Source of the DNA: Azolla caroliniana
Lineage: Eukaryota > Plantae > Polypodiophyta
DNA length: 64,000 nt
Direction of reading: 5' to 3'
NCBI GenBank assembly: GCA_043228905.1
Contig: JBHGNT010000001.1
Span: 806,001-870,000 of the forward strand
Under the pieces are notes generated by a model. That model was not told the origin of the DNA. It worked only from the letters and a program-made list of their open reading frames with translations, and searched no databases. Position numbers and translations under genes: made by a program. Positions 1-64,000 of this stretch are shown piece by piece. Numbering within the stretch: position 1 is the first letter of the stretch; each line of letters opens with the position of its first letter.

Positions 1-59
1 TCCGAAGGTATCATTCTTTGTAGCTTCAATTGAATAGGATGGCTTAATTAGAACTAATA

Positions 60-900
60 GTAGTACAATATGCCATGTTAGATACACAAAATAGATTAAC
101 GCCAAGGAGGTCAATAAGGTCAAGATTTGGTGTTCCAAAACATTACAACCATATTTGGAAGACGTTATTGGCATTAGCAATGTTGCTACACCAATTTGCA
201 AGTTTATTGGAAGGATCACATGAGCTTGATTGGATTTTTATTGGGAATAAGAGTCTTGTCATGGTATCGGCAAATGATGTTTATTGGGAAGTATAGTTGG
301 ATTGTGGAAAAAGTTAGAAAGGTCTGGGGCTTTCATTAGCCCATATCTTCATATCATGGGTTTACCTGTCTTTAACTAGAGTGCCAAATCATTGTTTGAG
401 TGTGTTTTTGTGTATATAGATTTGGAAGGCATATCACCTCATTTCCAATATATTTTGGAGTATTTATGATATTAGGAGCTATTATTTAATCAGCGAATGA
501 AAATTGCATTTATTGTTTATTCTCTAATTGGCAGAAAGTGGTATGTCTTGTGAGGCTAATAGGCATTCTTCTATGGCAATTCTCATTATTAGAAAAGTCA
601 ATTAGTTAAAATATCACGAAGTTATGCTAAAGGAGTGGAATCACAGGTCTCACTCTGAAAATGTTGCAGCCTTGCATCCTATTGTAATTGCATTGTAGCA
701 ATTCCAATACAAATTAGATAGACCAAGCACTACACATACACCATTGTAGCTTCAATGAAACAAAGTGAATGGGCAAAGGTCAAACCGCTAAGGCATTTGT
801 CACATCAAGAAGGAAATATGTAAGTTGGCAAGCCATCATGTTCGTGACTTGATTTGGTCTAGAGGATTGAATAGTATCCCTAGGGATTCAATTTCCCCTA
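60..900 (+). mobile_element. Highly degenerate LINE (L1-like) reverse transcriptase relic
   Basis: Broken frames give RT-like pieces (KTLQPYLEDVIG at ~137-170; ELDWIFI resembling KAYDRVDW-F); no intact ORF; boundaries approximate. Confidence 0.35.
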
Positions 901-1786
901 TGCAAAATAGTTTTAGCGGTATTAAGATGTTCATATTGAGATTTCCATGTACGCAAAATGAAGGAGAGGCTAAAGTCATTAGCAAAGAAAAACAAACAAT
1001 TTAATCCATTGATGGTAAGGAATGGTATGCCCAATAGCATATATATATATATATATAAAAGATACACACTAGTATAGCAAAGGATGTATACTTTTAACAA
1101 TTAGGTACATTGAGGTGTGTTCTAGATATTATGTCCTAATGGTTTATTTGTGTTACTTGAATTGAACACGTTTAGGGTTTAGGGTTATGGTAACACACAC
1201 ACAAGCTTCATGACAGCACTTTGAAAGCCAAAAAGGAAGGAAATATGTACCAAATAGTGTTTAACAATCCATAGTAATGCGTGCCATAAAGTTTACATGA
1301 AAACCCCCACAAATAACTACAAATTGTATATCCATAATCCTTTTATCTTGTATATATAACTTGCAGGCAGATAGACAAATAGACATATTATCTAGTCATG
1401 GTAGAAGGTCAATTTTGACCTATGGAGAGTCAAAGATGCAAATATATTTGATTATCATCCTCGGATGTCTGACACAAAGAGAGACGAGCACATGGAGGTT
1501 GAGAATGGGTGAAACTCTGTAATTAGAAGACAATGTGTGTATATTGGAATACGAAAGGATACTGTTGGAAACCTCAGGCACCACCACACTATAGATTAGT
1601 AAATAGAATGCAAAGCCAGTATGGTATATATATATATATATATAATCATATGTGAACCTGACATAATCACATGTAAGCCTGACAAAGAACTAGAATAAAA
1701 AGAAAACCATGATGGATATTTGGATAATGTGAATGGAATGATGAATAAACTATGATATATATATATATATATATAGACAGAGATTA

Positions 1787-2573
1787 TCAGTAAATGTCAA
1801 GGATCTCTCTAATGTATCTATTGCAAAGAGGGCATGTCCCTCTACCCCTCCACAACTCTCGGGTACATGTGCGACAAAATGTGTGGCCGCAAGGGACAAA
1901 GCAAGCACCTTTCAACCCAACCATGCACACACAACACAAAGGATCAAGTTGTTCCGTCGGCTCCTCCCATGTGTCCCATGGACCTGCCTCGTATGATGTA
2001 TCTACAGGCACTACACATTCGTCTTCTGGACTATGTTCATCTCTTTGTGCTAGAAATGTGCTCAATGGAGCCCTTGTACCATGAGTAGTACTTGGTCTAG
2101 TGTTGGGTTGAATTGATGATGATGTCATTGACACTGATGATGAGGACGGTGGCATTGATGATGAAGATGACGATGACGAGGATGGTGGAAATGATGGTGA
2201 TGGAATTGATGATAAGGATGATTGATTCTCATGAGATTTGAATGAAGATGATGATGGATTCTCATGAGATGATGTTGATGGAATTAACATGTCGGATAAT
2301 GGAATCTCCAGAGACTTGGATGATGAAGATGAGGATGGTTTCTCAGGAGATTTAGATGATGGATTCTCACATATACATGGTGATGCCTTAGATGACGTTG
2401 AAGTTGAAGTTGAAGACATAGGTGCTATCAGGGTTGCCCCAACAGACAGTTGAGGTAAAGTCTGTGGTAAAGGGAGAAATGAGGAAGAATCATGAAGACT
2501 TGATGATGATAACGATGGTGGGTTCTCACTTATCGGTGCCACCGCTGCAGATGGTTGTAAAGCACATGACATC

Positions 2574-2612
<39 letters not shown>

Positions 2613-3889
2613 TTCTCACTCTCAACCACAGTATCCCAGCTTGAACTCGAATCTGAGCGTAACGACTCTGGGCCTGATAGCACATCATCATCAACAAGTT
2701 CAAACATATTCAATCCATTTTTCCAAGGATTTGACATCAAAACTCTGCCATCTAACATCTTGTCGTTGTCACATAGACTAGTTCTCGTTGCAATGACATC
2801 ATCATGCGGCACCCGGTAACTAGTTTGTAGCAATGATTCTGATGTCTCAGTGGTGCTTTTCACACTGCTCTGGCCGACAATCTTTGTCTCTGCCTTTGCA
2901 AATAGCTTAGCGATGCTCTCCACATTCTGATCACTCTTTGTAAGGTCACCTTTCAAAAGAATATGATCCTCTTTTCTCTTATTAGACAGCATGCTAACAA
3001 TCCTCTTTACAAGCTTCCTGTGAGGAGAATAGGCACGGTTTCCCATCATAACTAACTCGGTGCAGCTTGGTACAGCCACATCCTGTTGATTGACTAAATC
3101 TTTAAATAATTCCTGGGTCCTTTGGATAGACATTGAACTAGGGGATAAACTTACAGATCTTTCCCATCCACCTGCTTCATAAATAATGTTGATACCACCT
3201 GATTCCCTATCTTCTGAATAGTCTGAATGTGATGATGCATTTTGATCCATCTGAGATTCGTTTGAGATTCCAATTCCCTCCAAAACAAAATAATGATTCT
3301 TAATAGGATACAATGGACTCATACCTTGTATTAAAAATGGACCATTTCCTGCTTCAAAATGACATAGCACCCTCTTGAGATTATAGTCTAATAGTAACAA
3401 ATTCATGTAATCTTCTTTACTTTTGGATTGCTGATACATGGCTTCTTCAATAATAGGCACCGACACAGCAACTCTTGATCTCCATTCAAAGCTAAAATCA
3501 CACTTCCATTGAAGCAAAAGAGAGTGAATCTTGATTGAAATCTGTTTCCGATCTTCAGAGTTTTTTGGAAGGACCCAATTCCGAGAACCAGATATCAGTG
3601 ACGATAACGATAATGACATTGGTGATGATGATAATGACACTGGTGATGATGATGATGACAATGACGATAAGTTCCTTGAAACTTTGGATGCTAGAGGTGA
3701 GAAGGAGCAACGAAGTCCTTCACCACAACTTCGTGTATCAACGATATCAACAAGTTTTTGAGATTTTCGTTGGAGCATAAAAGCTTTCTCGACAGCCACT
3801 TCGACGAGCTTTTCAAGCCCTTTACGGGAGCCAGTAACATCTTTCCTACTATCTACAATTTTGTTTGGTGGATGTGCTAACAAGCTCAT
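1787..3889 (-). CDS. RING-HC (C3HC4) E3 ligase-like protein with N-terminal KIX-like domain and Ser-rich linker, 700 aa, single coding exon
   Basis: C-terminal CCVCMVGLKGACFVPCGHTFCRTCTRELWRGRGTCPLCNRYIREILDIY matches the plant C-terminal RING family; aa ~105-175 (EWRSRVAVSVPIIEEAMYQQSKSKEDYMNL) resemble KIX domains of HAC1/KIX8-9/MED15. Confidence 0.85.
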
Positions 3890-3946
3890 TGTTAAAAGAC
3901 TTCTCTAGTTAAACCGTAACCACAAACATTGCTGCGATAGAAACCC

Positions 3947-5550
3947 CTGCAATATATATAAAAGCAAGCATAATGAACTGTTGGATTAAAAGAAACTCAA
4001 GAAAAAAATGAAAAGGGCATACGAGATTCAATACAATGAAGAAGAAATTCAAAATAGGCGCTTCATAATTCTCTTGGAGGCCAATTTTCACATATAGACA
4101 TGTGGCCTTAAGTAAGCTATGACATAAGATAGCTTCCCTCGATGTGAGTCAATGATCTCTATTGCCTTGCGGCTAGAAAAAGTCAGGAGAACGAAAACGT
4201 ATAAAGTCAAGAGAAAGAAAAAGTATAAATGATGGGGCATTCCAATCCCAATGAGAAATTGATGACAATTGAATTCAAAACCAGGTATGCGTGGTAGGCT
4301 ATGATTTCTTTTTTCCACATAAGGCTATGATAGGGACCATCTACATTTTAATTACAAAGAATATTTGCATTTTATATAACAACCGTATGGATCATCAAGA
4401 CCATGCAATGCAATCTTTACCGCAGTTTCTTTGTCTTTTGCCATTTTTTTTGCAAATGGCAAAGCTTTAAGAAATTTGACAGTGACTTGCAATTGGACAA
4501 ATCAAAGCTTTCAAAGGGAATCTTTGCTCACTTTTATTGCCATCACAGTTGACCAAAACATGGCAATGATTATCAGTAGATTCTCTCCCACATTGAATTA
4601 TGCTTGGAAATACACATATGGCTTAATATAATGGAGGCCTAATTATGTTGAGTAAAGCAGGTTTGATTCACATTCATCTGCCTTCTGGGAACAGTCTACA
4701 AAAAGTAGATAACTCAATTTGAAAGCATTAACTTTTGACAAGAAACCTTAATTGGTTTGGTTGGACCGATTCAAATCTTGCCACAAAGGCAATGAAACCT
4801 ATCCTTTTTTCTTTTTCCTGCTGCGCTTATACGTTACCGTATGCCAGAAAGTAAATAGAAACTCATTTTATCCTTCTCCATTTATATGTTGCTATATGAC
4901 ATAAAAGAACGGAAAGGAAATGGTTTTGTTTTCCTTTTTCAGCTGTATGATCAAGCATCCTAATTTTATGACCCCTGAATTCAACCTTTTCATATGACCT
5001 CCAACATACACGTATTTTTAACATGATACATAAAGATTGTGATTTTCATAGGTTGACTGAAATCCATATAGTAAAATTAGTCTAAACAAAGAAACCGATA
5101 TGTAGGACTCGTCTTATCATTCTCCCTGTTTATTTCCGATCAATATAAACTAACAAGGTTTCATCGAAGATTACTGTTTGAAGAAAACCCAAAGATGTAA
5201 TTCGATTGAGAATCTAATCCACATAGATACACCCGCACATATACGTAATACATTTGCACATGTATACGTACACCAATTTGCCTATCTATGCATAGGTATA
5301 TACCTATATGCATTCATACATATATATTTGATCAGATTCTTACAAAGGCCATACGTTAGGTCCCATTAGAAACTTTGATTGAAAATTGAATAGACCAGAC
5401 ATTGGCTATACATTGCTATTATTATTACACGCCCTGATTCAATTACCAATGCTTGAATATTGATACGAATCAAATGAGGGGCAGGGAAAAAGGTTTAAAA
5501 TTTTTAAAAAAAACGATCAGAATCTTGCTAAAGGAAAAAATCAGCTTACC
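3947..5550 (-). other. Probable 5'UTR intron of the RING gene; non-coding first exon begins near 5551
   Basis: Minus-strand donor AAG|GTAAGC near 5550, acceptor TTGCAG| at 3947; CT/GA-rich promoter-like sequence at 5650-6000. Confidence 0.55.
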
Positions 5551-8500
5551 TTAGATTGAAAACATCAAATCCAGGAAAGAGTGATGGTGAAGATGAAGTG
5601 AAGAAGAAGAATGGGATCTTTTTACAAGTGGTTCAAATATCGCGCTTCTAGCTCTGTTTTTACCTCTCTATTTTCCTGTCTGTCTGTCTCTCTCTCTCAT
5701 CTATCTGTTTTCGTCTCCCTCTCCCTTCTCTCGGTTTCTTTATTTCGTCTCTTCTTCTTCTTCAAAGAAATGAGAGAAAAGAGAGAGAGAGAGAGAGAGT
5801 TTGGCAGGTTTCTTGGCGCGCTAACTCCTCCTCCATTTGGGGTGGGGGGTGTAGGAGGGAGGGGCAGCATTTATCTCTCTCTTATTTTTATTATTATTTT
5901 TCCTCATTTCTTCTCTCTCTTCTTTCTTTCCCTTCTTTTTATTTTCCTTGACCTTTTGGATTTTATCCCCCCCCCCCCTTCCTTCTTGCGTATTTTTTCT
6001 TCTCTTTTCTCTTTTAAATTCGTTAACGGGCACATTTTATTATTTAGATTTATTAATTAGTTAATTAAGTAAAAGGGGTTCTAAAATCTTCGAGGCTCAA
6101 GCCTTTAGCAGGGAGAACAAAATTTGTAATATTGGAAAAATAATAGTGGCACGACATTCTTTCTTCTTCTTCTTCTTTTTGATAAGTGGCATGACATTCT
6201 CTTCTCTTCTCTTCTCTTCTCAATTCTATTCTCTTCGTGTGGTCAAATTCAAATATCAAGCAATCTTGCTATGTTCTGTAGCAACATACGAAGAGGCTTA
6301 GCTCCACCCATATGAAGCCGCTAACAACGCTCCTCTATGCTTAATATGAATATGCTAATGGTTGCTTCTAAGACATTGTCAGGTTTGATGCCCACAATGT
6401 TAGCATAGTTTAGGCCTAGGACAATTAACGAGTACATTGGAACGTTTTCCATCTTTTCCTAGTTGAATTTAGATTTCAGGCAACCCTCCTTGCGTAATCT
6501 GAAGTAGGTCATGGCATACAAAGAGGCCTAGCTCCACCCATATGGAACCACGTGAGCACCTAGGGGATATATTCACCTAGAGATATATAAACCATATGAC
6601 TCTTCCTATCTTATGTAATTCGCATTGAACATGATTTGCTTCATCAAAACATCATTTTTTGTATATGCAACAATCCTCATTGTTGTGGCAAAAGCCTTTC
6701 TAGCTTCATGACAAAGTTGAGTATTTTTTAACAATGTTGAGGTCCCCACTTTAGGTTTAGAGGTTCTTTTCTTTTCTTTTTCTAAACAAGATATCCTTCC
6801 ATTAGTTTAAAAAAACATATCTACTACAAAATGCAACCCACTTATTTTACAAAAATGAGAGATGAATTGGGAGGTTTAGAGGTTCTTTCTTGGCATGCAT
6901 ATTTCGACTTCTTTTCCCATTTGTTTATACCTAATAAGTTTCTCTACATATGCCTCCTCGAGAATACGATGGAGGAAAGCGGTTTTCACATTTATTTGCT
7001 CTAGCTCCACATCCTCCTCCACCTCGATGTGAAGTAGCAATTATAACATCAACACCTTTATAATTGGAGAAGTTTTCATCAAAATCAACTACACATTGCT
7101 ACTTTATCTGTTAGTGACAAATCATGTGTTGCATTTTGAATTTGAGCTTTGAAATGTGAACTTTAACATGTACATCCACTTTCCTGGTTTTGCTCATCAA
7201 CTAAATGCAATAAGTTTCAACCACTGTATGGTGAACTTCTACCCATGTCCCCTTGCTTCTACTCATGGCCCCTTGATCCTTCCCAATGGTTGTGGTTGCA
7301 CCTCTTGTGCACTTAATGAAGAAATTGTACTTCATTGGACCACCCTCTTTGTGGTGTAGACTTACCCTTGGTCAAGTGGCACTTTGTCTCGTGAGATTAG
7401 GATCCATTTATTAGTATACCATGCAGGCTCACAACAAACTCTTCAACAATGTAAGATTAACACTAGTTAGTAACAAGCTTATTATTCTATTAACAAGACT
7501 TATATGCATAGAAATAGAATCAAAGTTCAATCGATAATGATATAAAATATATCTTGCAAGAAAAATCACATTACAACCACTTGGATCTTTCTATGTTAAT
7601 TTGTGCAATGTTTACACATGGTCAGTCGGTCACCATCCTATTGTTCAGATTTAAAGTTCTAAACAATCATCAACCAACCCAACAATCTCTTTCCATTCAC
7701 AAAATGGCATTCTACTTATTTAAGGATTATCCACGTTCTCTTTATATTTTACACCTATCACTATGATATATTTATTTCTTCCCTCTACATGGCAATACAT
7801 GGCACACTCATGGAACACCGGATTCGAAGAAGAAACCCCAAGATAATTGAGAGGAGTTTGAAGGGTTTATGTTGTGTAGAAAATTCAATGCTTGTTAGGA
7901 TGACATCATCGATATCAAACTAATATGCAATTGGGGGGATGGTCCACAAGATTGATGGCGGTGGTTCTAGTGCAACCACATTATCAACACAAGGGGTGGG
8001 GAAGTAGTTGATCCTTTGTTGGGCTCAAGAAGAGGGGAGTACAAACCTCAGAGAGGATGTTTGTGTGGTCCGTGATGTCTTGGTTCCACTAGGAAACAAG
8101 ACAACAAACCTCGTTCATTGCGTTCATTGTGATCTCTTGATAAGCTTGATCAATATTCGTCCATATCATGAGGCTACCTAAACATTCATACGCATATATG
8201 CCTCGTTGGAATCAACCATCATTGGTCCATGCATGTCAAAATGCTTTACTTTCCCAAAACCAATCTCAAATTGTTGTCATTGTACTTGTCACATGCTCTT
8301 AAAATGTCATATAGACATTTTAAAAGGGTGATCATATATTAACTTAGCAGTTGTATTGCCCTTTGTTGTCATTCAAACTCAAATTGTTGTCATCGTGCTT
8401 GCCATGTATTCTCCATATATAGATATATACAACCCGTATGGATGGCAATGGTTTTCTCCAATAGAACAAATTTAAAATATACTTCATTTGACGATTACAA

Positions 8501-10019
8501 AATACCACAAGATACCCCTGCAAATTGTGCCCTCACTATTCTATCATGAAAACTAATAATAATATAACGGAATTATCTCAATCATTTACATTGATAAGAT
8601 AAACCTAGCCCATAGTGGTTATCCCTACCTACTACCAGCAAGTACTCATTACTCATCCCAAGTACCAAACAAAATTTGCATTTTATATTCCTTACTTTTA
8701 GATCTTGTTGATGAATCAAAGTCCTCGTCGTCAAAGTTCAATCAAGTATACAACACAATCATAATTTATCCCTATAAGGCTCCTATATTTTTTTAGTTAT
8801 CATTGTCTTGACTAAAAAAGACAACTTCTCAACATTAGTGCATGACTCTTGGGAAATAAAGTATTTGTCATTTATCAATATGACGCTTGACAAGTATAAT
8901 TTCTTTTCTATTAAACACCACTTCTCTTCTTGTTTCACATTCAAAACAATTGTGTTTGGAAACACAAAGGAAAGTGCTTCACATAATATATGTTTTTCTT
9001 TGATTATTTCCACCCAAGTCTCTCCTTTCATAATTATATAATGTGCAACAATACACCTTCATCATCCGTCTCAAGCCCAAACACTTCAATGATAATTTAT
9101 TCATCCACGATCTACATATTGACTTTGAACATCATACTGCCACCAAATATCATCCTTTCATTGCATTAAAAAAAAAGTCGGGTGCCAATCATTACCCTAT
9201 AGAGATATATTATAGTCTCAAGGTCATTCATACTAAATCTGGCTTTGTAAAAAGGCATCACCATTGAAGAAAGCAAGATGTCGCATGGTCTCCTCAAATG
9301 GCCATATTTGCACTCCCAACTCTCATCAACCTAGTAAACATAGCATTTGACAATTTTATGGGTGTAATCAACACGTTGGGTAAAGACTCAAGACTTGAGG
9401 CTTAAGTTCCACCTTAGATCAAAATGTGATTGTTTTTAAACCTATTGTACCATGCTCATAAGTTGGCTTAGTATTTTCTCTGAATGACAACCAACCTACA
9501 TCAACTGGTGGGATCATTTTGGGTATTATCACAACTGTTGAGAATCAAGCTCAACTTGGTCTAGTGTGTGAACTCACCCTGAGAGTGAATAGACACTCCA
9601 ATGGTCAAGAGTCACCATTATGTCACCACTTTGTATTCTAGCATTATGATTCTATGACACATAACTTATGAGCTTTCACATTCCCCATGCTCCATGAGCC
9701 TTGTAGTTAATGAAGAGAGAGGGTGACTATATAAAGCACCCTCCTCCCACCTTGTATAGTGTTGAGTCTTTCTCCTTTGCTAATATACTTAACCTTGCGT
9801 ATGTCAAGATTCGAACTCTTGACACGACCATGTTATAATCTAGTATTATGAGTTAACCAAGATATCTAGTACTAGTTATGTATGTAATTGGTCCTTATTA
9901 TTTTGCTAGCATCATGTGCATAGTTGCTCCCTTGTAGTATTTACACTTGGCACATGCATGCATACCTACATGCTCTATTGTAGATTTACATGCGTGCAAC
10001 AAGTATGCATGCCATGTAG

Positions 10020-10062
10020 TATAAATAGAGGAGTTCACCTTGAAGGAATTCAAGGTGAACAA
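10020..10062 (+). promoter_or_regulatory. Gypsy LTR TATA box (10020-10027) and predicted TSS/self-primer (10052-10062)
   Basis: TATAAATA; AAGGTGAACAA starts 32 nt after the first base of the TATA box and is complementary to the post-LTR site. Confidence 0.7.
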
Positions 10063-10156
10063 CACCAGTTATGGAGTCTTTCCTTTAATACTATCTTCTT
10101 TCTTGTCCATTTGGTTATCTTCTTGCTTGTCTCTTGAGCTTATGATCCGTGACAGT

Positions 10157-10167
10157 TTGTTCACCTT
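10157..10167 (+). promoter_or_regulatory. Self-priming PBS (non-tRNA)
   Basis: TTGTTCACCTT, 2 nt after the 5' LTR, is the exact reverse complement of 10052-10062; no TGG tRNA-type PBS. Confidence 0.8.
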
Positions 10168-10203
10168 CCATCCTCATAGCTCTCCCTCTCATAAGCCATA
10201 GCT

Positions 10204-11172
10204 ATGTCCGACTCAACTAGTGAGTTAGGCCAAATAATGGTAGCCTTACGACAACTGCAGCTTGAAAATGAAGCTCTTCGAAATTCTTTACAAGAACTTC
10301 AAGTCGGTACCTCCCTATCCTCACAACCCCCGAACCCTAGTCTCCCACAACAACCTAGCCTAGAGCCCGATCTTCTACCAACATCTAGCCTAGCTTCGTC
10401 ACAGTTTCTTGAGCCTAAGGTTAGCCTCCCAGAAAAATTTGATGGAACGAGGTCGCGTTTCCGAGGGTTCATCAACCAAGTTCGACTTATCATTCGGCTA
10501 CAACCTCAACGTTATGGAGATGGTCTTCGACAAGTCGGCCTTGTGGGCACCCTTCTCTCCGGTCCGGCCCAAGCTTGGTTTGCACCATTGGTAGAAACCT
10601 CATCACCTTTATTGGAGGACTTTCCCGCCTTCCTGGCCGAGTTAGAGGCCACATTTGGAGAGACGGACCGACGACGTACAACTCTTAACAAGATTTATGC
10701 ACTCGAACAAGGTTCACGTGCAACTTCGGTCTATGCTTCCGAATTTCGACAACTAGCATGCGACGTCAATTGGGATGATCAAGCTTTAGCTGATCACTTT
10801 CGGCGCGGCCTTCGAAGCAATGTCAAGAATCTTCTCTTAAACTTTCCGGAGCCCACCTCGTTATCCCAAGCGATTTCACAAGCAGTCCATTGTGACAATC
10901 GTCTTTTCGAATTTCGCCAAGAAGAGCGCCGGACTTGGGTTCCATCTCATTCACTTCCACGCCACGCCCCGGTCATACAATCCCAAGCATCCTCACACTC
11001 GCCTACTTTGGCAGATGCTCCTATCCCCATGGAAATTGATCAAGCCCGATTTCGGCCATTGACTGATGTTGAACGACAATTTCGGCGAGCTAATGGCTTG
11101 TGCATGTATTGTGGCGCCTCCGGTCATGTCGTTCGCCATTGTCCTAGGAGTACTCGCCCACAATTCCATTGA
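10204..11172 (+). CDS. gag: Gypsy Gag (capsid + CCHC zinc knuckle)
   Basis: PEKFDG motif, QGSRATSVYASEF MHR-like motif, PMEID, CMYCGASGHVVRHC; the TGA at 11170 may be a premature CGA>TGA with the ancestral stop at 11218-11220. Confidence 0.92.
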   Translation: MSDSTSELGQIMVALRQLQLENEALRNSLQELQVGTSLSSQPPNPSLPQQPSLEPDLLPTSSLASSQFLEPKVSLPEKFDGTRSRFRGFINQVRLIIRLQPQRYGDGLRQVGLVGTLLSGPAQAWFAPLVETSSPLLEDFPAFLAELEATFGETDRRRTTLNKIYALEQGSRATSVYASEFRQLACDVNWDDQALADHFRRGLRSNVKNLLLNFPEPTSLSQAISQAVHCDNRLFEFRQEERRTWVPSHSLPRHAPVIQSQASSHSPTLADAPIPMEIDQARFRPLTDVERQFRRANGLCMYCGASGHVVRHCPRSTRPQFH

Positions 11173-11294
11173 GCTAACGAATCCCAACATCCGGAAAACG
11201 ACATTGTTTGGTTGCAATAGGAGCCATGTAACTGGACATCTCCTGTCGCCCACATTCTCTTGGTTCCATTGCTGGACCATCAGGCAATTTCACA

Positions 11295-14200
11295 TTGGAG
11301 GTATGGCTTTCGTTTAACTCTAGTTCCATTCAGTCTGTTGCTTTACTTGATTCTGGGGCATCTTCTTGCTTCATCGACGTCGCGTTTGCCCAAGCACATG
11401 GCGTACCTATCGTTGGCCTCTCAAAACCCATTCCAGTTGAAGCCATTGACGGGTGCGTCCTCTCGTCAGGTGTAATTACTCAAGCTACAATCCCATTAGG
11501 GCTTCGGGTGGGCTCACACCAGGAGGAGCTCACCTTTTACCTCATCGCATCTCCTCGACATCCGATCGTCTTAGGACTAACGTGGTTGGAGGCGCACAAT
11601 CCAATAGTGGATTGGTGCAACCGCTCGATCACATTTAGCAAGCCAAGATGCTCATGCAAAAGTATGAAGGTAAATTCAGTTTCCTATCCTTCGGAGACGG
11701 TCGACTCCGAATTGACTACCCCAACATCGGTCCAGGATGGGTTTGTTTGTGGCGCCATTTCTAACACACTCCATGTTATTCCCGAAAAATACCAACACTT
11801 CTCCGATGTATTTGAAAAATGTAATGCTGATCGTTTGCCTGAACACCGGTTCTACGACTGTCCGATTGATCTTCAAGAAGGTGCATGTCCACCCTTTGGT
11901 CCTCTATATGCGTTGTTTGCACCAGAGTTGAAGGCCCTTCGTGTGTATCTCGATGAGAACCTCGAGAAAGGATTTATTCAACCTTCTAAGTCACCAGCCG
12001 GGGCCCCCATTTTATTTGTGAAGAAGAAGGACGGCTCTCTACGCTTATGCGTCGACTACCGAGGTCTCAACAAACTCACTGTGCGCAACCGCTATCTGCT
12101 ACCTCTGATCCCCGAACTCCTTGATCGGCTCCGAGTTGCGCGTGTCTTCTCCAAAGTTGATCTGCGTGGAGCGTACAATCTAGTACGCATCAAGCCGGGG
12201 GATGAATGGAAAAATGCATTTCGAACACGGTATGGGCATTTCGAATACAAGGTAATGCCTTTTGGTCTTACTAACGCTCCCGCAATTTTTCAACATATGA
12301 TGAACGATATTTTCCGGCAATATCTTGATCTTTTTGTTGTCATTTACCTCGATGATATTCTCATTTTCTCACCAAACATGGAGGAGCACACTCGCCAAGT
12401 CCGATTAGTTCTTGCCAAACTTCGCGAGCATGGCCTTTATGCCAAAGGCGAGAAATGCGAGTTCGACCGTACCTCGATCGAATTTCTGGGCTACATCATC
12501 TCGCCCACTGGCATCACCATGCATATGAAGAAGGTCTCTGTCATTCAGGCGTGGGCGACTCCAAGGCGACTTAAAGATGTGCAATCCTTCCTCAGCTTTG
12601 CGAATTTTTACCGTCGCTTCATCAAGGGGTTTTCCACCCTAGCACAACCTCTTATCGCTCTCACCCATAAAGGCACTCCATTTTTATGGACCTCGGAGGC
12701 ACAAAATGCGTTCGACTCACTCAAACACGCATTCATCACTACCCTAGTGCTGCTACATGCCGACCCCACAAAACCCTTCCAAGTCGAAACCGATGCCTCT
12801 GACTTTGCCATTGGCGCCATCTTATCCCAAGCAGATGACAACAACCTAATGCACCCAGTGGCTTACTATTCCCGAAAATTTACGGCATCCGAAATCAATT
12901 ATCCCATTTACGATAAGGAGCTTGCTGCTATCATTGCTGCCTTTGAAGAATGGCGACCCTACTTGGCCGGCGCAGAACATCGTGTCCAGGTAGTGACTAA
13001 TCATAAAAATTTAGTTTATTTTTCCACCACTCGTACTTTGAATCGAAGGCAGGCCCGTTGGTCGACATTTCTTGCCGACTACGATTTTGAGATCGTATTT
13101 CGACCTGGTGGCCAACATGGGAAGGCTGATGCCCTTTCTCGTCGAGCTAACCTTGCACTCCGCCCTGGGGATGCTGCTTATGCTCAACAATCTAGACGTT
13201 TGTTGAAACCCGACCAATTGCATCTTTTTGCCACTTCTATGTTGCAGGATGATTCTTTACTCCAACAAATCACTGATGCATCCAAGACCGATGCGTTCGC
13301 CAACGAGATTCGAGATAGTCTGCAAAACCCCTCCAAGGCGACCAAAAGGAAGGATCTTGACACCTTCACCATACAAGAGGATTTGTTGTTCCGAGATCAT
13401 CTCGTATACGTCCCAGAGGGCCCATGTCGCACCCGGGTGTTGCAGGAATGCCACGATGACCCACTTGCAGGTCATTTCAGGGTCGCGAAAACCCTCGAGC
13501 TAATCTCTCGGGGGTATTGGTGGCCACAACCATGGAAGTTGGTCAAAGAATACATAAAGAGTTGTGAGGTTTGTGCTCGCTCCAAAGCCATTCATCATCG
13601 GCCATACGGCTTACTACAGCCACTTCCATGTCCTCGTCGTCCTTGGGCCTCTATCTCTATGGACCTGATAACTGATCTACCCTTGGTCAATAGCTATGAC
13701 TCGGTGTTGGTCATTGTCGATCGGTTTACGAAGATGGCTCACTTCACTCCATGCTCCAAAACCATTTCCGGAGAAGGAATGGTGCATCTCCTACTCAACA
13801 ATGTGGTACGCTTGCATGGACTCCCCGATGATGTCATCTCGGATTACGGACCCCAGTTTGTCTCTCACTTCTGGCAACACCTGCTACAAACTTTAGGCAT
13901 CTCTGTCAAGTTGTCCTCCGCTTATCACCCCCAAACTGACGGGCAAACGGAGCGTGTCAACCAAATCCTTGAGCAGTATCTTCGGTGCTCGGTTAGTTAC
14001 CAACAAGATGATTGGGTCAACTTACTTTCGCTCGCGGAATTCGCCTACAATAATTCTCTCCATGCATCGACTGGCGTCACTCCCTTCTTTGCCAACTACG
14101 GTTTACATCCTCGCTTCAACATTTCCCTTCCTACCACTTCCGTGAACCCTTCGGCGGAGGATCGCGCCCGCATTTTGGAAGAACTACATCATGATTTATC

Positions 14201-14774
14201 CTTGGAGCTCAGTCTTGCTAGTGAACGATACAAGACGCAGGCTGATCGCCATCGATCTTCCACTCCACACTTTGTCGTTGGAGACATGGTCTGGTTGTTA
14301 CGTCGACACATCTCTACTACTCGTCCATGTGCGAAACTTGATTACAAGAAGTTGGGACCATTCCGTATCATCGAGTGCATCAATCCCGCCGCCCTCCGGC
14401 TCGCCCTTCCATCCCACTTCCGGATTCACGATGTTTTTCATGTCTCCCTCCTCGAACCCCATTATGCTTCACAACTCCCACGACGTCAAGCCCCACCACC
14501 ACCACCTGTGCAATTGACGATAGGGGAGGAATACGAGGTCGACCAAATCCTTGACTTGCGTTGGCACCATCGACACTTGCAATACCTCGTCCTATGGAGG
14601 GGTTACCCCATGTCTGAGGCCACATGGGAACCATCGGCAAATTTACAAAATGCCCCAGAGGTCGTCCAAGATTTTCATCACCGATATCCCCACAAACCAG
14701 CGGCCGATTTAGGAAGGCAGCGTAGGAGGGGGGATAATGTCAAGATTCGAACTCTTGACACGACCATGTTATAA
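11295..14774 (+). CDS. pol: Gypsy Pol: protease, RT, RNase H, integrase, chromodomain
   Basis: LLDSGA, YLDD, ETDASDFAIG, HDDPLAGH..CEVC, GQTER, YEVDQIL..YLVLWRGY..TWEP; -1 frame relative to gag; stop lies inside the 3' LTR. Confidence 0.95.
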   Translation: MEVWLSFNSSSIQSVALLDSGASSCFIDVAFAQAHGVPIVGLSKPIPVEAIDGCVLSSGVITQATIPLGLRVGSHQEELTFYLIASPRHPIVLGLTWLEAHNPIVDWCNRSITFSKPRCSCKSMKVNSVSYPSETVDSELTTPTSVQDGFVCGAISNTLHVIPEKYQHFSDVFEKCNADRLPEHRFYDCPIDLQEGACPPFGPLYALFAPELKALRVYLDENLEKGFIQPSKSPAGAPILFVKKKDGSLRLCVDYRGLNKLTVRNRYLLPLIPELLDRLRVARVFSKVDLRGAYNLVRIKPGDEWKNAFRTRYGHFEYKVMPFGLTNAPAIFQHMMNDIFRQYLDLFVVIYLDDILIFSPNMEEHTRQVRLVLAKLREHGLYAKGEKCEFDRTSIEFLGYIISPTGITMHMKKVSVIQAWATPRRLKDVQSFLSFANFYRRFIKGFSTLAQPLIALTHKGTPFLWTSEAQNAFDSLKHAFITTLVLLHADPTKPFQVETDASDFAIGAILSQADDNNLMHPVAYYSRKFTASEINYPIYDKELAAIIAAFEEWRPYLAGAEHRVQVVTNHKNLVYFSTTRTLNRRQARWSTFLADYDFEIVFRPGGQHGKADALSRRANLALRPGDAAYAQQSRRLLKPDQLHLFATSMLQDDSLLQQITDASKTDAFANEIRDSLQNPSKATKRKDLDTFTIQEDLLFRDHLVYVPEGPCRTRVLQECHDDPLAGHFRVAKTLELISRGYWWPQPWKLVKEYIKSCEVCARSKAIHHRPYGLLQPLPCPRRPWASISMDLITDLPLVNSYDSVLVIVDRFTKMAHFTPCSKTISGEGMVHLLLNNVVRLHGLPDDVISDYGPQFVSHFWQHLLQTLGISVKLSSAYHPQTDGQTERVNQILEQYLRCSVSYQQDDWVNLLSLAEFAYNNSLHASTGVTPFFANYGLHPRFNISLPTTSVNPSAEDRARILEELHHDLSLELSLASERYKTQADRHRSSTPHFVVGDMVWLLRRHISTTRPCAKLDYKKLGPFRIIECINPAALRLALPSHFRIHDVFHVSLLEPHYASQLPRRQAPPPPPVQLTIGEEYEVDQILDLRWHHRHLQYLVLWRGYPMSEATWEPSANLQNAPEVVQDFHHRYPHKPAADLGRQRRRGDNVKIRTLDTTML

Positions 14775-15193
14775 TCTAGTATTATGAGTTAACCAAGATA
14801 TCTAGTACTAGTTATGTATGTAATTGGTCCTTATTATTTTGCTAGCATCATGTGCATAGTTGTTCCCTTGTAGTATTTACACTTGGCACATGCATGCATA
14901 CCTACATGCTCTATTGTAGATTCACATGCGTGCAACAAGGATGCATGCCATGTAGTATAAATAGAGGAGTTCATCTTGAAGGAATTCAAGGTGAACAACA
15001 CCAGTTATGGAGTCTTTCCTTTAATACTATCTTCTTTCTTGTCCATTTGGTTATCTTCTTGCTTGTCTCTTGAGCTTATGATCCGTGACAGCGTATATTT
15101 TGTGTGTGTCTCTCTCTCTATCTCATACACATACACACACACACAGTTCACACCTATTCCGCTTCACAAGAATCCATCTCTTGATTCTTTACA

Positions 15194-15205
15194 TGGTATC
15201 AGAGC
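15194..15205 (+). promoter_or_regulatory. Copia PBS (tRNA-iMet)
   Basis: TGGTATCAGAGC directly after the 5' LTR end. Confidence 0.9.
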
Positions 15206-15350
15206 GATTTGGTAGCTCGATCTAGCCCATTCGCCTCATCGTGATCGTGTGTTGTGCTCTACGCCGACGACCAAGAACCGGCTCATAGCTATCGTAGCTT
15301 CACTACATAGCTCGCTTTTGGAGAGAAGAAGAAGAAGAAGAATCGACATA

Positions 15351-18300
15351 ATGAGTACTCAAATGGGGAGCGCTCTCCCTACCAAGAAGTTGGATCGAAA
15401 CAACTTCGCATCTTGGGAGTACAAGATGCACCAATACCTTGTCGGACAAGGCTATTGGAGCTACATCAAAGGAGCGCATGAAGACCGACCTACCGAAGCG
15501 ACTCACGGATACACGACATGGAAGCAAGCTGCAAGCCGCGTGATGTATTGTTTGGTGACATGTGTTCACGACCACATGCTCCGTTACATTTGAGCAGCCA
15601 AGACGCTGAAGGAAGCGTGGGAAAATCTACGAAAGATTTTCGCCGCCAACACGACCGCGAGGAAGCTTCAACTCCGCCAAGAGTTGAACAACATTCAACA
15701 AAGGGACATGTCCATCACGACATACACCTTGAAGATCAAGGAGCTTTGCGACTCGCTCGACTCAATAAGCGTAAGTATAGATGATGATGAGATGGTGCAA
15801 ATATGCCTCAGCGGCCTCGCACCACGGTTCGGCGTGATGCGAACCGCCGTTCTAGCATAGGAGAAATCTCCCTCCTTCTTCGAGCTCCAATCTATGCTAT
15901 TGGTCGAAGAAAACCACGTGCGTACAAGGAGCAATGAGTTGGAAGGCCACATGCTCTACACGCACTCTAATGGAGGAAGAGGACGCGGACAACAACTCCC
16001 AATTTTGGCCGCAAAACGGAGGCCAACGAGGAACCTTCGCAAGAAGGGGAGCTTCCACTCCGGCCCGAGCCATCAAAACGCAACCAAATGCGGATATTGC
16101 GGAAAGCTCGGCCACCACGAAGAAGAGTGCCGAAAGAAGATGCGTGAATCGGCTTCCACAAGCCGACAACTCACGAATTACGCACACAACTCCGACTACG
16201 AAGATCGTGGCGGAATGTATGCGCACAACTCCGACCATGGCGGAATGTTCATGATGAAACATAGAGCAAACTCTATGTCGGCCGCTACCTCAACTAGTGC
16301 CTTTGGTCCGAAAGACGTATGGTTCGTCGATTCCGGTGCCTCGAACCATATGACATCGCATCAAGAATGGTTCCGAGAACTTCGACAACCAGGTCGACCC
16401 GGCTATGTCGAAACCGGAGACGACACTACACACCCGATTCAGCACATTGGCAATGTTCTGTTCGGAAAAGAAGGTAAGCAAAATTACATTAAAAATGTCT
16501 TGCATGTACCGACCATTACGAAGAATTTGGTCTTCTCGGCCAAATTGTAGAGCAAGGGATTCAAGTTCGATTTAATCAAGGCGGTTGCTTCATCGAAAAA
16601 GAGGGCCGACCTATTGCACGCAGACGAAGAGAGGGCCGGATGTTCATTCTCGATTCACGCTGTCGTGAAGAAAACCGTCCCTTAGCGCAATCAGTGTATA
16701 GCGCGCGCGAACCGGCTCTTCACGCGTGCGTGCCCTCTAATGTATATAATAAAGGATTAGTACAAAGGTATATCCTAGGTAGTTAGATTCGGTAGGTAGG
16801 AAGTTAATGAGGGAAACGGTTCCCTTCTTGGAGCTATAAAAGAGAGGGAGGCGCGGGGAGAAAGGGATCGCGCATTGAGGAGGACAAAGTGTTGTCGGAC
16901 CGTAACCGAACGCTTCTCCTCTGTTCATTCTCCATCGCTCTTCTCTGCAGGTTTTCGGGAGGCTCGCGCTGCTTCGAGGAACGCCCGTGTGCTTCCGGCA
17001 ACACCTCCATCCTATCCCCTTTCGTGCGCAGATGAGCACGCATCGACATCTGTTCGCCGGCCTGTTCGGTTGTAACCGCTCGCGTGCTCTGTTGTTTTGT
17101 GTCATTTGTTAATATACAAACATTTGTGTCTCTCTGCCTCTGTGTCCATTCGTGTTTTCTGCGTTGACGGGCCATGTCCCTGTGTTTCTTTGCTCATACG
17201 TAACCGGTCGTCCCTCTCTTTCTCTTCCCCCTCCTATCACCTGCTCTTCGGTTCAAGACCCCGGTGGTCCCGCCTCGTTTCTCCATGCACGCGCGTAGTA
17301 ACGCGACAACGTGAGATGAAATCCGCCATGTTCGCGAAAAACACGAAAGTCGACTCCGACATAGAGCTATGGCACAAGCAAATTGGCCACATCAATATCA
17401 ACAAACTTAAAGCAATGAAATCAAAAGGAGTCGTCATCGGACTCCCCACATTCAAAGAGAAGGAGATTGAAGGTGTATGCGAAGCGTGCCAATTCGGCAA
17501 GCAACACCGACGCCCATTCCCGAAAGAGCGGAACGTGAGCAAAGGTCTACTCGACGTAGTCCATTCCGACGTATGGGGACCAGCGCAGATGGCTACATTT
17601 GGCGGATGCCGATATTACGTGCTCTTCATCGACGACTTCTCTAGGCACACTTGGATCTACCCGATGCGGCAAAAAAGCGAAGTGTTCGGACACTTCCAAA
17701 ATTTCAAGAATGAAGTCGAGAAAGCCACGGGCCGACATGTACGATGCCTTCAATCGGATGGCGACAAGGAGTACTTCTCGGACGATTTCACGGCGTATCT
17801 CCGAAAGGAAGGAATTCGGTGAGAATTCACTTGCAGACACACTCCGCAACAAAACGGAGTAGCCGAGCGCAAAAGTCGGCACATCCTCAAAGTAGCGCGG
17901 GCCATGATGAACGAGAAGCATATGCCCAAGTCATATTGGGCAGAAGCTGCAAATACAGTCGTCTACCTAATGAACCGGTGCACAACATCCGGCGTGCACG
18001 AGGTCACTCCGCACGAAAAATACTTCGGAAAGAAGCCGGACTTATCGCACATCCGGATATTCAGCGCGATAGCGTACGTGCACATCCCCGAGGAGAAGCG
18101 TCAAAAGCTTGACCCAAAGTCGGAGAAATGTATCCTCGTAGGATACTCATTGGAGCAAAAGGGGTACAAGTGCTACAACCCCTCAACTCGAAAATCTCGA
18201 GTAAGTCGAGATGTCATTTTTGACGAGTCTGCATCATGGTACGCACTAGAGACAACTTCGCCTCTGCTCGACCCGGAATTTGCCGAACAAGAGATCGAGG

Positions 18301-20222
18301 ATGAAGATCGCCCTACGCGCATGATCGAAGAAAGTCTGATCACGACCCGACTGAGCGGACCACAAGAGCCTTTGAGCGATCAAAGCACATCACGGCCTAG
18401 CCCGAAGATGGACAAAGGCAAGGCGAAAATGGTGGAATATGAAGACGATCGCTTCGACGACGATGAATCAACTCACTCACTCGATAGTGAGTTCGGCGGC
18501 TTCGATGTACCAATCGGAGCTAAGAAAGCCCTCATCTCTGCAAATGAAAAGCTCTACCGATCCACTCGAGAAAAGAACCATGTAAGTCGATTCGGCTACA
18601 ACGATTATATGGCGTACCATTACGCCTTTATGATGAAGATAGCGACAATACAGGAGCCGGAAACCTTTTCGAAAGCCCCGAAGGACCCGCGATGGATCGA
18701 AGCAATGAACGAGGAGATGCAGGCACTACGGAAGAACGAGACGTGGGATCTCGTTTCCACCTCACCACACAAAAAGGCAATCGGATGCAGATGGATCTAC
18801 AAGGTGAAGTATAACGCTGATGGCTCCGTAAACCGCTACAAAGCTCGACTCGTAGCGAAAGGATACGCTCATACGCATGGCGTCAACTACGAAGAGATCT
18901 TTGCCCCGGTGGCAAAGATGACGACGGTGCGGACCGTAATTGCGCTTGTCGCGGCGAAAGGGTGGCACCTCCATCAAATGGACGTCAAGAACGCCTTTCT
19001 ACAAGGCGAATTAGAAGAGGAGGTGTACATGATACAACCACCCGGCTTCAACTCGAGCACCCATCCAAAAGTCGTATGCCGACTCAAGAAGCCACTCTAC
19101 GACCTCAAGCAAGCACCGCGTGCTTGGCATTCGAAGATAACGCAATATCTTCATCAAATCGGCTTTCGTATGTCAAAATCGGACAACTCCCTCTACATAC
19201 GAGGTGATTCCGCAAGTCCGATCGTCATCATCTTATATGTGGATGACCTAGTCATTGGAGGTGAGCATCTCGTCAAAATCACTAAGGTCAAATCCCTCCT
19301 TTCCGACAAGTTCGAGATGATGGACATGAAGGAGCTCCACTACTTCCTTGGCATCGAGGTGATTCGGACTCCGGCCGGAATCATGATCTCTTAACGGCAC
19401 TACATCCTCAACTTGTTATACAAGTTCAGGATGGCTGAGTGCAAATCTGTGGCAACCTCGCTCGATCGTAATCTCAAACTAGATGCAAACTCCGGCACCA
19501 AAGCGTGTGAGCCGACTCGGTATCGGCAACTCATCGGGAGTCTCATCTACCTCACGATCACTCGACCCGATCTCAGTTATCCGGTCGATCTCCTTAGCCA
19601 ATTCATGCAAACACCGCGTGATATTCACTTGGATTGCGCTAAGCGAGTTCTACGATACGTGAGCGGCACAATGGATTGCGGCATCCTCTACAAGACCGCA
19701 ATGATAATACGACTCGAGGGGTACACAGACGCCGATTGGGCCAACTACAAAGCCGATAGAAGATCAACCTCCGGATTTGTTTTCTCCCTCGGCAGCGGAG
19801 CAATATCCTAGAGTAGCAAGAACCAGCCTACCGTCACTCTTTCGAGTACGGAGGCGGAATATAGAGGCGCAGCCGTAGTTGCAAGTGAAGTCGTATGGCT
19901 CAAGAGGATTTTGAAGGATCTGGGCGTACCCATCATGGATCCGACTTCCCTTTACTGCGACAACATGAGCAGTATCTATCTAGCTCGGAACCCGGTGTTC
20001 CACGCGCGGAAAAAGCACATCGAAGTGCACTATCACTTCATCCGAGAGCGCGTTCTGGCTGGCAGTGTCGACCTACAACACATTAGCACCAATCTTCAAA
20101 CGGCCGACATCTTCATTAAAGCCTTAGGAGTCGACAAGCTATGGCAATTCATGACCGATCTCGGATTGACGATCCCTGACCTGCCAAGCTTGAGGGGGAG
20201 TACTGAAGACACTACGCAATAA
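15351..20222 (+). pseudogene. Copia gag-pol pseudogene
   Basis: NFASWEYKM, CGYCGKLGHHEEEC, WFVDSGASNHMT, HSDVWGP, YKARLVAKG, LYVDD, YTDADW, KHIEVHYHFIRE; stops at 15591, 15858, 17820, 19392, 19809; frameshift near 16536; insertion 16661-17308. Confidence 0.93.
16661..17308 (+). mobile_element. Solo LTR of an unrelated element inserted in the Copia pol
   Basis: TGTCG...CGACA inverted termini; TATAAAA at 16835; flanks ACGC/ACGT; removing it restores the Copia frame MFILDSR-EMKSAMF. Confidence 0.8.
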
Positions 20223-22314
20223 CGCATAGATTCCGCAACCACGCAACGAAGCAGCGAAGAGCCGATCTACCGAGCAAAGCCACGAAGAAAGACGCAAGCC
20301 GAAGCACAGACTTCGTAACTACGCACAACGCAAGCTGGAGCATGGATTCCGCAACTCCGCATAAAGCGAGTCGACGTGGACTCTGGAACGTGAGTTGAAG
20401 CGGATTTCGGATACCGTCTGAAACCGACTTGAGCTTCAGGGGGCGTGTTGAGAATCAAGCTCAACTTGGTCTAGTGTGTGAACTCACCCTGAGAGTGAAT
20501 AGACACTCCAACGGTCAAGAGTCACCATTATGTCACCACTTTGTATTCTAGCATTTAGTATGAGTCATAGAATCATATTCTATGACACATAACTTATGAG
20601 CTTTCACATTCCCCATGCTCCATGAGCCTTGTAGTTAATGAAGAGAGAGGGTGACTATATAAAGCACCCTCCTCCCACCTTGTATAGTGTTGAGTCTTTC
20701 TCCTTTGCTAATATACTTAACCTTGCGTATACTCTGTGTGTGTCTCTCTCTCTATCTCATACACATACACACACACACAGTTCACACCTATTCCGCTTCA
20801 CAAGAATCCATCTCTTGATTCTTTACAACAACATTAGATGTGTTGCTTGTTCACGAACAAGTGTCATATTGAGGCCATTGTTTTTACACATTGTCAACAT
20901 TAATACCAACACTAGACTCCAACAACATACTACTAAGTGTGAATAAGCGAAAGGTAATAGTGGTCGATGAAAAGCCACCATATTGGTGTGCTTTAGGATT
21001 AGATGGCAAAGAATGGAAATTCAAGACAAGTGAATGATTTGCATAAACCTTCGAGCACAAATGTGAGGATAAAGGTAACAACAAAATGATGCTACAAGAA
21101 CAATAATATTTACCAAAAAGAACATCTTTTATGTATAGCCTTAGGGTATTTCTTAATACTAATGTAGTATCTTTTCTTGGGAAAAAAAAAAGAATAATTA
21201 TAAACTCTAGTCTTCTTAGTGCTGAGATGGTCAATAGGGCACAATCTTCAAAATAAGTTCTTGACCATTGATTTCATGCTTTTACCTAAATGTGTTTGTG
21301 AGACAACGGTGTGCTTGTATTCAATGTGAGACAAGGTGTTGGGGCAAATACAAGGAGTCTCTTTGCCTATAAATATGTTGCATGGAATAAGCTCCTAAAT
21401 TTGATATCACGCTATTGTGTTGCCCCACCTTTGATCATATTTGAGTTTGATGGGTCTCAATCTCATGATTTCTTGTCAAAGGTTGTCATATCTCATGTGA
21501 TCTTTTAACAAGGCAACAAGAGGCGAACTCCCTTCAAACATTGTGAATACATTGCAAATAATAACTAAGAAAAATATGCACACATTACTAAAACCTCAGA
21601 TATTCAAGTTTAGTTCATCTATAAATGGAGAGGAAAGCCCACATATTAACGGCTACAAACGCCAACAAATATCTATCTACAAATATCAAGAGAATGTATT
21701 CCAAAAGATGCATTGGCAAAATGTTTCCAAGCAAGGTTCATAACATATCCAACTAATGCAGGTGTTTTACGGAGGAGAAATTCATGAACTATTAAGACTT
21801 GCATCATAGAATTTCTGGAGGTCCTTTATAGAAGAGAAATTCATGACTCAGTTCACCTTATTTGTCTCTCTTGACACCGATTAAATGGTCAAGACATTCA
21901 GCAAAGACGATATCCCTTTACCTGGATCAAAAAACTTTGTTTCTTTATAAAGGTACTTTTCTACAAACTTTTCTGGCTACAAAATCTACCAGAATTCTGT
22001 TAAAATTGAATTGAAAAATGGAGTCAGCATCTTTTCTTTTCTTGCTAATCCATTAATAGCAGCTCATTTCATATTTAATAAGAACCAACATTGTGTTGAA
22101 TGTAACATACATTAAATTACCTAGGATAAAATGGATAATGGATATTGCAAGGCTATTTAAAGAATCTAAGCTCATTTCACAACTGATAATATAACAAGAT
22201 AGCACAAATTTGGCAGTTTATTGAAGGATACTAACTCTACATGTACACATCAGCTATAACGAAGAATCCCAAAAAATCTTCTCAAAAAAAATTCACTCAG
22301 TATAACAAATAATC

Positions 22315-25300
22315 TCAATCAAAACAAATTCCAGAATCGGTTCCATGTAAATCAAAATTTATATATTGAGAAATGACATCTTCATCATCCCCTAGATTGG
22401 TCATGTCTTCATTATCATCAATAAAGAGAGTGCCAGTATTCCGACCTTCAGAGCTATATATATTTGACATCATGGATGCATATTTTGCATCAGGTATCAA
22501 CTCATTAAAGGTAGCTGCCTCCCTTAAACCTCCTCGATTTTTACACATCACATCATGAGAAGATTGATACTCGCCGATATCATTATAATACCGTCTCCAA
22601 GAGCAAGTTTGTGTATCCTGCTCACCTTCTGTGCCAGATGAATCCATGATGAAATATGGATGCATAAAACTAGAAAGTTTATCGCCATCAGAATGGTTCT
22701 GTAAGTGAAATGGTTCATTTTGTTGGCTATGTAACTTCAAAGGAATAGATGATTGGCCACAACTAGCAAGCCACTCCAGGATAGTTTGATTTTGTGCATC
22801 ATTTGACAATGTGGCTTCAGCAAGTTTGCCAATGAAAGATTGGTTCTCAGAACAAAAACCAGGTCCTGAAACATCATTAGGCTGATTGTCATGCTTACAA
22901 GATGTTTGTTCTAATATCATATCATGGTCCTCCTTATTTGTGAAGTCATGTAGAAGTAACACTGATGCAAGTGATGCATCTTCAGTCAGCTCGTCAATAT
23001 CAAATGGATCTTTGTTGTTACTAACAGATGAGTTGCCTGCTTCCCAATTTCTTTGCTCCACATCAATACTTTCATGATCTTTGGCAGGATCAGGCTCTTT
23101 AGAACTTTGTGCCACACATATTTCTTCCTTTTTAGGGACTTCAGTGGAATCTGTCAGAGTATGAATCTTCTTTTCAGTTGAAGAATCCTCCACAGTAGTT
23201 GTTTGACCCGACAGATCACTCAGAGTAAGCATCCCCTTTGCTCCCAGCCATTGAAAATGTTTCAAACCAGCAGGTGTTTTTTTCTGCAGAAAAGCGTTGT
23301 TGACAATGAATCTGCAACACTGTAAAAGATAGCTGCTCTCTTTTAGAGCATTTGAAACACATTGTAACGGCAATTTTTTCTTGGCTTTGGTACTACTACA
23401 TTCTACATAGTGTTTGTGATGTTTACAGCTTGTAAAAACTCCGCTGGCTGACCCTTTTACCTTAAAAAATCCACTGGATACTTCATCAAGACTCTTCTGT
23501 GACACTGTATTATGTGCATTATCCCTCGAATTTGAAGTTGTATCAATGGCTTTTGCAACAATGATATCACATGCCTTCTCAAAGGCATCTGTGGCTATAT
23601 GACTTCCATCATCACCCTGAGTAGTCCTGTTCACTTTCGCCTGCATATTTCCATTAACATTAATAAGATTGCAGCATGCACCATTGTGAATAAATTCTGT
23701 GTTAACGTCATCCGAGCTTTCCGCCTCCAGTGTGATTCCACTGCTTCTGTCCCTCTCAGATATATCAGATACAACCTCATTGCATGTCATAGAAAAAATT
23801 CTATTATGTGTTGTAGAGAGAATTTTTGACTCCATTTCTTTGCTTCTTATACGTTTACTAGCTCTGTTTTCTTTTTCTTCTTGATGATCCACAGCATGTG
23901 TAACAACATGAGGTTCTATGTTCACGACAGAACATGAAATATCAGAGTCATTTCTGGTGGAATCTTTCTGTTTCCTGCTAAATCCATTATGTTGACTTCC
24001 AGTAATGTCTCTCTCTTTAACCTCAATTGTCCTAAATCTGCTCAGTGCTCCATACTGCTTAGCATATGGAGCCTTAGAAGGAAGATCTTCATTATGAATA
24101 GTATCCATCTGCCTTTTCTCTATCCCCTCAGATTTGTTCTTTTGAGATCCATTACATTTTATAAACACGCTGCATTTGTTAATATATTCATTATCTTTGC
24201 TCGATTGTTGAAGTCTGGCAACTTGTCTAGGGCCATCCTTAGTAAAGACTCCAGTCTGCTTAGAATCTGTCTTTTGCATTATCTGCCAAGGAAAGTAGCA
24301 TGAACAAATATTTTAACCAAGACGCATGAAAGATTTATTTTCCTCTATTACCTGGAGACTTTCGCGTGATCTTCCATCAATAGACACATTATTTGGTTCA
24401 CCTATTACCTGTACATTGAAATTAATGGTAAAACCCCTAGCATAATACAGTCCGTATGCCTATATGGATGTACATACCTTATGTACATTTCTCGGACAAG
24501 ATGATGAAGAATTGTTTGTATGCTTTCTATACAATTGTTGTACCTCCTTTTCGCTTTTTGTGTTTTGGCAAACCTGACTCCTAAAATTTGAAGGTCACTA
24601 GGTCATTAAAAGAAATTCAAACCAAAGAAGATTATGTTTCATAATTTGTTTCATTTACAGATATTTCCACTCTATGAACCAAAAATAAGTTGCAGATGCC
24701 ATAAATAAATAATAATAATAATATACAATGTTACATACTGGTCTGTGCTGGAAATAGTTGCCTCTGTATCCTCTTCTTGTTCAGCGATGATCTTCTCTGT
24801 TTTAATTTTGTCTTTGAACAACAGAAATTTCAATAAGCTAAAATTTAAAAAATTTAAGAAAAGCTACTGTTATGACTATAGTTCTTGTAGAATATACAAA
24901 GCACTTGTAATTTACACTGTTACATGTATCACTTTGTGTAGATTAAAATCGAATTTTTATAACAAACCCTAGAGACCAGATAAAAACTCTTAACTACAAT
25001 AATTAACACATGCAGAATATCACCACAGACAAACATTTCATCACTACATTGCATACGAACTGGAAATTACTTTATTTAAACAAGAAAATATAGAAGGAAA
25101 ACTGCTGATGTGCATTTAGTGGGAAATCTAAAGAAGGTAATACAAAAAGAAGAAAGAAAGAAATATATATTAACGTCTTTAATAGGCCAAAATAGCGAAA
25201 GAGACTGAATGAAAGATTACATCTTAAAATATTCTCTCAACATTGAGAACAAACCAAAAATATAACTATATTAGTAAAACTGTCTGCAGTACTAGATAAT

Positions 25301-28300
25301 CTTGTTAACCAAGCGCTTAACTTTCTAAGGGTAGATGGACCGAAACATCTGGCCTTTGAAGTCTTCAACAAGGGCTGGTTGATCCAAGATGAAGAGATCT
25401 CCAAACCGAGCAAAGCAGCTTTGATGTGAGTTGACGATGGCCTTGATTATCAATAACAAATGTGACAAGGATGTGGTCCAAGTGGACGTACCCTAGAACT
25501 TTTTACTATGCCACATGAAATTCTATGCCTTAACAACACCTTACCTCTCATAGACATGGCTTCTGGCTGATCCAAGATGAAAAGATCTCCAAAGCGAGGG
25601 AAGCAACTTTGATGTGAGTTGACAATGGCCTTGATTATCAATAACAAATGTGACAAGCATGTGGTTCAAGTGGACGTAGCCTATAGTCTTTTACTATGCC
25701 ACACAGAATTCTATGCCTTAACAACACCTTAACTCTCATAGACATGGCCTCTCTTAGCTTCCAAATATTTGTTTATCATTGGCAGTTGTGATTGTCAAAC
25801 AAGGTTGATCATGTGTCTCTACTCAAACCCTATAATGTTCTCCAATTCTTTCCTTTCGCATTCTTACATTGGGCCATTATCTTACTCAAACCCCACTGGC
25901 CTTTACTGAAGGCAAGTTGATGGGAACTGACTATATACTACAGAAGTTTAAACCTTCAGGCTTCTTCAGACCACAAGAGATGATTCATCATCTTACTCAA
26001 CCCCACTGGCCTTTACGGAAGGCAAGTTGATGGGAACTAATTATATATTACAGAAGTTTGAACCGTCAGGCTTCTTCTGAACACAAGAGATGATTCATGG
26101 CTTCCTCATAGCGGAGCATCTCATCACATGACTTGCAAAAATGAATGAGGTAACTCTTTGATGCCTATCAAAGAGCCCATTGATGCAACAGTTGGCAAAA
26201 CTGCAAAATGCCACCTGAAGAGCCCATATACTTTTCTTTTCCAGCTCAAAATGGTGAGTTTGAAGATCTTTCTGATGTTTTTCTGGTACCTCAACTAAAA
26301 GAGAACCAAATGTCAACTTCCACACTAGTGGATTGCGAATTGGCGACACTCGAGTCTTCGAAAAAACTAGTGAAGAGATCTAAAACACAGATGACTAGGT
26401 ATTTGGTAACACAATGTGAAACATGTTTGAGATACTCGCTCTCAGTCACATATGACGAGACAGCTGATAAAGTTGTGGCAAGAGAACTATTGGCACTCGC
26501 AAATATCCAATTCTTGAAGTGATGTGGATCATTGCACAATTGCCTGCATTTAGGAAGGTGCAACCATGTCAGGCTTATATGAAGGGCAAGCAGTACAAAT
26601 TTGTTTCCCTATAGTGCATATATCAAGTAAAGATTCCTCTAGCGTTTGTAATTTCGAATCTTACTCAGAAATACTCTATGTAGGCACTGGACATAGTTCC
26701 TACTACATTCTGATTATCAACAATTATAGAATGCATAGTTGTAAAATACTTAGCATACATTATGTGTACAATAAGTATGCTTAGTATTTTTAACACATTC
26801 TACCTTTTTATAATAAAAAATACTTAGAAAACATATTCTAAAGACAGAATACGTTAAATAGTTCTTATATTTGCATTGCATCTAATAATTTTTTTATTAA
26901 TTTTGATCTCTCTAATTAATAGACCTATCACACAATAAAACCTCATGTAATCAAGGAATCGTGCCAAAACATTTGCGCAATGAAAAATTCCTTTCAACTC
27001 GGAAGAAATTTTTATTTATCTTTAGGAAACGTAAAATACTTGTTAGGTACGTCGAATAGTTAGAATACATTAAATGTGTGGAGCATTTTGAAATGGCAGT
27101 TCTAAAATGTAGAGTATGTGTTAAATACTTCAGAAAGTATTCTAAAATGTAATTTATGCATAAAATACACGTTTTTAAAAACTATGATAGCATGCATAAG
27201 TGAATGTATTCTATACAGATTAAGTCTCAAGCGTCTGGGTATTACATAACGGTGGCAAAAGATGGTGAACAATGAGATTCAGACAAATCAAGGAGAATTA
27301 GAAAGGAAGAAGTTGACAAGTCTCTAAACAATGGGAGATCTGAACCTAACTCAACAAAATCGTATTGTGCATCGCCACAACCAAACCACCACAAAGATAG
27401 CATGACATATGGATGAAGCTAAATGATTGCCAAGTCATTTTGGGCTGACAATATCAGCATGGCAGTTTCGACCTTTGATAAATTAAGGCCTAAAGGAAAA
27501 GGCATTATTTTAGAATTATTCAAGTGACAAAGGCATGAGTTTAGGTTCAATGGCTTCCAACTTTCTTATTCAATTTCAATGACAGCTTCACAACTAGAAA
27601 GAGTGCTTCAGTTAGAAAATGTTTGTAATTAAGTTCTTCAATAATGCACAAAGGCCCTTGACATCATGAATTGCACCAGCTAGCCCATAAATTTATCATA
27701 TGGTTTATATTGGAAATATAATATGTGATAGGATGAATATCTATCAAATGATTCCAACACTTTCTAATATAAATGCAGCATCTTAAACATCACCAACGTC
27801 TAGCTGTAGTTTCATCTGCATTAGCCATGCAAGATGAGAATTGCAAGAAGTAATGGATGGTATAAGAAAATGAGCAGCCTGAACACAGGAGACCATATTT
27901 GTAGAATATTTCTAGATGTTCTCCAATAAATTAGAATTTCCTATTGTATGCATGACTGACACTCATAAAACTTCTAGAAATATATGACGCAATTTTCTAT
28001 CAAAATGGGGTCATTGCCTTAATAATATTGGAATATAAGTTCCCTGCTAGAGCACGACTAATCAAAAGAACGCCCATCAAAGGAATTTGCTTGAGCTAGA
28101 GCACCACTCTAATTACTGAAATTTCTGGACAAGGACACTGAATTTGGCAGTTGGTGTTATTAAAAAATGTTTGTTCAGAATTCTAACAGACGGGTCCCTA
28201 ATATAATGGTGGCAGACATTTGGCCCCTTCAGCTTCTTAGGTGGAACTCCATCTCAGAATAACTTACAAGATTACTCTTTAAAGGATTACAATGTCTTAA

Positions 28301-31139
28301 TGACCATGATTTAAGATAAAGAAGACATCATAAACTCTCAATTCTTAATTCCAAATATTCATATCATGTGAAATTGGTCCAATATCTTTTGTATATTCAA
28401 CTATAGAATACGACTCAAGAAAGGGTTGAAAAAATTCAAATACAGAATTACATCACATTAATTGATATGGAAGGCACAATCTAGACTGATAGGACACAGA
28501 TTCAATAATCAAAAGTATGCTCCTCTACATACAGAAAATATGCAGCCCTTACCTGATGCTTCAGCGAACCTTCGCATGGCATCATTTTTATTTATGTTTA
28601 AATAGGAATTTACGTAAGCTGTGCTCTTGAAACCATCTCCATACTGAGCACAATGCTGTTGCTTACAATCAGGTCTGAAAACACATGATCGAAATCAGAT
28701 TAGATTTAAATTCAAAATTTTGAATTTTTAGAAATTAACCATCCCTAAATCCTGAGACAACTCACTTATCTCCTAAAACTTGATGTCCATGACAGTTTCC
28801 TGCTTGGGCATTGGTTATTAATGCTTGTGGAGCATTCACCAAGGTTGTTTGGTTCTTCCCTGAATTTTTTAAGATGTTAAATTCCTTGAATATGGACTGA
28901 TAATTCGGCATTCAAAAGACTCATAACTTTCTGACAATATACACTCAAATAAGTATCACAAAGATACTTTTTGCCCTCCCAAGATTGTATACCTCCAAAA
29001 GTTGAACAAGAATAAGATGCATCTGATTCGACATGTTCATTCAAGGGAGTGCATTGACTGCTCTCTGGATTTGAAGCTTTGTACTCCCTCATGCAAAGAA
29101 TTTTCTCATCTTGAATTTCAGGAACTGAAAAGTGTGCTTCAAAAACTGAAGACGAATGGCATGTACTGTATCTTGAAAATTCTGTAAGTGGTTCAAAATG
29201 TTCCTGCTTATTCCTCAGATAATTTTGAGGATACCGCTTGCTCGAAAGAAACTCTTTATCTATATTACTTTGATGTAAATGGTTTCCTTGAGCGTATTTT
29301 GTAAACTTAAATGTATTCCTGAAATGCTGTACAGCAGTGATGTCAGAAACTATCTTGTTCCCCTATTACTCTTACTCTCAAAAAAGAAAATCAGACTAGG
29401 AAAAGGTAGTTAATTTCAAGCTTTACGAAAATATTTGAGTTTCCGCTCAAAAAAGGATTGTGTTTACATTGCCTCATAACGTCACAAATATTAGTTCACA
29501 GACAAAATCGATGTGTGCATACAAGGTTTTACATCGACATGAAATGGTTTCAGAAGGGAAAAAGGGTAGATTGATGTCTCTTAAGAGGCCAATTCAAATG
29601 TAACATCTAGGAGAACAATGAACCAAAGTAAGTACGAATGGTATAATTTGACGAATCTGAGACACTACAAATGGTAAAAAGTTTCTACCACAAAAATCAT
29701 ATTGTGTGCTTACCTGGGATACGCCGCCTTTCCTCAATGTTGCATTTCTCCAGTCCTCAGGTTCCCTTGAGTTATAGTTTCTCGGACCTTGTGATGTAGC
29801 TAGCGGTTGAGGCAGCAGTTGTGGTTGTGGTCTTGGCTGTGGCTGTACTTGTGCTGGTGCTTGTGGTTGCGGTGGTATCAGTAGCTGTGGTGGTTGGTTT
29901 GATTGAGAACCAGAGGGGTTAGCCAAATACGAATGTGCATTCAAATTCATCACTGGCACTCCTATAACAGTTCCACCAGCATCATATGTCTGGAAATTCG
30001 ACCCACATGCACCCACTGCAGATGGGAACATTGGCGATGCATACATGGAAGAGTTTTCTGGGCATTTCATCTGGGGAAATAACTGGGGATGATGTGTATA
30101 TGAAACACCCTGGTATGATGTCTGAGACATTGATTGTGAGTGTGGATTCTGCTTATTAAAACATCGTGGATGTTCGAGTTGATGTGGATCATGTGGTTGC
30201 TGATAAGAATGTATTTGGAGTTGCTGATATGACTGTAAGTGAGAATCATGAACCTGCTGATACGAACGTTGAAGTTCATGTGAATGTGGATTGTGCGATT
30301 TCTGGTATGAACATTGAAGTTCATGTGAATGCTGATATGGATATAGGTGAGGATCATTTTCCTGTGGATGTGGTGGTGGTGGTGGTGGCGGCGGTAGAAC
30401 TTGTGAATGTGATGTTTGTTGATATGAATGTGATATATGTCCATGCGAAAATGACATATGTTGATGTGTCTGTTCGCACAAATGAGATATGTGGGGATCA
30501 TGTGGATGTGATATATGTGGTTGTGTATGTGGATCATGTGGATGTGTTGGATATTGTTTATCAGTAAATGACATTCCAACACCGAAAGTGCAAGTAGTGT
30601 TCTGAGAATGATCATTCAAGCTTTCAACAATCACAACATTGCTGTGCCGAGGTTCAAATCCTGGCGGATACACTGATTCATTCTGTTGAGAAGTACACGG
30701 AATAGTTTGTGCTTGGCACGGTTCTGCCACAAAATTCTGGTTTGACGAAACCATATTCCTGTTTGAAGATGCCATATTTACATTGGATGATACCACATTA
30801 CCATTCGAAGAAAGCGAATTATCATTAGCCTTGACTTGGCATGGATCTAAAGGCTTTCCACAAGAAGCTAACATAGCTTGATGTGGTACTTGTCGGGTCT
30901 GATCAGAAAATTTTAATTCAAAAATTATTGTTACTATTATGCAATAAGTTGTTGTAACCTGTTGCACTGGAAAAAGAAGAAGAAGAAGAAGAAGAAGAAA
31001 CAAGAATACCAACAGAGACAGGAGGGAATGTTTGGGGACTTACTTCTTGCAGAGAAGAATCTTGATTATGAAACCCAAGAGAAGGGATAACACCACGGTT
31101 GCCTGCAACAGCGGCGGGGAAGGATTGGTGAGGGACCAT
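22315..31139 (-). CDS. Large multi-exon protein of unknown function (His/Gln/Pro-rich N-terminus, Ser/Asp-rich C-terminus)
   Basis: Phase-compatible GT-AG exons 31139-31044, 30898-29714, 29326-~28990, then 24796-24739, 24580-24478, 24408-24352, 24282-22315; middle exons (28860-28553) are ambiguous; no domain recognised. Confidence 0.55.
25375..26098. repeat. Two adjacent tandem duplications (188 bp x2; ~111 bp x2) in an intron
   Basis: 25375-25562 ~ 25563-25750; 25879-25989 ~ 25990-26098. Confidence 0.85.
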
Positions 31140-31831
31140 ATCTTTCTTTCTTTGTATGCCAGGCTGTCTTTCTTCCTATCTCTCTGTTTTTGCCGCAGCG
31201 TTCTGCTTCTGATTCCGTCTATCTTTTCACTGCGTTTCATCAATCGCCGGCCATGGCTGCGGAGGAGGAGGCAAGGGTGCCTGCCATGATATGATGGAAG
31301 GGAGGGAGGGAAGGAGGGTTTATGTATGCTATGTATATAAATACATACACAAATATGTATAAGTACATAGTAAGAATATGTACATACATATGTGAAGGTT
31401 TTAAGGGGGTTTTAAGGCCCCCCCTTATTTGTAATCAGGATTCGAACCTTGCACCTCTCCCTCATTTGCAAAACCTCATCGGAAGAGTATTTTTGTTTTT
31501 GTTCTGCCTCCCACTACGCTCGCTTCATCCTGTCGTGAACTCGGTCGCTGCCTTGCAATTGCAATAATGAGCCCTCCCGCTCCCACCCACCTTGGGGTAC
31601 ATCGTAAACCAACACCCCCAAGCAAGGAGTTCTTACGATATTCCAAACCACTTTGTTGCTAGTTGGTGAACTTGCCTGATAATATCCCAAACTTGCATCA
31701 CATGGCGATTTGTTGTGATATACTAAAAAAAAACCATGCACTTCGTACCTAGTAAACTCATTTGGTTTATTTCAAGCTCGCCTCACACAATGACTCTTGT
31801 AGTATCAAAACCTTTTTCACCAAGTGGTCCT

Positions 31832-31836
<5 letters not shown>

Positions 31837-31890
<54 letters not shown>

Positions 31891-31914
31891 ACATGAGAGA
31901 GAGAGAGAGAGAGA
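31837..31914. repeat. (TG)n/(GA)n compound microsatellite
   Basis: Directly visible. Confidence 0.95.
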
Positions 31915-33683
31915 ACATGCAATGTTACGTATGATGATGTATTAAACATAGTGGAGATTATTATACGATTACAAACCTACTCATAAACTTTATAACTCAA
32001 TAACAAATACATGGACGAGAGTTAATTTCTATACGAGATGTTCTATTTATACTTCCATAAAAAACCAATGAGTGGCATATCATGAAGTATCTCCAACATT
32101 CAACATAACGAGTATCTCAATTTGCTCGTATAACACATGCTCCAAGGAGTGTATGCCCATACACTAGCTCTAAATGAGCTTCAGATGACAACATGGCCCT
32201 TCAGGTTCAAATGTGTCATATGGTCATTTGAATGAAGAGCTTGGCTTTCTTTTCCCTACAACTTCAATCCCCCTTGAGGGCAGTGGATCAAAGTGGATGT
32301 AGGCTAATGGATATTGAAAATGGTCTAATCTTGTTTGCCTCGATTGCCTCTTGGAAGGATGTCCGTCGTCTAATTATAATTACTGTGGATACGTTGAAGG
32401 TTCCTTGCGTATTGTATTTTTCTTAGTTTTGTTGCAAATAATTAAGACTACTCTATTGTTGTGGATGTTGAAGTACGTTGATATTTGCTTAAAACAAACA
32501 AATCCACACAAAACAATCATGAAATCCTTGTATGCTCTACCCTTATATTTCATAAAGCCAAGCTTAATTGTTTTTCGTTGCTCTAAGAGATGTCACCACA
32601 CACGGATGAAATTTGCAAATTTACAATTTATCAATATGTTAGGTTGTTTGGCCAAGTCAACATTCATGTAATTGTGGAAAATGTTTTATATTCTCTCTTT
32701 AAATAGGATATTATGATCCAAATCGTTTATAATAAATTTCATTACACACTCAATTCATTCCAAGCAGGGGTATGCAATGTTTGAATGAGATAGCTAAGGA
32801 GACAAACTATAAAGTCGAGGTTGGTGCAAGTGATAGTTGTGTAGATAGAATTATTGATGATGCATCAATATTATGTGCATGTTGGATTAACTACGACACA
32901 TTGTTGTACGTGAACCTGCTCGTTTTATGAGTTTTAAACATTCATTTTGTAGAGGCACCACCCCTCAACATAACCAATGAAAATACAACGCAAACAATAA
33001 TCATCTTTGCCACGGGGACAAAGACCTATTTGTAGTTAGTGCCACGTGTTTGGGCATATCCTTTCACCACTAGGAAAACCTTGTTCCCATTGAGAGAGCC
33101 ATCGAGTCATGCTTCCTCTTATACATCCATCGTCAATATCTAATGGTCTTCTTAAGCGGTGGATTCAAAACAAGTTCCCACGCCTAGATATTGTATAGGG
33201 GATGCATCTCCTTGGTGATGACCTCACATAATTACTAAGGATATTAGGCCACCTCCACAAACTTATCCAAATTAGGGAAGACTGTGTATGGCCTGACTCT
33301 GAAGATGTAGTTTTGTACCAACCATGTAGCCATTATACATGAATATGAGGATATGGCATAGTCGACACGAGTCTTCTCCCATCGCATCCCAATACATACA
33401 TAATGCTATATTGTCTTACATCGAAGAGAATGTGAACCAAGCGGGTGGTGGATGGGATGGCGGACGAAAGGGATGGGGATGGGGCTTTTCTGGTGATTTT
33501 CGGGGCGGGGTCTCAAGACCCGAGCCGAGGTCGGGTCATGGAGATGGATGGGGTTTCTTTTTGTAATTTGTTTGGTGCGGTGCAACACAATGTGGAATAA
33601 AAAGGGAGGGGAGGGGCATCGCTCTCCATTTGCGGAGTTGAAATTTGGCGTCGCCATCTCTCCATTTGTTGGAGAGGAAGGAG

Positions 33684-36600
33684 ATGTTGTGCCGAATTAG
33701 GGTTTCCACAGTCTGCCTAAACCTGGTTCCCGATTCTTCTCGTCTACTCGGACATCCTCATCTTCATCGACTACGCCAGGTAATTGCCCGCCCACACAGA
33801 CCTTTACCTTTCCTTACGTTCTCCACTTTAGCACAATTGGAGGAAGTAATAAAACCCAACCAGGTTTTACCGGAACTCAAAAAAAGCTTAAAACTGCTAG
33901 AGATTTATTTTGCATGTTTTAGGGCTTATTTTGTGAGTTGACAGTTCAAACTTTACTTTTTGGGGTTTCTGTTGTATGATGGAAAATAAAAATTGTATGT
34001 TTTCCCGCAGGTTTATTCGTGTTTCTTCTATTATTTTGGATTTCCTTTGTGTGATAGAAGGAAAAAATGCTAACTTTTCTTCTAGGATTTAGCGAGAATT
34101 GCTAGCATTTTAATTTCTATTCCATTATTGTATCAAATCCTAATACCTTCTTTCGCATAAATGAATCCCTATATCATTTAAGAAAACTAAACTTTCTAAG
34201 AAACCCTAAGAATTGCTCAATCTTATAGCACAAGAGGAACCCAAACTCGTAAGAAGACCTAAAAAGCATAAGAAACCCAGTTCCTTTTACTTATTTTCAT
34301 GCTAAAAGAACAGTAAAATTTGTAAGAGACCCGTAACTTGTGTTGGAATATTTATTGCCTTCTTGAAGGCTCCTCATAGTACGAAGTCGATCCAGTCTAG
34401 AAATCTGTATCATGCTCGTCATCATCATCATCAGACGAGGTGGACTCCACATTCATTTTCTTCAATCCACCATTATGAGAGACATAAATCTACTCCATGG
34501 AAACATGGATCTTCTCGAGGCTTCTATGCCAGCGCCTCTGGTGGTGCTGGATCATCTGGGATGCGGAAATGTATCAATATTACGCTCTTCCAAGGTATCA
34601 GGTGGTTTCCTTGTCATGAATTCGTCCGAGCATCTTTCGGTATGGTGGATAAGACAAAATTATCAAATGTAAATGATGATGATACTCATGATGATCCTTC
34701 ACGACCTAGCCGCCAGGCTTCTGTCACTTCTATGTCTCAAGGAAAGGGGATCTTATATGCAGAAGGCGATAAGGATGGTGAAGAAGATGATTTGTTTGTA
34801 CACCTTGATCGAACTGTTCCTTCTACTAGTGCTTCAATTTCACAACAAAGTAGGATCTCTAATGCCCAAGATGATAATGAAGATGATTTCTCATGGTTTG
34901 ACACATGTGATGGCAACTCCAATGGTAGAAATTCGAATGGTTCCAATGGCTTGAAACCATGCTCAGATCATGACAGAGATGGTGATGGTGGAATGCCGAA
35001 AAAACGTAGGTCATGGTTTTCGTTGCCGTCAATGCAACACCTATCTTCCGATGAATCAAAAACGGTTTTCACAACTTTCTTGGTGTCATTGATGTTCAGA
35101 TGGTTTGTAGCTGAGCCTAGGTTCATCCCAACACTGTCAATGTATCCTACATTCAATGTTGGTGATCGCATAATTGCCGAAAAGGTAATATAGAAATCAT
35201 ATTCCCAAAAAGGTTATTGTGTTTCAAGTTTGTTCATAATGGTTCAAGCAGTTCATTGTCAAACATGGAATGGAAAAATGAAGTCAAAAGATTTGGTTAA
35301 AAAGGTTTGTATTACCTGTGTAGGTCAGTGTAGCCATTACCTCAGATCATGGTGATCTTGTGTTGAAATCCAAATTTTATGCCAAATAATCTGATAGATC
35401 GCATTCGTAGTTCAAAAGGTGCAGAAAGGAAAATACTTTTCTTTCCTTTCCAGAGAAAGGAAGAGAGGATTTAAATCTGAAAAACTTATAATGTCTTCAA
35501 GTGAAACTTCTCGATATCATTATGACATTTTAAGATTGTTTACGTATAACTAGCAATGTGGAAAATATTTCTCTCATAGTTCTATTATTCCCTGTTATCT
35601 TTTCATTATCAACAAGATAGACTCCATATAGATATATATATTAAAAATCCTAATTTCTCAGCATTATTGCATGCTATGATTTAATACTGAAAAGTAAGGT
35701 CATATTATGAATTGTGATCCTTAAAAATATATTTTTCTTTTACTTTCTTGCATGCAGTTCTAAACGTAGTGAAGGATTGCTTCATCTGATTTTTGCAGTT
35801 GCCTTTCTCACAGGAACATATATGCAGTTCTTAAGATTCGAAGAGGGTTTGTAGATCAGGTCATGTAAACACATACATGGGGAACATATTTTCTTGCATT
35901 TTATGGTGTTTTGGCATTGAGAGTTTGAAGTTTTATTGAGAAGTAGTACAGCCATTACAGATAGTCCAATCATTCTATTGCTAGTTTGAACTTTGGAATT
36001 TGAGGCATTTTTCAATTAATAAACTTGTAAAGAAATATCTGTGTGAAATGTGGAAGGATCTTGAATGATTTTTAATGTGAACTATATCTGTAAATTGCTT
36101 GATATCTGCATTTGCCTGATGTCTAATTGGATTATAAATTCATGCAGGTATCATACTATTTTAAGACGCCAAATATTAATGACATTGTCCTCTTCAGGGT
36201 TCCGCAAACTTTGCAGGTAATAGGTGGCAAGTTGTGTTGTTTTTTATGTGAATTTCTTCATGTGCTCATTTTGTCACATATTAGATAATTTCAACTTATC
36301 ATGCTAAACAGAAGTTTGGCTACAACAGCGAGGCAGTTTTTGTTAAGAGAGTTGTTGCAAAAGCGGGTGATATTGTAGAGGTCAGTATAAATACAACATA
36401 TTGTCATATTGTAGAGGTCAGCATCTTTACGGAGATGTATATTATTGTTTTTCATACGTTTGCTTTTGTATTTTCCTCTCATATAAAATACCTACATATG
36501 TTTTTTAAACACTTTACACATCTCAATTTCCTTATGGAAACACGTTTTCAAGGTGGAAAAATAAGCATTTAGCGTATAGACTACCAGAGCTTGAAAAACA

Positions 36601-37392
36601 TAGCTCTGAACGAATGTTAAAAGATCTGTAGTAGTCTTGTGAGCTTATTTTCTCACCTATATTCCAGGTGGATGAAGGGAGACTTCTAGTGAATGGTCAT
36701 GTGAAAAATGAAGATTTTATTGCAGAGCCAGTATCATATAACATGACTTCAATTGTATGTGTAAACATTTTTGTGAATTTAGTATTCTTGTATTAACTCA
36801 ACTTTATAAAACTTTAAATTTATCATATGATTATGTATGAAACAACATTTTCTATTTTGTTTTTGTGTAGTGCATTCCCAAAGGATATGTTTTTGTAATG
36901 GGTGATAATCGCAACAACAGCAATGATTCACATGTTTGGTAATTTTCTCCTTTTCCTTGCTATTTGTTTCCAAATTGTGGTTTTTACTGAAGGGAAAACA
37001 CCCAAATACCCTCGCTTCCAGTCAATAGAGGGGTATTCCAGTATTTTTCTTGGAAGGTTTAGGGTGTAGTATTCTGTTAAATATCCAATAAGTTAGGGGC
37101 ATTATGTTAATGCTTCAAAAATATAGGGGAATTCTGGTATATAACCAAGAAGTTAGTGGTATTGTGGGATATTTGTTTTGAAAACTTAGGTGTTCACGTA
37201 ATAATTCTTAATGCCTAACAGATTAGGGGCATTTTGGTGTTTTCCCCTTTAATAAATAAATAATATGTATGTATGTATATTTAGTTCTTGATATGTTTTT
37301 GCCATATAAGGGGACCATTGCCTGTCAAGAACATATATGCAAGGTCTGTGCTGCGATACTGGCCACCAAGTCGTGCTGGATGCACACTTTGA
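33684..37392 (+). CDS. Type I signal peptidase, thylakoidal processing peptidase (TPP/Plsp-like)
   Basis: Exons 33684-33779, 34369-35184, 36148-36216, 36312-36380, 36668-36754, 36871-36938, 37311-37392 join in frame; catalytic Ser (IPTLSMYPT) and Lys (FVKRVVA), [23 protein letters not shown]; transit-peptide-like N-terminus. Confidence 0.93.
36992..37247. mobile_element. Mutator-type MITE in TPP intron 6
   Basis: Imperfect ~21-bp TIRs GGGAAAACACCCAAATACCCT / AGGGGCATTTTGGTGTTTTCCCC; degenerate 9-bp TSD TTTACTGAA / TTTAATAAA. Confidence 0.65.
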
Positions 37393-37544
37393 GAGGAACG
37401 AGGGTTTGCATGGTACACAATAATAGCACATGTAGTAATGGTACTGGTTTTTGTTTCTCATGTAACATACTTCATGATTATAGACTATAACTTTACCAAA
37501 AATTGGTGATGTTAACTATTCATTTTGATTTTTACTATTTATTG

Positions 37545-37945
37545 GATATTCTTTATTGAATATGATGGTTTGCTCCATAACATTGATACCATCAGAGTGG
37601 GTTGATTTTCTTTATTTTCTGATCACTCCATAACATTGATACCTTCAGAGTGGGTTGATATTCTTTATTTTCTGATCGCTCCATAACATTGATACCATCA
37701 GAGTGGGTTGATATTCTTTATTTTCTTATCACTCCATAACATTGATACCTTCAGAGTGGATTGATATTCTTTATTTTCTGATCGCTCCATAACATTGATA
37801 CCATCAGAGTGGGTTGATATTCTTTATTTTCTGATCACTCCATAACATTGATACCTTCAGAGTGGGTTGATATTCTTTATTTTCTGATCGCTCCATAACA
37901 TTGATACCTTCAGAGTGGGTTGTTATTCTTTTCTTTCTGATAGCT
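37545..37945. repeat. 53-bp minisatellite, about 7.5 copies
   Basis: CTCCATAACATTGATACC recurs at 37573, 37626, 37679, 37732, 37785, 37838, 37891. Confidence 0.95.
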
Positions 37946-39888
37946 GGACTTGAGTTGCAGAAGATTCCATCCAAAACTGCCTCATTTGTGTAGTTTGTGA
38001 AATGTATATGTAAAAGAAAGACAGTTTTGAGTCAATATGAAGTACTCTGAGCAGCTCTTATGTAAACGCAACATGGCATTTTGAATTAATTATAATAAAT
38101 GGTAATATCTCATTTTGCATTATTATATATTCCAATTGTCATCATGTTGTCTTATATACATGTTAAATTTGTCTTAATCCAAAATATGAAGCATGGACAC
38201 CACATGCATCTATGCTTTTGTTTGGAAAGGAATAATAAAACTCATAATTTGTGAATTTTATTGGGACAAGTAAAAACGTACAATGTTTGAAAAATATTGA
38301 ACTACCCTAGTGTATACATACGAGTATGCAATGTAGTTGGATGGTCATCAAGATGGTTCTTGGAACAAATTGTCCAATGTAACCATTCATGGTCTCTAAT
38401 TGTTGTGGGAATTTGTTTTGTTGCATAGCTTTGTACAACTTAATGAAAAGTTGTTGACAAGTTGGGGTTTGACTTGCATGTTGAGATGTAGATGTGGTAC
38501 CTACCCATGGACATTGTGGGATAAAATTGGGGCTGGCCCATAGAAGGCATAACCTCTTGGGGCTAGAATTGGTTTGGAGCGCGAAAATGATGTTACCTGA
38601 ACAAAACGCTTGTTTGTGATTTGTATAATTATGATTGTCAAAAGCCTTCCGCTGTTGGAGATGCTCAATGGTTAACTACAACATGCTTTTGAGGTGCTTC
38701 TCATCAAGTTTGAGTAGATAAATCAGGCATTGTTGTAGGAATGAGTCCTCACTCATTTTTTCCATAACTTGGAGCTAAAGACTTGATACCAAAATCTTAA
38801 TTGGTCTGATGGCCACCAACTGCACACCAAATAGAACAATATGATGTTGATGCTTGTCTTGAAGCTAGTGCACTAGGCCTAGAGTGTGAACTAGATACCA
38901 ACTTTTTTATACGCACGATGTTCTTGTTATGCATGGTTGCCACCTAACATTGATGTGTGCCAAAGCTTAGTGTTGAACCGGAATGGGTTGACAACATCAA
39001 GATCTTGCGCGCGCGCACACACACACACACACAATACTCCTATTGTTATGTATAGTTGCCATCTAGCATTGATGTGCGTTTACCACTTGCTATTGTGTAT
39101 GGTTGCCACTTGGCAATCATATATTTAGATATATACATGTCATCTCCCATATGATAGTATGATAGTTAAAATTCATTGCGCACAGATCATGGGGGTGACT
39201 ACCAAAACCTATACTTTGTGTTTGCTCATGACACCCTCTTGTTTGACAAAGAGTTTCATGAGTCTCAATGCACTAAGAGGGACTTGGTTTATCAAGCTAT
39301 TGATGATGAATTATGATACACGATCTTGGAAATTATCAAGATCTCCGTGGGTTCTGAAGTTTGATCACTTGGCATATGACTCAACCAATCAAAGAGGCAA
39401 CATAACTTGTGCATGATCTTGGAGTTCAAAACAACTTCATCAATAAGTTGAACATAACTTAAGGGTGGAATTGCCCAACCCGAAATAGAACTAGAGTTCC
39501 AACAATCAGATGTTTAACATTGGATGTATACACATAATCTAACCCATCAAATGGCATGATAGTGTTCATATCATGTCAAAATATCCATGTACGACTCAAA
39601 CCGTGACTTTGGTGAAGAGTTGAGGTGATGATGATCTATGGAAGATGTGTGTGGTTTGTGCATCATGCAAATATTAAGAAATTTCAGTTTGATTACTTGG
39701 AGTTGTGTTTTACAATCTTGAACTTTAGAATTCTTAGAGATTTCTAGATGTTCAATCATGGTCCAACATGGATCAACACCCCCCACGGAAGGAGTAGAGA
39801 GTTATAATGAATTGTATTGACCATCTAACATTGGTGATGTTTGCAACAACCTATATGGATGATATCAATGTATCTTAGATCAAGAATA

Positions 39889-41624
39889 TGTCACGACACA
39901 ACGATGTCAAATACATAGTTAGTGAGGATTGAACTTGCAACCTCACAGCTACAAGATATCATGCTCAACCATTTTGATATGAGCATGGATTTGTATAATA
40001 ATTTAGTATTCTATAGTCTAGCATATAATACATTTTAGAATCAAAATATTCTAGAAATATTTTACAACATATTCTAGACGAGTATATTCTAGACGAGTAT
40101 ATTCTAGAGATATTCAATTTCGGAACATGTATAAATACTTGTAACCTCCTTGGTCCCTTCAAGGGATTCAATGCCAGTCATTACACATCAATCTAGTATT
40201 CTCGTTTCGCCTCATCTTTGTCTCCTTGATCTTGATTTCTATCTTCATTCCCTCATGTCGCTCACAACATTTAGAGTTCCTAGCCTCGTCACATCTAGCT
40301 CCAAGTTCATCCGTCGCTCATAGCACCATCATTTATGCTCCGTCCTAGTTCGCGCTTGGTGTGTTCGTTGACAATTTGAATCCCTTCCAACTGGGAGCAC
40401 CACCCGTCTTCGTCATCGCCTTTGCATCTAGAGTTACCATCATCACCGTCCTTGCTTCCGGAGTTATCGTCATCAGCATCCTTGTCTTCGACGTCATCAT
40501 TTTCAGCACCTCTTCGCCCAACCATCGTCATCATCAACACTACTTGTCATCATTTTTAGGTATCATTTTGCATCACAGTTTTGGTGAGGAGTGCTTTTGA
40601 TTGCTCTCCTTCCTAGTTCTGGGGGGGGTCACAACCACTCACTTTCCTGGTGGGGATTGGATCATTGCTCGCTTGCACTGTATTTTCGTTATAGTTCAAG
40701 TCTCGCGCAACTTTCTGTTGGCGAGGACCAATTTCGATCGCTCACCTGGTCACATGGTCGCTCACTCCCGTTTGTGTTCTAATTCCCAATGAGGGCCGCA
40801 TGGTCGCTCATGCCCGTTCATGTTCCCGGACCGCACATGGTCTCTCACGTTTGTCCCTGTTCTAGTCTTCGATGAGGGTCACACATGGTCGCTCACACCC
40901 GTCGGCATTCTAATCTCCGGTGAGGACTGTACATGGTTGCTCACACTCGTCAGTGTTCCAATCTCCAGGGAGGACCGCACATGGTCACTCACGTCCATTG
41001 GTGTTCTAGTCTCCGGTGAGGACAATATATGGTTCCTCACGCCCTTCAGTGCTCCAATTCCCGTCCAACCCTACACCACACTTTTGAAAAGGCAGCCGTA
41101 AAGGGGAGGATAATGTCACGACACAACGATGTCAAATATATAGTTAGTGAGGATTGAACTTGCAACCTCACAACTACAAGATATCATGCTCAACCATTTT
41201 GATATGAGCATGCATTTGTATGATGGTTTAGTATTCTTTAGTCTAACGTATAGTACATTTCAGAATTAGAATATTCTAGTCAGTAGTATATTCTAGAAAT
41301 ATTGTAAGACATATTCTAGACGAGTATATTCTAGAGATATTTCTCGAGTATATTCTAGAGATATTCAATCTCGAAACATGTATAGATACTTGTAACCTCC
41401 TTGGTCCCTTCAAGGAATTCAACGCCAGTCATTGACACATCAATCTAGTATTCTCGTTTCGCCTCATCTTTGTCTCCTTGATCTTGATTTCTATCTTCAT
41501 GCCCTCATGTCGCTCGCAACATTTAGAGTTCCTCGCCTCGTCACATCTAGCTCCAAGTTCATCCGTCGCTCGTAGCCCCATCATCTGTGCTCCGTCCTAG
41601 TCCACGCTTGGTGTGTCCGTGACA
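39889..41624 (+). mobile_element. Non-autonomous LTR retrotransposon (TRIM/SMART-like) related to self-priming chromoviruses
   Basis: LTRs 39889-40373 and 41114-41624 (TGTCA..TGACA); TSD GAATA/AAATA; PPT AAAGGGGAGGATAA; 740-bp internal region without gag/pol motifs; self-complementary PBS 40376-40386. Confidence 0.9.
40746..41062 (+). repeat. Degenerate 48-bp tandem repeat inside the non-autonomous element
   Basis: GAGGACCGCACATGGTCGCTCAC-like units at 40874, 40922, 40970, 41018 plus partial copies upstream. Confidence 0.85.
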
Positions 41625-42528
41625 AAATATACATCACAAGTTTGACCATAGTCCTCAACAGAATTGCAAAGTGATGCCATCAATACTTCCAAAACTCCTG
41701 CTTGTGGGTGCATCAAGTAGTGTTGCAAGACTTGGAGTAGAAAACGTATCTTATTTAGAATGTTTTAAGGATACATGTGATGGCATATATTTTGATAAGT
41801 GTATCATCCATATTGTGTTGTTGTTTAAGACTTCATAACATTGGCTAAAAGTAAAAAGATGTTATTAGCTAAGTAGGGTCCAACTACATCATGAGTTTGG
41901 AAGGACAATACTAGTGTAATTACCGAAGATAAATGGGCAATGAAGGTGGATGAAGAATTAGGTGGTTTATAACTATGGTAGGTAGTAAGCGATGCAATAA
42001 ATAAAGGTCCTTAAAAAATCAAGTTTTAGGTTTGAAACTTATTGGATGCACTTTTAAAAGAAAGGAAAAGGAGTAGAGCAATTTCAAGTCTAATCCACTT
42101 TTGGTCTGATCTAATTTATTGCAATGCAATAGACAACTAGAATACAATTTTAAAGTTTGGAAAATGTAGAGGAAAGATAAGATTTAACTAAGAGAGAACG
42201 AAAGATATATTAATGTCTTCTAAGGCCAAAATTGGCCCATGAGAGAGAGAGGGAGAGAGAGAGTGGTATCCACACTAGAAATCAAACATGATGTATGGCA
42301 TGGGATCAAACTAATGGCAAGGGTAGAACTTGGTTTCCCTCAATTTTATCACTATGATGCTATGGTTTAAATTCGTTGTGCTTTGTAATGTGGGGAGGTA
42401 TCGATTAGATGGAATGTTACTTGATATGTTTGGTGGTGACATCATTGTTGGCCACAACCTGGAAATCCTATCATCCATTTTGTGGGAAAGTGTTTCTTTG
42501 GTGGATGAGTTACCTTTGATGACCTTAA

Positions 42529-42530
<2 letters not shown>

Positions 42531-42560
<30 letters not shown>
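42531..42560. repeat. (GA)n microsatellite
   Basis: Directly visible. Confidence 0.95.
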
Positions 42561-42565
<5 letters not shown>

Positions 42566-45500
42566 TGGGGCAATTCTTAGTTGATGGGTAATGGTGGGTG
42601 GTTTGCCTTTGTCAACAACATTAAAACACCAACATAATTTAGATGGGTCATGGCTTTTTTGATACCCTGATTGAGGGGATCATAGCACAAATTCTTTACC
42701 ATCCCCTCACCCCCTTTTTTTTTTAGAGGTTCTAGGCTTTAGCTCTTAAAGTTAGAGATTTACCCTCCTATTTTAGTATTTGACCATCTTAAGTAATGGG
42801 GGCTATGATACAATTGAAGTATGAAAAATGGGTTCTTGTTTGATAGCACATGCTACAACATGCACATGGGTCAAAAGGAACTTTGATTTGGAACTTCTCA
42901 CAGCTGATCTCCACAAGGCATATTATACTCAAAAGAGCTAACTTTGTGTCAACTACCCTTAAAATGTTTTACCTTGCCATAAAGATACATACTCACTATG
43001 GGGTCAACAAGGGAGTTTTTATAATTGTGTTTTAATATGAGAAAAAGAAAGAACATTGTATATGCATAGCTTTTAAATTTCATAACATAAATGTGCATTG
43101 GCACTACCATTTAGGGAAGACATGTATTTTCTTGTATTAGATAAACAAACATAGACATCAAATAAGATAAATAACACGATTCATATATTACACGTTCATC
43201 CCCTCACATATATTGAGAAATTATTTGATACACAATTGTCTTTGAAATTTTCAATCAAACTACATAATAATTTTAATCTTTGAAAAAGTGCTCCAACTTC
43301 CAAGTAGGTTTTCGGAAGTGTAGAGGAAAGCAACATCCTAGGAATTAGGGGTGTTATGATTATATATAAAAGAGTTAAAATTTAAAAACATAGGGTAGTG
43401 TGATCCACATCAATCATCACAGGAATATTGTAATCATGTTAGGGGCTTATTTGCATTGTTGTTCATTTATGTATGCAAGTTTCCATCATCATTTACGAAA
43501 TGTACATTTTAATACACATATGTGTGTTCCTAAACCATAAGAATGCATTTTTGTATCCTAATAGAATCTAGTTGTATTAAATTCATTATGAGTATATGAG
43601 TAATAGGAGAATATAAGGAATGTAGTGTAGGTGGACCATTACATGTCACGTGAATCATCACGTGAACACAATCACCCACAAATAAGTAGAAGTGCTTTTT
43701 GTTGGCACTTATGGAGCTCTTTATGTGCAAAAGTTTTGATCATAATTAAAAATACTAGTATGAATGTCACACATATGTGTGTGCTTGTTTATAAATCTTA
43801 AGTACAAATGTTCCTTTCTTATAGAGAATTGAGTTCTCACATATTAGTGAATTTGTGATGTTCACACATATGTCACACACACACACAAATATAATCCAAA
43901 CAAACCAAACATTCTCAATAAAGGTTTGTGGCTACAATAATTGTCCAAAATGGAAAGTGGGCATAAGTGTAATAGAGATTAACGATGTCGTTGTTCGCAA
44001 CATAAACTACTATTTGACTGGTCTTCCTCTTACAATGATAAATCAATTATCCAGTTGCATTGATTATAATCTCAGTGAAAAAAAAAGATGCAATTTGAAA
44101 CTTTATAGTTTAAATATTAGAAATGAGATTAATGTGATAAAACCTTTCCAAAGCATTGGAATGTAGAGATAAACATCGATTCATCATTGGTATTTTCAGC
44201 TGAACTAGACTAATTTATGAGATTGTATATTCTGTTCCTTGGAATTTATTTCTTATAGGCAAAATATGTCATTGGTAGCACAACTATGAAATATGATTGT
44301 GAAAATTGGTTGGATTAATGAAGCCATTTTCCTTGTAAGAACAAGTCGGCAATGTTGTGAAATTTAAAATTTACGTTGTTTTTGAATAATACAATTTGAA
44401 AGTCATCAATATCTCACATTTTATAGTGGAGATTATCTTTCCTTTGTCATGACTCACAACGTTCGGCACATAATAGGCACAAATGTCACATAATTTTAAA
44501 TCCGGTTAGGCTATTCTCCTCCCCCCCCCAAAGAAGAAGAAGAAGAAGAAACAATCAAAACATCAAGGGGCCTTTCTTCCACGTGAAAAGTATGTATTCC
44601 TCGTGTATGACAAGCTTTAAAGTGGACGGGAGAGATGTAGAAGAAAATGAAAAGGATGTCCTCTTTCCCCACACAATTTGTCAAATCATATTCTTATGTC
44701 CAATCAAATGTAGTTCGAATATGGCTTAGCGCATTGTAGAAGATAGAATAACAATATTGAGAGACGTTGTGAGAACATAATAAACAATAATGATATGATG
44801 TTTCTTAAAGTAGAAGACAATGAATTAAGCTAGTTCTAATCATATTGAAATCTTGTCAAGTCTAGGCTTCAATTGATTAAACAAAAGGACTATAGAATTA
44901 CGAGCATGGTTAGCGTATAAGACATCCATGTGACTGGGACAAAGTTATAAGGTTGGTAATGAAATTTGGTATTTGAAGGCATTGAAAAGAAAGTATTCAC
45001 AAGAGGTAAAAATGAAGATAATTATTCGTTGTTTTAAGTCTTTTGTAACTTCTTCTTTTTCATTCCGCCTTGAAACTTTACATTTGTAACATGTCTTTAT
45101 CAGTGAGTTGTGTGGGGAACTATTGAACGATGACTTTCAACTCAAAATAGTGTGTGTAACAGTCAACATATTTCCATTAGTATGCATAAATGATGAGTAA
45201 AACATGACAAGAGTTGTGTCACAATCATAACTAGAGATTTAATGTAATAAGGTATGTTCCACAAGTTGGGCAAATAATTTAATAATCAGTATAATAAACC
45301 ATATGGTCATTGTTATATTAAGCACATTTGCATATCAAGCCTTATTTTGGCACCATACACAGCCTTGATGAGGCATATATGACATGAAGTATAAATTGTA
45401 GGATGGTCATGAACCTTTCATTTCAAAAGGGACCCTTTTTAGTGTGGAAAGCCTTCTTTTCAAAGGCATTTGTGGAGAAATCCTTAAAATTTATCAAGAT

Positions 45501-48500
45501 AGAGAATAACATCCGAAAAAGTTTTGAAATAACTACCACCGAGATTATAATTCCACATATTTGGCAAACCATTTTCTTTAGGGTATAATTCCTTCAAACT
45601 TGGTGCATCAAAAGCATATCCTTCAATCAATCAATCGATGAGATACCATGGTGGCGCCAACTTCTTAGAAATTGTGAATGTCATCAACAACGATCTACTC
45701 ACCCACCTCTATTTTTTATTGTTCATTTGCAAGATGTCCTAGGGAAGCTTGTGCTATGGTTTTTGAATAGTTCAAAATCTTAGTTGGGAATGGATAAATA
45801 TGTACAAGTTTGCTTCCTTTTCTTTTTGTTTTCTCTCCTTGGCAATGTAAAACCCACTTTCAAGAGAATATGAAATGTAACTACTCGACATTATTACAAA
45901 GTTTGGGGGTTGGGAGAGGGTGTCACTAATCCATTGGTTGGGGGTGTTCTTTGTACGTTTTTTCGTCTTTAATTTGGAGTACATAAGACATACATTAAAC
46001 ATGGATATGATGTTGCATGCGTGAAGATTGCGCAACATGTATGGGATAAACATGGGCTTGAGTTAGGTTGGTATATACAATTAGACTGGATTTATTCTTT
46101 AAGCATGTGGGCCATGTTAAACATATGTGAACAAAAGTGGTTCTATCAAAAGATGTGGTTGTGTAAGAGACGTAAACCACATAAAGATATGATAAACACC
46201 ATCATGCATTCTTCAACTCAAACATCACATAAACAAAAGGAATGACACTAGAAACCAAACAATAAACATCATGTACATGAACTCCAATGTCAAAAGTGTG
46301 TATAAATGAAAGAAAATAGGTGTATATAAGACACATAAACACCATGCATACGACTGAACCCATATCCATGGATTCTTCTCTACTCTAAGCATGGCAAAAA
46401 GACGGAGAAAAATGATAAATATTAAAATCGACACTTGATATATTTGTCCACAATCCCTAATAATAAGTGACTCGCAAGAATTTTGGCATACAATATATGC
46501 AATCAAACTAACATGGTCGGACCGACCACAAAATCGCATAAAACATGTGAAGCAATCATTGTTTTCTTCTTAGATTCTAGTCTTTATTGCTACTTGTATT
46601 CTTGTGTCATACCAAATATTGCAATATATTGGGAATATAATCTAATTCTCATTGGTGTAATGCTGACTATATGTTTAGTCATTAAAACATAATGTGTGTG
46701 TTTGTGTGTGTGCGCGCATATATACACGTAGCCAAAACGAGGGTCCCTAACCTTATGGATGAGGTATCAAAGTAGTACCACAACTTCTACGAATTCAATA
46801 GGTCCCATTAAGGGACACCTAACATGTGTTCCACACACGTTGATGTTTTGACACCAAGAATATGCAAAGTCTATTCAAATATGGCTAGATCATTTCATCA
46901 TGTAGCTCCTCATGATTGTGGCAATGTGGTATCCGTCAGTGATCAACACCACTCTTGTTTTGTCAGGTCTCCAAATATAACCTCACCTAAACATAATGCA
47001 GGCCAATTCAATTGATAGACACATGGGAAACATTCTTCGGCCTCGCGGGATTGGACTTACTACATCATAAGGCTTGTGTTTAAGTGTCTTGGAATTTTGT
47101 CTAGGGTTGCACCTTGTTCTTCAAAGATATCTAGTAGTGTGTAACCCTAGAGAGAACTCGAATACAAAGAATTTAGGTTGTGTAGTTAATGTGTTACCTT
47201 GAGCTTTGATACATATGATCATGTGAAATTCACGTGTTGGGATCTCTTAATATATAAGTTTTCCATTAGATGATATGAGAAGTTAATGCTTTGAATTTGT
47301 CAAATATACTTATTGATATAATGATCCCAGTTAATACATTTCGCTATGCTTCATAGAGTACTTTTTTTTCTTAATGTTTGCTAAACACATGGACCAAGTC
47401 TCGATTGAAAGATATGGAATGTGAACAATTAGAACAACGAACAACTTGAGTAAGTTAGGATTTTGCCATAATTAGAGATGGCCTTTATAATGTGGACGTT
47501 TGGTCTTAGAATAATATTTGGATAATGTTGATGTATTAGCTCTTTGAAACAGGTACAATATATAATAACATCCTTCAAGAGAGACAATTATAAATGTGAA
47601 TAATTTGGCATGTGCTAGGTTTTGGTTATAAACCATGTATATTAATATATATGTAAGCATGGACGTTGTTGATAAACTTATTCATAAAATGGTTCAAACG
47701 GTGGGGGACTTTTGGTCCTACTTGAATAGAATAAAATTTTGGAACTCATATGTACGTATATGCCACTACTAGCTCGGGTCAAAGCTTATTGTAAAGTGGG
47801 ATTCAAACCATCGTTCCGAAACATAACATGTATTGTTATCATATATTGGATCATAGTACCGTCAAAATGCATTGTGGGTAGAGAGATTTGTCGCGAGGCA
47901 GGCATCCCATCAAAAGAATTATAGGCGCATATAACAACAAAAGATACATGTCAGGGGTCACCCAAGTTGCTGGCTGGAAACGTCATTCCACGTAATTAAT
48001 GGGGCGAAAGCTCTCTACATTGCATACATATTGCATATAATAGTTTGATGATCCGGAATGATGACCATGTGGTATGTGAGACAATGTACTTACCATTAAT
48101 CAATTATGTGTATTATTTGTATTGTGTGGACAACATTATTAAGTATATGTATGTGTATATGTAGATGTTCATGTACATGTAATAATAATGTAGATGTAGA
48201 TGTAGATGTAGATGTATATGTATATGCAGCTACTGCCAGGAACGTTGAATAATAATAATAACTATATATTACTATTATTATTATAATGCCGTACTAGAAG
48301 ACTCCAAATATAATAGTAATAATAATAATATCTTCGATACGAAGATAATATTGTTATTATAAATAAATATGTCGTTGTAAGTGTAACGTCGATTCAGCTA
48401 AGCTCCACTCTTACTCATATTTGTATATATATATATATATATATATAATAGTTCCTGAGTTCGTTATTTATAAATATATGTCATTGTTAAGTGTCTCAAC

Positions 48501-48608
48501 ACGGGGGTCACTACAACTATACCTATATATTATAGTTCATTACTCCCATACAAATTCCATTAGTGAAGATAACAAATAAATATCTTATATATATTGTTAA
48601 ATCATCCC

Positions 48609-49331
48609 ATGGAACATTCTTGGAATCCTAAGTCTTTTCCTCCTCCTACCAATGACCATCATGATGCAACAATATTGATGAATGGATTAGTGAATCCATG
48701 GCTATTTAATTATCCGTTAATCATGACCCAGCATTATGATGGGACTATAGGTAATTGTGATAATGCCCTCGTCATGGACGAGATGGATGACAACATAATG
48801 AATTACAACCATCCTCTGACGATCCCAAATGCAAATGGATTGGCAATGAATGGAAGGCTAGTGGATGATGATGAGGCGGTAATGGGGATGGGTAATGATG
48901 GGAAGATCATTGGATTGGCCGACAATTATAATTTCGGTTATCCGGAACATCCTGTGGAGGGGGAGCTATTAATGATGATGGATTATTCATGTGATGATGC
49001 GAGGATAATCAGTAACTCTAATTTGGGTGGATATACGACGATTACTACTGCTACTAATAATAACAATCCTGAGCATGTGAATAAGAAGAATCATGAGAAG
49101 GAGGAGGAGGAGGAGGTGAGGGCGGGTAACAGTAAAGTGGTTCCCCAAGACCAAGATGATGGGGGTGAGAGCAATAATAGTTTATGGGGCAATATGAGGA
49201 GGAGGAGGAGGAATGCTAGTAATGAGAGTGGTGGAATGAAGGCGGATGATGAAAAGAGAAGAATGAGGGTGAGGGATGATCACAAATGTAAGAAGAGTGG
49301 GAGGAGGAAGGTGGAGAGTGTGGGGGGGGTC

Positions 49332-49362
<31 letters not shown>

Positions 49363-49443
49363 CTTCTGCTTCTGCTGCTTCTGCTGCTGCTGCTGCTGGG
49401 ATGATGATGATGATGGGTAGGAGGAGGAGGGCCCGTAATAACT

Positions 49444-49488
<45 letters not shown>

Positions 49489-51662
49489 GTGGTGGTGGTG
49501 GTGGTGGTAGTAGTAGTAGTAATAGTAGTAGCATTAGCAGTAGTAACGATAAGAAGACGAAGACAGAGGAGGAGGAGGAGGAGGAGGAGGAGGAGGAAGC
49601 AGCAGCAGCAGCAGCGATGATTAGGAGGAAGAAGCGTGCAAGTGAAGGAGGAGGAGGAGGAGGAGGAGGAGGAGCGGCAGCGATGGCGGAGGCGGAGGCG
49701 GAGGCGCTGCGGCGCCGCTCTTCTGGTTCAGGTTTAGGTGGTTCAGGTGGTTCAGAGGATTCAGGGAGGGTGATCCACGTCCGAGCCCGCAGAGGAGAGG
49801 CGACAGACAGCCACAGTGTGTCAGAGCGGGTAAACCAAACCCCCCCCCCCAAAAAAAAAAAACTGAGCTGTCTCAAGAGAAATCGATTATTAGAGACAGA
49901 GAGAGAAGAGAGAGTAGTCGCTATTTTCTCTGTGTTTGTTTTTTCTCCTCCCTCCCCTATTTTCTCTGCTTCCTGTTCATATCTGTGTCTTCTTCTTTTA
50001 ACTATGTATATACATATCGATAACCAACAACCATATGTATACATATAGGATAGGATGATATACATACATATATGTAAGTAACTATAGATTTATCGATATC
50101 TACATAGATATAAATACATACATGTGGATATGTATCAGTAGTATATATATACATATTGATATACATATACATATAAAACTAACTAACTAACTAACGAACC
50201 AGCCCAACCCGCCCTTCCTTTCTCCCCCATTCTACTGGTTGCCGGTTGGAACTTGGGCCTCCCACACTAACTAGCTAGCATAACATATTATTGAACGCAC
50301 ACATCCTCATCTTTCCTACTTGCATGTAGAAACCATGGTCCAAACCTTCCCTCGATACGCGCGCGTGTGTGTTTGGATCGAAACTCAACTCCTTGTCCAC
50401 ACCATCTTACAACCAGACCCGTGAAACCCTCTTCAACAGACCGAAAGAGCCGACAAATGTTGCACTTGCTCTTAGAAACGTGCACGGATTGCACTCGCCC
50501 TTTCCTTGTTCATCAAATTGTGACTATACTATACATCCCGTCATAAATAACACTTTTTAAGTAAATGTGGTTTCTAGCTTTCGACCTTCTTGTAATGTTA
50601 CAATTTTAAAAGCTAAATGTATATGTTTTCAGCTTAGACGTGAGCGAATCAATACGCGCATGAAACTCCTCCAAGAACTCATCCCAAATTGCGAGAATGT
50701 AATCATTATACTCTTTGTATATGTATATTCGCTTGGTTAGTTAGTAAATCCTATTAAATGTCGATTAATTTTATGATGATGTCATTAATCCAACTAGTTG
50801 GGCAAAGCTGCAATTTTGGAAGAGATAATCAACTATGTGAAATCTTTGCAACAACAAATTGAATTTCTATCGATGAAGCTCGCTGCAACAAGCCCTACTA
50901 ACATCATCCGTGAGCTCCAATCTGACCAGGTAATAATTTTATATATCAACACTAATTGAAATATTATCATACATGTAACATTCCTTCCTTAACATTGCAC
51001 TTAATAATTAGAATTAGGTTTATAACAATGTAAAGTTTTAAAGGGTGATGTAGTTGCCTTTTCTAATATAACTTGGTAGGGTGATGCCATTGCCTTCACT
51101 AGCAATGCACTCCAAAAAATGTCAATGTTGTAAAGCACTAGTATTGATATAATTATAATCCGTTGTAAACTTTGCACACTGATTATTGAAGATTACAAGC
51201 ATCAACAACATTGGCTGTATTGGTTTACACTCATTAGAAAGCGATGTGCCATCATTTCCACTCACTCACTCTCTTTTTCTAGTGAAAGTGATAGCAAAAT
51301 ACTTTCTAATAAGAATAATTCACATAAATAAATAAGTACATAATCATAAAAGTAAATAGTACATTTACAATTTAAGACGTATGAATGAAAAGAAGATTAT
51401 ATGTTGTGTATGCATGACATGCATATTTGGTTTCTTTTTTTGGTTCTAAATTGGGAAATATATCTGTAAACAACCAAATCATTCAATGTTAGGAAGACAT
51501 TGATGAACAAGGATTAACTTATTGTATAACAATTACTTCATTTTTTTCACACATGTACAATCAATCCTCATTACTTTTATCGTTGGTTTTTTGCAGAACT
51601 GGATATATTTTGTTGAGCCAAGGGTCACCTTAGGGAAGATGGAGAATCCTTGCATGACATAA
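48609..51662 (+). CDS. bHLH transcription factor, CIB/BEE/BPE-like (subfamily XII)
   Basis: Exons 48609-49829, 50633-50698, 50798-50929, probable last exon 51597-51662 (uncertain); [65 protein letters not shown]. Confidence 0.9.
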
Positions 51663-54600
51663 CTTGGTAGACAATTATGTGATCTTTATTTGTGCGCTTT
51701 GATTAAATCACTTTGACTACAAGAAACCGAGTACATTGTACCCTTACTGAATACGTTAAATTTCATTGTACCCTGCCTGAGTACATTTCCTTTACCCATG
51801 GGCCATGATTAATATGTTGCTACACTAGATATTTAGTGCACTCTCGGTTTTTCTAGGCAAGTGAGAAAGTTGTAAATAACATGATTTCATGCAAGGTAAG
51901 AACCTTTTTCCTCAAGGTGAAAAGTAAATGTAGCTCATGCATAAGTCTACATCAATCTAACACATTCTTTTTGAGAATATCTATTGATGATAAGAAAACT
52001 TGCCATCATATATTGAACTACATTTTAAGAGAAGAAAATATTATGAAATTGTCTAAATTTATAAGACACGAATACAAAGTGTTTCGTGATGCGATCTTTT
52101 GGCTAGATGGAATGTTGCATCAACTAAGTATTACTAGTATTTAAGGAGCATATGTCTAGATCTAATTTGTAATGCCATATTTTTTAGGGTGCATTCTCTC
52201 AAACTATAGTATTTTATGAATTTTATGAGAGTTCCAAAGCTCCGGCCCCAAGACAGGGGCACAGGGGAAATATATCCCTCCATAATTCCTTCATTGGAAA
52301 CCTCCTTCAACGTGAAGAGCAAGCGAAGTCAATGGTCTAGATGCATGCATGTTGTCGTCGAGGCACACTAAATGCCCTTGAACCTGCAATCAAGCCTACT
52401 ACTAAACAGAGCTAAGCCTCCACATTCACTTGGTGACCCACGAAATGCCCCATGTTTTTTTACTCACCTAACATTCTGCCCCGCCGAAAGAAGAAGGCAA
52501 AGAAGGGAGTACCCCACAATAATAGGGAGGAGGGAACATCATGTTCCCAAACTACCCCTCTCTTTCCAATGAAAATCAGTAAGTAATCATATATGTACAT
52601 ATTAAGAACCCATGTCCTAGACTTTGCTCAGCTACCCCCCTAAAAAAATTTAATAGACACATGCACGCATTAGAACACATCCACACACCCACATCCACAC
52701 ACAACCACCCCCAAACTCATACACATAAAATAAAATTCCAATAGCACTTACACATTGTTTTGACTCTTGAGCATTTCAATTTTCAACAAACACAACATCG
52801 ATTTTAGGTGTTTTAAAAGTGACATTAATTATGTGAAGTGATGGAATTCAATGTAAAAAAGACAGTGGAGTATGCACTCTTTGAATATCACAATCTTTTT
52901 GAAAGTCGCTTGTTTTGAGCATTCCGGCCATAACGACATCCGATTAAGACCTTTCAACATGATTTATGTTATACGTTATTGTGAGTATGCAAGTAGCTCA
53001 TGGAATCTCTATGCATCAACAAAACACATTTCCCCCTATTTTCATTTGGTGATTTCAACCGATTATTATTGGTTTGACTATAAATCAATCGAGTAATTCC
53101 CTAAAGTTTGTCGTATCTACTAAGTATGCATTCCATTGTATGCAATATGCAACTGATAGGGCAAAGCGTTGAAATATTTAACCCTTCTATTTGGTGCAAA
53201 CAAATAAAACTAGTTATTGTCTGTTAATTCTGGAAGGAAAACATAATATGTATCAGGAAAAAAAGACTTATATATAGTGTTCTTGTTAAACTGGCAACAC
53301 TTTTGGGAGGAGACGTTTATATACTACCATTCTCCCAATGGCCATGTATGAAATGCAATCAAGGTGCATTCAACTAACATGGATAAATTTCTTCAACATT
53401 TGGGTACAAATAGTTGGAGCTTTTTCAACTAGACGCTTAGGTGTCTAGACAAGGTGAACTTACAAGTTACGCTCATAGCCCCTTTTGTGTTGACTTTTGG
53501 GTTTCCTCGTAAGGTAAAAGCACTTGGAAAGAAGATAGTTTAATGAAGGGTGGTAAGGTTACCGTCAACCGTGAAACACATCCACATCCTCATAAAAACC
53601 AATTAAATAACAATAAAAAAATAAAGGATTTTTGTTAAAATATGCTATTTATCCGCAATATATATATATGCTTCGTCATAATTGAGGCGTCCAATCAAAC
53701 GAAACATTAGTATGAAGATTGGTCAAGAGATGATTTTTTGCTAAAATTTCGATAGTCAGTTGTCCACGTCCATTTAATTAGAGAGTAAGTGTGTCTTGAT
53801 TGCAATAATCAAAGTTGAACTTGCAAATAGCCTACATTTGCATATTAGTCTACTTTTCTCCATATTTTTTGAATAGAAACACAAACCTTCATAACACTGG
53901 CCTTAATTTGGGTGGGTGAGTATATCAATCTAAAACTATCTTTCTCGTTTTTTGCTCTCACTAATTTTCATACGAAAAAAACATTAGAAGACAACGAATG
54001 AGGTTTAGGGTAATAACGATAACCACTATTTTTTATCTTTCGCTCCTCATTGGGAGCTAGATTTGGTGAATTTGGTGATCGGTTGCAATGATTGAGACAT
54101 AGATGACTACGATGCTTATTGGGTGGGGTCTCTTAATGGATGTGCACAACACAATATATTCCCCTCTTGCTTATCATCACACTATAAAACCATAGTAGAC
54201 AATGGGATAAAAAATTTAAACAACTGCCTTTTTTTTAGTTTTGCTCCTAACTGAATGCGAGACTTAGTGATAGCTTATTGCAATCGAGAAGTAGATGGCT
54301 ACAATGCTAATATTGAATCGTTTGTTTGCGGGATCAATGCTGTTTAGGGCTCCCATAAAGGGATTATACTTTCAAATGCAAAGTTCTCGTTATAATGAGC
54401 ATTGAGGAGCCTATAAAATAGACTTTAGATGGGAAGGCAAGAATGCACACATTTGGAGAGAAGATATGCATAAATACACTACATATACATATGTATGTAC
54501 ATGCATACACTTCGAGAATAATAAAATCCAAGGGTAGGAGGGTTATTATAGAAGGGGTAGGTAGGTAGAAGGGGCATCTCTACATGGTCAGTAACAAATG

Positions 54601-54783
54601 CAGTGAAAAACAAATACATATTATGTGCACACACACAGACACAAAGACCGCGACGGGGGAGGACGGTGATGGAGACGGGACCCCTCTCCTCTACAGCCAA
54701 GCGGAAGCATCTCCACGGCAGTCGTGGTGACCTAAATCTTAAACTCGAAACCCTAGAAACAACAAATTCTCGAATCCTTAAAC

Positions 54784-54799
54784 CCAGACCCAGACCCCG

Positions 54800-54834
<35 letters not shown>

Positions 54835-54905
54835 GCTAAACCCTAAGTCTGAAATCCGTACCTGAACCCTAAACCCTGGAAAACGGTAGAGCCCTGAACC
54901 CTACT
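54784..54905 (+). repeat. (AACCAG)n repeat and telo-box-like AAACCCT motifs just upstream of the coiled-coil gene
   Basis: AACCAG x5-6 at 54801-54834; AAACCCTA and AACCCTAAACCCT at 54838-54877. Confidence 0.7.
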
Positions 54906-54908
54906 CTC

Positions 54909-57857
54909 ATGCCTCCAGAAAGTAATGAGCCAGACGAGGAATCAATAAACCCTGAAGCCCAGACCTATACTATTCCAATGGCGTCCTGGTCCTGGTCCTC
55001 ATCCCATGGTGGTGAGGACACGCTGATGTCATCATTGACAAAAGAACACACGGGAATCCTGCAGATCCGGCAGGCCCCATCACCGTTACCACCATCACCT
55101 TCATCTGTAGCCAGCTCTAACGTAAATTCCTGCAGAGTCACTCGAGTAATTGGAGGACGAAAGATTAGGGGAGACCCTTTTTCCCAATTATCAAGGTCTG
55201 GGCACCTTTTCCGCCGTCACCATCGCCACCACTTCAAACGTCCGTTTCACACCTCGTCTCGAGGCTTAATCCAAGGTGGCAACAGAGGCGGAGGTGGTAT
55301 CACCACTGGCCCTTCCACCCCAGTGCCAAGCTGGAAAGCTCGCGAGATCCCTATGGAGTGGAACACTCGAAAGCAAATGCGGATGCACAATCAAAGTCAA
55401 AGCCAAATGCAAATGAAAAAGCAAAATGAAGTGCAAATGCAACATGAGTTGCAAAACCAAATGCAGATACAATATGACTTGGAAAATCAAGTGCAACATG
55501 ATATGAGAAATCAGGTGCAAAAGCAAAAACAAAAGCATTTGAATACATCGAAGGTTGTCTCAGTACGGCGATTGGCAGCCTCTCTTTGGGAGAGCTCCAT
55601 TACCTCTCCTCGCAGCTTTTCGCCCAGTACATTATCACGATCCTCTAATATAGATCATCATCACCCCCAGGTTTGTAAGTCTTCACATTTATTCATCTTC
55701 GCTGTAATTTGTAAACCTACCATTAGGAATGAAAACAAAATGCTCATCAGGAATATAATCTATAAAAAGCTGACCAAGAATATAACATATATCCATGTTA
55801 ACATATATTTAAAATGTATAAACCCAGATCTGTACTTGGAAATTTGTTGGATTTTAATGCCTTGTCTTATTACAAATACGTTTGTTCAATACTCCTAAGA
55901 TTTAGGTATTGAGATGACAAGAATTTCATGTATTAATCCTGGTTGATGGTATCAATGAGCTCCTTGAGGTTCTTTTTTTGCTGAAGATCTATAGCGTTTG
56001 GTTTCTTCCTGTTTCAATCTATGGTGTCATTAAGTGTTATCAATGTAACTATGCTTTGGAATGACATTATTGCATGTATTAATGCATATATCCTCGTTGA
56101 TAACTCATTGAGAATGTATAAATCCTCTTCAATGCTCATAGAGTATTGATAAATTTTCTTCTAATACCTATTAATTATCCAAAAATCCTTGTCTGTTGCC
56201 AAAGTCTTGACAGTTAACTTCGAGTCACTAATGTCAGAGATCTACTATTGTCCAGAGGTAAGTTGACAGGATAATAAAAACAACAAAAGGCAGAGAATCA
56301 TGATGGGGTTTATTTGTGTTCCATATGGAAATTTTGCCTTTCAATCAATCTTTGCTGTTACCTTTTTTATTGGCCGTCAATCTTTGTACGCATTACGATG
56401 ATGTTTTGTTTCAGAAAAATGCGGCCCGAAAAGTTTTTTCTACGTCAACAATGGCAAATGTGATGGCCAGTGGTGTGACAGAATACACTTCTTCAAAGCC
56501 TGACCTAAAGGAGTTTCATCTCCTGGAATTCTCAGAGGAACAATCTGCATTGAGTACACATTTGGTAAATATCTTACAATCTGAGCTCTCTCAAGCTCGG
56601 TCTCAATTACAAATGTTAACGCTGAATGAAAAAGTACGTTGTAAGGCTGTTGAGAACTTAGCCCAAAAATTGGCGATAGAGAGAGCTCGACGGCGAGAGA
56701 AAGAAGAAGAAAGTATTAAAATCGCCGTACAATCAATCAAACAAGAGCTTGAAGAAGAAAAGAAGTCGACCCAAAAGCTCAAGTTGCAGCTCCACAACAA
56801 TACGGTAGAGAAAGAGCTTTGGGAATGTAAGAGAAGGTTGAATAAAGCTCTGGAAGAACTTGAGAAAGAGATCAAGGCTCGGCGACTGATGGAAGATGTG
56901 TGCGATGAATTAGCAAGGGAGATAAGTGATGACAAAGAAAGGGTAGAAGAGTTGAAACGTGAGTCGATGAAAATGAGGGGAGAGGTGGAAGAAGAGAGAA
57001 AAATGCTTCAATTAGCAGATATCTGGAGGGAAGAACGTGTGCAAATGAAGCTTACTGATGCAAAACTAGAGATGGAAGTGAAGACGTTGGCTCTGGATAA
57101 GTTAAGAAGCGATGTGGAGGCCTTTTTCATGAAAGCTAAACGTAGAGTTGATGAGAAGGTGAAACCTTCTGTAATCGGATCTGGCGATGGTCGACCATCT
57201 CCTTACATTAGCAGTGATTTGCATGATTTAGCTGTTTTCCAAGGTTTGGCCAGACACTTTCAGCCAGGTGACAATTCAAGAATGGTTAATCCTGTTCAGA
57301 AATCTACTGATTCAGCTCACGACCATGAGCTAATTAAGGAAAACAATCAGAGGGGCTGCAACATTGAAGATTCAGAGCTTGACCTTGAAGAAGCATTTGA
57401 CGATGATGATTTGCATTCAATTGAATTGAATAAGGATCGACACTTGAAATGGACACACATTCCTTTCCATCATTTCCATCAATGTGAATATGAGTACAGA
57501 GGAGAAGATTTTATCGATCAAAGAGCTTTGCTTCCAAATGGACATGTTAACTCGGAACAAAATGAAGGTGAAAGAGGAACTAGGGAACTCCGAGATTATT
57601 CATGTTGGATTGAATGCACTGCCAATGAAAGTGAGAAAATGAGAGATTGGAGTCTGAAGGAACATAATGAGAGAAGTATTAAATCATGGCAAAACATGGA
57701 GCAGCATACGAGTTCACTTAACCCAAATGTGAAAGCAAGAAATATGACCAAGGCTTACAGGCGTGCTTCTCTTTATGAGGACACCAATGACAACCTGTTG
57801 ATTGTTCGTGATCCTTTGCATATAATTTCTAGTCCAGTGCGGCAATGGAATCATTGA
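54909..57857 (+). CDS. Coiled-coil protein of the BRANCHLESS TRICHOME / At5g41620-like family
   Basis: Exons 54909-55670 and 56415-57857 (phase 0); GPSTPVPSWK, VSVRRLAASLWE, LMEDVCDELAREI, EEERKMLQLADIWREERVQMKL, DDLHSIEL motifs. Confidence 0.88.
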
Positions 57858-59339
57858 TGGGCTTCTCCATTTGTAGGGCATAACGTTTCCAGTCCATCAA
57901 AATAAAGGAAGTTGTAAGTGAATCTCGGAACCCTTTGTTAGTTGGGCTTTTGTACATCCACTGAGTGATGGAAAAGATATTTGTCCACATATCTGCATGT
58001 TGATATGTAATTCTTTACTTTTATATGATTACTTCCAGCAACAAAGTTATTCAAATATTCATGTGATGTTAACAGCATTTAGTGTTGCATCAAAAAAATT
58101 CATTTTGATGATGTATATAATCTGTGGTTTGATTTTGTGTGACAGAGGAGCTGACACTTGCTGGTACTGTGCACCAAACATTTTAGCTCATTGAGTTTAT
58201 GCATTAAATCTTTAAGACCATTGACACTGGCATGCAAACACTTTGGGTAACTGCAGTGCTGGGTAACCGCAGACTCGAAGACCATTCACGAGTGCAACTA
58301 TTATGAAGTTGGAATTCAATTTTATAGGTCTATACTTGCAATGCTAGCTCCTGGTATCACAGTTGATCTAATGACCATAGCTACATTGGCATGTAAATGA
58401 TCTTTTCCTTGTGCACATCTATATCCTCCTATTATTGAGTATTTAAGGAGGGACAATGTATGCTTTTTCACTTCTCCCAATGTGCATACAGCATCAATGA
58501 CTTTATGATATCCAAACAAGTCAGACACAACTATCTCAGCAATATTTTAATAACAATGTTAAGGTTTGAGTCCAAATATGTATGTTCATAACATAATAGC
58601 TTCTTCCAATGAATAGAGTCGTGATTTTCTTTATGCTACATAATATATATAAGAAACATAGTTACACATTTTTCAGGCTCCTTATCACAAAAAAATTCAC
58701 ATTAAGCCCAAACTAAGATGCAGATATTCAAGATGACCTTAGGACCAATTTGGAATTACTTGGGAAATGAGTTTTGTCAAGTATGATATTCAAACACTAA
58801 TTGCATTTTAGTTATTAAGTGAGCATTGTGTTGTGATTTGGACAAGTAATTTGAACCTTAATTCTCTAATTATGTTTCCACTTAGAAAGCCACATTGTTT
58901 GTTTTACTAATGGGGATACATTAATTATGATGATGATAATTTGTGCATTCAATCATAATGATTAAAACTAGATTGATAGTGAGAGAACGATGAATTGAAT
59001 GTTTGAAGTGGTTGAGAGGGATTAATTTGAATGATGATAAAGTCCGATGTCTAACTAGAGTACTTAATCATAGGAGTCATCGAAAAGAAGAATCATGCAT
59101 TCATTATTAGTGCAATTGAGAGTGATCAATGGCCATTAATGACATCAAAATTCGATATTCAATTATAGTAACAGAAAGGGGTTTAAGTTCGGAATGGAGC
59201 TTAAATTTAGAGTGATTTAATCATGCCATATGATGAATTGGGCACTTAAATTTAATGTAAAATTGATACCAATCAAATCTCTCAATTCCTCAAAAATGCC
59301 GGTTAATTTGAAGTGAAATCCCGGAAATAATCTTGATCT

Positions 59340-59682
59340 TGCATAAAATTCTTTAATTATTCTTTGCAATGAGCTAATCCTTTTCTAATAGTTGGAATCT
59401 GATTCTAGCATTGGTGACTAAGTCTGCTCAAGTGATTAATTAAGCTTTAATGAAGGCACATGATCAACATTGGAGAGATACAGCCCCAGACAACTCCTCC
59501 TCTTGCTCAGCACATGCTCCAGATGGTTTCTTTAAAAAACCCAGAGCCGCATAAAATCCCTTAATTATTCTTCGCAATGAGCTTTTCTAATCCTTTTCTA
59601 ATAGTTGGAACATGATTCTACCATTGATGACTAAATCTGCTTAAGTGTGATTAATTATGCTTTAATGAGGGCACACGATCAA
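59340..59682. repeat. ~130-bp direct duplication
   Basis: 59340-59467 ~ 59549-59682. Confidence 0.8.
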
Positions 59683-60016
59683 GATGGTTTCCTTAAAACA
59701 ACTAGAACCTAAATAGAGCTTCTCAATTTGAAGCATGGCATTTTGATTGATGTCAACAATCATCAATGTGGTCAATGCAGTTGGTGAGATCGAAGAGTTT
59801 ATGCAAATAGTTGAGCGTTAAGAATCATATCGAACTTACGCTTACAAGAGTGTTCTTTGAACTCTCCTCTGTTGCTTTCTAGTTTGTCTATTTTGCTCCT
59901 TTCAAATCCAGAACAAGAATTTCACATGGTCCTTCCTCTTTAGAAAGGCGAGACTTGACCATGTTAAGATGGCGGTGTACCACAAAGTGGAAGAGGTGGA
60001 TGGAGATGTTATTACT

Positions 60017-60268
60017 AAGCCCAGATGGATGTAGCTCAGTTGGTAAGGTTGCCCAATGGAGACCAGGTGGCCATGGGTTCAACCCCTACATTCTATAGTG
60101 GCATCTAGTGAAATATGAGATATATATAGTGTAATATAGAGGTGAGAAAAGTGAAATATGAGATAGTCTAATATAGAGGTGAGAAAATTGGGTTTCAAAC
60201 CCAAGATATAGTGCTAGTAGTGCGAATGGCTTACCACTAGGGTAAGCTAATTACAATAAAAAAGAAGA
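60017..60268 (+). mobile_element. tRNA-derived SINE
   Basis: A box TAGCTCAGTTGG 60032-60043; B box GGTTCAACC 60076-60084; A-rich tail; 13-bp TSD AGATGTTAT(T/G)ACT at 60004-60016 and 60269-60281. Confidence 0.8.
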
Positions 60269-60399
60269 AGATGTTATGACTCAATAAGTTATCCAACAAT
60301 GCCAAGAATCCATCCATTCGTTTATTTTGCGATATGGACAAGTGTAGCCATGCCAAAGAAGCCTAAGGTGTCACAACCACCAATGTTTGTGACGTAAGA

Positions 60400-62050
60400 T
60401 GGATCCAACAAAACTCATTTTCTTGGGAAGTGGGTATTTCCACTAGATCGTGTTGTAAAGCCACAAACATTTCCAACCAAGTATTTGCATTAGTCTATGG
60501 CCTTGTAACTACAACCTAATTTGCCATACCTTTCAAATACGTATTCTTGCAATATAAATTTGCTTGCAAGTATTTAACTGGGGTTTTAGCTTGGCTCTCT
60601 AAAAGATATTAATTTTTTTTTAATGATCCATCAATTACAATGACGTCAAACAATGCTTGGTGAGAACACAAGGTTAAGTGAATGTAAATAATACCTTATA
60701 AAGAGTATCAGAATTTTCCTCTTGAGTTTGAGCCATTTTATTACCCAAAAAAGAAAGCATTTCATTACCAAAATGGAAATGGTCTCCAAAGAATGCATCA
60801 TAATGTAAGAGCTGAATTTTAACACCAAGGTTTCCACGATAGCAAATTTTGAAAGGTTGTTAAAAGATGGCCCTGCATCAACACAAGTAAAACAAAACAC
60901 TATAAAACAAAAAATATTTTTTCATTTTCATAATATTGTAATAACATCATAAAAATGAATTGATATTACATTTGGGGCTAAGAATCATCTCCGTTTCCCA
61001 TGAAAACATCTAAAAAAGTCATTTGAAAGAGAATATATAAATTCATTTACCATACTACCATCCAAAAATGGCTTGTGAAAAGAGAATAACATATTTCCAT
61101 TACCCTTATCTTAGAACGTGACTTTTTTTAGAGAGAGAAGAACTTCCAAAGTTGGTTGTCATTCTCATGCCAAGTGTCGAGGACAAGAGGAGTGCCCTCT
61201 TTTATCTCCTTTGACTTAAATTTCTCATGATAAAAATGGAATAACGGCTTCTCCTCGGGCTCATGCAAGAGTGTTACGTTGAGCAAAGTGTCACTAGCCA
61301 TTCTCACACTTCTAAAACCCTCTCCAAAATCTTGGCTCTCTATAAAGAGAATGTCTTTGTCAATTACTCATGGCTTCAAATCAACCAAATGAAGCTGCAC
61401 CATATGCAATACATATCATATCAAAGCAAAGAAAATATAAGCATTATTTATGAAGCTAAATATAAATTTAAAACGAAACCGAAGTCAAGTTTTGAGAACC
61501 TCGTCCATTTATGAAAAAGAAACAAGTATGAGGGAGAAGTATTTGGAAATTCATACATATCATACATTAAACTAAGACTCTATAGAGTCCACACCATTTC
61601 TTTAACATGGAGAGGAATATAAAGAGTAAAACTCAAATTAAGATAGGCATTTGTCAACATGCATAATTTACGAAACCCAAATATAGACAAGGGGAAGTAC
61701 TTGCTCAACACATTAGCCATATTGAAACCAACAATAATTTGCAAACAACATTGATTGCAATAGTGATTCTCCTCATAAACATCCATAGAATCCACTACTC
61801 TATGTGAGCACCAAGGAGAATTAAAGACTTAAGTGGGTGAAATGAGTTGTGAATGGAGTGAACGACAACTACCAAACCTCCTCGGACGCCAAGGAGTTCC
61901 TTTAATATTAGCCATGAAACCAACAAGCTAGGGACTACCAATAAGAATATGTTATAATTTTCAAGCCAAGTGAATTGGCCAATTTTGGGATGATTCCTTT
62001 GAGAAGCATACATATGATCCACTACCCTTAACCTGAAACCTAATATTTTC
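60400..62050 (-). mobile_element. Degenerate LINE RT relic
   Basis: Fragments such as PVKYL and a QG..L...FAI-like segment in broken frames. Confidence 0.3.
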
Positions 62051-62549
62051 TTTAAAATTGACCATGAAATTAATTAATAACCATGGTAATATCTATGAAT
62101 CAGAGTATAGCACATTTTGAGAGAAGATACAACCAGGAACACCTATCAAAAGTCTTTCTATGAGTCACTACCTGTCAAGCAAGATTGAAAAATTAAATCT
62201 CTAGCTTAAGTGCAATTTTAGCAAGTAATAGCTCTGACTAAGATGTACGTGTAATGTGTGTCTCTCTAATGCATGAATGACCAAATCACATAAAGGATTT
62301 CTTGGGCCAATGTGTGTCTCTCTAATGCAATGTGTGCCTCGGTTCTCCTTTCGCTACGCCTTCCTTTCTCGCTGGGTCAAGTTGTGCGCATTTTCGTTCG
62401 TAGAGTTACCAAGTCCCCTCCCTCACCTACTCTTCCCCCTCCCTGCCGCCTTTCGATGAGAAATATAGAAAATGAAATAACGCCGCCTGTAAGGTCTTGC
62501 ATCCAGCACAAGCACATACTTTCTAACAGCTCCAAAATTCATAAATGAT

Positions 62550-64000
62550 CATTCAAAGTTCAGAATAGAACCTCTTCCTAATTTGATATTGCAATGACAT
62601 CTTAGGAGCACATAGGGCATTTGTAAAGGAGCCAAGGGAAAATCTGCCTTCTGGAAATTTGTTCATAAAAGCTTCCCCCTTTGATGTTGGTTCTACATTC
62701 TTAACCAAAGCATGTATTTGAGTTCCAAAAAGCCACAAATGATCAGTCAAAGCTCAAGACACCTCTTCTTTGATTCTCCGATTGATAACGGTACTAACAA
62801 ACTATGTCATAAAACTGAGTAAACCAAGAAATAAACTATATTTTCCTAGAAATTAACATTAAATGAAAGATCGCTTAACAATTATTCAATTTCTGATTAT
62901 TTTTACATCATTCATGCAATCCTTTTCTGAAGATGTCTGTGAAGAAAGTTTGGATTATAAATTATCCAACGTCTGATTAAGAGGTCACCTCATCCATGTT
63001 TAGCTTTTTGTTAAACTTGGATTGGGCGAGTTATATATCAGATCATGCATGACATATAGTTTTTACCTCGTGGCATTTGATCCTCCCCCACACCTTCCAA
63101 TTCGAGAAAAGAATCATATATTATATGGCTTCTGAGTTTATATTACCTCAGAAGCTTTGAGATGAGTTTCTTTGTCATGGATGTACAAGTTTCTACTAAT
63201 GAAGAAGATGTTTTTTTGGGAAAAAAAAAAAAACTTATCCCTGAGGAAAAGTTGCATAATTTTCTCATTCACATACTCAACTAGTTCGAGAAAAAGAATC
63301 AAGGGTATGGATATGGTCAAATCACTCACACGATGTTTGTTTGTTTGTGTGTGTGTGTGTTATTCAATTTCCAAGAGATGGAATCAAAAGCTTGAAGAAT
63401 TGCAGCCTGAGGCAAAATCAGTTATCCCTTTATAGGAAACTGAACAGAAGGCACAAAGATTGTGTAAAAATCATCATAAGTGTAAACATTGCTCAGAGTT
63501 TTAAGTGTAGAAAAAAAAAACTCCCTGAAGTTGGATAATGTATGATACGATCTTAATTCGAAGAAGAAAAGGAAACCATGAAAATCGTTAGGGAACATCA
63601 CAGTTTAAGAACTTGGATAATATACAGTCAATTTGGAGTTAATGTCTAGTAAGGAATGCACACCATGAAGAAGCTGGTTCATATATGGTCAATTCCTAAG
63701 AGATGAAGGCATAGAAATCTTAAAATGTTATTTGGTAAAAGTTTTTGGATTTGGATAATATTGGGTCAATTTCTTCAATAGGAAGGTATGGATGATGGAA
63801 AACCACTCACAACGTTCTATCATTCACAGTCAAAGTTAAGAGAAAAGAGAAGGGATAGAGGAGATGATGAATTACTTAGAACTTGGATAATGTAGGATCA
63901 GATCTCTCATTTATACTTGATTTGTCGAAAAAGAACGCATCCAATAGGTCATTTAACCTCTCGTTCATGCCAATCAAATGCTGGAGAATGAAGGTATGGA
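62550..64000. pseudogene. Degenerate leucine-rich-repeat (NLR-type) relics
   Basis: Recurrent GAACTTGGATAAT and GAAGGTATGGA...CACTCAC motifs resembling LEELxI / PEGM..LTxL repeats on +; FPEG..SLGSFTNAL-like segment on -; no intact ORF. Confidence 0.3.

What the first reader, a model, noticed from the sequence alone, without database searches (positions are those of the whole stretch)
39889..41624. Miniature non-autonomous retroelement with its own self-primer, co-varied relative to the autonomous chromovirus
Seen: this 1.7-kb element has no gag/pol. TATAAATA is at 40130, and AAGGGATTCAA (40161-40171) is the exact complement of TTGAATCCCTT (40376-40386), 2 nt after the LTR. A second helix pairs GTCATTACACATCAA (40177-40191) with TTGGTGTGTTCGTTGAC (40356-40372); the 3' LTR copy pairs 15/16 including G-U. 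Geometry matches the Gypsy at 9802: 11-bp duplex, 5-nt loop ending CCA (TGCCA vs CACCA) and 3-nt opposite loop. The primer differs at 4 of 11 aligned positions, with compensating PBS changes. The two elements also share termini (TGTCA.GA ... TCCGTGACA) and the AAGGCAGC(C)GTA-polypurine-GGATAA PPT context, while LTR bodies look unrelated. Established: described TRIMs use tRNA primers. Inference: a tRNA-independent parasite family mobilised in trans by Tcn1-like enzymes that recognise RNA shape rather than sequence. I am not aware of one being described.
Basis: partly seen in the sequence, partly recalled or inferred. Interest (0 to 1): 0.85.

Follow-up and report, generated by a model that had tools for sequence, protein, structure and literature searches.

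The report
Self-priming parasite retroelement with private primer
A gene-less, multi-copy jumping element in a plant (likely fern) genome carries, where a tRNA normally binds, an exact mirror of its own predicted RNA start, so it likely primes its own copying with enzymes borrowed from related full-length elements, using a primer sequence seen in none of the full-length relatives sampled.

Summary
39889-41624 is a non-coding LTR element (LTRs 94% alike, target-site duplication 4/5). Its PBS (40376-40386) is the exact complement of 40161-40171, 31 nt behind the TATA box. It is not a one-off deletion: it is highly repeated in four related organisms, and its interior has no homology to sampled autonomous elements. 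In metagenome contigs, 17 of 17 junctions with its PBS lead into the non-coding interior, and 0 of 15 gag-bearing junctions have that PBS. Primer and PBS match in three sequence types. A recombinant subfamily took U3 and primer from the window's Gypsy family, with the crossover at nt 9-12, and its PBS switched to match. Best reading: a Tf1-style self-primed parasite of several Tcn1-like families. Corrections: it exceeds TRIM size, its U3 resembles another gag-bearing element, and the matching changes amount to only about three events and may be templated. Start site and cleavage are untested, and two primer/PBS mismatches remain unexplained. I found no published case (10 searches), but this scan has noted self-primed mini-elements in other genomes. 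New variant of a known kind.

The parts
39884..39888 (+). Left target-site duplication GAATA
   Evidence: right copy AAATA, 4 of 5 match
39889..40373 (+). 5' LTR (485 bp, TGTCA...TGACA)
39926..39935 (-). B-box-like motif of a degenerate antisense tRNA-like stretch at the LTR start; function untested
   Evidence: 18 of 25 LTR starts, minus strand only; sub-threshold tRNA hits in 2 of 6 loci
40130..40137 (+). TATA box, 31 nt before the primer (32 nt in nearly all relatives)
40161..40171 (+). Predicted RNA 5' end and self-primer, type I (AAGGGATTCAA)
40172..40176 (+). 5-nt loop after the primer; predicted cleavage between 40171 and 40172
   Evidence: loop conserved; cleavage inferred from Tf1
40177..40191 (+). 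5' arm of the second helix
40356..40372 (+). 3' arm of the second helix (end of U5)
40376..40386 (+). Primer-binding site TTGAATCCCTT, no TGG start
40374..41113 (+). Non-coding internal region, 740 bp
40751..41069 (+). Array of ~48-nt degenerate tandem repeats, shared across the family
41089..41113 (+). Polypurine tract and its context, shared with the Gypsy
41114..41624 (+). 3' LTR (511 bp); TATA variant at 41381-41388; primer copy 41412-41422 with one change at 41416
41625..41629 (+). Right target-site duplication AAATA
9802..15090 (+). Young autonomous Tcn1-like chromovirus (gag 10195-11172, pol 11232-14774; LTRs differ at 4 of 353; TSD GCGTA): one candidate helper family
10052..10062 (+). 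Gypsy self-primer, type II (AAGGTGAACAA), complement of 10157-10167
10033..10060 (+). 12-bp U3/R hairpin whose 5' arm is complementary to the Gypsy primer
   Evidence: z -6.9

Best explanation
This is one copy of an abundant non-coding LTR retroelement family whose primer-binding site is the exact complement of an 11-base stretch of its own LTR, and which likely primes its own reverse transcription with that stretch using enzymes borrowed from Tcn1-like chromoviruses. Shown: two LTRs, a near-perfect 5-bp duplication, a PPT, no coding capacity, many copies, matching primer and PBS in three sequence types, and LTR pieces exchanged with autonomous families. Inferred steps: (1) Pol II starts at about 40161, 31-32 nt behind TATA. 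(2) The RNA is co-packaged in particles of one or more Tcn1-like helpers. (3) Nt 1-11 pair with the PBS, braced by a second helix that is longer in the parasites than in the helpers. (4) The helper's RT-RNase H cuts after nt 11 and extends the fragment. (5) Strand transfer, PPT priming and integration at TGTCA...TGACA ends follow as usual. The type I primer is private to the parasite and cannot pair with the helpers' PBS, so the helper enzyme would have to accept different central base pairs. The PBS is likely re-copied from the retained primer each cycle, which would keep the two in step.
For: Geometry and chance. Summed contig depth hundreds of times the flanks over LTR and interior in organisms A, B and C, with 47-100 contigs leaving the 3' end into unlike sequence, agreement 0.37-0.38. 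In four organisms only one PBS variant row (single contigs at 40377) reached 1%, against 19 rows at 40393-40410. 17 of 17 type I junctions lead into the non-coding interior; 15 of 15 gag-bearing junctions have type II or III. Of 32 distinct primer+PBS units, 29 pair 11/11, one has a G-U and an A-C, and two are cross-type mismatches. Cognate duplexes are -14 to -16 kcal/mol, type I against II or III about -4. The TATA-primer distance is 32 nt almost throughout, while R-U5 runs 52-246 nt at a median 78% identity. L022 keeps only the two helices (z -6.6). Recombinants L004, L010 and L027 carry the Gypsy family's U3 and primer on the parasite's R-U5, with a type II PBS before an unchanged parasite interior. 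Their last helper-type base is nt 8 and first parasite-type base nt 13, which brackets the predicted cut. Both hybrid junctions also appear in Logan contigs (primer side in X1, X2, X11; PBS side in X13). The helper looks Tcn1-like, and self-priming is predicted for 83% of Tcn1 elements (PMC6317226, supplementary row).
Against: No RNA data, so start site and cleavage are untested. Two distinct units (L001; L010 and L035) join primer I to PBS II; these may be assembly chimeras across a shared 170-nt R-U5 but were not resolved. The matching changes come from about three events, and all loci come from 14 probably related assemblies. The search pattern fixed the LTR end and 7 of 11 PBS positions, so an autonomous type I element with other termini or at low copy could be missed. 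The third duplex of the Tf1 'pretzel' was not supported in the parasites (49-99 of 100 shuffles as good in the rows shown, output cut). The window copy's whole fold is unremarkable (z -1.66). The tree does not resolve the order of primer types. The host's tRNA set could not be searched.
Confidence: 0.8

Rival explanations
1. The family self-primes, but it is the deletion derivative of an autonomous Tcn1-like family that has, or had, the same type I primer. The primer is then inherited, not private, and nothing follows about enzyme tolerance.
For: The sample is collapsed metagenome contigs, not a genome. U3 regions are shared with gag-bearing elements L044 and L029. Five junctions could not be classed, though all five are type II.
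Against: 0 of 15 gag-bearing junctions are type I. Eleven non-autonomous interiors show no blastn hit (E 0.05, word 7) to 14 autonomous sequences except one PPT match. U3 similarity to L044 and L029 stops at the TATA box. Recombinants tie the family to a type II helper.
Confidence: 0.1
2. The primer/PBS pairing is real but vestigial or serves packaging, and minus-strand synthesis is primed by a host tRNA fragment or by a primer released from helper RNA.
For: No direct test of priming. The host tRNA set was not available. Half-tRNA priming exists in some plant and fungal elements (PMC6317226, PMC10886601 passages).
Against: No TGG within 5 nt of the LTR. The PBS changed in step with the LTR copy in three types. 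A helper primer pairs with PBS I at about -4 kcal/mol against -14 for the cognate. Half-tRNA priming is reported only for Copia lineages in plants.
Confidence: 0.05
3. Most copies arose by DNA-level amplification (tandem arrays, unequal recombination or integrase-independent insertion) of a few old insertions, and the conserved primer and PBS only reflect recent common descent.
For: Many contigs show an LTR preceded by a PPT and interior (L003, L005, L024, L034, L035), which fits arrays or assembly cycles. Only one copy with both flanks was examined, and its duplication is imperfect.
Against: Diverse right-hand flanks in four runs. R-U5 and U3 diverge strongly while primer and PBS do not. Single-copy flanks surround the window copy.
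Confidence: 0.05

Closest known systems
Tf1/Tf2 (S. pombe), Tj1, Tosmo1-3, Tcry1 and the Tf1/sushi self-priming group (passages of bioRxiv 2022.12.06.519325, and PMC4600332; the Levin, Lin and Butler papers seen as titles only, content recalled)
   Same: PBS complementary to the predicted RNA 5' end, no tRNA; 11-nt duplex (the length for Tf1 is recalled); a second duplex next to the PBS.
   Different: All described members encode Gag and Pol; this family does not. The third duplex of the 'pretzel' is not supported here.
Plant Tcn1 chromoviruses (PMC6317226 passages and one supplementary row; PMC2864245 passages)
   Same: 5-bp TSD, predicted self-priming; the window's Gypsy has gag, PR, RT, RH, IN and a chromodomain with the three aromatic cage residues (cage positions recalled), and scores higher to fungal proteins (57-59%) than to named angiosperm ones (38-39%).
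   Different: Tcn1 elements are autonomous and were described there from mosses and club-mosses. The host here is likely a fern (best named hits of a window gene are Adiantum and Ceratopteris). No named Tcn1 reference was available for a tree.
TRIMs, including Cassandra, PbTRIM, biv-TRIM, Helenus and Ajax (passages)
   Same: Two LTRs, PBS position, PPT, no coding capacity, mobilised in trans, possible tandem arrays.
   Different: TRIMs are defined as under 1 kb with 100-250-bp repeats and a tRNA PBS. This element is 1.7 kb with ~500-bp LTRs and has no tRNA PBS. biv-TRIM lacks a canonical PBS, but no mechanism was proposed. Helenus uses tRNA primers; the tRNA-like stretch here is degenerate, antisense and shared with the helpers.
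Medium-length non-autonomous LTR families of sugar beet (PMC13570524, 12 of 27 passages); LARDs (recalled)
   Same: Intermediate size, modular exchange of LTR and interior by template switching, loose tie to any one helper.
   Different: All six PBS motifs reported there are tRNA-derived; no self-priming appeared in the passages seen.

Membership tests
Non-autonomous LTR retrotransposon | Two LTRs with TG...CA ends and a target-site duplication | tested here: met
   (TSD 4 of 5)
Non-autonomous LTR retrotransposon | PBS position and PPT present, no gag/pol | tested here: met
Non-autonomous LTR retrotransposon | Multi-copy family with a shared non-coding interior | tested here: met
Non-autonomous LTR retrotransposon | Independent insertions each with its own TSD | tested here: inconclusive
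   diverse flanks, but only the window copy has both flanks
TRIM (strict definition) | Under 1 kb, repeats of 100-250 bp | tested here: not met
   1736 bp, LTRs 485 and 511 bp; relatives' interiors 1245-1459 bp; definition
TRIM (strict definition) | PBS complementary to a tRNA 3' end | tested here: not met
   no TGG within 5 nt of the LTR
Tf1/sushi-type self-priming | PBS complementary to LTR sequence at the expected RNA start | tested here: met
Tf1/sushi-type self-priming | Transcription starts at the first base of the primer | not testable with these tools
   no RNA holder listed
Tf1/sushi-type self-priming | RNase H cleavage after the primer | not testable with these tools
   only indirect: recombinant crossover at nt 9-12
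Tf1/sushi-type self-priming | Duplex between R and the U5 end next to the PBS | tested here: met
   mean 14.7 of 16 ungapped pairs in 18 non-autonomous units, 9.6 in 14 others
Tf1/sushi-type self-priming | Third duplex with sequence downstream of the PBS ('pretzel') | tested here: not met
   no parasite row shown beats shuffles; the window's Gypsy does (0 of 100), other autonomous rows mostly do not; output cut
Tcn1 clade (the Gypsy at 9802) | Chromodomain with aromatic cage, 5-bp TSD, self-priming PBS | tested here: met
Tcn1 clade (the Gypsy at 9802) | Placement with Tcn1 in an RT-RH-IN tree | not tested
   no named Tcn1 reference held; only hit ranking
Helenus | tRNA-derived A/B-box promoter in the LTR | tested here: inconclusive
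   antisense, sub-threshold, also in helpers
Helenus | tRNA or tRNA-fragment primer | tested here: inconclusive
   no tRNA 3'-end match; fragments not testable without the host tRNA set

The most novel reading that the evidence does not exclude
A self-primed parasite lineage has evolved a private primer/PBS pair that no helper shares and that cannot cross-pair with helper RNA. It hitchhikes on several Tcn1-like families by swapping U3 modules at the TATA box, and can revert to a helper's primer in one step by strand transfer at the cleavage site with automatic rewriting of the PBS. The helpers in turn hide their 3' primer copy in a strong U3 hairpin that co-varies with the primer, a hairpin the private-primer parasites have largely lost.
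Probability: 0.5. Interest if true: 0.65.

Novelty: new variant of a known kind. Interest (0 to 1): 0.5.

Why it matters
Self-priming has been shown or predicted for autonomous elements, and non-autonomous LTR elements are described as tRNA-primed. A self-primed parasite with a primer unlike its helpers' would show that the cleavage and priming step works in trans and tolerates other central base pairs. The natural primer swaps, the 52-nt minimal leader (L022) and three primer types give ready substrates to test what Tcn1-type RNase H recognises, something not yet tested in plants as far as I found. Practically, such families are missed by tools that require a tRNA PBS. It joins two known principles and adds no new chemistry, and this scan has noted similar mini-elements in other genomes, so the interest is moderate.

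Tried and rejected
No whole genome is held, so no copy census was possible. No RNA holder listed; expression and start site were not tested. Viral contigs: 0 matches. Of 50 metagenome loci, 8 (L002, L006, L007, L008, L017, L026, L040, L050) were dropped as chance matches with no primer and no homology, and L037 as a duplicate of L036. A third pretzel duplex was sought and not supported in the parasites. The idea that the type I primer arose by a 9-nt register slip from the Gypsy's upstream AAGGAATTCAA was considered; it is not favoured, because the TATA distance is unchanged and that loop is specific to one helper family. My first count of U3 hairpin pairs (one column) was off by one and was redone. 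A significant U3 hairpin in type I parasites was not supported (7-55 of 200 shuffles as good; z -0.36). Rfam and ARAGORN found no RNA gene in the window copy. The tree could not order the primer types. A recalled lead that the rice element Echidne is a non-autonomous partner of self-primed Houba could not be confirmed and stays open. Look-ups of earlier findings by sequence and in this genome showed nothing on this family.

Full report
OBSERVATION. The element is as described. The 5' LTR is 39889-40373 and the 3' LTR 41114-41624, with 30 mismatches in 484 aligned columns, and the flanks read GAATA and AAATA. The 740-bp interior has no frame over 102 codons, no similarity to the window's Gag or Pol, an array of ~48-nt repeats and a PPT. 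Bases 40161-40171 are the exact complement of 40376-40386. An 11-nt match anywhere in the LTR arises in 33 of 20,000 random trials, and at this distance from TATA the chance is about 1.5e-5. The Gypsy at 9802-15090 encodes Gag, protease, RT, RNase H, integrase and a chromodomain, has LTRs differing at 4 of 353 bases and shows the same geometry with a primer differing at positions 5-8. The window copy of the small element looks aged: its 5' LTR helix 2 carries private indels (table 4), its 3' LTR has a changed TATA and one change in the primer copy, and its whole leader folds no better than shuffles (z -1.66). The best named relatives of one window gene are from ferns, at 38-40% identity, so the host is likely a fern.

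IS IT A FAMILY? Yes. No genome is held, so I used public runs. Fourteen DNA runs of 7 studies hold part of it. Laid on four runs of organisms A, A, B and C, summed contig depth is hundreds of times the flanks over both LTR and interior (for X1, 16,000-93,000 against 30-45 in most flank bins); this is not a copy number. In each run 47-100 contigs leave the 3' end into unlike sequence, agreement 0.37-0.38, which mixes PBS junctions and genomic flanks. On the PBS region in organisms A-D, one variant row fell inside the PBS (single contigs) against 19 rows in 40393-40410; variants near contig ends can be hidden.

RELATED LOCI. A scan for the LTR end plus PBS with the central four bases free gave 50 loci. 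I dropped 8 chance matches and one duplicate; the other 41 come from 14 assemblies that are probably related and are collapsed short-read contigs. They hold 47 junctions. Seventeen have the element's PBS (type I), in 9 assemblies, and all 17 lead into the family's non-coding interior. Fifteen lead into gag: 14 with the Gypsy's PBS (type II) and one with a one-base variant (type III). Eight are type II before the family's interior, two belong to a sister non-coding subfamily (L009 type II, L041 type III, same repeats in L009), and five type II junctions are unclassed. The gag-pol loci span 80-95% RT-region identity to the window's Gypsy, so several autonomous families share primer II. Eleven non-autonomous interiors have no blastn match to 14 autonomous sequences beyond one PPT hit, so the family is not a simple deletion of any sampled helper.

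PRIMER AND PBS MOVE TOGETHER. Among 32 distinct units holding both (30 from loci, 2 from the window), 29 pair at 11 of 11, L038 has one wobble and one mismatch, and two join primer I to PBS II. Positions 5-8 show two or three pair types. These reflect about three events (II to III, II to I, I back to II), not thirty, and the outer seven PBS positions were fixed by my pattern. Cognate duplexes are -14 to -16 kcal/mol and type I against II or III about -4. The TATA-primer distance is 32 nt in nearly every unit, while type I R-U5 runs from 52 to 246 nt at a median 78% identity. L022 has lost everything except the two helices and folds at z -6.6. Helix 2 averages 14.7 of 16 pairs in 18 non-autonomous units and 9.6 in the 14 others. 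A third, pretzel-type duplex was not supported in the parasites. The two mismatched units (L001; L010 and L035) all use one 170-nt R-U5 shared by types I and II and may be assembly chimeras, but I could not show that.

WHO IS THE HELPER? L004, L010 and L027 carry U3 80-86% like the window's Gypsy family, its primer, then the parasite's R-U5, a type II PBS and the parasite's interior; L001, L004 and L010 also carry the last ~100 bases of the helper's pol and its PPT. L027 and the type I locus L023 share R-U5 and differ by the same four bases in primer and PBS. All 14 other (gag-bearing or unclassed) units have A at nt 13 and the three recombinants have G, like L023, so the crossover lies at nt 9-12. 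That is where strong-stop DNA would end if nt 1-11 had been cut off as primer; it is probably one event and so only suggestive. The hybrid primer junction also appears as loose ends in X1, X2 and X11 (4, 7 and 7 contigs) and the hybrid PBS junction in X13 (4 contigs). This argues for co-packaging with that family. It is not the only partner: the window copy's U3 is 71-73% like L044 and several type I subfamilies are 72-78% like L029, in the longer matches ending at the TATA box. The parasite's own module thus runs from TATA through primer, R-U5, PBS and interior. In the tree the type II rows sit among type I rows, but support is weak.

MECHANISM. Most likely (0.8): Pol II transcription from about 40161; co-packaging by a Tcn1-like helper; pairing of nt 1-11 with the PBS, braced by helix 2; cleavage after nt 11 by the helper's RT-RNase H; then ordinary strand transfer, PPT priming and integration. 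All enzymatic steps are inferred from Tf1. For Tf1, the primer is reported not to be removed (Atwood-Moore 2006, title only) and about half of the cDNA keeps a full PBS copy at its 3' end (PMC11042837 passage). The PBS would therefore be re-copied from the primer, which explains joint change without pair-by-pair compensation and would happen only if the LTR stretch is the primer.

SIDE FEATURES. Helper-type LTRs have a hairpin across the predicted start whose 5' arm is complementary to the primer; 11 of 15 type II and 2 of 2 type III sequences beat all 200 shuffles, and the arm changes with primer III (z -6.9 for the window's Gypsy). It could form only in the 3' LTR transcript, where it would hide the second primer copy (inference). 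In 9 type I sequences it is weak (7-55 of 200). A B-box-like motif lies antisense at 18 of 25 LTR starts, helpers included, with sub-threshold tRNA hits in 2 of 6 loci (21.4 bits against 29).

WHAT IS KNOWN. Self-priming is established for Tf1 and proposed for the Tf1/sushi group (passages), and predicted for 83% of plant Tcn1 elements and for TAR Copia (PMC6317226: passages, one supplementary row, part of the reference list). TRIMs are defined as under 1 kb with a tRNA PBS (PMC6934838 passages); PbTRIM, Helenus and the 115 sugar-beet families are tRNA-primed in the passages seen. bioRxiv 010850 has no 'self' occurrence, nor has PMC1940013; PMC2864245 found no PBS for SM-Tcn1. Ten searches (one search returned only unrelated papers) showed no described self-primed non-autonomous element. 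Subscription papers, Repbase and bioRxiv supplements were not visible and may hold one. This scan has 11 notes with these words in at least 7 other genomes, mostly fungi (8 shown, unchecked), and none on this sequence.

VERDICT. A real and well-supported new variant of a known kind: a self-primed non-autonomous partner of Tcn1-like chromoviruses, with a private primer and natural primer-swap recombinants. It is not a TRIM by strict definition. The start site, the cleavage and the absence of an autonomous type I element await direct tests. Interest 0.5.

Noticed in passing
window 10033-10060 and 14969-14996; L011, L012, L021, L025, L028, L029, L036, L041, L042, L047, L049: A 12-bp hairpin spans the predicted start site in helper-type LTRs; its U3 arm is complementary to the self-primer and changes with primer type III, while the loop varies between families. 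It may mask the 3' copy of the primer. Weak in type I parasites.
   Followed up: partly
window 39926-39935 and 9808-9817 (minus strand); L003:187-257, L034:2017-2087: Degenerate tRNA-like stretch with a B-box-like motif, antisense, at the start of both helper and parasite LTRs (18 of 25 LTR starts; none on the plus strand); below the Rfam tRNA threshold.
   Followed up: partly
L022:990-1057 (minus strand): A low-coverage copy whose R-U5 is only 52 nt and keeps just the primer duplex and helix 2: a natural minimal leader.
   Followed up: partly
L009, L041: A sister non-coding subfamily with a different interior start, helper-type primers (II, III) and, in L041, a helix 2 of over 20 bp.
   Followed up: partly
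window 9536-20827: The Gypsy at 9802-15090 sits inside the left LTR of a Copia-type element (RVT_2 at 17823-19394; matching LTR pieces at 20446-20827).
   Followed up: no
window 10195-11172 and 11232-14774: The Gypsy's gag and pol lie in separate frames with a stop between them; how Pol is expressed was not examined.
   Followed up: no
L003, L005, L024, L034, L035, L010: LTRs preceded by a PPT and interior, i.e. tandem arrays or assembly cycles.
   Followed up: no
window 37519-37994: Array of 53-bp tandem repeats, 2 kb upstream of the element.
   Followed up: no
L013, L015, L018, L028, L039: Type II junctions without a gag hit downstream; L015 has protease sequence directly behind the PBS, so some are probably internal-deletion derivatives of helpers.
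   Followed up: no
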